A DNA stretch of 47,493 bases. Source: Selaginella moellendorffii (Eukaryota > Plantae > Lycopodiophyta). A program made the position numbers and the translations under genes. This document shows positions 1-47,493 of the stretch, piece after piece. Position 1 is the stretch's first letter. Each line of letters starts with the position of its first letter. The notes beneath the pieces are model-generated. The model saw only the letters and a program-made list of their open reading frames with translations. It was not told the DNA's origin and ran no database searches. The stretch covers positions 88,981 through 136,473 of the forward strand of contig NW_003314374.1 of NCBI RefSeq assembly GCF_000143415.4. Direction: 5' to 3'.

Positions 1-1512
1 CTGATAGAGGCATGCATGCAGTTAACAGGATGGTGAAAAGGAACTGTGTTGATGATGCTAAAACCTCTAGATAGACAAATCAAGAGGAGGAAACTCCTGC
101 TAGAGATGCTGCAAAAGAGGCCAAGGCTGAGTCATAAGAGGAAGAGCTAGATGCTACAACATTGCAGCATATGGCTCAAGAAGTTGAGATCAAGAATTTG
201 CAAAGGGAAGTTCACAAATTGAAAAAGGAGAACAAAAAAAGGAAGAAAGAAGTTGAGGCAGCTAAACTAGCTAAACCTAAGCAAGTAGACTCCTCTTCAA
301 ATTCTAAGGACGATGAAGTTCTACAATCACCCCCAGTTGCACGAGTTTCAATGTTCAAGCCTTTGAAACTGCCCAATTTTAGAGGCATGCAAGACTATCA
401 GGTTTTAGAAGACTAAGTTTATGATATGGAAAACTATTTCATAGCAGCAAACGTAGATGATCGTACAAAAGTTGCGTGCATGCATTCCTTTCTCACTAAT
501 CATGCCAAAACTTGGTGGCACCAGGTGTGTGTTGAAAAAGGGCAAATTAGAAGTTGGACCAAGATGCAGTCTCGTATCCATAAAGAATACTTGTTAGATG
601 ATCTTGGTTTGAGACTTTGTCCGAAGCTGTGGCAGTTAAAGCAGCGAGGGGACTTTATGCATTACGTTAATGCATTTGCTCAGAAGCGCATTACAATTTC
701 AAAGATGAGAAATGAAGATGCTCAGAGTTATTTCTTGGAGGGTTTAAGTTCATTTTCTCGCAATGAGATTTTGAAGTTTAAGCCGAAAACATACCTAGAG
801 TATAAGGAGGCAGCACATCAAGTTGCCTTTAGTCACTCACTTATGGAACAATATCAGCAGCCGTATACTGGTACCTCAGATAAGAATAAAAATTCTATGA
901 ATAAACAAGGTGATTGGAAATAAAGGGTAGAAGGAAGGTTTTGCCCTAGAGGCTCACAAACAATGGTTAACAAAGGTGGTGGTGGTTGAAGACCACCAGT
1001 AGCTTCTTCTAGTCTTAGGCCCTTTGTTCCTCCTCCTGATGGGTACAAGTAGCAACAACTTGTGAAACCTACTCCTAGTAGAATGGGTAGTTTGGGTCAT
1101 TGTTTTTATTGTAGAGAGTCAAGATAAAGGTCTTCAGAATGTCCCAACTAGTTAAAGATAAGGTCTCATGTTAATGTCATAAGGGAAGACTGTGGTGGTG
1201 AAGCTGAAGGAGTTGACGAGTTGGTCAATGCAGACTATAAGAAAGAGGAGGCGAGTTACTTTCATTGCTTTCCTTAAGCTTTTCTTGCAGTTAATACAAA
1301 CATTGATCCATTGATGTATTTGGTAGGCTTTGTCCGCAAACTCCAAATTTGAGTGATAATTGACACAGGAGCTACTCACAGTGTGATATCCGAATTAAGT
1401 TGTTAGGATTAAATGCTGAGCAGATGTTGCCCATACACTTCTGGTTTGCTGAAGGTGGGCAAATAGCCATAAAATTTGTGAGTGATGTTCCAATAAAAAT
1501 ATCCAAGTGGAA

Positions 1513-1612
1513 NNNNNNNNNNNNNNNNNNNNNNNNNNNNNNNNNNNNNNNNNNNNNNNNNNNNNNNNNNNNNNNNNNNNNNNNNNNNNNNNNNNNNNNN
1601 NNNNNNNNNNNN
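1513..1612. other. Assembly gap (100 N)
   Basis: Run of N within the protease region. Confidence 1.
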
Positions 1613-4284
1613 TTATGGTGTTGAACAAATTCACATCACATTCAAGTTAAAAGGACATTCTGACGTATCCTTCCAGTTGCAAAAGTGCTCCTCAAAGGAT
1701 TGGGATGCTAAATTTCTAACTACAAGAGCCGCTCAAAAAATAGTTAAGAAGGGATATCAAACCTTTTGGGTTCAAATGATGAAAGTTGAGGGTGATGGTG
1801 ACTTAGTTCAAATTGGTGACAGAGTTAATCTCGTACCAAAGAAGATATTGGAGTTGTTGGTGAGGAATCAAGATATCTTTCTAAAGGATTTGCCACCAAA
1901 GCTACCTTATAGCCGTGAGATTAATCATTAGATTGAGGTCATTTTGGGTTTTAAACCACCTACAAAAGCTTCATATTGTTTGAACATCAAGGAGATGGTT
2001 GAACTAAAGAAACAACTCATGGAGCTTCTTGATAAAGGTTATATCCGACCAAGCAAGTCACCTTATGAAGCGCCGGTCTTTTTTGTTATGAAAAAGGATG
2101 GAACCATCAAAATGTGTATCAACTATTGAGCACTCAATAAGATCATGGTCAAAAACAATTATCCCTTGTCTCACATTGATGGCTTATTTGACCAACTCTT
2201 AAAAGCTAAGTATTTTATGTGACTTGATTTACAGTTCGGGTATCATTAGATACAAGTGGAAAATCAAGATGTGGAGAAGACAACCTTTAAGACTTGGTAT
2301 AGATCTTATGAGTTCCTTATCATGCCGTATGGGTTATGCAATGCTCCGATAACATTCAACACTATGATGGATAGAATATTTAGAGATTATTTAAACTCAT
2401 TTGTTATCCTATATATTGACAATATTCTAGTCTTTAGTGAAACATTGGAGGATCATTTGAAACACTTGGAGCTAGTGTTTCAAAAGTTGCATGAACACAA
2501 ACTATATACTAAGGAAAGTAAATATGCTTTTGGACAATTGCACGTGAACTTTCTTGGACATATAGTTAATAGTGGCGTAATTGAGGTGGATCCAAAGAAG
2601 GTGGAAGCGGTAAAGTCTTGGGAAGCTCCAACCACTATATTAGATGTTTATTCCTTTCTCGGTTTGATGGGATATTGTTGCAAGTTTGTCTACAATTTTG
2701 CAAGAATTGCTCTTCTATTGACTAAGTTAACAAAGAGTAGTATACCATTTCATTAGACACCAACTTGTCAGTGTGGTTGAAAGAAATCTTAACTACAGCT
2801 CTTGTTCTCAAGGTCCTATATCTTGATAAACCCTTTGAAGTGCATTATGATACATCTGGCTATGCTATTGGTGTTGTGTTGCAGTAAAATTGTGACAAAG
2901 CAGGTTGTGTTACACTAAAGAAACATGGTTGTCCTGTTGTGTTCTATTCCAAGAAATTGGACGAAACCCAACAAAGATTGCCAATGCACGAGAAAGAGAT
3001 GTTTGTTATAGTGTCGGCATTGGAACACTAGAGACACTATTTAGGTGGACATACCAAGGTTTATACAGATAGTAACACATTGAGCTACTTTGCTATGTAG
3101 CCTAAGTTTACACTGAAGTAGGCTCATTGGCAAGAGAAGTTCGCTAGATTTGATATTGAAATCATCTATAAACCTATTAAAGATAATATTGTTTCGGATG
3201 CGTTGAGTCATCAGGCTCAGTTCTAGGCAATATCGGCAATTAGTTTGGACTGGTTGGAAGATGTTCAGACTTCGTATGTATGTGATCCATTGGTGAAGGC
3301 AAGCTTTCACTGTGCGGAGTTGTCAAAATAGAACCCTGGTAGTGAAGTAAAAAAAGTTGCTAGTCATACCAATGTGAAGCTTGACTTCTCAGTTTAGGAT
3401 GGGCTTATATTCTATAAGCAAGAAAGGTTGTATCTTCCCTCTAAGGATCTATAACAGTTGTTTCTGTGGGAACATCATGATGTTCCAACAGTGGGATATG
3501 GTGGAAAAAGAAAGACTCTTGCTTCATTGAAAAAGGGATTTTTCTGGTCTAGTATAGAAGGTGATGTAGCGGATTATGTTTGTTTCTGCTCTATATGCTA
3601 GCAATGTAAGCGCAAAATTGATAAGTAGGCTGGAAAGTTGTATTGCATTCTAGCACTAGCATAGCCATTTCAAAGTGTGACACTTGATTTCGTCACTTGT
3701 TTGCCAAAGTATAAGGGTTATGATACTTTGATAGTGGTTGTAGATAGGTTGTCGAAGATTGCACACTTTATTCCAATTGTGGAAATAGTGAATGCAAAGT
3801 AAGTAGTAAATTTTTTATCTATGAAGTAGTACAAGTTCATGGTATTCCTGAAGAGATGATCTCAGATAAAGATTCAAGATTTATGGGGATGTTTTGAGGC
3901 ACACTATTCCAATTATTTGGTACCAAGTTAAAGTTTAGTATGGCTTATCATCCTCAAACTGATGGGTAGACCAAATGTGTGAATGCTCAAGTTGAGGATT
4001 ATTTGTGGTATTATGTCGCAGTAGACCAATTCGACTAGGTTGAGAATTTGGACATAGTAGAAATCTGTTATAACAACACATTTCATAGTGCTATTGATTG
4101 TTCTATATAGAAGATGCTGCAAAGGAATGCTTGTGGGGTGCCTCAATAGATTGTTGTGCCAAAACTAATGTCCGAAGTGTTAGTCTCTGCCATTGAGACT
4201 TATGCAGAGCAACTATGCCAAGGTTAGTTTAGAGCTACTGAGGCGATTAGCAAAGCTTAGGATACAATATAATAAGAATCAATA

Positions 4285-5867
4285 TGTAAGCGACTAATTT
4301 TTCCATCCTACTTTAGTCACTTAACCACACCTCCGACCACTTGGAGGAGTCTCATTCACAACCTCCTTAAGTCCAATTCAGGACTTGGGATTTGCTAGCC
4401 CCAAGAATGACATCCATGCCACTCATCCTTTGCACTTGGTCCAAATGCTCCATATGTCCGGTCCCAAAACTGACACCCCAAGGTACCACTAACATATCAA
4501 CCCATTATGCTAAGGCCATGCCCATTCACCTTGGTCACATCGGTGGTCCAACACCACCTACATCATAATCCCATCTCTCAATGATTGGGCCATCAGTCCA
4601 AGAGTGACCATCCAAGATCCACTCTTTAGCATCCTTAAGATACTCGCAAACAAGGGGAACCACCTTCCCCAATATCCCTTTTACAGTCCCCACCAAGTCC
4701 CTTTTCTGTCCATGGCTGAGTTTGCCTACACTGCCACTGGGACAAGGCCCACAGGCTTGACCACTAAGTCCCACTATCCTCTGGGACTTTCTCACCACAT
4801 GACCGTATCCTTGGTCACCACACCAGAGGATTGCTCCTCTTCCATTCTACAGTCTGGGACTTTAGGACAACATTTCGGAACACCATGGCCTTACGCGAGC
4901 CTCATGGGTACTCTCTCTGCTTTCCACTTTTAGGTGCTCTAGCCATGGGCTTAGAGCGAGGTTTTGTTGAGCCACGCTAGGTATCCAAATAGGTAGTGCC
5001 ACCCACACTTGGATTGGGAGCATCGGCCATTCGATCTCCCAGGAGAACTAGAGCCGGCTCTTGAATACTTCACCAAGCTACCCCACTTGTCGGTCCGTAT
5101 TCACTCTAGCCTTGGACTTTCAGTGGTTATCCCATCACCGAACCTCTGGGTACAGCCTTCTTGGGCCAAACTAGCCTTTCCTGGCCAAACTGGCTCCACT
5201 GGAGTCCTCCCCAGCTCACCAACCCCCCATTCACCCTCTCAAACTCCAACTCAGACTCGGACTCAGACTTGGACTCGGACTCGGACTCGGACTTGGACTC
5301 GAACTCAGACTCGAGCTTGGGCTCGGTCTCGGCCTCGGTCTCAGTCTCGGTCTCGGTCTCAGTCCCAGTCTCGGTCTTGGTCTTGGTCCCGGTCTCGGTC
5401 TCGGTCTCAACTTTGGACTCCATCTTGGGTCCTTCTCAGACTCCATCTTGGATTCCATCTCGGGTCCATCTCGAACTCCATTTCGGTCCATCTCAGACTC
5501 CATCTCAAGTCCATCTCGGACTCCATCTTGGACTCCATCTCAGTCCATCTCGGACTCCATCTCGGGTCCATCTCAGACTCCATTTTAGACTCCATCTCGG
5601 TCTCCATCTCGGACTCCATCTTGGACTCTATCTCGGTCCATCTCAAACTCCATCTTAGACTCCATCTCGGTCCATTTTAAACTCCATCTCGGGTCCATCT
5701 CGGACTCCATCTTGGGTCCATCTCGAACTCCATCTCGGGTCCATTTCGGACTCCTCAAGTCGGAGCTTTTAGTCCAAACGTGTTACGCTCGTTTGGCTTT
5801 CACTTCAGCCACTACCACGTGGCACCCTTTCGGCTCTACTTTGGGGCTTAGGGATTTGTGTCTCACA
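4285..5867. mobile_element. Solo-LTR-like insertion (family B, 1583 bp) inside the integrase of copy 1
   Basis: Starts TGTAAGC and ends TCTCACA, flanked by CAATA (4280-4284) and CAGTA (5868-5872), a 5-bp TSD with one mismatch. Removing it restores integrase sequence collinear with the uninterrupted homolog near 37110-37200 (- strand). Confidence 0.85.
5250..5755. repeat. Minisatellite array within the family B LTR: hexamers (GACTCG, GGTCTC) followed by 11-bp units (GACTCCATCTC / GGGTCCATCTC)
   Basis: Directly visible tandem units; they generate low-complexity ORFs in most frames. Confidence 0.95.
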
Positions 5868-7026
5868 CAGTATTGTTGGGATGTATCCTATCAAGTGGGA
5901 GATCAGGTGTGGCTATCTTCCCAAAACTTGAATGTTAAGGGATCTTTATCTTGAAAGTTGTTACTAAGATTTGTTGGACCCTATCGGGTTTTGAAATGAA
6001 TTGGTGATGTATCCTATCGGTTGGATCTTCCTACAGAAATGTTTAATGTTTATAATGTATTTCATGCCAATTTATTAACTCCTTAAACTATGGATGTTGC
6101 ACGTCATGAGGAGATTCATCCGCCACCAGATGTTGTGGACGATGAACCTGAATACAAAGTTGAAACTATCTTGGATTCTTAGTTTTGAAGACGGGCTCAT
6201 TCCAAGGAATATCTAGTTAAGTGGAAAAGTTACCTAGCTCATGAATCAACTTGGGAGCCTCATAGGAATCTTACACATGCTCTTGAGCTTGTCACAGAGT
6301 ATGAAAATCATAATAAATACTAGCTTTTGTAACTCTTGTAATCAATCTTGCAAACCAATAAAGTAATATATTTCTATAAATCAGAATTTCATTTCTCTTG
6401 TTCATTAGTACTTGGGTTAGTTTTGGCAAGTTAACTTTGGCACTTCGGTGCATGGGTTCAATCCATAACCATGGGGATAACTATTATAGACTGATCACAA
6501 GTCCCTACCTTTCTCTTGATAACTCATTTTTGAAAAGGGGCATGGTCATATAAACAACTTAATTTGCCAGTTTATAATTTGTCTAAATCTTCCCGACGAG
6601 GTTGATTTCTTGCTTAGGGGAAGTTGGGCTTCTAGCCTTCTCCCTATATCCCTGCGACAAGGATGTATCATTCCTTTGTAAGCCGAGTGGTACTTAAAGT
6701 AACAAAGGTGGTTAACTCTGTTAATCATTTCCTTGTCAGTGATGGCCAAAGGTTGTCTGAGTCTTAACGTCTTTGGACGTAGAGGAGAGGTAGTTCCATA
6801 ACTCATTTAAGTTTGTATATTTCCCACATAGTGTGCTTTCCATTAACTTTTAGAGTTGTTTCTTTGACGGTTTGTTATACTCAAGTATGCATTGACAAGG
6901 ACGTCAATCTTCTCTAAGGGGGGGAGAGGTGTTCAAAACAATCTTTACACTTCGTAGATATGCCAAATAAACAAATCTAGACACTTTCCATAAATAGCAT
7001 TTATGACCAAAATTAGACTAACATAA

Positions 7027-7800
7027 TGTCGCGAATGTGACTTCGAATATCAAAAATACTTATTGGCCAGTCCTTACAGACACTTTTTCCTTACTGCCAT
7101 GACGGTAGAAAGTCAATACAGTTGGATCCCTTTGGTAGCCCCTCTTGTGCTTGTGCTAGTGGAGTTAATTGGGCATTTCGAGTATACTTAGACGGGATGA
7201 GCATATGGACAAAATTCTTACGTGCTATTAGCTAAGCATACTTAGCCCGATAAGGAATTCCCATCTCATTATATCTTGCACTGGCTAGTGATAAGAACCC
7301 TTGCATATTAAGATTAGTCCCTCAATATTGCTGGATGATAGTTTATTATGTCTGCCAAACACCCTTGCTATCATGTCCTAATGGTAATGGTATTCATCTC
7401 GTGTCCAAATTCACAATTTAAAGACATTCCATATTTAGTAAGTTTCGAGCTTGTCCCAGAGACAAACTCTTGGTACTAAAGGAGGCTTGGGGTGAAAGCC
7501 CAAACATATGTTCCTCACGAGGGTGGGGGGGGGGGGGTAATGGGTAATGGGGGGTCTAAATGTATAGTAGGTTAGAATGCATGTCCAACCACATAAAACA
7601 TTAATTTGGCTCCTACTAGGGTATGTTGCTCTTTGTTCAACATCCAGCTTAGGTCTAAGCCCAAGCTCCACACTGCTCTAGTTAGTGGGTTACCTTCCCC
7701 TTCACGTTAGGCCACCAGTATACCAATATTATACCAGACATCATCTGACACCATTTTGAATGCATGTGTTGGATACGAGGAGTTGGTGCTCATGGGATTA
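7027..7800 (+). mobile_element. 3' LTR of family A copy 1 (rearranged, right part degraded)
   Basis: Begins TGTCGCGAATGTGACTTC, matching the LTR start at 35925 and the reverse complement of the ends at 43865 and 45488. Right boundary approximate. Confidence 0.85.
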
Positions 7801-7982
7801 TATTAGACCCTCATTCATAGCACAACGGGCTTGGAGTTTGACTCCAAATTTATGTGCTACAGGAAATCATGCGAAGTCTTAGCACCCAAACATATACCCA
7901 TTTGAATCATCATTTTTATTTCTATGTATGCAATAAGACTAGTTGCCCAATCTCATTAGATAGTACTTGCTAAGATTTATCA

Positions 7983-8503
7983 TCTGATACCAAATGTAGC
8001 ACATGTGGTTTTTCCCCTTTATCCTATAGCGATTTACTATAGGATAACCACGAAGTGGAACCTAAACCCTCTAAATGCCATGTGTCACATGCCACATGCT
8101 ATATGCCACGTGTTCAAAGACAATAAAGCTTCGAGGCCTTGGGCCACTAAATGAAGGAATAGAGTCAAACTCCCAAGCATGGAGCCAAGGAGCAAAGAAA
8201 CCAAAGCATGAAGCAATTATTGAGCATACAACCCAAATAACAAAGGAATTGGAGCACGGAGCGACTTGAAACAGTCTTACAACATCTAGTATCCCAATGC
8301 CAGGACCAGCATGCAAAACAGAGCTAAACGGAGTTTGATAATATTTTAGAATACCGGTGGCCTAACGCAAGGATATGGGTACTTCACCAACTAGCATGGT
8401 GTGGAATTTGGGCTTAAACCCAAATTAGAAGCAAAACAAGGACAAACATGTAAGCGAGAGCTAGACTATGCCTCAGGTTGATTGGCCATGCCCAACATAC
8501 CCA
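7983..8503 (-). mobile_element. Truncated family A 5' LTR (U5 part) with initiator-Met tRNA primer binding site
   Basis: LTR end ...CACATGTGCTACA (minus strand, ending at 7995) is followed by TGGTATCAGA (7992-7983), complementary to the 3' end of tRNA-iMet. Confidence 0.85.
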
Positions 8504-8519
8504 TCTTACTTCATGTTGT

Positions 8520-9330
8520 TTCATTGATGGCCTTCATAATGAGAGCATGCGGCAACATTTGCGTCATTCTCAGCCTACAAAGAGTTTGGAGGAGCTCTTT
8601 GATGCAGTTGATAGACTTGACAATGACAAACAAATCTTGTAAGCATTTGAGAAGTCTTTTTGTCAAGAATCATCGTGATGATCATCATGAACACAAGGAT
8701 GGAAACAAGCATCACAAACTAAAGTCTATAGTAGCTACCTCAGATGCAAAGGGTCAAAGAAGCAAAAGTTTTTTGTGAAGAATTATAGATAGGGTTTTTA
8801 TTATTGTGGCAAGCTTGGACACTACAAGGTTGATTGTCCACAGTTGAAGAACAAGCAGCATGGCAAAAAGAATGGCCACTCTTCTACTAACGGTAAGTTA
8901 GATATTAAAAAGTTGCAAACTTTACAATGTGAAGATGACAAAGATGACCATTTCGGTCAAAGGGAGAGGCTTTTAATTATTACTTGTCAACTCAACTATC
9001 TGTGGAACAAGATGGAGCTTGAGGACACTCGTGAATCAGCTTTAATGCTGGAGGGCATGTTCTGTGGTGGTCCAGTGTAGATTTTATTGGATATTGGGAG
9101 CGATCATAACTTTATTTTGGCAAAGTTTGTTGAGGAGCATGGCTTGGTGACATGAAGAGTTCTTTCTTATATGGTGGAAGGTATAGCTACCTTTGCTTAG
9201 CATTTTGATGGTTATGTAGAGGGGTTGGAAGTGTTGGTTGGCAAAACCACACTTTTAGAAACTTTTTATCTTGCAGATATTTATCATGTGGATCTCATTG
9301 TTAGGATGTCATGGTTGGTGAAGGTGGATT
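8520..9330 (+). pseudogene. Retroelement gag/aspartic-protease relic
   Basis: ILLDIGSDHNFILAKFV near 9081-9130 (degenerate LLDSG(A/S)xHNF motif) and DLIVRMSWL near 9290; frames are broken. Confidence 0.6.
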
Positions 9331-9344
9331 AGGAGATAAAATTA

Positions 9345-10930
9345 TAATTACGAACATGAACATGGAACACAAACACGAGCCTTAGATATTAGAAACCCGA
9401 CGACAGAACACAATCACAGCTCACGATGGCTCACAAATACTAGTGAATATATTAAGAATATTTTATTTTTTATTCTAGGAAAATTTTGTTTTTTATTATA
9501 TACGAACTACTCAAACATCCTACAAATCATCATTATCTTCAACTTCACAATCTTCGACATTATCTCCATCCTCCTCTTCCTCTCATGACTTAAGCTTGTC
9601 TTCCTAATGAAGAATTGTCTCTAGTACTTTGTAGCTCACAAAATTGTTGTGGTCATTGTCATTTTTGCAAGTTAATAATTTGCTATTGCAAGCCAAAAAA
9701 ACCAAATCTGTTGTCCTATCCATAGTAAGTTTATTCCTCTTCTTTGAAGACACATGTTTGAAAGTGCTAAACAATCTTTTCACCAAAGATGACAAGCATG
9801 CTTGACTTAGAACTTGAATGGCCAACTTCTAAAGAGCTGGAATTTCATAACAATAGTCCTCCCACCAATGTACAATTCCCTTCTTAGTGCGATTAACATT
9901 AACATCAATTGAGTTGAAAATGCCTCCTATCCTTTTGTAAATTAAAAGTTCACCCCGTATCACATCCCTCTCACTAGATGTAAACATGGGTAAAAATAAG
10001 CATTCCAATCCTTCATGACTTCTCTATTGGCATGCTTTTCATGCTCTTGAAATTCAAGGTCCAACATATATGCCACTGAGTGCATGAACGAGTGATACTT
10101 ATGCCGCCAGTTAGACATTATCTAATAAAGTTCCATATACCTACTATAATTCGATTGTCCTTCCTCTAAACTTGCTTCCAACCTATTCATACACTTATAT
10201 ATTTTTCCAATTGCAAGTACATCACCGTCCACAAGACAAAGTAGCAACATAACATCCTTGGACACCTCTAATATATCTTTAACCTGTTCCCAAAAATGGT
10301 CATCAAAAATGGTTTCATAATTGTCTCTGCCTACTCTCGTTTCGACTTAAGCTTTGCTCTATAAAGCATATGAACATCTATTGTAGAGCTTCCTGGAGCT
10401 CCACCAGCCTCTCTATCGGCCAAACCTTATATCACAATAGCGCAACATTTGCTTATGAGTAAACTCTAGTGGCAATGCCACCATATGAGAGTGGTTTCTA
10501 AAAAAGCTCACTAAAGCTTTTCCTTGCTCCAAAAACCTTACCATCCATAGAAGTTCACCGAAGTCTTTCAAGGTATTGTTCAAGTAATGGGCAAAACATG
10601 TTGCCCATACCTTTGTTTTAGAATTGTTATTGATGCTCTATTCACATTTTTCCCATCCATTACAACCATAATAATGTTCTCTACACCCACAATGCTAATG
10701 CCTTCTTCCCAGCAACGCAAAGTATTCTCAGCTATTTTTCCTGTTGAGGAAATATCGATAGCCTTCAGAAAAGCTACCTGTCCTTGACTATATGCCACAA
10801 GCCCCTTGATATGCTGATTCCTCCTATCTACCCACCTATTTGCACATATGGTTACACCCCTCTACTCCCATTGCCTCTTCATGGACACCATCTCAATGTC
10901 AATAAATCCTGAACATGCTTTCCAACATTA
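9345..10930 (-). mobile_element. hAT-superfamily DNA transposase relic (DUF659-type core plus C-terminal dimerisation domain)
   Basis: 9604-9825 gives AIQVLSQACLSSLVKRLFSTFKHVSSKKRNKL...DLVF (hATC-like). 10580-10798 gives FLKAIDISSTGK...VGVENIIMVVMDG (DUF659-like). AACAC-rich subterminal-like repeats lie near 9350-9420. TIRs were not resolved, so boundaries are approximate. Confidence 0.85.
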
Positions 10931-12405
10931 AATTTGATGCATAACTGTCCTTGATCTCTATTCTGTTCCACACATTATTAAGTTGACGAACAACAATCAA
11001 AAGTCTTTTCCTTTGGCTAGACCAATCTTTGTTGTCATCCTCAAGTTGTAAATTGTGTAACTTCTTAGTATCTAATATATTATTATATGAAGATTGACCA
11101 TTCTTCTTGCTTTGTTATTTATTCTTCAACTGTTATTAATTAGCTTTGTAGTGTCCAAACTCATTGTAATGATAATAACCTTGCCTATAATTCTTCACAA
11201 AGAATTTCTATTTTTTCTACTCCTTCACATCAAAAGTAACCACTATAGACTTCAACTTATGATATTTAATCTTATCCTTATATCCATGGCAATCATCACA
11301 ATAGTTCTCAATTAAAGGATTCCTTAAATGCTTACAAGACTTGTGTTTGTCATTGTCAAGTTAATGAGTTACATCAAAGAACTCCTCTAAATTCTTTGTA
11401 GGCTAGGAATGACATAAGTGTTGCCTCATGCTCTCATTATAAATATCATCAATAAAATAAAATTTGTTCTAATCTAGATCCTTTATTGAAATGTGGCTAA
11501 TCAAGTAAGTGAGCTTCTTAATATAATCCTGAAGTGTCTTTTTCCCTTATTGGAAATATCAAAGTTTTATGTAAGTATTCTCCACGTCATAATGAGGGGA
11601 AAAACATAGACAAAAGCAATTTCAAATTCATCTATGATAAACTTAAATAGTTTTTTGTTTGCAACACAAAACTCCTCAAGCGAATTCCATCATTGAAAAT
11701 CTGTATTACACAAAACTATTGAAATAACCACTAAACTTTTGCATTTGGAGTTTTTCTAGTAGCCAAAGACTTTTTCACATTAACTAGCCAAACTAAATAA
11801 ACCATCTCCTAAAAAAGTTAGAATCTTGAATTAATCCATCAAAAAAGTCTTATTTGGAGTACTACCATTGTTAGCTTGGAGTGCCTTAATACACCCATGC
11901 ATCATAACTTACGTATTGTAACTATTTATCTTGTCTTGCATTTCTTGTTAATTTTTGTTGAGGTTTTGCATTATGTGCCAACTTTGACCATGTAGTTAAC
12001 ATGGGTTAAAGGGAAGCTTAAAGGTATATTAAAGCATGGATTTAAGGTAATGAATTTAAAATTTTTGGGTGATTGGGTACCTCAATAATATAGTCTAGGC
12101 AAAAATAAGTGTCTTTATTTTTGTTATTTAGCACCAAGCTTTAAAATCAAGTGATCACCTAACATATGGTGTAAGAGATAGGATCTTAACAATAATTATA
12201 ACGACAATATAATTGATTCAATTGATAGTGTGGCTGAAAAATACTTAGATCTGGTGGCTGGAATAAAACTACTTTGTGGCTTGATTATTTAGTGAGGACT
12301 AGAGTGAAAGGTAAACAATGCGTTATATTTCTATATGATTATTACAAATAGAAGTATTTCTAGCATAGTATATGGAATCAATTTCTAGGAAGGTAATAAT
12401 CTTCA

Positions 12406-13974
12406 TCAAAGACCATGAACAATAAGTTTCCCAGCTCTCCTCACATTTTCCAGCGCTTCAAGCATCTGCACGTTCTCAGTCCTGGTAAAGATGCCGTGGA
12501 GTAAGTCGTAGACACTGGCCGTGAATGGGCAGAGCATGTCTTGCATGTAGACAAAGACGTGAGAGATCTCCTCCATCTGGCCCATCTGCTCGTAAGCCCG
12601 GATCATCGTCTCGTACACCCCAGGCGTCCGGTTCACCCCCTTGTCCAGCACTGCCGCGAAAAACTCCACGCACGAATCATAGTACCCGGCCTTGAAGCAC
12701 ACCTCGAGCAGCTCCACGTACACGCTGCCTCGTATCCGGCACGACGAGCACTGCATCTCCTTGAACACCGCGATGGTGTCGTCCCAGCACTGCGCCGCCG
12801 AGAAAGCCTTGATCAAGGTGATGAAGAACTGCTCGCCGAGCTTCACACTGTCGTGATCGATCGTCTTGAGCAGCTCCAGAGCCTTGTCGTAGAGGCCGGC
12901 CTTGCAGTAGAGGCCCAGCATGATCACGTAGCTTGCCTCGTTGGGCCGGTTCCCAGAGCCGAGGATGCAATCGTCGAAGACGCGGACAGCTTCCTCCAGC
13001 TTGCCGGCTCTCACGTAGGACTCAAGCACGCAGTTGAGGAGATAGATGTCGGGCTGGATCTGGCACCCGGCCATGGACTGGAAGAGGTCCTCCACTTGCT
13101 GAGTCTGGCCGGCCTTGGCGTAGACGTTCATCAGGCTGGTATACGCGATCTTGTCCAGCTTGATGCCCTGGAGCTTCATCCGGTTGAGAAGCGTTCGCAC
13201 GATGCTGGACGAGCCGGGTATCTCCTTGCAAACTGAAAAGAGCTGGCTGTACGTCACCACCGTGGGCCTCACTTTGCTGTCCTCCATGTCCTGGAAGATC
13301 TTGAGCGCGTCCATGCCTCGACCATCTCGACTATACACCCGGATCATGAGGTTGCAGATGAAGGAGTTGGGAGCTACGTTGATCTGCTGCATGAGGCCAT
13401 ACCACTTCTCGCAAACTTCCACCTGCTGAGCGTCCGAGGCCTCCTTGATCACGGCCTCGAACAAGCCAAAGTCGAGGTAAAAGCTGTTGTCGTGCATCCA
13501 GTCTACCAGGCTGTTGAGAGCACCCCATTTTCGAGCCACCAGGAGCCTGTGGAGCATCGTGAGCGCAGTGTCCAGATTCAAAGGGACGTCGCCTTGTTTC
13601 CTGGCCCAGTCGAAGAATCCATTTGCCAGCCTCGTGTCGCGGACGAGCTTGAGCACCATGGCAACGTCTCGAGGTGACGAGAGCTTCGTTCTCACTCCAT
13701 CTAGCTTCTCGTCCAGATCTTCCAGGTAAACGGTGTCGTTGAGCACTGCCACCACTTGATTAACTAGCTGGGTGTCGAGAGAAGCCGCTGGAGGGGTGCT
13801 CACGTCGATGGTGTTCTTCCTCGGTTTCCTCTTTCTGTGTCGAATGTGGTAGGCTACGTTGTCAATGCCGCCTCCTGTTCCTTGCGGTGAGGGTTGCGTA
13901 GAGAAGCCCAAACCAGCGACGAACCTCACGGCACCCACGATCTTGTGCAGCCTTCTCGTTGCTCCGGTGAGCAT
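12406..13974 (-). CDS. P-class pentatricopeptide repeat protein, intronless, 522 aa, probable mitochondrial presequence
   Basis: Tandem 35-aa PPR motifs (e.g. VTYSQLFSVC, IAYTSLMNVYAKAG, ASYVIMLGLYCKAG). The likely ATG at 13974 gives MLTGATRRLHKIVGAVRFVAGLGFST (Arg-rich, acid-free). The ORF-track start at 14316 falls in LpxC intron 4. Confidence 0.9.
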   Translation of the reverse strand: MLTGATRRLHKIVGAVRFVAGLGFSTQPSPQGTGGGIDNVAYHIRHRKRKPRKNTIDVSTPPAASLDTQLVNQVVAVLNDTVYLEDLDEKLDGVRTKLSSPRDVAMVLKLVRDTRLANGFFDWARKQGDVPLNLDTALTMLHRLLVARKWGALNSLVDWMHDNSFYLDFGLFEAVIKEASDAQQVEVCEKWYGLMQQINVAPNSFICNLMIRVYSRDGRGMDALKIFQDMEDSKVRPTVVTYSQLFSVCKEIPGSSSIVRTLLNRMKLQGIKLDKIAYTSLMNVYAKAGQTQQVEDLFQSMAGCQIQPDIYLLNCVLESYVRAGKLEEAVRVFDDCILGSGNRPNEASYVIMLGLYCKAGLYDKALELLKTIDHDSVKLGEQFFITLIKAFSAAQCWDDTIAVFKEMQCSSCRIRGSVYVELLEVCFKAGYYDSCVEFFAAVLDKGVNRTPGVYETMIRAYEQMGQMEEISHVFVYMQDMLCPFTASVYDLLHGIFTRTENVQMLEALENVRRAGKLIVHGL

Positions 13975-13991
13975 TGAAGTTCGGAAGAACC

Positions 13992-15257
13992 CTAAGCGTC
14001 TGAGGATTCTTCGTGGGTTCGAAGAAGCGCCTTGCAGAACCTTACGTGCAATGCGTGACTTGCCTGGATTGAAAAGAAAACCAGAAAAAAGTGTCATGGA
14101 CAGCTCAAGTTCTTTCATACCTTGAAGGCGAAGATATGAGCGACGGGGAGACCGTGATGGCCACCTCGACAGCACAACGAGATATCGCCCAAGAGGTCGA
14201 GCATCTTGTGTCGGCAAGGCTCGTCCCGGAATCGAAGCGGCGGATTCACCCAGCCAGTTACTTTTCTGTTTAAACAAAGAGAAGACGAAGAGATACGAAA
14301 CGAGAAAGGAACACATGATCTTACTTGCAGATCAAAGCGTTCTCTCGACTTCCTCCTTGGATCAGCTTTGCTCCTCTCAGCATTTCAATCTGCGAAAATA
14401 GAAACTTTTGAAGTGTCTAGAGGAACAAATGTGACCTGCTCATATAAACCGAAGGTCCGAGCCGGAGCAACCTCTTCGCGAAAGGAGCAAGAATCCGGAA
14501 AGTAAGTGAAGCACTGAGTTCCAATCGCAGGATGCTAAATCCAAAAGATGTAAGTGATCGATCAACAAAAAGAGACAAGAAAGAGAGTACCTCGCGAAAA
14601 TCGATACAGTACGTAAGCATGGAGGTCGAAGCTGGGAAAGCCGCTACAAACGAGTCCGATTCCGGGTTCCCGACATGGACTGGAAACTTAGGCTTGAACC
14701 TCTTTCTTCTAGCAACAGCATTCCCATCCTTGTCTTTGGCAGCACAGATCCCAGCGCGATCGATTGCTTCCACCCACGGCAACGCCGATCCATCCAGCAA
14801 AGGCACCTCGTCATTCCCTTCCAGATGAATCCGGCAGTTGTCCACGCACAAGCCCTCCAAGGCCGCTAGAACATGCTCCACCGTGCGTATCCTCCCCACG
14901 CGAGTACTCAGCTTGCAAGCCTCCGGCACCACAAATTCTGCCGACGCTGGAATCGTGTAGTCCCTTGGATCTTCCCGGAGCGTGAAGAATCTCCCAGCGC
15001 CGGCTCGAGCAGGGAAGATCGTCACGCGCGTCTCCTTGCCAGTGTGTAATCCAATGCCGGATCGCGTCACCGGGGTCACGATCGAGGTCTGGAACGCTGG
15101 CTGCGACGAAATATCAGAGTAGATCCCAGGCGCTGGATCTATCGCTTACCTCTTCGCGCAGGCAGGGAGGAGTGGATTGCGCTCCTATCGCCAGAGCTCG
15201 CGTTGCCAGCGCCAGCGCCCTCGCCCTCGCCCTTGCCCTGGAAGAAGGCGCTAGCAT
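13992..15257 (-). CDS. LpxC: UDP-3-O-acyl-N-acetylglucosamine deacetylase, 6 exons, 332 aa
   Basis: Exons 15257-15150, 15100-14591, 14534-14436, 14389-14325, 14265-14121 and 14063-13992; all GT-AG, 999 nt, phases consistent. Motifs [51 protein letters not shown] (Zn-binding HKxxD) and FKASHALH. The N-terminus [20 protein letters not shown] resembles an organellar presequence. Confidence 0.95.
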
Positions 15258-15535
15258 TATTTTGAAAAACCGCAAGAGTTAGGATTCTAGGGTTCTTGGG
15301 GATACCGGTTGTTCTTCTACGGAGAGGCGCCGGTAGAAGGTCCAGGGGGCACTGCCGCTGATCGATCATCGATGGGGCAAACAGGCATGGTTTGGTCTTG
15401 CTGCCAGCGCTGCGGCATTCTGTTTGTTAGAACATCGCCGGTGTCGATGATCTTAGTGAGGAGGAAGGGCGAGGGTTGAAATCTTCTACTCTTCTTCATG
15501 CTCACAGCGAATCTTTGAGAGAAGCAATTTCTAGG
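15258..15535. promoter_or_regulatory. Short divergent (probably bidirectional) promoter region, LpxC / kinesin-4
   Basis: Only 278 bp separate the two head-to-head ATGs. Confidence 0.6.
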
Positions 15536-18500
15536 ATGGATTCCGGCAAGCCGCCGCTCGCCGGGGTCAAGGATGCCGTGCAAGTGGCCGTGAACATCCG
15601 GCCTCTCATCGGATCGGAGCTCTTGCAGGGCTGTAGGGATTGCATCAATGTTGTCGCTGGAGAGCCTCAGGTATGTTCTTTCGAGATTTCGATGCTCATT
15701 CTTTCTGGAAACCATCACAGATCCAGCTCGGGACGCATTGTTTCACGTTTGATTACGTCTATGGCACTACCGAGTCATCGTCGTCCAAGATCTTCAAGGA
15801 GTGCGTAGCTCCGCTTGTGGATGGGCTCTTCTATGGCTACAATGCTACTGTTCTTGCGTATGGCCAGGTACTAGAGAGAATGCAAAGTTGATACGAGCGT
15901 TAGAAGTTTTATTCTTTCCTTCTATCAAAACTTATGTGGCAGACTGGTTCTGGGAAGACATACACAATGGGAACAGGGTACACTCCTGGAGGGAACAATG
16001 GAGGAGTTATCCCCCAAGTCATGGAGAAGATTTTTAACAAAGTCCACCATCTCAGGAATCAAACGCACTTCCACATCCGAGTCTCGTTTATAGAGGTAAT
16101 ATCATTTTGTTCATCAGCTTTGATTTGCATGAATGCTACTAAAAGTCTATGTTCTTGTAGATATTGAAAGAAGAAATCCACGACTTGCTTTGCGAAACAA
16201 CAGTTACGAAGCAAGACACAAGTGGGATGAAGACGCCGCTGCTAACAAGACCATCAATTCAAATTCGGGAAAGCACTGCTGGAGAGATCAACCTTGCTGG
16301 CATCACAGAAACCGATGTTCACACCTTGCAAGAGATGGCGTCGTGTTTAGCTCAAGGTTCTCTTTCCCGTGCGACCGGAAGCACGAATATGAATTCTCGT
16401 TCAAGGTTTGTTCTGTGTTTTCTGTCTCTAGTTTTCTTATTGATTGGTAAAGTATTGCAGCCGTTCGCATGCTATCTTCACCATCACTTTGGAACAGAAG
16501 AAAAAGCACCGTGAGAAGAGCTCTTCCTCTTTTGATGCTGCATGCGATGACTTTCTGTGTGGAAAGCTTCATCTTGTGGACCTTGCTGGGTCTGAGCGGG
16601 CAAAAAGGACTGGAACTGATGGGATGCGTTTTAAAGAGGGTACGCATTGCATGGCTGCCATCGTTAAGAAGTTGTCATCATCCATTTTTTTTGTTCTTGT
16701 AGGTGTTCATATCAACAAAGGTCTTTTAGCTCTTGGGAATGTAATTAGCGTTCTTGGAGAGGACAAGAAGCGAAAGGAACCAAGACATGTGCCGTACAGG
16801 GATAGCAAGCTCACTCGACTTTTACAGGTTTGTGGGAATCACTTTGAAGTCCTGTGATGATTTAATAAGTGCCTCGTGACAGGATTCACTTGGTGGTAAC
16901 AGCAGGACTGTGATGATAGGTATACAGCCTTGGCGATTTGTTTCCTTTTTTCTAATCTAAAATCCTTTTCGCAGCTTGTATCAGTCCGGCTGATTCAAAT
17001 GTCGAGGAAACTCTTAATACTTTGAAGTACGCAAATCGGGCAAGAAATATCCAAAATAAACCAATTGTGAATAGAGATCCAATCGGGACAGAGATGCAGA
17101 AACTGCGACAGCAGCTCAATCTCTTACAGGCAGAGCTTGTTTGTGCTCGTGCAAGTGAATGCGCACCTACAGTTCTTGAGGTAAGGTCTTTTACAAAATC
17201 TAGCAAACATAATTGAAATTGAGTGGCTTCGTAGGTTTTGAAGCAAAAGCTCTCTTCGTTGGAGGCTAGCAATGAAAAACTACGCAGGGAGTTAATGGAG
17301 TCGCAAGAAAGCTGTAACAGTCTTTGTCAACGTGCTCTTGATGCTCAAGTGGAGCGTGATAGGCTCTTACAGGAAGTTGAACGTCGTCCAACATCTGGTT
17401 ATGACGAGCACACAGCTGAGGTAGAACGATCTTGTTTTTTCTTGTCTCTCGGTTTAATCTAATTGCTCGATTGCAGCCTACCAGCTTGCTGCAGAGTTAC
17501 ATGAGAACAATTCATGATTTAGAAGCAGAGCTACAGCTGTTACGCACGTCGTGTTCTGGCGATGTTCGCCGCGTTTCAACTTCATCCGATGGAGGGTGCT
17601 CCGACATCGTTGACGGAAACCATGGTCTTCTATCAGAAACACCTGCTTAATGTCGCATCTGATTGAGAATTATGCAGACGTTTTTGAGGAGGATGCCATG
17701 ACTGCTAAGGAGGTGGAGCATCATCTGTTTCTAAGGGAGTGTATGGATAAGGAACTTCAAGAGTTGAATATGCAGCTGAAGGAGAAAGAGGTAAACTTTA
17801 ATTTTTAGAAACTGTGGCCAGGATTTTGAGATTTTCTTTTGAAAACATGATTTTTATCCGATGGTTCACAACCTGATCTTGTACTCTGCAGGCAGAGATG
17901 ACTCGAGTTGCAAACAATGATGCTGCTGTACTCAAAGACCATTTCGATAAAAAAATACTGGAGCTTGAAGAGGAGAAGAAGAAGCTTCAGGTAAACTAAG
18001 CATTAGTCTTCTGTTTCTAATAATTTGAAATTATCAGATGGAGAAAAAGCTATTGTCGTCGGAGCTCGAATCACTTCATTCCTCTTCGGATGAACAGACC
18101 AAGAGGATTCAGAGTTCGTACGCACAGAAGTTGAAAGATCTGGAAACTCAGGTCCTATATTCTCTTACACACTTTTTTCTCCTTTTTATTTTTATTAATT
18201 GTTTTCTTTCTGGTAGATTTCTGATTTAAAAAAGCAGCAAGAAAAACATGCACAACTTTTGAGACTCAAGCAACGGAGTGATGATTCGGCGCAACGATTA
18301 GAGAATGAGATACACCGAATCAAGCAGCAGAAGGCAATGTTTTCTACCGGGCAGATTTTCAGTTGGACTTACTTTGCAAGCTTACCATCTCCAGGTGCAT
18401 TTGCAAAACCGCATAAAGCAAGAATCTGAACATTTTAGGACATGGAAGGCTTGCCGGGAGAAAGAACTAATGCGCTTGCGCAAGGAAGGTAGACGGAATG

Positions 18501-19787
18501 AGTATGAGATGCACAAGCTACAGACCTTGCATGAAAGGCAAAAACAGGTGAAGGAAGGTGTTTATTGTCACCACCATTTTAACATTTTGGCCTTTGCAGG
18601 TACTGCATAGGAAAACTGAGGAAGCAGCCACAGCTAGTCGAAGGCTTAAAGAAGTCCTTGAAGCTCGAAAACAGGAAGCTCGTGAAAACCATGTGTCAGG
18701 AACACCCGCTAAACTGACTGCGAAGACATTTCAGGTTTGCTTCAGGCGTCTCTTGGTTTGTTACTAAGCATTGATTTCAACTTTTGTAGCAATGGTTTGA
18801 TAACGAACTAGAAAGTGCTGTTAGGCTGCGAGAGGCGAGGCTTGCTTACGAGAAGCAGAATGCTTTGTAAGCACACTGGTCTCTCTTGGTTCAAATATTA
18901 ACTTTTCTCTTTCAGCCAAGAGGGAGATGCGCGTTCGGACGCTCAGAACGCACCAACGAGGTATGCATTGCTTTGTCTATTTGGATTTTTCAGCTCATAA
19001 TCGTTTCGCAACAGCCCGTGCGACACGGAGGGTCTTTCGGTATCATCTTTCTCGAATGGACGTATTGATTCGTTGGAGAGGACGAGCACGGCAATTACCA
19101 TCTCGACCACGGCATTAGATTTAGAAGAGGAACAATATAGAGTCAGGGGACCAGTTCGGTGGCAGCAAGTGCGTACTCTTGGAGATGCCAAGGATCTACT
19201 CAACTTCGTTTTCAACGTTGCAGCCTGTGCAAGGTTATTGAACGGAATCCCTGGACGTTTTCTAACAACAGTAGTTTTGTGATGTGCTGCAGATGCCAGC
19301 TAAGTGATAGAGAACACGAAAATAAAGAACTCAATGAGAAAATCAATCTCTTGCTGGATGAACTGCGGCAAACGGAGTGTCAGAAGAAGCAACTAGAAGA
19401 GCTGATGCCCACGACCGCCAATAATACTGGTGTGTCGGATGCTCATGCGGACGAGCTCCTCCGGCTTGATATTGGGGGACTTTTGGAGGAGCAAGTTATG
19501 AGTTTCTCCAATCCAGACGAACTTGGAGACGGGGTAAGTGCGCCAAATTGTGTGTGTGTGTGTGTTTTAGCAGTGTCTTCTTTTCTTTGCAGGCATGCCA
19601 GAGCATAGAACCAAATCCAGAGAGCTCAGGAAGGACTTGGAAATGGAGGAAAAGTGGCACTCCAAAGTGGCCGCTCCAGTTCAAGTGGAAGTGGCAAAAG
19701 CCTTGGCGGATAGCTCAGTGGACGCAAAAGAACGAGAAAGCTATAAGGCCGGCTTCCAGTGCGCTCAGGGTCCTGGACATGATTTGA
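15536..19787 (+). CDS. Kinesin-4 family motor, FRA1/KIN4A-type, about 21 exons
   Basis: [10 protein letters not shown]; P-loop YGQ|TGSGKT split by an intron; NSRSSRSHAIF; [13 protein letters not shown]; [14 protein letters not shown]; [15 protein letters not shown]; coiled-coil stalk ([12 protein letters not shown]); C-terminal [11 protein letters not shown] motif typical of plant KIN4A-type proteins. Stop TGA ends at 19787. Confidence 0.95.
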
Positions 19788-19888
19788 TTCCGGGAGCTCC
19801 TTTTTACAAGTTTTTCTACTCGAGTTTTAGCATCCCAGAGCAGGCATATTTTGACCAGAGTCAACAGTTGACCATGAAGTTTAAATTG

Positions 19889-21616
19889 TCAACGCATTTG
19901 AGACCAGAGTGCCACCCCGGCAACGCTCCGGGCATCGAAGGGTCCGTCTAGAGCATATTCTAGCGCATTTTCACCCAGGATGGCATCCCCTTGCTCCCTG
20001 CAAGCTCCCGCCATGGACATCCACGCCATGGAGCTGGGCTGGTACGGCATAGACCCGGCCAGCTCGGCGGCCGTACACACCTCCCCGGAGCGCGCGAGCA
20101 TGTCCACCATGCACACGAAATGCCTGGCCCCCGGCTCCACGCCGTACATGGACCACATGGACACGAAATACGCCCACCCCGTCCGTACGAGGCCCGCGTG
20201 TGCGCACGCCGCCAGGACGTTAATGAAGGTCACGCCGTCGGGGGCCTCGCCGTGGAGCACCATGGCGTGGAATATCCCCAGCGCATCCCGCAGATGCCCG
20301 CTCTGGGCATATGCCGCCAGCATCGCGGTCCAGGTGACGCGATCCCGGGAAGATTCCATAGCGTCGAAGAGATCCCTGGCCACTTCCAGGTGGCCCATCC
20401 TACCGTACATGGACAGTAGCGCGTTGTGGGCCTGGGCGTCGTCTGGCCGTACGCCGCTGGCCAGGAGCTCGACATGGACGAGCTTGCCCTCGCGCTCGGC
20501 GGGCACGGCAGCGCAGGCATCGATCGCGGCCACAAATGTCTCGCGCACTGGATTGATCCCTTCCACGATCATGAGCTTGAAGAGATCCAAGGCCTCGCTG
20601 GGCCGCGCGCTCTGGCAGTAGCCAGAGATCATCGCGTTCCAGGCCACCGTGTCTCGATCGGGCATTTGATCGAAGATTTCTCGGGCACAGTCGATCTCGC
20701 CAAGCTTGTTGTAGCCTGAGATGATCGTAGTCCAAGAAATTGGATCAGGATGAGGCATGCGAGCCAGCAATCGCCGAGCTTCCTGCATTTGCCCTTTTTG
20801 GGCATATGCGGAAATAATCACGTTATAAGTCGCGGCTTCCGGGTCTTGGACCCGATCGAAGAGATTCCTTGCTTCTCGGAGATCGTCATCGCTGCCGCCA
20901 ATGTATGCGGCGATTATTGTCGTCCAGGATGTGGAGTCCTTGCTTGCGATGCGATCGAACATCCAGCGAGCGCGAGAAATATCCCCTATTTGGGCATATG
21001 CCGCGAAGAGGATCGTCTGCGCGACCACGTCCTGTTGTTGCAACCCATTGAAAATTTCTTGCGCGCGATCGATCCGCCCTTGAGCTACACAAGCAGCCAT
21101 GATCGAGGTGGAAGAAACGAGACCGAATTGTGGTGATCGATTAAGCAGCGCCATCGCGAGATCCAAATGCCCAGATTGGGCAAGCGCTGTGATTATCGCG
21201 TTCCAAGACACTGGATCTCTCTCCGGGCACTCACAGAAGAGATCGCTCGCCGCTACAACTCTATCCGCCCTCGCCAGCGCCGCTATCACCGTGTTGTACG
21301 ACACCACGTCCCGGGCGGGCATCTTGGCAAAGATTCTCTCCGCCTCGCCGGGCTGGGAGTGCCGTACGTGCGCGGCGATGAGAATATTCCAGGAGAAGAG
21401 GTTCCGTGCGGCAGCGATGGCGTCGAAGGCGTTCCGTGCGTCTGCCAGGCTGCCCATAATTCCGTACATTTGGACCAGGGTGTTGGCCAGGAGAGTGTTC
21501 TTTAGGTAGTGCCTGGTCGCGGCAATTTGGACGTGGACGCGGTGGACGTCGATTAGGGTCGCGCAGCGCTGGATCAATCCCAGGTACCTGTGGAGCTCTT
21601 CCTTGGCCAAGAACAT
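19889..21616 (-). CDS. PLS-class PPR protein (many 31-aa S/SS motifs, P-L-S, truncated E domain, no DYW), intronless
   Basis: Repeats such as RDVVSYNTVIAAL, RDPVSWNAIITAL and RDTVAWNAMISGY; PDGVTFINVLAACAHAGLV..G..YF.SM...YGVEP...HFVCMVDMLARSG; ends soon after MPYQPSSMAWMSMAGAC. Confidence 0.92.
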   Translation of the reverse strand: MFLAKEELHRYLGLIQRCATLIDVHRVHVQIAATRHYLKNTLLANTLVQMYGIMGSLADARNAFDAIAAARNLFSWNILIAAHVRHSQPGEAERIFAKMPARDVVSYNTVIAALARADRVVAASDLFCECPERDPVSWNAIITALAQSGHLDLAMALLNRSPQFGLVSSTSIMAACVAQGRIDRAQEIFNGLQQQDVVAQTILFAAYAQIGDISRARWMFDRIASKDSTSWTTIIAAYIGGSDDDLREARNLFDRVQDPEAATYNVIISAYAQKGQMQEARRLLARMPHPDPISWTTIISGYNKLGEIDCAREIFDQMPDRDTVAWNAMISGYCQSARPSEALDLFKLMIVEGINPVRETFVAAIDACAAVPAEREGKLVHVELLASGVRPDDAQAHNALLSMYGRMGHLEVARDLFDAMESSRDRVTWTAMLAAYAQSGHLRDALGIFHAMVLHGEAPDGVTFINVLAACAHAGLVRTGWAYFVSMWSMYGVEPGARHFVCMVDMLARSGEVCTAAELAGSMPYQPSSMAWMSMAGACREQGDAILGENALEYALDGPFDARSVAGVALWSQMR

Positions 21617-21937
21617 CAAAGCATTGATTGATCGATCGATTGAGAAGAGAAACTATGGATGGATTGATAGACTTGGAAGAATGTATCGCATGCAATCAGA
21701 TAAGCGCTCGCGCAGCCATTTTGACGTAGAATCTCTCTCTCTCTCTCTCTCTGTGTTCCTTAGAGAAGACGTAGCGTAGCGTCTTTGCGGGCGGATTCCA
21801 AGAGCCTACGCTCAATGCGGTTAATTTCCAAAAGAAAGACGCCACCATCAACAACAACAAAGCAAACGCAAACGCACACACAACCATCACACGAAGAAGG
21901 CAAAAAAATGAGATAAAAATTCGGGCAGGGCCAGGGC

Positions 21938-21945
21938 TAGGGTTT
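21938..21945 (+). promoter_or_regulatory. Telo-box (TAGGGTTT) in the PPR/WD40 divergent intergenic region
   Basis: Exact reverse complement of AAACCCTA, about 160 nt upstream of the WD40 ATG. A (CT)n tract lies at 21733-21752. Confidence 0.4.
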
Positions 21946-22107
21946 GCCAGTTTCTTTGGAGGGCGAAGGCGCTAGAGGGCAGCGGCGAGCGCCTCGACAT
22001 CGGGCCAGGTTTGGGGATTTTGGATTCGGTGTGGCCGCAGCGAGCAAGGCGAAGATCCGTCGCGGCGGCGCCCCGGTTTATGGGATAGAGGGGGCTGTGC
22101 CCGTTTC

Positions 22108-24749
22108 ATGGGAGGGGGTGACACTTGCAGCAGCGACGATGATGAAGAGGAGCAACGACACGAGCCGCCGCTCAAGCGCATGAAGCTCTCCTCGCCTCAC
22201 CAAGATTCTCGACGCCAGCACCATAATCTCTTGGCGCCATTTCCACTGCTGTCGCCCAGGCAATCCTCGTCGCTCTACCGCTCGCCAAAGCCCCACGAAT
22301 CGCTCGGCATGGGTCCGCCGATTGAGAGCCAGATGATGGGGAGCAAGAAGCAAATCCGCCGCGTGGAGTTTGTCCGGATCATCACGCAAGCCTTGTACTC
22401 GCTGGGCTACTCTCGCGCTGCGGCATTGGTGGAGGAGGAATCCGGGGTCCCCTTGCAGCTGCCGGTGGTGTCCGACTTTCGCCGCGAGGTTTTGGACGGG
22501 AGGTGGGAGGAGAGCGTCGCCACTCTCGCCAAAATTGGTCCTTTACTGGACGAGACGCACAAGCTGGCGGCGTTCCTTATCCTCCAGCAAAAGTTCCTGG
22601 AGCTTCTTGTGGATCGCGGCGACGTTCTTGGCGCCCTGCGAACTTTGCGGACGGAGATCTCGCCGCTGGGCGTGAACAGGCAACGCGTCCATGAGCTGGC
22701 GAGCTGTGTCGTTTGTCCCACCCGAGGGGATATCTTGGAGAAAGTGGAGTGGAAGGGAAGCGACACCGAGGCCAGGATGGCGCTGCTGGAAAAAATACAA
22801 GCTTTGCTGCCGCCACACATTATGATCCCGGAGAGGCGGCTAGAACACCTTGTGGAGCAGGCGCTGGCGGTGCAGCGCGAGGGATGTATTTTCCACAACT
22901 CCGCTGAGACGGCACTGTCGCTCTATACCGACCACCAATGCGGACGTGACCAGATCCCGACTGAAACGGTCCAGGTACTTCATACTTCGTGCTTGTAGCT
23001 AGTTGTGGCTGGGTTTTGGTGAATGTAGGTTGCAGCAGTGTGTTTGTCTGTGTGTTTTGCCTCTTTGGTGAACTGTTCTTGGCTCTGTGTGTGCGTTTTT
23101 TCGACAATGTTATTTTAATTCTGATCTTTCTATACATAGTCCATTCTGGATTGATTCGTGTGTCCTGGGCTTCCATGTTTCAGGTACTAGAGGCTCACGA
23201 CAATGAAGTATGGTACTTACAATTCTCGCGTGATGGCAGACACTTGGCGTCCGCATCTAAGGATTGTACAGCTATAATATGGGAGGTCAGTGCTCATGGA
23301 TCTAGTTGCTTTCGCTTGGATGCTCTGGAGTCAGTTCTAGATCTTTTCTTTTCGTTCTTTTCCGCATTTGCTGTCTGAATTCGCTACCTATTTCAGTTTT
23401 GAATTGGTTTTTCTGCTCCTGCTCTAGTTCTCGTGTCTCGGTCATACAGTTGTTTTCTCTTCTTATGGTGCCTCCATGTACAGGTTGTAGATGATGATTT
23501 TGTAAGGCGGAAGCATACACTTGCCGGACATCACAAATCGGTATCGTTCGTAGCGTGGAGTCCAGACGACTCTATGATCTTGACGTGTGGAACTGAGGAG
23601 GCAGTGAAGCTGTGGGATACAGCAACAGGGGAATGCAAGCACACGTTTCAGAAGGCGAGCCACGGTTTTACGTCGTGTGCTTGGTTTCCGGACGGGAAAA
23701 CCTTCGTCACCGGGGCCGTTGATAAGTGCATGTACAGGTGGGACTTGAGTGGTGCCGAGCTAGAAGTGTGGAAACCCAGGATGCCCAGGATCATCGACTT
23801 GGCCGTGACGCCTGACGGCAACAACGTGGTGTGCATCTGCCACGACAAAGACATTCGAGTTTTCAACTTGGAGGACAAGACCGAGAGACTGATCGAGGAG
23901 GATCACTCCATCACCTCGTTATCAGTCTCGCTCGACGGCCGCTACCTCCTCGTCAACTTGGTGAGCCAGGAGATCCACTTATGGGACATGGCCTTGAACT
24001 CCAGGTCGCCGTGCAAGTACAAGGGCCATAGGCAGGGGCGCTACGTGATAAGGTCGTGCTTTGGTGGATCCGATCACGCATTTATTGTTAGTGGGAGTGA
24101 AGATTCTCAGGTAAATCTTTCTTCCTTTCCTAGTTCTTCGTTCTCTTAGTTCCGTCCTAGTTCTAGTGTGTTCACTTGCTTGCTCTTGTTTTCCATTCTT
24201 CGATCTTAGCTTCTTCACGGAGAGTTCTTAGTTCTTGAGTTCTCACTTTGCTGCCTCCACAAGTTTCTGTGAGTTTCCTTTGTTTGTTCTTGCGTTGCTT
24301 CGAGCTTAGTTTTGATGTTACCTTAGCTTCTTCTCGTACTGTCCTCGACTACTTTTTTAGTTCTTGAGTTCTCACTTTGCCTCCAAGTTTGTCCTTTGCT
24401 TGTTCTTGCTTTGCTTCGGGTTTAGTTTTGATGCTCTTGAACGGGTTTTAACTCTTGTTTCCTTTCTTGTCAGGTGTACATATGGCATAGGGGCAATGGG
24501 GAATTGCTAGAGGTGCTACCAGGCCATTCCGGCACTGTGAATTGCGTGAGCTGGAATCCCAGCAATCCTCACATGTTTGCATCGGCTAGCGACGATCACA
24601 CCATCCGGATTTGGGGCCTGAGCTCCACTAAGCGCGACCGCCACCGCCGATCGTCCGCAGCAGCGCCCACTCCAAAGAGCAACGGTGGAATTAGCCACAT
24701 TGTCAATGGCGGAACCCGAGAGCTTCTCGAGAACCTCAGACCTTTCTAA
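22108..24749 (+). CDS. WDR26-like LisH/CTLH + WD40 protein (GID/CTLH E3 ligase complex subunit), 4 exons
   Basis: Exons 22108-22974, 23184-23285, 23484-24110 and 24474-24749. [15 protein letters not shown] (LisH), [12 protein letters not shown] (CTLH), [29 protein letters not shown] repeats, [30 protein letters not shown]. Confidence 0.93.
24205..24435. repeat. Imperfect tandem duplication (about 115 bp x2) in intron 3 of the WD40 gene
   Basis: CTTAGCTTCTTC...TTAGTTCTTGAGTTCTCACTTTGC...TTAGTTTTGATG occurs twice in succession. Confidence 0.8.
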
Positions 24750-25026
24750 AAAGAATTCCAAATTCTCTCTAGTACACCCTTCCTTCTTCCTCCACTTTTT
24801 TCTAGGGCTCTTCCACGAACAATAATGGCCACTCGTTACTGATTCCTACAAATCTATTGGAGAATTCCCATTGGCCCACGTCATTCGTATTCTTGTGGCC
24901 TGTGATGAAGCAGTACATCTGCGTGGCCACTTTCCATATCGGGCTTTTAGCCAATCCGCCTGTTTTAGAAAGTCAGCATATTCGTTTTGCGCATTCATTT
25001 TGCCGGGAATATGCCCTGGCACAGGA

Positions 25027-26239
25027 ATGGCGATGGCGAGAAGAATGGGCGCTTCCCTTGCGCGGCGCGGCGTCGCCGGCGGCCGGGTTTTGCTCGCGAG
25101 GAGGAGCTCTTCCGGATGCGCCTTGGCTGCCGCTAGCGATTTCGATGAGTATCGGCGGTCGATCAACGGCGGGATCAGCCACAAGGCGCTTCTTGTGGAT
25201 GCGGCGGGCACGCTCTTGATCCCGGCACAGCCGGCTGCTCAGGTATGGCCGCGGCGCCTCCTTCCCTCCTCTTCTTGATCCTTCCTGGCGAATATTTCAA
25301 CCCTTTCCTCGAAGATTTCGTCTCGCATTTTGATCTGATCGAGTTTCGTGCCAAGGTCTACCGCGAGATCGGGAAGAAATATGGCGTGACGTACACGGAG
25401 CAAGAAATTCTGGCCCGGTATCGATGGGCATACTCGCAGCCGTGGTACCAGTCGCGATTGAGGTGACTCTTCTTCCCTTTCTTCTCTTTGTCTAGAAGAT
25501 TGATCGAAGCTCTCAAACAAATGTTTCGATCTAGATATGTCCAAGACGCGCGGCCTTTCTGGGAGTACATCGTACAGCACGCCTCTGGGTGTTCGAGCAA
25601 AGAATATTTCGAGGAGCTGTATCATTACTACGAAACACCTGAGGTATGATCACGCACAGTGTTTTCTCCTTTCGAGAAAGCTTTGTTTAATCTATCCTCT
25701 TCCTTTTGATGATGCGTGACAGGCCTGGTATGTCTCCGACCCAGATGCTGGTATGGTCTTTCAAGCTCTCAAAGACGCGGGTGTCAAGATCGCCGTCGTC
25801 TCAAACTTTGATACCAGGCTGAGGCCGCTGATGAACTCGCTGGGATGTGATCACTGGTTTGATGCCATGGCGATATCCGCGGAGGTGTGTTGTTTTCTTG
25901 TCTCTTCATCTGACTTGGTTTTTTTTGTTTTGTTTTTTTCTTTTTCTTTCTAGGTGGAAGCCGAGAAGCCAAACCCGACAATTTTCTTGCATGCGTGTGA
26001 ATTGGTGGGAGTCAAACCGGAAGACGCTGTGCACGTTGGAGATGACCGACGCAACGATATCTGGGGTGCCAGGGATGCAGGCTGCGACGCTTGGCTCTGG
26101 GGTGGAGATGTTCAATCGTTTCGTGATGTAAGCTTTCTTGTCTCTTTTTTTCCTCGTATTATCTAGCTTCACACTTACAAAATCATAACAGGTTGCAACT
26201 AGAATGGGAGTGAATCTCCCCCAGGCGAAGGCGAGGTAA
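25027..26239 (+). CDS. HAD-superfamily hydrolase, HDHD3/REG-2-like, 6 exons, probable organellar presequence
   Basis: Exons 25027-25242, 25356-25462, 25535-25643, 25723-25884, 25954-26127 and 26192-26239. Motifs LLVDAAGTL, VVSNFDTRL, EKPNPTIF and HVGDDRRNDIWGARDAG. Confidence 0.92.
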
Positions 26240-27448
26240 AGTGTAAGGCGAGCTCCAAGTGAAAGAAAAAGTACAGTCGCCTCTTGTATAGTTTCCCGGC
26301 TTTTGATACAGAGTTACGCTGTAAAGCATACTAATGTGTGGACTGCTTGCAGCTGAGAACTGCATTGTAATTTTTCTTCTTATAATGACGCGAGTTTGGA
26401 CTGCCATCTCTATCAGCTCAGCGTAAATCTCGTTTCTTTTCCCAATGTTTCTTTATCGCGGTTTTGCAGCAGGGCAGCGCAAAGCGAACCAAGCTGGCAA
26501 CAGGTCCTAGGGCAAAAGAGCCTGTTGGTACGCACTGCCATCTATTTTCTGAGTTTCAACGTTATACTAAGCTATACTACAGGGAGATGGAAAGGCCAGC
26601 CAGCGAGAAACGCTCAGAGCCCGTCCAGGAAAAAGGCGATTTGCTTTGTCGTCAGTGCCGACTAAAGCAGCATTTGTTTTGTGTGGACTCTTCATCAAAG
26701 TTAAAGGTAGCACAGCAATGAAACCGAGAGCACGACGAGACACAACTACCTTAAAATCGGGTACGACATTCGGGCACCATTGTTTTCTAACACCTTTTCT
26801 AACACCAACTTTGTGTTGCTGGAGCTAAGTTGTCTTAGTCACGCGCAGGGACCCAATGGCAAGAAATTTGATAAACAAGCCGACGCCTCGTCTTCTCCAG
26901 CTCGCTGTATTGTGAAAGCTCCGGCCTTTGTTTGCGAGGTGGCCGACCCATGCGAGCGCCGACGGAGCAATCAGGTGAGACCGATGAATCCCACACATTT
27001 TGATTTCCTCTCAGAGCCATTTTCTTTGCTTTGCAGGTGACTCTTTGTTTCCCGTGCGCAGGGAATGAATATCGATTTCCTGGGATAGCAAAAGCCTCGG
27101 AATGATAGCTGTTGCTTCGTACGCACGAGAGTATGTCTGGCCAGACTTCACGTGTGCGACACAAGGTCCTCTCGTTGTGCTTCTCCCATGATCATGACTC
27201 GTTTTTCTTCTTGTTTTCCAGCTCTTGCGCGTTTGCTTAATGCTCGCTTGGTTGCTTCCACAGTACAAGGAGCGTATGCAAAGATGGCGGTAGACGCATC
27301 CGGAATCGCGACAGAGAATCTGTGCATGGCAAGTGTTTGTTTTCTTTCTTCTCCGGATTGTAATAACACACTTTATCTCCGATGGTATGTACAGAGTTGC
27401 CGCATACGTCACTTGACGACAGTGAAGGAAAGCCTCCCTATGTCCCAG

Positions 27449-27455
27449 TATAAAA
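27449..27455 (+). promoter_or_regulatory. TATA box of the secreted peptide gene
   Basis: TATAAAA about 135 nt upstream of ATG 27586. Confidence 0.6.
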
Positions 27456-27585
27456 GGCCAGGTTTGTTCTGGATTTTATTCATTCGTTCTTTCCTTCTTC
27501 GGAGTGTTCTGTGTGTGTGTGTGTGTTTGTGTGGTCCTCTCACAACACAAGCTCTATCCATCTTCTCCAGACTTGCAGAGTGATC

Positions 27586-28133
27586 ATGAGTGCCAATCTC
27601 GTTCTTCTTATCCTGGCAATGCTGCTTCTCTCGTTCCTGGGAGACACTGCTCGTCTCTTGCCTGCTGCTGAAGGTAGTCTAGTCGGTATTTTGTTTGAAA
27701 ATCCAAGCTCACTCGTGGTGTGTCTCGCTTGCAGGAAACGGGAATGACATTGGAGCATCAGTGGAAGAACCGGGAACGCATGAGCAAGAGGTAGGAGAGC
27801 ACGCGAGAAGAGAGAGAGAGAGAGAGAGTGAGAGAGTGTGTGTTTTGAATTTTTATGAATTCCTAGAGTTTTTATTGACACTTGTGTTATGGATAGATAT
27901 ATTCTCGAAAACTTTGGGTGAGGCTGGATTATTCAGGCCCTGGAACTCATCCAGGAAATCCTCATGAACATCAACTTGAGGAGAATGTGGATTACTATCC
28001 TCCTCGCAACCATAATGACTCACCACCGACCCACAAGCACATCCCTGGCAATGAGGTTCATCCTGAGCGACACTTGGTGGATGCATTAGACTACGTCCCT
28101 GCTCGCACCCACACGCCATCGCCAGTGCACTAA
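27586..28133 (+). CDS. Small secreted peptide precursor (126 aa) with three Asp-Tyr (sulfotyrosine-type, RGF/GLV/PSY-like) motifs, 3 exons
   Basis: Exons 27586-27673, 27735-27790 and 27897-28133 (GT-AG, phases 1 and 0) give MSANLVLLILAMLLLSFLGDTARLLPAAEGNGNDIGASVEEPGTHEQEIYSRKLWVRLDYSGPGTHPGNPHEHQLEENVDYYPPRNHNDSPPTHKHIPGNEVHPERHLVDALDYVPARTHTPSPVH. It has a hydrophobic signal peptide, an acidic prodomain and an RKL motif. Confidence 0.8.
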
Positions 28134-29766
28134 ACAAGCAGAGCTCTTGCTCTACAAACAGGACCACGTCCTTTGAATCCACATAAAAATGCTGAGAAAA
28201 AAAAGAGAGGTAAATCCGAGTGTGAGCTTCGTCTCCTCCCACGATCGTCTCGCATTCGGTGTAAATCAGCTAGAGAAGAAGATCAGGTAGGAGAGTTACA
28301 AGTAACACAGCGTGAGCAATAAACTTTGGTTTTGGATTAAATTGAGTGAGATTTGATTGTTTTTGTCAGTATCATGTCTTGGGTGATTTTATTCTGATGC
28401 AGCGCGCGCTTTGAAACATCACGCTCGAGCAAACAGCTGTAACTTACAAACCGCATCCCAAATCTGTACCCACAGATTGAGTTTCTGTTGATCTGATTGG
28501 AATAAGCCTGGCATGCTATAAGTTGGGAAGAGAGAAACTCCAAAACAAAAGATATATGCAGAGTTCTTGCTCCGGACGGATTCTAGCTTCCATTTCCCTT
28601 CCAATCATCCAAAGTGTTGTTTTTTTCTCTTGAAACCATACCACCAAATCTGCAAGATCTCCTTCCAAATGCCCATGAAAAAAATATTGGGCTTTCTCTT
28701 GCGTTACTACGACTTCCTCCACCTTTTGTATTTTCCCGTGTCAGGCAATAGCGAAGATTTGGTTGTACTTATCCTCGTTACAACACGAGGAACCCATGAT
28801 TGACAGCAACTTGCAAACTCATTGGCACACTCAGCTCATCCGCGGCCAGGCCCCGCTCCTTGTTTGGAATTTCTAAGTTTCTAGTGGAGGGAAGCGTGTG
28901 ATAACGCCATGATTCATCCACAGAGAGCAAAGAAATATATATGGCCATTCTCGCCGAAGTGCTCGGTGGGGGCCTGGCTTTCTCTGGGCATGGACGAGTG
29001 AGTAGTCATCTCCAACATATAGATGGCAAAGAGGTTAGAAGAGAAAAAAGAAGCAAACAGTACCGCAAACAAGCTTTCTCTGCGTTGTTTGTAACAGTAA
29101 GCAATTGACCTTTGCTCTTGAAGCTTTGAAACTGATTTGAAAGAGTCGCGTCTCGTCGCGTCATTCATTCGCTCCACATTGCACCGGTGTCAGCTTTGTT
29201 CTTCTCTCCCTGCACAAAAAATCTGATGATTCAGAGAACAAAGTGGCTTGCTATATTATCACAGCCATCATACCCAGCCGGAAGTGAGCCTCGAATATCA
29301 TCCCCTCCCAATCCTAGTGACATCCATGCTCCAGATTCACCACGCTCCAAAAGCGATAAAGCAGCAAGCCACCACGCGACGCTTCTCCTCCTAATCCTCC
29401 TCCTCCGCCTGCGTGACACCTTCTTAGTCTTAGCATGAAGTTCAAAGCTAAGAAAGAACAAAAGAGTTTCACTTACACTCGTCACTTCGCATGCACCTGA
29501 CCTGTCCATTCTAAATCTTGAAATCTTTTTATATTTACCCCATTGACCACACACACTCCCTGTGCATGAATCTCATAAGCGAGCGAGTCAATGGTATCTA
29601 CACACAGTGAACGCCTCACCTGTAAACAGGAGACCGCCTTGTTGAGAAAACAAAGAAAGAAAATCGCCTAAAAAGAAACGAGGAATGTTGCTCTTACTTT
29701 GACGCCTTTTACCGTAGAAAACGTCGACAAGTCAGATCGCTCATGACGCAGAATAAGCCGCCCCAG

Positions 29767-31546
29767 CTACAGCTGTGCCTCGTCATCGGGCGGCCTTTCA
29801 TCTTTGTAGCTGAACAGGAGGGGGGCTTCCGACTTTGACAAGGCGGTCAGGATTGCGCTAGAGAGAAGACAAGGCACCAAATACAGCAGAGCGGGCTGGG
29901 CTGCACCAGAGACAGAGTTCGCCACTGCACACAAAGAAAGAGCACTTGTTTTGTAGCACAGACCAGGCCAGACCATAAAACTTACCAACCGTGAGAGTCA
30001 GTCCAGCTACGTAAGCAATAACTGAGTTTGAAAAGTATGTCTTTTGTGGTGCTGCCGGGATTGTATTGTTCTGGAGCCCGGCACACCTGGCTTGGTCGAA
30101 CCGGAGCATAAGAGCTATAAGCAACCCTGGAGCAGCGATGTCACCCAGGCCCAGGATCGATTCAGGGTGTGCAACTTCCGCCTGGAATCATCTTTAACAA
30201 GGACAGATTAACGAACCGACTAGTTTTCATACCTTCCAGCTTGGAAACACGAGTTTAACAGGCCCATCAAAAGCTGACGAGGTCGCCACCTGATCCAGAC
30301 TAATTCAAGTTAAAACTCTTTTCTTGCAGAAATCCCGTTTAGAAAACGTACCGTGACCATCACATTGTCACCAAAAATTTGAGAAGAACCAAAAACCCAA
30401 AAAACGTCATAGAGCAGCAGCCCGCAAAGCATCACGGCAGCGGTACTGAAGCTGCGAGGAAACACCCCAGAGGTTCAGGAACACAGATTAAAAAATGTAG
30501 AACTGCTAGTCACCTTCCAACAGAAAGAAGTTGCAAGAGCTCGGTCACAATACATACTGCCATAAGATTGTTGAACGTGAAAGGTGCTCCGGGTTGCTTG
30601 CTGGCGTAAGCGACTCCAATTCCAGCTGCAAGAATTGTTCTAAGAACACAGCCAATAACTCGTGGAAAAAACTCGTGGCCATACCAAGCAATGCAATAAT
30701 GTCGGCCGCAGTGACGGTAAGGCAGACAGGTTTTCCTTTGTCCGAAGCAAGCCAAGATGGCACGTCTAGAAAACAAAAGAATTATCAGCACAAAAAAATG
30801 TAGAAAAAAAAAAAAACAAAATAAAGCACTTACTGATTCGGACTGGAAGTGAATCCAGACGCGGGAAGAGCAACTTGAGAGGATTGGTTAAGTTATTTGC
30901 CACGGCAAAAGCTCCAGCGCAGCTTAGATAGATCGAGATGAACGTACGTAGATCGAGCTCCGGGAAGAACCTCAAGAGGCAGTAAAAACCAAAGAGTGAT
31001 ATGGAGCACAACACAGGCGCGGCGAGGCCTTGCTTGAAAGAAACCTGTTGCGTTTGCTGCCTCGCTAAACTAAGAAGGAAACAATGCAATGGACCCCTTT
31101 AGAATAAAAGAGGATGAAAAGGGAGCAAAGAAATACAGACCTTCGGTGGCTTCCAACGTAGACTGTCCACAGCGACAGGGAAGTAAAATAGATCGCGGCC
31201 GACCACTCGAATCGAGGCAACAATGGCACAACTGGGACAGCAACCAGCAAAGCTCCATAGGCAGCCTACACGCAAACAAGAATGATAATCTCCTTTGAAA
31301 AAAGAACCTACAATCGGAGACACTGCTCAGTCTTACCAGCTCTTTCGTAGTCCTCCCCCATTGCCATCCCCTCAGCTCCAGCACGTCGCCATTGCCATCG
31401 CTAGTCGCCGCGCACACGAATCTCACCCCGCGTCGCTGGAATTGCCGAAGAATGTAACGCCGCTCGCGCTCCAGTCGAGCACCTCCGCTGGCTGCGACAG
31501 GGGAAGACGAGGTCGAGAAGAGCGCCAAGCTCAATGGCAACACCAT
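29767..31546 (-). CDS. Signal peptide peptidase-like intramembrane aspartyl protease (peptidase A22B), 9 exons
   Basis: Exons 31546-31337, 31265-31141, 31069-30834, 30765-30685, 30625-30514, 30451-30352, 30289-30233, 30181-29986 and 29924-29767. Catalytic motifs LLLYDVFWVF and ILGLGDI, plus QPALLYLVP. Confidence 0.93.
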
Positions 31547-34088
31547 AGCTGATACCTAAAATGGTAACACTATCAATTCAAATTTTAAGTTCTGTAAATT
31601 AATAATTTGCTGCTGTTTTCTTTTTTTTTAATGCAATTTTTGGAGTGATATAGTCACATTCTAACTGGTTTGTATTAGTGATGAATAAGAATAAAGAATT
31701 AGAGAAAATTTTAACTATGTTACTAAAAAATTATAAAATTCATAATTAAAATATCTAAAATAAATGAAGAAACATAAAAAGAAATTACCCTCTTTTATGT
31801 TTGAAATATGCAAGAATTTTTTGTTATCATAACAAGTAAATATTTATTTAGAAAAACAGTATCAGAAAAATAACAACCAATAGATTAAGAATATCCTAAA
31901 ATATGTGGATATTCTAAGTACACCATATATATAGCTTAATATAATCTATTAAAAAGAACTTTGGTTTTTATATTAGAAAAAGCATCAACTACAATAATCA
32001 GAAGGGAAAAGCATGGCTTCTAATCCAAGTATTTTAAAAGCAATTTTATTTTTGCACTAACTTCCATTGTTTTCTATAGTTCTATAGTTAATACTCTAAT
32101 TGTGTTTTGTTAATATTGTTATTAGTCCCATATATTTTCAGATTATAATTTAATTTTTGTTAAAATTAAGATTACCATAATTGCAAGCGGTTATTTCACC
32201 TTCATATCAAAGTTTATGTCCATTGAATCTAAACAGTCCAATTAAAATACTTTTTTTGCAGCAAGACAAGCTAGGTATCACTCTAAAACTTGCATGTTAA
32301 TACACACTATTATCTGTTTTATGAGTATCAAGGTTATACTAAGCAATACTATAGCAAGCACAAAGTCTGTGCCAGAAAAGGTAATTGACTTTATCATCAG
32401 TACAAAATATCATTTGTTTTGTTTTGTGTAACTTTGTCCCACCAAAGAGAAAAGCAACTCTCACAGGTTTGGGAGGAGTCTCTTAAGCACAACTCTGGAC
32501 CTGTAACATGGAACAATGGCCTCATGGATTCAGAAAAAGCTTTCGTTCAATTTTCCAAATTGGTTCTCCCATTTTTTATTTGGACAGGCTGCAAGAGAAG
32601 CAAACCAATGTTATTCTCAAGGGAATGCAAGAGCACTTAGAAAGTATGGGGAATGGGATGAGCTACTTGCAAAACACCTTTGTAAAGTGGCTTAGTTTTC
32701 TAATTATCACAAAATATGATTGAAGCCAATTTTTAGTGATTGATTCATATACTTCTTGAGTGTTCTCTAAGATTGAAATAAACTTATTCTCTGGACAATG
32801 ATAAAGAGAACATCATTCAAATAACTTTGTTGGAGTAGTTAGCTTTCTTGCTCTTGCTCTTGGTATAGTAGCAATTAGGAGTTTGTGTGAGTGTTGAGAG
32901 CTTGACATAGAGATATTTGCTACAATAATGCATATTAGAGAGATAGTAGATAACCATCCCAATCAAAGTTCAAGTACTTTAGCATTAGCCATAGAATTCT
33001 CTAGCCACTGAATAACCTTGAAGTTTTCAATTTGATTTTTTAAGGCTGACTAAACAATATAGCTAACTAAATTCTTTCACTTCAATAATAAAGTAATTGC
33101 AACATTCTTACTCTCTAATAGTATATAAAAACTATATAAGTACATATAAAGCTTCTTAAAATCCCAAACCACTCTAGATACTCCTTCTCTATCATAGAAT
33201 AGTTTATCTTAGTTGGTTGCAAAGTATAATTAATATATGCAATAGGATAACATTGGCTAGGGACATCTATACTCTCTTACATCAAAATGCCCCCAAGACC
33301 AATATCACAACCATCCTTAAGCAAGATGAAATGCCTAATGTAGTTGGGGTATGCCAAAACTAGAAGAATTGTTAACATTTACATCAAATTTCCAATTTGC
33401 AATCTTTTATAATGAAATATGGCATTAATGACTTCAAGAATGTTCATAATGGTGTAATGTGATAATAATAATAATTAATAAAATATTTGAAATATTGCAC
33501 CTTACTAAGAAAGTGTTGTATGTCATGCATACACTTTAGTGTAAGGAACTTCAAAATTGTTATAAGTTTATCAATATCAACTTGTAAACCTTCGCAAAAA
33601 GTGTGGTATCCAAAATAACTCATATCCTTAAAAAATATACACTTAAACTATGAAGTGCACTTGAATTTAGAGTTGAATTTCAAGCCTTTTGCACTAAAAG
33701 ATGAAGGTTCAATATGCACTTAAAATCTCCTATAAGCACAAGCTCCCCATATTTAGCTCTTATATACAAAACAGTGTTAAATAAAGTTTATCACAATTTC
33801 AATATTCCAATGGTTTAATGTGAGGAGGTGATTAATTAGAGAAATATGGAACTTAAGCTTAAAGCTAAGTTAAATGCAAAACAAAAAGTGATATAACTCA
33901 ATAAAAGCTAAACTAATGTCTCAAATGGTTGGCCATACTTCCAACTACTATCCCTACTATATATTTAAAACCCTTCATAACCCCTTATTTTGGGCTTTCA
34001 CCCTAGTCCCAAGAGTTAGTCTTTGGGAAAAACTTAAAAACTTGTTAAATATGGAATAGTACTATATCATGAATTAGATGTAGAAATA

Positions 34089-34896
34089 TATAGCGCACTT
34101 TATCTCTCTTCCCTTAAGCCAATTGGAAAAAGAGCAATTGCTTGATGAGAGAGCCTTTAGTGGCTATTTTATCCCCATTTATCCCCCAAGGTTTCAAGGA
34201 TCCATAGTGACAGTAGATCTAAATTTCATCCCATGATCACATGTGTTACATTCACCCCCCCTCAGAAATATCAATGAATTACTTGATGAGAGAGCACTTA
34301 GTGCCTATTTTATCCCTATTTATCCCCCAAGGTTCCAAGGATCCATAGTGACAGTATATCCAAATCTCATCCCATTGATCACATACGCTACACTCACCCC
34401 CCTTTTAGAGACGTCAATGTCCTCATTGACTATTGACTAATAACCCCTACTAAGCCAAGGGGAACCAACACCTCCATTTTCGCATTGAATCTACCAATTT
34501 TTCCATTGTGTAGACTAGCTATTCTATATGAGGCAACTACCCATACCGCAGTCTTATGGTGGATACTTTCGTCGGTGGATACTCCACACAAGAGGAACGA
34601 CATACGCATGGATACCCAATACATACAATTTCAAATTTAGGAGTAGGAATATACCTTATTTAAGGGTATATTATATTTTTAAGTAGCCACTAATAAATGG
34701 GAATCGAACCTGTGCCATTTACTCTGATACCAACTGTAGTGCACCTTATCTTTCTCCTCTTAAGCCAACTAAAAAAAAGGTAATTTCTTGATAAAAGAAC
34801 CTTTAGTGGCTATTTTATCCCCATTTATCCCTCAAAGTTCTAAGGATCCATAATGACAGTATATCTAAATCTCATCCCATGATCACATGTGCTATA
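34089..34896 (-). mobile_element. TRIM (terminal-repeat retrotransposon in miniature) with 162-bp LTRs, three-LTR form
   Basis: LTRs at 34735-34896, about 34277-34392 (partial) and 34089-34250. PBS TGGTATCAGAG at 34732-34722. PPTs at about 34393-34406 and 34251-34263. TSD AAATA/GAATA. About 340 bp of non-coding interior. Confidence 0.88.
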
Positions 34897-35924
34897 GAAT
34901 AACACTATAGGATTTAAAACACTCACATTTCTTAGATATGCCTCACTAGTAAATCTAAACAAATAGTATATGAGACTAAAATAGGACTAATATATAAGGC
35001 ATAATAGTGAGAATGTCTAGTTAACGCAATAAGCTAATATATAGTGATATTGAGGGAATAAACTCAATACATAAGGATTCTTATCAAGTTAGTGCAAAAT
35101 ATAGCAAAATAAAACTAAAAGCTAGACCATGTATATTTAACAAGAAACATATAGGAGTTCCTACCTTATATTTATCTAGCTAAGTACAAATGCTAAACAT
35201 AATTTACTATAGTTGAATAAAAGGGACTAATAAAGTGAACTAGTAGTATTAATTTACTATCATCACAACAGTAAAGAGAGAGTGTTTGGAAAGATTAGTT
35301 AGCAAGTATCTTTTGATACCTAATGTCACATTTATGACACTCTCCCCCTTTTAGGAAGATTGGTGTCCTTATCAATGCATACCCTAGTTTAACAAACCAT
35401 TAAAGAAATAATTTTGAAAGTTAACATAAGGTATACTTTATAGAAAATACACTAACTTAAATGAGTGAATGACCTTTCCTCTATGTCAAAGACACAAATA
35501 TTTAGACACCCTCTAGTTGTTACTAAGAAGGAAATGATTAACAAAAGTAGCCACCTTTGCTACTTTGAGTACCAATTAGTTTACAAAAGAATAATACAAC
35601 CCTACCTATAGGGATTTAGAGAGAGAGCCAAAGACCTAACTCCTCTACACAAATTAACCCCATCATGAAGATTTAGACAATTATTATAAATTGGTATTTT
35701 TCAAAAATAGGTCAACAAGAGAGAAGTGGGACTTATAATTAGTCTATAATAGTTATCCCTATTGTTATAATTGCCCATGCACCAAAGAGTCTACCAATTT
35801 TAGATTTAAAGAAACATATAATTTTATTAATTTTCAAGGTTTATTACAAAGGATTACAAAAGTTATTTCTAATTACGTTTTTCATACTCCACAATAAGCT
35901 TATGGATATATGTAAAATGATTAA

Positions 35925-36766
35925 TGCTGTGAATGTGACTTCAAGTATCGAAAGTTAGCTATTGGCTATCCTTTCAGATATTTTTTCTTTACTGCCATGA
36001 CGGCAGGAGGTCAGTATTGTTGGACCTTTTATCAGTCCCTCTTGTTCAAGTGTTAATAAATTGGACTTTGCATCTATACTTGGCCAGACGAGTATAAGGA
36101 CGGAATTCTTAAGTATCTATTTAGCCAAGCATACTTGGCCCGGCTTGTTAATTCTCTTTTGCTCTGTCTTGCATTGGTTTGACAAAAACCCTTATGTATT
36201 AAGACTAGTCCCTCAATATCGCTGGACAATAGCTTACCGTGTCTACTAAACACCCTCACTATCATGCTTTTTGTGTTAATTTCATTTTGGTCCCAAATGC
36301 TATTTATAGAAAGTGTTTAGATTTTCTCATTTGGCATATTTACGGAATGTAGAGATTGTTCTAAACACAATGGTGTTTGTCCTGTGTCCAAATTCGCAAT
36401 CTAGGGATATTCCATATTTAGTAAGTTTTGAGCTTGTCCCAGAAACCAACTCCTGATACTAAGGGAAGCTTGGGGTGACAACCCAAAGTGTGTGTTCTTT
36501 AGGAGGGGGGGCGGCTTCCAAATGTATAGTAGGGATAATGGGTAGGTTGGGCATGGCTGACCAACTTGAAGCATAGTCTAGCTCCTATTTGCATGTTTGT
36601 CTTGAAATAAGGCCTTGAAACTTGGGTTCCACACCATTGTCCTTTGGACATATAGCATGTGGCATGTGGCATATGACACGTGGCAGATAGAGGGTTTAGG
36701 TTCTACTTTATGATTATCCTACAGTAAATCACCATAGGATAAAGGGTAAAAACCATGTGTGCTACA
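35925..36766 (+). mobile_element. Family A solo LTR (842 bp, internally deleted) inserted antisense into the chromodomain of copy 2
   Basis: TG...CA termini (TGCTGTGAATG...GTGCTACA) with a perfect ATTAA TSD (35920-35924 and 36767-36771). Confidence 0.93.
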
Positions 36767-39700
36767 ATTAAGAGGCTCCCAAGTAAATTCATATATTAGG
36801 TAGCCGTGCCACTTGACTAGATATTTATAACGTTTAAAACGTTTGCTCCAATGACTATCCAAAATAACTTCAACTTCATATTCAGGTTTACCATTAATGA
36901 CTGCTGGTGGGCCGTAGAGCATTCTACATCAACATGATATAGTACCAATAAACTTATATGAACATATCATGTACATGGAACAAACTTATATGAAAAATCT
37001 AATTTATAAGAGGAATCATGAACTCGCATTACCACTCAATAGAGATCAATATATCTTGGTAACAACTTCCAAAAAAAAGATCCTTTAATACTTAAATTCC
37101 ATGAGGATAACCACACTTGGTCTCCCACTTGATAGGCTACATTCCAGTGATGCTAATCTATATCATATTGATACTTATCCCAAGCTTTGCTTATTGTCTT
37201 AATAGCCCTTGACCAACTTTGAGGTAGTTGCTTTATATCAATCTTAATGGCTAGAACCAACACTTTAGACATTAGTTTTGATACAACAATCTGTTAAGAG
37301 ACCTTACAAGCATTTCATTGTAGCATCTCTCAATAGCATTGTGAAATGTGTTATTATAACAAAGTTTTGTTATGTCTAAATGCTCAACCCAATTGTATTG
37401 GTCTATTGTGACATACTACTATAGATAATCCTCAACCTAAGCATTCACGAGTTCAATCTGTCCATCTATTTGAGAATGATAAGATGTACTAAATTTCACC
37501 TTGGTACCAAATAACTAAAATAGTGTGCCCCAAAAGTTCCTCATAAACTTCAAATCTCTATCCAAAATCATCTCTTCGGGAAGTCCACAATTATTACTTT
37601 ATGGAAAAAGAGTTTTGCCACTTATTTAACATTTACTATCTCTATAGTTGGGATGAAATGTGCAATTTTCAACAACTAATCCACAACCACTATCGAAGTG
37701 TTGTAAACCTTAAAACTTTAGCAAGAAAGTGATAAAATCAAGTATCATACTTTGAAATAACTATGTTAGTGTTGGAATGCACTACAATTTCTCAACTTAC
37801 TTCTTCACTACATCAGCTTTCATACTACACTAGAAAAATCCTTTTCATTTATTGCTATATTCCATTACTAGAACATCATGATGTTCCCATATACATAACT
37901 ACTGCAGATCCTTATACAAAAGACACAATCATTCTTGCTCATAGTAAATAAACCCATCTTTAATTGAAAAGTGAAATTTCAAGTTAACTTGACTAATAGC
38001 TTTCACCACTTTCCTTCACTTCTAACCAGTCCGAAGTGATTGCTAACATAGTGCATCCAATTGTCTTTACTAAGTTTATAAAGATTTTGATATCAACTCT
38101 AAAGAGCTTCTCTTACCAATGAGCTTGCTTTGATATAAGCTTTGGCTGCATTGCAAAGTAGCTTAATTGTTAATATTTTTATAAACCTTTGTATATCTAT
38201 CTAAATAGTGTCTCTAGTGTTCCAATGAAAACACTATAGTAAACATATCTTTCTCATATATAGGCCATTTTCATTGGGTCACATCCAATTTTTTAGAGTA
38301 AAACACAATAAAACAATAATGTTGCCTCAATGTAACACCAATTGCTTTGTCACAATGTTGCTACAACACAATACCAATAGTATAACTAAATGTATCACAA
38401 TTCCCTCCGAAGGGTTTATCAAGATCTAGGATTCTAAGAAAAGGAACTGTAGACAAGATTTGCTTCAACCATATAAAAGCATGAATAAATTAGTGAATAA
38501 ATTAGTGTTTAATGAAATAATATATTACCCTTCATCAACTTAGTTAACAAAAAGGCAATACTTGTAAAATTGTGAACAAACTTGCAATAGTATCCTGCCA
38601 AACTAAGAAAAAATTAGTGGTTAGGACTTCTTGATTTTTCACCAACAACTCCATAATTTCCCTTGGTATAAAATAAACACCATCACTTATTTGAACTTCA
38701 TCACCATCACTTTCAGCTTCCATCATTTAAACCTAAAAGGTTTGACACCCTTTTTTAATTGCTTTTTGAGCTACTCTTGCAATTAGAAACTTAGCATCCT
38801 AATTTTTCAAGGGGCATTTTTGCAACTAAAAGGACATATCATGATGACTTTTTGATCTCAATATGATGTAACTTTGATTAACATCATATAACCCTTGGAT
38901 ATTCAAGAAATCCATACTAAACATTATTTGAAAGTTTAGTATCTTCAACACTATTAAATCTAACCTTTCTTTCCACTTAGATATCTTTATAGGTACATCA
39001 TTCACAAATTTCTTAGTTGCTTGCCCACCTAGAAGTGTATAGGTACCATTCACTTAACTTTTAATCCTAACAACTTAATTAATTATTTAAATATCACAAT
39101 GTGCATAAATCCCATGTCAATCATAGTGTTTGTAGACAAAACCTACAAAATACATCAATGGATCAATACTTGTATTGATTATGAGAAAGGCATGAGGGAA
39201 ATAATTCACGTCTTCTTCCTTATAATTTGCATTAGCTCATTGTCAGCTTCACCACCACCCTTCATTAACTTAATCAATGGGCTTGTAAAGGTAGGGGTGT
39301 TCTTTATCTATGAGTTTCAGAGTAGGGTAATAACTGAATTGAACATGTAGTTGTAGTTAGAAGTGTTAGACATCCTGGGATATAATGCATTCACTTTTAT
39401 GTGGTAGACCTAACTAAAAAGAGAGGGAGATGAAAAACTATGAAACATAGAAAGTCATCATTGCTTCCCAACACTTCACCACAATTTCACATGTATTAGT
39501 TGGAAATGTAGCAATTATACCTCTTGCAATAGTTGATTCAAAGAGGGAAAAAAGACACCTAGGCCATAAAAGCTATATTGCATTGCTAGCACACTCTCTC
39601 ACCATCTCTGCTTGTGGTGTTGCTCATGCACCGTAAGCAGAGCAGCCATGGAACCCTACAATTGCATGGTGTAACAACTGTCACCACACCCTCTTCCCTT

Positions 39701-40149
39701 CTTGGCCACATAGGCATGCCACTTATTTACCACCACAACATTAAGTTAACATTTTTGAAAATCACCTTGGCCCATCCTTGACATGGCCTCCCCTTCCCAA
39801 GAACCATGTCTTCTAAGGCTGCCTAGGCCTGGGATTTAACAACTGTGGGAGGCTGGGCTCTTTATTTTATATATATAGATAATATAGTTAGAATGTTCTT
39901 ATTTTTATTTACTCTATGATCTATATAACTATAAAAATTTAAAATATTCAATAAAAATTTAAATAAAATTTATTTATTTTTGTTTAGTGTATATTTGTTA
40001 GTTAGGAGAGTATATTACATGCATAAAATTGCATGATATTTAAGTGAATATGTTAAAAAACATTTCTTACTTCTATCTTCACATATAACTACATTAATTT
40101 ATTGTTAGTTTTATGGAAAAACTTATTATTATTATTATCCTTTTATATA

Positions 40150-41228
40150 GTGACCAAGGATATGGTCACATGGAAAAGAAGTCCTAAAGGTCAATGGGAC
40201 ATTGTGGTTGGGCTTTTGGGCCCTAACTCAATGGCAGTGTTAATGAACATGGCCGTGGACAGAAAGGGATTTGGTGGGGGCTAAAAAGGGGATATTGAGG
40301 AAAGTTATTTCCCATATCTCCGAGCATCCTAAAGATGCTAAAGTATGGTTTTGGGATAACCACTCATAGACAGATGGCCTAGTTTTTGAGATACTAGATT
40401 ATGGTACAGGTGGTCTAGGATTACTAATAAGACAAAGGTAAATGAACATAATCTTACCATAATAGGTTGGTATGTTAGTAGTACCTTTGGGGTGTTTATC
40501 ATGGGATTGGACATGTGGAGCATTTGGACCAAATGCAAAGCATAGATGTCATTCACGTGGTTAGCAAGTCCCTAAGTCAAAAAAAGGATTTATAAAGGCT
40601 GTGAGTGAGACTCCTTCAAATGGTCAAAGGTGTGGTTAAGTGATTAAAGTAAAATGAAAAATGTAGTTGCTTACAATAAAGTTGCAATTAATTCATTAGA
40701 ATTCCATAGTCAATTGATGTTTATATCATGGTTTTAGATTTTGTTTTTGTCAAGAGATGATCACTTTGGGCTTTCACCCTTGGACTCGGATACAAACTTG
40801 GAATTGGGCTTAGGCTTAAGTTTGGGATTGGGTTTAGACTCAAACTTGGGCTCGGGCTCAAGCTCGATATTGATTTTGGTCTTAGTCTTGGTTTCCATCT
40901 TAGACTTGACCTTGGGCTCCATCTCGGACTCCATCTTAGGTCCATTTCGGACTCCTTCTCAAACTCCATTTTGGGTCTATCTTGGATTTAGTCCCAACAC
41001 TTCAACATGTCATATATTAATCCTCTTATGTCCCTTTTGTAGAAGCTTGTTATTAATTGTTTCGTGTTCGTTCTTCAAGTCTTTTGTTTGGAGTTTTACT
41101 CCCACTCTTGCCTTTCCGGGTTAAAGCTTTTGGTCTCAATGTATTACGCTCATTGAACTTCCATTTTTCCCATTGCCATATAGCACACTTTTAGCTCCAC
41201 TTTTGGGCTTAGGGATTTATGTTTCATA
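40150..41228. mobile_element. Second, rearranged family B LTR copy
   Basis: 40150-40675 is the reverse complement of about 4285-4817. About 40770-41228 is direct similarity to about 5260-5867, including a shorter, more degenerate GACTCCATCT array and the terminal GGGCTTAGGGATTT(A/G)TG. Confidence 0.85.
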
Positions 41229-42657
41229 TTTATGTGTAACTACTAAATGCTCAAATCAACTTTAAAAGCATAAGTTTGAACCAAAATAAAAGATTTCAAA
41301 AGCCATTATAATCCATAAAACACCATTACAATGATGTATCTCATTTTTAAATCTACCCACTAGCCATCTTCTAAACCCCTGTTAACTTGGATTTACAATC
41401 ATCAATAGAACTTGCATTTAAATCAGCCTTTTGGTCAACTTTCAAAACCCATGTTAATTTAGACTCACAACTATCACCCTCATTTAGCACTGCATATGAG
41501 AAGTACTATAGTGTAGCTAAACATAGATGATAAAGTAAAGATGAGTGCAATGAGTTTAAATAGAATTAGTGCTTTAAATTTTTTTTTCCCTATATAGAAG
41601 ATGAATAGAGTGAGTTTAAGCATTTATTCAACCTCACTACATTAAGGCTAGATGTTCCATTTAAACTTGCTATGCTTATCTTCACTCCATAATCTATGTC
41701 ATTTGTCCTCACTCCATTATTATATTTACTCATCCTAACTCCATTATTAGGGCCGAACTCTTGTCTATCTCTTCTACCCCATCAATAATAAGACAAAGAG
41801 GAGAAAGTAAGAAAAATTAAGGAAGAAACATTGTGGAAGAAGAATAAATGGATAACAAACCATTCAAAAAAGAATTTTTAGCTATTGTTAAAGTATAAAT
41901 AAGAAAATAAAAAGAAAGAATGTACTCAAAGCTTAAAGAACATATTATAAAATATATCGGCCACCACCAAAAAAGTAAGAGATTCACACCACGTAACTTT
42001 CTCAACACACAACTCAACATTTGAGACTGGAAAATCAATAGAAAAATCCACACTCCCAAAGGAACATATAAACTCCTTTGCAGCAATAATAAAATAAAGA
42101 CTCTCAACAACACTCATAACTAAAGTATGCACTCAATTTAAAACTTTGGCAAAAGTGATTTAACCTTTAGAATAAAAGAATACTCAACACTAGAATTAAT
42201 AAAATGTTTTGCTAAAAAAACAAAAGTAATATTCTCAACTTCACACACATGCTCAATATTTAGATTTATATGAAAAAGGTAAAAAATACTCAATTTAACA
42301 CTAAATTGAGAATGAGAATAATAAACATCATTAACCAACATACTAGGAGAAGGAAATATTGCAAATGAAGAAAAAACACCAGGAACATGAGAAAAACTCT
42401 TCTTCTACTATGCCATACTATTGTTAATTAAAGAGTGTGTCATTCAAAGCTGCTAATGATGTGTCATTGTTATCACCGAATAATATTATTCATGTGGCTA
42501 TGTCCTTTTTAAATTAAGCTATTGGTGTTCTGCCCATCCTTGGTGTTTAGCCACCATTAGTTTTTAAAGGAAATAATTACATGTTGTCTTTTATTCTTAG
42601 TATCTTACCATCTCCTATTAATGTAGAGTGTTATCATGATATTGATTGAAGAGTTAT

Positions 42658-44098
42658 TGTAGCACATGTGATTTTGACCCTTTATCCTATGGTGATTTAC
42701 TATAGGATAACACCACAAAGCGAAACCTAAACCCTCTTTATGCCACGTGACAGATGCCACATGTCACATGCCACATGTCCAAAGGACAATGGTGTGGAAC
42801 CCAAGTTTCAGGATCTTGGGCTACTGAACAAAGGAATAGTGCCAAACTCCCAAGTATGGAGCCAAGGAGTGACAGAACCGAACCATGGATCAACTCTTGA
42901 GCATATAGCCCAAGGAGCGAAGGGACAGGAGCATGGAGTGACTTGAAACAGTTCTAAAATATCCAACATCCCAATGCCAGGACCAGCACGCAAAAATGGA
43001 GCCAAACGGAGTCTAGTGCTATTTTGGCATACCGGTGGCCTAACACAAGGATATAGGTACTCCACCAGCTAGCATGGAATGGAGCTTGGGCTTAGACCCA
43101 AGTTGGACGCAGAATAAGGACAAGCACACAAACAGGAGCTAAACTATGCCTCAGGTTGGTTGGCCATACCCGACCTACCCACTATCCCTACTATACATTT
43201 GGAACCCCCCACAGCCTAAACCCCCCCCCCCCCCCCCTTGAGGAACACATGCTTTGGGCTTTCACCCCAAGCCTCCCTTAGTATCAAGAGTTAGTCTGCC
43301 TCCCTTAGTATCAAGAGTTAGTCTGCCTCCCTTAGTATCAAGAGTTAGTCTCTAGGACAAGCTCAAAACTTACTAAATATGGAATGGCACTAAAATGCGA
43401 ATTTGGATGCAGGATAAACACTATTGTGTTTAAGACAATCTCTATATTCCGTAGATATGCCAAATGAGTGAATCTAGACACTTTCCATAAATAACATTTG
43501 GGACCGAAATGAGACTAACACAAGGGCATGATAGCGAGGGTGTTTGGCAGACACGGTAAGCTATCATCCAGCGATATTGAAGGACCAATCTCAATATGCA
43601 AGGGTTCTTGTCAAGTCAATGCAAAACAGAGCAAAAAATAACTAAAAACTAAGCCGAGTATGCTCAGCTAGAAACACATAGGAGTTCCTACCTTATGTCC
43701 ATCTGGCTAAGTATAGGTGCTAAGCCCAATTTACGAACACTTGAACAAAAGGGGCTGATAAAGGGTCCAGCAATACCGACCTCCTACCATCGTGGTAGGA
43801 GGTAAGAGTGTCCGTAAGAACTAGCTAATAGGTAACTTTCGATACCCGAAGTCATATTCGCAACACTCTCCCCCCCCCTAAGGAAGATCGACGTCCTCGT
43901 CGATGCATACTCGAGTCTAGAATACTGCCAAGGAAACAACTTTAGAAAAAGTTCACGGAATTCACACTATGTGAGAAATACACCAACTTAAATGAGTTAG
44001 GAGGCAACCTCTTTGTCTAATGCATATGCGCTACCAGCTTAGACACCTTCCAGCCGTCGCCGACAAGGAAATGAACAATGGAGTCAACCACCCATGCT
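42658..44098 (-). mobile_element. Family A 3' LTR (42658-43865, 1208 bp) with PPT and about 230 bp of 3' UTR
   Basis: TGTAGCAC...GCAACA termini; pyrimidine tract CTCTCCCCCCCC follows at 43866. Confidence 0.93.
43271..43351. repeat. Perfect 27-bp tandem triplication GCCTCCCTTAGTATCAAGAGTTAGTCT within the LTR
   Basis: Copies at 43271-43297, 43298-43324 and 43325-43351; single-copy in the other family A LTRs. Confidence 0.97.
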
Positions 44099-44326
44099 GA
44101 TCACAATGATTTGATCATCAATTGAGCAACACCATGAACAATGCACATGTCATTACTTCAAAGGTTTATGTGAGCATCAAGTGCCAACTCGATTCGACAA
44201 AATGCAACATAAATGCCACACTCTACCGATAGAAACTTGCAACACCCAACACCACTAACTTTTGTTCACAACATGGACAAGTTCATGCCACTCTCTTTTC
44301 GACCAAACTCAAAACTAATCCAACAC

Positions 44327-45990
44327 TGTAATGCATGTGGTTTTGACCTTTTATCCTATGGTGATTTACCATAGGATAACACTACGAAGCAGAACCTAAA
44401 CCCTTTATGTGCCACGTGACAGATGCCATGTGTCACATGCCATGTGTCCATAGGACAGTGGTGTGGAACCCGAGTTTCAAGGCCTTGGGCCACTGAACGA
44501 AGGAATGGTGCCAAACCCCCAAGCATGGAGCCAAGGACTGATGGAACCAGACCATGGAGCAACTCTCGAGCATACAGCCCAAGAAGTGAAGGGACAGAAG
44601 CCCGAAGTGACTTGGAACAGTCCTAAAGCAACCAGCATCCCAATGCCAGGACTAGCACGCAAAACGGAGCCAAATGGAGTCTGGCGCTATTTCAGCATAC
44701 CGGTGGCCTAACACGAGGACATGGGTACTCCACCAGCTAGCATGGAATGGAGCTTGGGCTTAGACCCAAGTTAGATGCAGAAAAAGGATAAGCACACAAA
44801 CGGGAGTTAAACTATGCCTCAGGTTGGTTGGCCATGCCCGACCTACCCACTATCCCTACTATACATTTGGAACCCCCCACAACCCCGCCCCCCCTCCCCC
44901 CCCTTGAAGAACACATGCTTTGGGCTTTCACCCCAAGCCTCCTTTAGTATCAGGAGTTGGTCTCTGGGACAAGCTTGAAATTTACTAAATATGGAATGGC
45001 GCTAGATTGCGAATTTGGATATGGGATGAACACCATTGTGTTCAAGCCGATCTTTACATTCCGTAGATATGCCAAATGAGCAAATTTGGATAGTTTCTAT
45101 AAATAGCATGTGGGACCGAAATGAGACTAACACAAAGGACATGATAGCGAGGGTGTTTAGCAGACATAGTAAGCTATCATGTAGCGATATTGAGGGACCA
45201 AGCTCAATATCACAGGGGTTCTTGATATTAGCAAGTGCAAGCCAATGACTCAAGTTTCTCAAACCAGGCCAAGTATGCTCAGCAAGAAACACATAGGGTT
45301 CCTACCTTATGTTTATCCAATCTAAGTGCATGATCATTGACTAGTTTCTCAACTAGCTCAAGTGGGAAACTGATAACAGGTCTAACAATACTGACCTCCT
45401 GCTCTCAGGTAGGACTTCATGATGGCAAGTTTATCCGAAAGGACTAGCCGATAGGTAATTTTCGATACCCAAAGTCACATTCGCGACACTCTCCCCTCCT
45501 AGGGAAAATTGACGTCCTCGTTGATGCATACTCAAGTCTAGAATACTGCCAAAGAAACAACTCCAAAAAGTTTATGGTACCCACACTATGTGAGAAATGC
45601 ACCGACTTAAATGAGTTAGGAGGCAACCTCTTTGTCTAACACAGATGCGCTACCCACTTAGACACCTTCCGACCATCGCTGACAAGGAAATGACCAACAG
45701 AGTCAGCCACCCTTGCTACTTTGGGAGTTACCCAGCTAACAAAAGTGTGATAGAGAGAGAAGCCAGAGGCCCCAACCCTCCTAAGCAAAGAAACCAAACC
45801 TGTCGGTAAGGTTTAAATAAACTACTATCAATAGGCAGTTAGAGTTGTTTACACGGTCACGCCCTTTCAACGGAATAAGGAACATCGACAGAGAGGCGGG
45901 TTATGTGACCAGTCGACAGTAGCTACCCCATGACTAAAGATTTCACCATACACATGAAGTGCTGAAGCCAGTCTGCCTATACTGGCCCAA
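44327..45990 (-). mobile_element. Family A 3' LTR (44327-45488, 1162 bp) with PPT and 3' UTR
   Basis: TGTAATGC...TCGCGACA termini; CTCTCCCCTCCT at 45489. 45505-45990 matches the reverse complement of about 6420-6910. Confidence 0.92.
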
Positions 45991-47493
45991 AGTCAAGATT
46001 AATATATGGACATTATCAAAGTCATAGACAATGATATCGTAGAGATTTAATTATCAGTGAATAAAGCTTAGATTAGAACACAAAAGTATTCTAAATAAGT
46101 TATTATTTGATAAACTAGTATTACAGTATAGGAACCACCAAGATCACTATCATTGGAAAACATAGAATTCACCATCCAACAAAATTCAATACCAAGTATA
46201 TCATCAAGTAAACTCAATGATAAAACTTAACAACTGAAGGTTATAAACAGTATGTCAAACAAGTTACCAAAGATAACTCAAAGAACACAAAGTATCATTG
46301 ATTGACAAGCATAATGCTCACGAATGTATCACCCAAACAATCAACATAACTAAATGAATGTGGTAAAACTAACAAACACTTATTCATGCCAACTATTGCA
46401 CCAATCAATCGGAATAAATCCCGGTCAATAATACTAAGGAACCAGAGTTGCTCAAGCAAGTGCCAATAACATCTTACTGATGTCTCAAACCCAAGAGACT
46501 AATCCAGAGCAAACCACAAAAAACATGTGGTATTGCAAAAAGCTATAAGCTATCAAAGAGAACAACTAACCATTATGAAAGATCATCAATTATCCCATTA
46601 ATGAAGAGATGCATAATCATTGTTGAAGAAGGAATTCACCATCTCGAAGAATGGCAAATCATTATATACCAACAATAATCAAGAAAAATCTTCGACAAGG
46701 ATAATCAATTATCCTAGATGATACTCAATCATTATCAATGATTGCTAGATGCAAAAACTAACTTCAACATCAAAGCTAATGAGCTAAAATGCCTTCCCCA
46801 ACAACTTTGAACAAATGGAATAATGAGCATGAAAACTCAAGGAACCAAAAGCTCAAAGAAGCTTATAGCCAAGTCATGTTTAGCAATGATCACGAATCTC
46901 ACATGAACTAACTTCAATGCTAAAGAAGAAAATCATGGTACAACCCACAATATCCTCCTCAACACATCCATAAGCCAAACTTCATAATACTAAAGCTAAT
47001 GAAGAGTATATCTGCATCAATCCAAAAGCTAAGCATAACAAAACAATGCTCAACAAGTGATCATCAAACGATCCTCCATGAATCCATCTATAGCAAGACG
47101 TAACGCATATCGTAACAAGCACAAAAGAAATCATCAATGATCAATATATTCCAACTCAAATCCAATAAGGATTTAAATATTCAATATCAATCACTAACTC
47201 ATCTTCTCATAAAGCTAGTATAGTTTATGACTAAATCACTTTTTAAGGAAAAGTTAAAGCTCAACCCCTACTAGACAATCTCGTCTAAAACACAACTAAC
47301 TTAACTTGCCACTCAGTTCATTTGAATGTTAAATACATTTGCTACTAGTTAATGCATGAATGCTAATAACACAAAGCCATAGCCAAATCATCAACATTAT
47401 CTTCATTAAGAATATGAGAAACTCATGTCATCCTAAAAGAGAACATCTCATCTCACTTGGGATCTCAACATCATAATGGTCACGATAAAGCAT

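Follow-up and report, generated by a model that had tools for sequence, protein, structure and literature searches.

Continuous RNA over two complete same-strand nuclear genes is known from the read-through loci and tandem overlaps of Arabidopsis (Kurihara et al. 2022, PMC9768141), at which the upstream terminator is weak or missing. The long RNA is expected to yield little protein from the downstream ORF; in this plant, read-through bicistronic RNAs seldom have their second ORF translated (PMC9768141). Green algae possess polycistronic messengers and translate them through leaky scanning (Gallaher et al. 2021, PMC7896298; PMC11291117). Their first ORFs are short (medians of 291-357 nt), few start codons precede the second ORF, the first start context is weak and the second stronger, and a short 5' UTR, which favours leaky scanning, is combined with inter-ORF spacers down to 14 bp; both ORFs lie on one molecule, as full-length reads show, without a monocistronic form, and the pair is conserved across species (PMC11291117). 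In land plants and green algae alike, the CDC26-TTM3 locus couples two unrelated proteins, the CDC26 ORF of 65 codons acting like a long uORF and being deeply conserved (PMC11291117).

The window analyzed here, a stretch of 47,493 nt from Selaginella moellendorffii in which position p equals position p + 88,980 of scaffold GL377678.1, contains two genuine nuclear genes that follow each other head to tail within a highly compact gene island: one for LpxC (UDP-3-O-acyl-GlcNAc deacetylase) and one for a P-class PPR protein. As at the Arabidopsis loci, both genes are complete, lie on the same strand and are covered by continuous RNA (four studies), and a terminator of the upstream gene appears weak or missing. 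Unlike at those loci, the gap measures only 17 nt, leaving no room for an upstream 3' UTR of its own, and no intergenic splicing at the junction was seen in the contigs of four runs. With the algal polycistrons the locus shares the very short spacer, out-of-frame ORFs, a very short leader (about 7-13 nt) and unbroken RNA. It departs from them in most of the features that go with leaky scanning: the LpxC ORF, at 999 nt, is about three times as long as the algal median; ten AUGs lie between the two starts, against 14.3 +/- 3.5 in shuffled sequences (about 1.2 sd), so that AUGs are not depleted; and the start contexts are reversed, LpxC having a good one (AAAATA|ATG|C, A at -3) and the PPR gene a weak one (ACTTCA|ATG|C, T at -3 and C at +4, judged by a consensus that is not Selaginella-specific). 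The putative Selaginella bicistronic RNA is read from contigs, not from long reads: a spliced contig spans the junction in all four runs, and contigs cannot show single molecules. The pair is kept in both haplotypes, whereas its wider conservation was not found; a search with LpxC exon 2 recovered two Logan RNA contigs of other plants (L003 and L004) with 3' UTRs of 173-220 nt and no PPR. CDC26-TTM3 is similar in being a land-plant nuclear locus for two unrelated proteins possibly on one mRNA, and nothing ties LpxC and the PPR protein functionally; it differs in that LpxC has 332 codons and that the LpxC-PPR pairing is absent from those two other plant transcripts. No specific study of long reads, polycistronic genes or gene spacing in Selaginella came up in the literature search.

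The LpxC and PPR genes and their junction

The LpxC gene (13992..15257, minus strand) comprises six exons (15257-15150, 15100-14591, 14534-14436, 14389-14325, 14265-14121 and 14063-13992) separated by GT..AG introns of 49, 56, 46, 59 and 57 nt, and its spliced ORF encodes 332 residues. Spliced RNA contigs bear out each of the five introns (CT..AC joints; four runs, four studies), and JGI model P0014 has identical exons 2-6. Sequence analysis assigns the product to the LpxC family: Pfam LpxC (PF03331) matches exon 2 (E 1.9e-36), P0014 aligns with solved LpxC structures (E 7.7e-36), and the zinc-binding and catalytic residues are present, the TVEH, RHKMLD..GD and KASHAL motifs all being kept in an alignment to 3nzk_A. 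The protein belongs to the type labelled mitochondrial in annotations of other plants. Like plant LpxC of the mitochondrial lipid A precursor pathway, it combines these preserved motifs with a basic, presequence-like N-terminus. The apparent 5' end of its RNA lies at 15264..15270 on the minus strand, as read from contig ends, which do not prove a start site: contigs in runs X1 and X10 end at 15264, and one X1 contig enters sequencing adapter at 15270. The apparent LpxC leader of about 7-13 nt is very short, as in the algal messengers.

The PPR gene (12406..13974, minus strand) is a single intronless ORF of 522 codons, running from an ATG at 13974 to a stop at 12408-12406, and RNA contigs cover it from 13839 to 12701 and further. 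Pfam PPR_2 matches with an E value of 7.5e-39, and PPR, PPR_1, PPR_3 and PPR_long also exceed their cut-offs, whereas E_motif remains below its own (19.4 bits vs 27.3) and DYW gives no Pfam match. The protein is accordingly of the P class, sharing with its other members the tandem P-type repeats in the absence of a significant E or DYW extension. A word-based protein search with the full-length query returned the two S. moellendorffii alleles and then nothing above 25% identity, the closest relatives outside Selaginella among its matches being 24-25% identical. The first 230 residues found no match in the same type of search, a blank that the tool's length limits make weak, and an exact look-up of the 522-aa product gave no record. 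Allelic SNPs mark the ORF as coding from the ATG at 13974, since 22 are synonymous against 9 non-synonymous, and 5 of the 6 within codons 3-45 are synonymous. By this sequence measure the PPR gene is under purifying selection, which implies that it must be translated from some RNA.

At the junction, the LpxC stop codon TAG (13992..13994, minus strand) is followed by a spacer of 17 nt (13975..13991) and then by the PPR ATG, just as a sequence-only reading of this DNA had described. The same reading had the two ORFs out of frame, and the PPR frame is indeed offset by one base from that of LpxC. It had also called both N-termini presequence-like, which agrees with their composition: both are basic and nearly free of acidic residues, the first 35 residues holding 6 R+K and 1 D+E in LpxC and 4 R+K and 0 D+E in the PPR protein. 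In the second haplotype (GL377620.1) the TAG, the 17-nt spacing and the ATG are all retained, and a single SNP, at 13977, falls within the spacer without altering its length.

The importance of this spacing depends on the PPR start codon. If the true start lay at an upstream ATG or at a downstream Met, the 17-nt gap would be irrelevant. The upstream version corresponds to a 617-aa RefSeq model that begins at an ATG at 14316, within LpxC intron 4; genomic DNA has no stop in the PPR frame up to this position, and NCBI entries XP_024520471.1 and XP_024543609.1 carry the resulting 95-aa extension. However, the extension requires retention of intron 4, which the listed contigs splice out, and it consists of conserved LpxC exons 5-6 read out of frame. 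Its SNPs (2 synonymous vs 5 non-synonymous) show the opposite pattern to those just past the ATG at 13974, and the fully spliced RNA has no upstream AUG in the PPR frame. A downstream start, for which the next in-frame Met lies near codon 105, would leave the pattern of synonymous SNPs across codons 3-45 unexplained. A mis-called start is therefore highly improbable, and both RefSeq protein models at the locus are probably wrong. A fused product was also considered and rejected, in which splicing to another acceptor, 4 nt inside exon 6, would join LpxC exons 1-5 in frame to the PPR ORF; no such joint occurs in the four runs, and the catalytic His motif would be lost.

RNA across the junction and its ends

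RNA evidence comes from Logan contigs of four runs from four studies; the runs are labelled as RNA by guess, a label that the splicing of their contigs bears out. Where a transcript starts or ends, and whether one molecule spans a region, is beyond what contigs can show. In every run, one spliced LpxC contig crosses the stop and the spacer into the PPR ORF, giving unbroken coverage from the LpxC exons into the downstream gene, and two of the junction-crossing runs differ in allele at 13933 and 14025. Both LpxC and the PPR gene are expressed. In all four runs the PPR contigs have greater depth than the LpxC contig that spans the junction (75.7/42.7, 15.7/12.1, 14.5/9.6 and 108.5/79.1), a difference that is a weak hint only, since contig depth cannot rank genes and 3' bias of the libraries is a possible cause. 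Between 13975 and 14300, within LpxC, no adapter-tagged or other loose contig end marks an internal 5' end in the four runs; in contrast, the 5' end of LpxC itself gave an adapter-tagged end in X1.

The sequence-only reading had argued that there is no room for an LpxC 3' UTR. The gap is too small for one, and no AATAAA-like hexamer or 30-nt stretch of 70% AT occurs in the 1.57 kb from the LpxC stop to the PPR stop, where GC stays at 0.54-0.65 throughout the PPR ORF. Past the PPR stop, GC drops from about 0.55 to 0.3, and a short AT-rich region (12371..12405, minus strand) is the first place downstream of the LpxC stop at which AT content reaches 70% or more. A contig from X3 ends at 12371, and there is no depth below 12302. 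This region is probably the poly(A) region of the PPR RNA and perhaps that of the LpxC RNA as well. Since neither a poly(A)-like signal nor an AT-rich stretch separates the two stops, there is probably a long LpxC-PPR RNA. A missing hexamer is no proof of LpxC read-through, however, given how loose poly(A) signals are in plants.

Telo-boxes and the candidate PPR start-site zone

A telo-box core, AACCCTA (13988..13994, plus strand; TAGGGTT on the gene strand), overlaps the stop codon of LpxC, 15-21 nt upstream of the PPR ATG, where the sequence-only reading had placed a telo-box-like element. Its position makes it a candidate promoter-proximal element for the PPR gene. A second core (15288..15294, minus strand) sits between the 5' ends of LpxC and a divergent kinesin gene. 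Kinesin contigs start at 15285 or 15297 on the plus strand, and the LpxC and kinesin RNAs thus appear to begin about 15-27 nt apart, at this telo-box. This arrangement suggests that promoters inside a neighbor's transcribed DNA already operate at the locus. Across the whole window, AACCCTA is not enriched (7 sites vs 5.4 expected), whereas within the gene island all three telo-boxes (13988, 15288 and 21938) lie just upstream of start codons.

Once intron 5 is removed, the 172 nt that remain of 13975..14203 (minus strand), immediately before the PPR gene, are free of AUGs, the last upstream AUG being at 14204. Any RNA beginning in this stretch would have the PPR AUG first, which makes it the candidate zone for a PPR start site. 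RNA folding places a 10-bp hairpin around the LpxC stop (13984..14012, minus strand; -12.6 kcal/mol), which is probably due to chance, and the 164-nt region of exon 6 and the PPR start shows no unusual structure (z = -0.20). An IRES-like element at the junction gained no support from this fold. A scan for prokaryote-type promoters and terminators gave hits at chance level, and such elements are irrelevant to the plant nucleus.

Competing readings of the gene pair

The best reading, and a reasonably probable one, is that LpxC and the PPR gene are tandem genes that overlap, the PPR start site lying in the 3' end of LpxC near the telo-box. The PPR protein would be made from its own shorter mRNA; this would begin in the exon 5 to exon 6 part of LpxC (the final 230 nt of the gene), close to the telo-box over the stop, and the PPR AUG would be the first on that RNA. 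LpxC transcripts, with no poly(A) site of their own soon past the stop, would run through the PPR ORF to the AT-rich region. The outcome would be a pair of nested RNAs that share their 3' end; the longer would be bicistronic in structure, but efficient translation would be confined to its first ORF, LpxC. On the long RNA the PPR AUG would be poorly reachable because ten AUGs and 332 codons precede it, the LpxC start context is good and its own is weak. Public annotation already treats LpxC and the PPR gene as overlapping. The sequence features fit overlapping genes better than a true operon-like messenger.

The sequence-only reading had preferred a single mRNA for both proteins. A physically bicistronic RNA is plausible, given the contigs from four studies and the lack of a poly(A)-like signal between the stops, whereas translation of both ORFs by leaky scanning or reinitiation is unsupported by the intervening AUGs, the ORF length and the start contexts. 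The alternative that it offered, with the PPR RNA starting within the 3' end of LpxC close to the telo-box, is the better fit, although contigs cannot decide between the two. In the functional bicistronic reading, one capped RNA from near 15270 would have both ORFs translated, by reinitiation 17 nt past the TAG or by another non-canonical route. The entry of a spliced LpxC contig into the PPR ORF in four studies, the 17-nt spacer kept in both haplotypes and the run of DNA lacking a poly(A)-like signal are all in keeping with this, as are the missing internal 5' end in the contigs and the purifying selection, which calls for translation of the PPR ORF from some RNA. The LpxC leader, at about 13 nt, is of the very short kind that favors leaky scanning (PMC11291117), and spacers this short occur in algae. 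It is nonetheless unlikely: the upstream ORF far exceeds the algal medians, the ten AUGs are not significantly depleted, and the start contexts run opposite to the algal pattern. The junction lacks unusual structure, the last 120 nt hold no UGGGA motif of the viral termination-reinitiation type, and the LpxC contigs of two other plants carry an ordinary 3' UTR and no PPR, so that the pairing does not appear to be widely conserved. In eukaryotes, ribosomes reinitiate inefficiently after a long ORF. The specific version in which both ORFs of a single capped mRNA are translated by termination-reinitiation over a very short spacer after a full-length ORF is distinctly improbable.

Separate RNAs could also arise if a non-canonical site near the start of the PPR coding sequence served for LpxC polyadenylation, the PPR RNA began inside LpxC and no long RNA with both complete ORFs accumulated. 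Overlapping RNAs would give contigs just as continuous, the PPR contigs are deeper than that of LpxC, and loose plant poly(A) signals would permit such a site; since a long 3' UTR would expose the RNA to nonsense-mediated decay, early termination would be the stable solution. The 1.57 kb past the LpxC stop, however, offers no A-rich hexamer or AT-rich stretch, the GC content of the PPR ORF is high throughout, and no loose contig end with poly(A) is reported within it. This arrangement is quite unlikely.

If the PPR ORF were translated from the long RNA, the locus would be a vascular-plant bicistron with a full-length enzyme ORF upstream, a notable finding; we know of no plant mechanism that explains such a bicistron. 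Termination-reinitiation, if true, would mean operon-like expression in a vascular plant by a mechanism distinct from algal leaky scanning. If the genes merely overlap, they are a clean, extreme case of gene-boundary compression in the S. moellendorffii genome, with a promoter within the last exon of the upstream gene, perhaps one common poly(A) region, and divergent LpxC and kinesin RNAs that appear to start about 20 nt apart. Existing S. moellendorffii start-site data (GSE233927, PMC10557634) could answer the question without new experiments.

A further point against nested RNAs is that the long LpxC RNA, whose 3' UTR would measure 1.6 kb, would in plants be expected to undergo nonsense-mediated decay, whereas the depth of LpxC is not low.

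Gene models and allelic variation at the junction

The DNA matches scaffold GL377678.1 (GCA_000143415.2) base for base over the compared interval 15600-12200, scaffold position being window position p + 88,980, and a second haplotype of the locus lies on GL377620.1. LpxC, on the minus strand, comprises six exons (15257-15150, 15100-14591, 14534-14436, 14389-14325, 14265-14121 and 14063-13992) and five GT..AG introns of 46-59 nt, giving a 999-nt spliced ORF of 332 aa. On its own, exon 2 gives a match to Pfam LpxC (PF03331, E 1.9e-36). P0014, a partial JGI LpxC protein (293 aa) that represents the second allele, equals exons 2-6 of the present model and aligns with solved LpxC structures (E 7.7e-36), retaining TVEH, RHKMLD..GD and KASHAL, the motifs that hold the zinc ligands and catalytic residues of LpxC. 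Because these motifs are kept and the alignment reaches within five residues of the C-terminus, TAG 13994-13992 is the natural LpxC stop. Downstream on the same strand, an uninterrupted ORF of 522 codons extends from ATG 13974 to 12406 and is 100% identical to XP_024520471.1 (Selaginella moellendorffii). Its Pfam matches to PPR, PPR_1, PPR_2, PPR_3 and PPR_long, with no significant E or DYW domain, make it a P-class PPR protein.

The sequence-only reading described this locus correctly in every detail: 17 nt separate the LpxC stop from PPR ATG 13974, the ORFs occupy different frames, both N-termini are presequence-like (basic, with acidic residues nearly absent), and a telo-box core overlaps the LpxC stop. 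A motif scan locates this core 15-21 nt ahead of the PPR ATG. In the second haplotype the TAG, the ATG and the spacing of 17 nt are unchanged, and the spacer has one SNP. Allelic divergence contrasts between the two genes. The PPR ORF differs at 31 positions, 22 synonymous and 9 non-synonymous, versus 4 synonymous and 8 non-synonymous SNPs in LpxC (13992-15257). The LpxC changes lie in variable loops and leave the catalytic motifs intact; exon 1, encoding the presequence, also differs by two deletions, of 6 nt and 18 nt, both in frame.

In the public annotation, the LpxC and PPR genes overlap by 325 nt. The 617-aa RefSeq PPR models start at ATG 14316 in LpxC intron 4 and read LpxC exons 5-6 out of frame before entering the real PPR, while the 255-aa RefSeq LpxC is an intron-3-retention product missing the catalytic C-terminal half. 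Both RefSeq protein models at the locus look wrong (13975-14316, minus strand; P0001, P0012, P0013). The intron-3-retaining form (14390-14435) also occurs in one contig of RNA run X5.

Transcription across the locus

Logan contigs from four runs of four studies, labelled RNA by guess, were mapped on 11900-15900. The contigs are spliced precisely at the five introns predicted for LpxC and at one kinesin intron, which identifies them as RNA. Every one of the four runs has one spliced contig that connects the LpxC exons with the stop, spacer and PPR ATG and extends to 13892, where it ends at an allelic SNP cluster (13840-13891) rather than a coverage gap; the PPR ORF then continues in a further contig, between 13839 and 12701. 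The junction-spanning contig is not peculiar to a single plant, since different alleles occur at 13933 and 14025 in two of the runs. Coverage ends near 12371, ~35 nt past the PPR stop, and on the opposite side near 15264-15270, where one contig (run X1) enters sequencing adapter; judged from these contig ends, the apparent LpxC leader is only ~7-13 nt. Because a contig spanning two genes is not proof of a single transcript, and contig depth cannot rank genes, continuous transcription is all that the RNA data prove. With this reservation, depth in each of the four runs is greater for the PPR contigs than for the junction-spanning LpxC contig (75.7/42.7, 15.7/12.1, 14.5/9.6 and 108.5/79.1).

Kinesin contigs start at 15285 or 15297 on the opposite strand, which places the apparent starts of the LpxC (minus) and kinesin (plus) RNAs only ~15-27 nt apart (15264-15297), suggesting an exceptionally tight bidirectional promoter. 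This arrangement shows that core promoters at the locus already overlap the neighbour's transcribed DNA. The telo-box core AACCCTA is not enriched in the window (7 copies versus 5.4 expected); all three gene-island copies lie just before start codons, one at the LpxC stop, one at 15288-15294, precisely in the interval that separates the apparent 5' ends of LpxC and kinesin, and one in the gap between the second PPR gene and the gene divergent from it.

Two further features of the RNA were observed. An alternative acceptor of LpxC intron 1, 4 nt downstream (15096-15150, run X1), shifts the frame and has a depth of 20.2 versus 45.6 for the main joint. Every run contains both alleles at the four clustered SNPs of 13840-13891, yet at neighbouring SNPs of the reference haplotypes (13806 and 13802, for example) only one allele is present in X1 and X10; this means that the sequenced plants have haplotypes other than the two in the reference assembly.

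Proposed nested RNAs and the alternatives

The best reading, which we consider reasonably probable, is that the two genes are tandem transcription units that overlap. The mRNA for the PPR would begin inside the final part of LpxC and the LpxC RNA would probably continue to the PPR poly(A) region, producing nested RNAs that share their 3' end, the longer being bicistronic in structure only. The spliced sequence upstream of the PPR AUG is AUG-free back to 14204, so a transcript starting anywhere in this stretch would be a conventional monocistronic mRNA for the PPR. The 1.57 kb between the LpxC and PPR stops lacks AATAAA-like hexamers, and no 30-nt segment reaches 70% AT until the PPR stop, where the first one begins; GC is 0.54-0.65 throughout the PPR ORF. 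Because these signals are absent, the LpxC RNA probably extends across the PPR ORF as far as a shared AT-rich end; the looseness of plant poly(A) signals, however, limits what a missing hexamer can say. The same absence makes early polyadenylation of the LpxC RNA at a non-canonical site quite unlikely. A mis-called PPR start is scarcely credible: five of six SNPs in codons 3-45 are synonymous third-position changes, and therefore selection on the PPR frame begins right at ATG 13974, whereas the RefSeq N-terminal extension has 2 synonymous versus 5 non-synonymous allelic SNPs, and every upstream AUG of the fully spliced RNA lies outside the PPR frame.

The proposal that both ORFs are translated from one mRNA, by reinitiation or leaky scanning, was not supported. 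Such a functional bicistron is unlikely, and keeps some standing because the contigs show no internal 5' end and the sequence no visible LpxC terminator. Curated algal bicistrons combine a short ORF 1 (medians 291-357 nt) in weak start context with few start codons before an ORF 2 in stronger context, and one added AUG reduces ORF 2 output to background when a synthetic reporter is used, endogenous loci retaining less than half of it (PMC11291117, PMC7896298). LpxC-PPR agrees with them only in its short leader and short spacer, and is opposite in ORF 1 length (999 nt), in AUG count and in both start contexts (A at -3 for LpxC; T at -3 and C at +4 for PPR). The PPR AUG is the twelfth on the spliced RNA, and the ten AUGs between it and the LpxC AUG are not depleted (14.3 +/- 3.5 in shuffles). 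UGGGA, a motif of viral termination-reinitiation signals, is absent from the last 120 nt of LpxC. The LpxC stop sits within a 10-bp hairpin (13984-14012, -12.6 kcal/mol) whose end is 9 nt short of the PPR ATG. The hairpin is probably due to chance, since shuffled sequences fold as well as the wider junction region (z = -0.20). Polycistronic RNAs arise from 271 read-through loci in Arabidopsis, and their second ORFs seldom undergo translation (PMC9768141).

Other plants and the genomic neighborhood

LpxC RNA contigs from two other plants (L003, L004) carry ordinary 3' UTRs of 173-220 nt without a PPR, which suggests that the tight pairing is not general among plants. We know of no functional link between LpxC and this PPR. 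Below 12400 lies AT-rich DNA without obvious genes. The locus neighborhood itself is very compact: the kinesin gene is divergent from LpxC, with start codons 278 nt apart, and converges (plus strand) with the second PPR gene (575 aa, minus strand). Because only 101 nt separate the stop codons of the latter pair (19787-19889), their 3' ends must be tiny or overlapping.

Follow-up and report, generated by a model that had tools for sequence, protein, structure and literature searches.

The question raised by this locus of Selaginella moellendorffii is whether one secreted precursor of the RGF/GLV/CLEL family could carry, and release, more than one sulfated peptide ligand. The window, i.e., the whole stretch of 47,493 nucleotides that was analysed, holds a three-exon gene on its + strand, for which an earlier note had described a TATA box, a signal peptide, an acidic prodomain and three units starting with Asp-Tyr (DY), and all of these were recovered in the sequence. 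The exons (88 + 56 + 237 = 381 nt) give 126 codons and a stop, and the transcript model consists of the following features:

27449–27457, + strand: putative TATA box TATAAAAGG, the same in the sister haplotype; the NCBI model takes it as coding (..SQYKRPG)
27510–27533, + strand: (TG)12 microsatellite in the inferred 5′UTR, exceeding that of the sister haplotype by 8 nt
27586–27673, + strand: exon 1, start codon and predicted signal peptide, 29 codons plus 1 nt, donor GAAG/GTAGTC
27674–27734, + strand: intron 1, 61 nt, GT-AG, 98.4% identity between the haplotypes
27735–27790, + strand: exon 2, predicted acidic prodomain (G)NGNDIGASVEEPGTHEQE, both ends used by NCBI XP_024520489.1 on the same scaffold
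27791–27896, + strand: intron 2, 106 nt, GT-AG, containing a (GA)n tract at 27805–27836
27897–28133, + strand: exon 3, 78 codons plus the stop codon (28131–28133), holding the three modules
28318–28323, + strand: AATAAA, a possible poly(A) signal ~185 nt past the stop

The translation of exon 1, MSANLVLLILAMLLLSFLGDTARLLPAAE, contains the predicted signal peptide, in which MSAN is followed by 14 uncharged hydrophobic residues, LVLLILAMLLLSFL, with a mean Kyte-Doolittle value of 3.2; exon 2 translates as NGNDIGASVEEPGTHEQE. The first ATG downstream of TATAAAAGG is that at 27586 in both haplotypes, and the stretch with the (TG)12 tract is probably non-coding, because its length difference between the haplotypes shifts the frame. 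Exon 1 is 96.6% identical to the sister copy, whose JGI and NCBI models both use it. This sister copy is syntenic and lies on GL377620.1 (the window scaffold being GL377678.1), the neighbours common to both copies being a WD40 gene, a HAD hydrolase and a Peptidase_A22B gene. Its JGI model (EFJ15992.1, SELMODRAFT_445289, LOC9661910) is a protein of 126 aa with an architecture identical to that of the three-exon model, and three NCBI isoforms of the sister copy share the same exon 1/2/3 junctions, so that the splice junctions proposed in the earlier note have independent support.

On the window scaffold itself the exon 2/3 junction is also present in NCBI XP_024520489.1, an “uncharacterized protein LOC9659969” of 176 aa in which exons 2 and 3 are identical to those of the present model. 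The N-terminus of that model is drawn from an upstream ORF joined via a donor at 27461, the signal-peptide exon being skipped and the TATA box read as codons. The upstream stretch is read here as 5′UTR because it differs between the haplotypes by an 8-nt (TG)n indel and a 3-nt indel, both of which fall inside the NCBI coding extension, which was rejected. The NCBI isoforms of the sister copy also extend the ORF upstream, because by chance no stop intervenes in the sister haplotype. In our reading, the signal-peptide-less model of this haplotype is an artefact that results from choosing the longest ORF, and we flag it as an annotation error. The expectation that annotation could miss the gene did not hold: it is annotated in both haplotypes (XP_024520489.1 and SELMODRAFT_445289), each time unnamed, and it is the model on this haplotype that loses the signal peptide.

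Other ways of reading the transcript were also considered. Retention of intron 2 shifts the frame and leads to a stop at 27967 (ORF 27695..27967), and an alternative acceptor at 27867 was discarded, the stop being reached three codons later. A gene on the minus strand (129-aa ORF, 27853..28242) was likewise rejected, with 23 amino acid changes and one stop in the sister copy.

The part of the protein that bears on the question is exon 3, in which three modules, each made up of a pre-sequence and a DY unit, are arranged as follows:

27906–27926, + strand: pre-sequence of module 1, RKLWVRL, in which RKLW fits the S1P/SBT6.1 motif R-X-(L/V/I)-X and is kept in the sister allele
27927–27965, + strand: unit 1, DYSGPGTHPGNPH, 13 aa, with H8, terminal H13, and P9 followed by G10
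27969–27989, + strand: pre-sequence of module 2, HQLEENV
27990–28034, + strand: unit 2, DYYPPRNHNDSPPTH, 15 aa, with H8, N9-D10, Pro-Pro at 12-13 and terminal H15
28035–28067, + strand: spacer KHIPGNEVHPE between unit 2 and the pre-sequence of module 3, with 3 amino acid differences from the sister allele
28068–28088, + strand: pre-sequence of module 3, RHLVDAL, in which RHLV fits R-X-(L/V/I)-X
28089–28130, + strand: unit 3, DYVPARTHTPSPVH, 14 aa, with H8, P10 and terminal H14, followed by the stop at 28131–28133

The unit starts (27927, 27990 and 28089), H8 and the final His all agree with the earlier note. The modules align as [R/H]-x-L-x-x-x-(L/V)-D-Y-x5-H-...-P-..-H, with the L, D, Y, H8, P and terminal H invariant. 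The pattern DY-x5-H-x4-6-H was found four times in the window's 94,982 six-frame residues, three of the four matches being in exon 3; when the exon-3 residues were shuffled 200,000 times, three matches never occurred and two occurred at a frequency of 2e-5. RKLW and RHLV each stand 7 residues ahead of a DY and are kept in both alleles, while the R-x-(L/V/I)-x motif as such, with two sites among five Arg, is by a rough estimate not beyond chance. Unit 3 is identical in the sister allele at the protein level, with 2 synonymous changes.

The three modules most likely arose, as far as their sequences tell, through internal tandem duplication of one RGF module. A 22-nt direct repeat that links modules 1 and 2 (27910–27931 versus 27973–27994, 73% identity, 63-nt spacing) is weakly consistent with an internal duplication. 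A “decayed fourth unit” had also been suspected in exon 2 on the strength of a single shared PGTH; exon 2 is without DY and the sister allele reads PGMH, and this candidate was dropped.

The presence of two diverged haplotype copies, which align gap-free across the exons, provides a direct view of selection on the frame. In exon 3 there are 26 nucleotide differences, 17 of them at codon position 3, which corresponds to a dN of 0.046, a dS of 0.45 and a ratio of 0.10. Codons with a single change comprise 15 synonymous and 7 non-synonymous ones, over 53 and 181 sites, respectively (Fisher p = 1.8e-6). The model frame shows 8 amino acid changes in 79 codons; four of the five other frames show 19–23, and the fifth 10 with 8–9 stops. 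The frame of exon 3 is a constrained coding sequence under purifying selection, as follows from the dN/dS of 0.10 and the Fisher test. The earlier note had proposed, as a test, that the units should be conserved above the spacers; on this point the comparison does not separate the two, with a dN/dS of 0.12 for the 42 codons of the units (dS within the units 0.28) and of 0.08 for the other 36, and with amino acid changes of 3/42 and 5/36, respectively (p = 0.46). Constraint is as strong on the spacers as on the units and is therefore not unit-specific. The three changes within units affect residues 3-4 of unit 1 and residue 14 of unit 2; in every unit the two alleles agree at D1, Y2, H8, the late Pro and the last His.

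A separate observation concerns the level of divergence between the haplotype copies, which is raised over one part of the gene:

27735–28133, no strand: block of raised divergence, ~8-fold, between the haplotype copies

Inside this block the divergence is 10.9% (42/387), as compared to 1.39% outside (199/14362, 14.4 kb), and the block holds the top 200-bp windows of the 147 compared. Its edges are sharp, one falling at the intron 1/exon 2 boundary and the other at the stop codon. Under a simple coalescent the 8-fold excess has a tail probability of ~4e-4 per segment, and genome-wide it may therefore be due to chance. Other explanations are alleles kept apart for long by balancing selection, or conversion from a paralogue that is not annotated. 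The boldest reading of the locus, according to which it would be the first RGF polyprotein precursor, with three distinct sulfated ligands, possibly of different receptor preferences, and with the ligand part kept as two old alleles by balancing selection, is regarded as unlikely.

Assignment to a family follows from the published definition of the lycophyte “Group H” of RGF-like peptides, in which position 8 and the last residue are conserved His, most of them ending with the peptide region and some being atypical 14-mers (Furumizu & Sawa 2021, PMC8329595). Unit 3 has all of these features, i.e., DY, H8 and terminal H14 followed by the stop, while units 1 and 2 have the terminal His in an internal position and do not end the protein. 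The DY dipeptide, the target of TPST, stands at 27927, 27990 and 28089 and is kept at each place in the sister allele. With Group H the gene shares a signal peptide, a short acidic prodomain, the DY start, H8, the terminal His and, in unit 3, the atypical length of 14 aa. From these sequence features, the gene very probably belongs to the RGF/GLV/CLEL family, and within it to Group H. The “lineage-specific family” suggested earlier gives way to this assignment, the features being those of the published group (PMC8329595). The view that the precursor is of a secreted type, and its three DY units RGF-like, is supported.

The units do depart from the usual core. The Pro9-Pro10 pair is absent in all of them (P9-G10 in unit 1, N9-D10 in unit 2, T9-P10 in unit 3), and the Group H core HPPP/HPP is replaced by HTPSP, HPGNP and HNDSPP. 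Pro-Pro at 9-10 is otherwise highly conserved, and is not defining for Group H (PMC8329595); position 9 varies in published RGF members, too (HSP and HEP). Because published members also vary at this position, the gene was not excluded, and we file it, on its sequence, as a divergent Group H member of the RGF family.

Likeness to individual lycophyte sequences points in the same direction. Unit 1 matches 9/13 residues of the Lycopodiella DYSGPGSHPPHNH and Pseudolycopodiella DYQGPGTHPPHSH peptides, and the tail of unit 2, SPPTH, is also found in a published atypical Isoetes sequence, DYNQPVPSPPTHNFE. Module 3, ERHLVDALDYVPARTHTPSPVH, resembles sequences of S. kraussiana (..RRVLVDNIDYREAATHPPPKNHHV), S. 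acanthonota (..RSLVDHIDYRGATIHPPPKNHHV) and S. selaginoides (..RRELVDEIDYPGVSTHPPPKGH..), with which it has R-x-LVD-x-(I/L) before the DY in common; these three (ZFGK-2006594, ZYCD-2034010 and KUXM-2034620, respectively) form a Selaginella subgroup of the form ..R-x-LVD-x-I-DY-x4-T/I-HPPPK-x-H. The match is close in S. kraussiana, for example, in which RVLVDNI-DYREAATHPPPKNH corresponds to RHLVDAL-DY..TH.P...H, and 12/22 positions of module 3 with its pre-sequence are shared, as counted by eye and without alignment statistics. These Selaginella relatives in Group H carry one module (the S. kraussiana protein has a full length of 69 aa), as opposed to three here.

With HMMER, among 1.84 billion representatives, the only match was the gene's own cluster, XP_024520489.1, with no relative beyond the two haplotype copies, and an exact look-up of the 126-aa JGI protein among contigs returned no record. 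A word-index protein search with exon 3 gave no match, the annotated proteins being longer than the length window of that search. The named ESM-Atlas neighbours of EFJ15992.1 were the RGF8, RGF3 and GOLVEN9 clusters at 0.90–0.92, which serves as a lead only. The profile comparison with RGF that had been proposed earlier gave no match, in that neither Pfam GLV1-2 (PF21529) nor RGF3 (PF27951) was hit at E ≤ 10 by exon 1, exon 3, EFJ15992.1 or XP_024520489.1, the exons of this haplotype having been run one by one and EFJ15992.1 representing the full-length protein. This miss is weak evidence, because within the Atlas clusters named RGF/GLV just 11–43% of the members carry PF21529 / PF27951.

How ligands might be released from such a precursor can be outlined by analogy with Arabidopsis CLEL6/9, for which an S1P motif, an Asp-dependent maturation and a need of TPST for the Asp have been reported (PMC7162652). 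The signal peptide would bring the precursor into the ER and would then be removed, and in the Golgi a subtilase of the S1P/SBT6.1 type would cut at RKLW and RHLV. TPST would sulfate every Tyr that follows an Asp, some Pro residues would be hydroxylated, and Asp-dependent subtilases would expose the N-terminal Asp. Units 1 and 2 would in addition need C-terminal trimming, and the released ligands would presumably signal via LRR receptor kinases of the RGI type. Orthologues of TPST and of RGI, the latter with the RxGG motif, have been reported in S. moellendorffii, and it is this motif by which the RGI/RGFR LRR receptor kinases read the sulfo-Tyr (PMC8462819). The gene structure, the motifs, the purifying selection and the likeness to the family can be seen in the sequence itself, and secretion, sulfation, processing and receptor are what we infer by analogy with the Arabidopsis system.

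The surest ligand would be unit 3, because it ends the protein and requires no C-terminal cut. Trimming of units 1 and 2 is to be expected in this family, because some other members carry C-terminal extensions (PMC8329595); for Group H itself such trimming is not documented. The balance tips slightly towards the release of at least one of units 1 and 2 as well, which would make the protein a multi-ligand precursor, and the release of all three ligands is plausible. Taken as a whole, the proposal that the locus is a functional nuclear gene for a predicted secreted pre-pro-peptide of ~126 aa with three modules, belonging to RGF/GLV/CLEL and acting as a multi-ligand precursor, has about an even chance of being correct.

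The main competitor is a precursor of the conventional kind, in which, as in each of the Group H genes described so far, the C-terminal unit 3 alone is released and active, and units 1 and 2 are leftovers of duplication within the prodomain, either sulfated and guiding the processing, or inert. Group H peptides normally end the protein, and here it is unit 3 alone that does so; it is also the sole unit that is identical between the alleles and the sole one with Pro10, and its pre-sequence is like that of the single-module Selaginella relatives. Position 10 of unit 1, moreover, is Gly, unit 2 comprises 15 aa with Asn-Asp at 9-10, and one domain was found in all 203 surveyed RGFs (PMC8708909). 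Against the idea of leftovers, both alleles retain D1, Y2, H8 and the final His in units 1 and 2 at a dS of 0.28 in the units and 0.45 in exon 3, and unit 1 stands at 9/13 identity to published lycophyte ligands; RGF prodomains are described as “variable” (PMC7162652), yet the whole of exon 3 has a dN/dS of ~0.1. A single ligand is therefore considered possible, if rather doubtful, and the release of more than one ligand is favoured over it because exon 3 is constrained throughout and the internal units keep every position of the family.

It is quite unlikely that the gene encodes a DY sulfopeptide precursor outside RGF, i.e., of the PSY, CIF or another type, or of a new class with another receptor. 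DY peptide families are hard to distinguish (PMC8462819), all three units depart from the canonical RGF core H-P-P-x-x-H/N, and the Pfam RGF models found no match. PSY and CIF also have an N-terminal Asp-Tyr, Pro-rich peptides and a secreted precursor, but their peptides are 18–21 aa long with other conserved positions, whereas the 13–15 aa of the units fit RGF; where the units have His8, PSY1 (DYGDPSANPKHDPGVPPS) and the CIF pattern have Asn8/His11 or P-x-P-P-L. By inspection, no unit fits PSY1 or DYxxxxPxPPLxxPxPF (patterns from PMC8462819), and identity with PSY or CIF was rejected. The pre-sequence and unit 3, in turn, align with published Selaginella RGF-like sequences, and the named Atlas neighbours are RGF/GLV clusters. 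Finally, it is very improbable that the locus is no working gene at all, be it an ORF by chance, a pseudogene in decay or an artefact of annotation. The gene is without a named homologue or Pfam domain, and the NCBI and JGI models differ at the N-terminus; but the changes fall mostly at third codon positions (dN/dS 0.10, p = 1.8e-6), both copies have retained the splice sites and the frame at a local divergence of 11–14%, and three family motifs stand within 71 aa, as against one stray in the other 95,000 six-frame residues. The multi-ligand precursor remains the preferred reading.

How unusual such a precursor would be can be judged from what is known of the family. Each of 203 RGFs was found to have one RGF domain, unlike some CLE and CEP precursors (PMC8708909), in agreement with the earlier statement that a single motif is the rule in RGF precursors. 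Two surveys from 2021 do not include the gene in their S. moellendorffii lists, both of which give 404292, 407655, 412527, 438132 and 441866. A pan-species paper from 2026 puts the number of RGF members in this species at six. Literature searches on the locus names, on SmRGF and on multiple, two or tandem RGF domains yielded nothing relevant. Since the two surveys omit the gene and one reports single-domain RGFs throughout, the three-module build is, as judged from sequence, new within RGF; the family itself is known.

Compared to Arabidopsis RGF1/GLV11 (DYSNPGHHPPRHN), also a DY peptide of 13 aa, unit 1 shares D1, Y2, S3, P5, G6, H8 and P9; RGF1 ends in Asn where the units end in His, and its hydroxylated Pro10 is missing in units 1 and 2. 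Upstream S1P-type R-X-(L/V/I)-X sites and an Asp before the Tyr are common to RGF1, CLEL6/9 and the present gene, with a single module in the former and three in the latter. The multi-domain CLE and CEP precursors (PMC8708909) are similar in design, having several tandem modified ligand motifs and spacers in one secreted precursor, but they are separate peptide families without Tyr sulfation. The nearest precedent for several RGF-type domains in one locus are the conifer CLEL loci (Strabala et al. 2014, PMC4016512), which likewise encode more than one RGF-type peptide per locus. There, the domains reside on alternative 3′ exons among which alternative splicing selects, so that each transcript encodes one peptide, whereas here a single exon and a single polypeptide hold all three.

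In flowering plants the root stem-cell niche is under the control of RGF/GOLVEN peptides, and the roots of lycophytes had an independent origin; a complete inventory of lycophyte RGF genes is therefore relevant to the question of how root programmes were put together. The matter is of moderate weight, since family, pathway and logic are already known and the function here is predicted. The three natural variants of 13, 14 and 15 aa, with or without Pro10, could be used to probe the tolerance of the RGI receptors, and a three-module precursor would mean that the RGF family has also tried the multi-ligand design of CLE and CEP.

The three-exon RGF-type precursor gene lies among neighbours whose order and orientation agree between the window and its sister haplotype, where L002, the syntenic copy of the gene and its surroundings, is found on scaffold GL377620.1. 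These neighbours are the following:

up to 24749, + strand: WD40/LisH gene
25027-26239, + strand: HAD hydrolase gene
29767-31133, - strand: Peptidase_A22B (signal peptide peptidase family) gene

That a Peptidase_A22B gene adjoins a gene for a secreted peptide is probably a coincidence. Further downstream, collinearity with the sister haplotype breaks down from 31600-32430 onwards, with 7-8% divergence at 31.6-31.9 kb, followed by a patch at 88% identity, after which the alignment is lost. Past the break the window is AT-rich (31-36% GC at 32 to 42 kb); a repeat or a haplotype-specific insertion is likely. The sole match to DY-x5-H-x4-6-H in the window outside the RGF-type gene, DYPTVNHHRIKGKNH at 36712 (+), is isolated and falls within this AT-rich region, and therefore looks like a chance match.

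The RGF-type gene itself was modelled differently by NCBI on the window haplotype. The model XP_024520489.1 (LOC9659969), placed at 27102-27461 and 27735-28133, uses an upstream ORF in place of the signal-peptide exon, and the predicted product is a non-secreted protein of 176 aa. The haplotypes also differ in the length of two microsatellites in the gene:

27510-27533: (TG)12 tract in the 5′UTR, length difference of 8 nt
27805-27836: (GA)16 tract in intron 2, length difference of 12 nt

The 8-nt (TG)n indel, together with a 3-nt indel, falls inside the stretch that NCBI's models on the sister haplotype treat as coding, and this sequence comparison points to the upstream coding extension in XP_024520489.1 being an artefact of ORF maximisation.

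The two haplotype copies diverge by 10.9% in a block with sharp borders (window 27735-28133 versus L002 10625-11011), and by 1.39% in the 14.4 kb around it. The block corresponds to exon 2, intron 2 and exon 3, i.e., the ligand-coding portion of the gene, for which dS between the copies is ~0.45. Such raised divergence could possibly have arisen by deep coalescence through chance, or by gene conversion from an unseen paralogue acting as donor; it is also possible that the two haplotypes carry balanced alleles of old age in the part of the gene that encodes the ligands.
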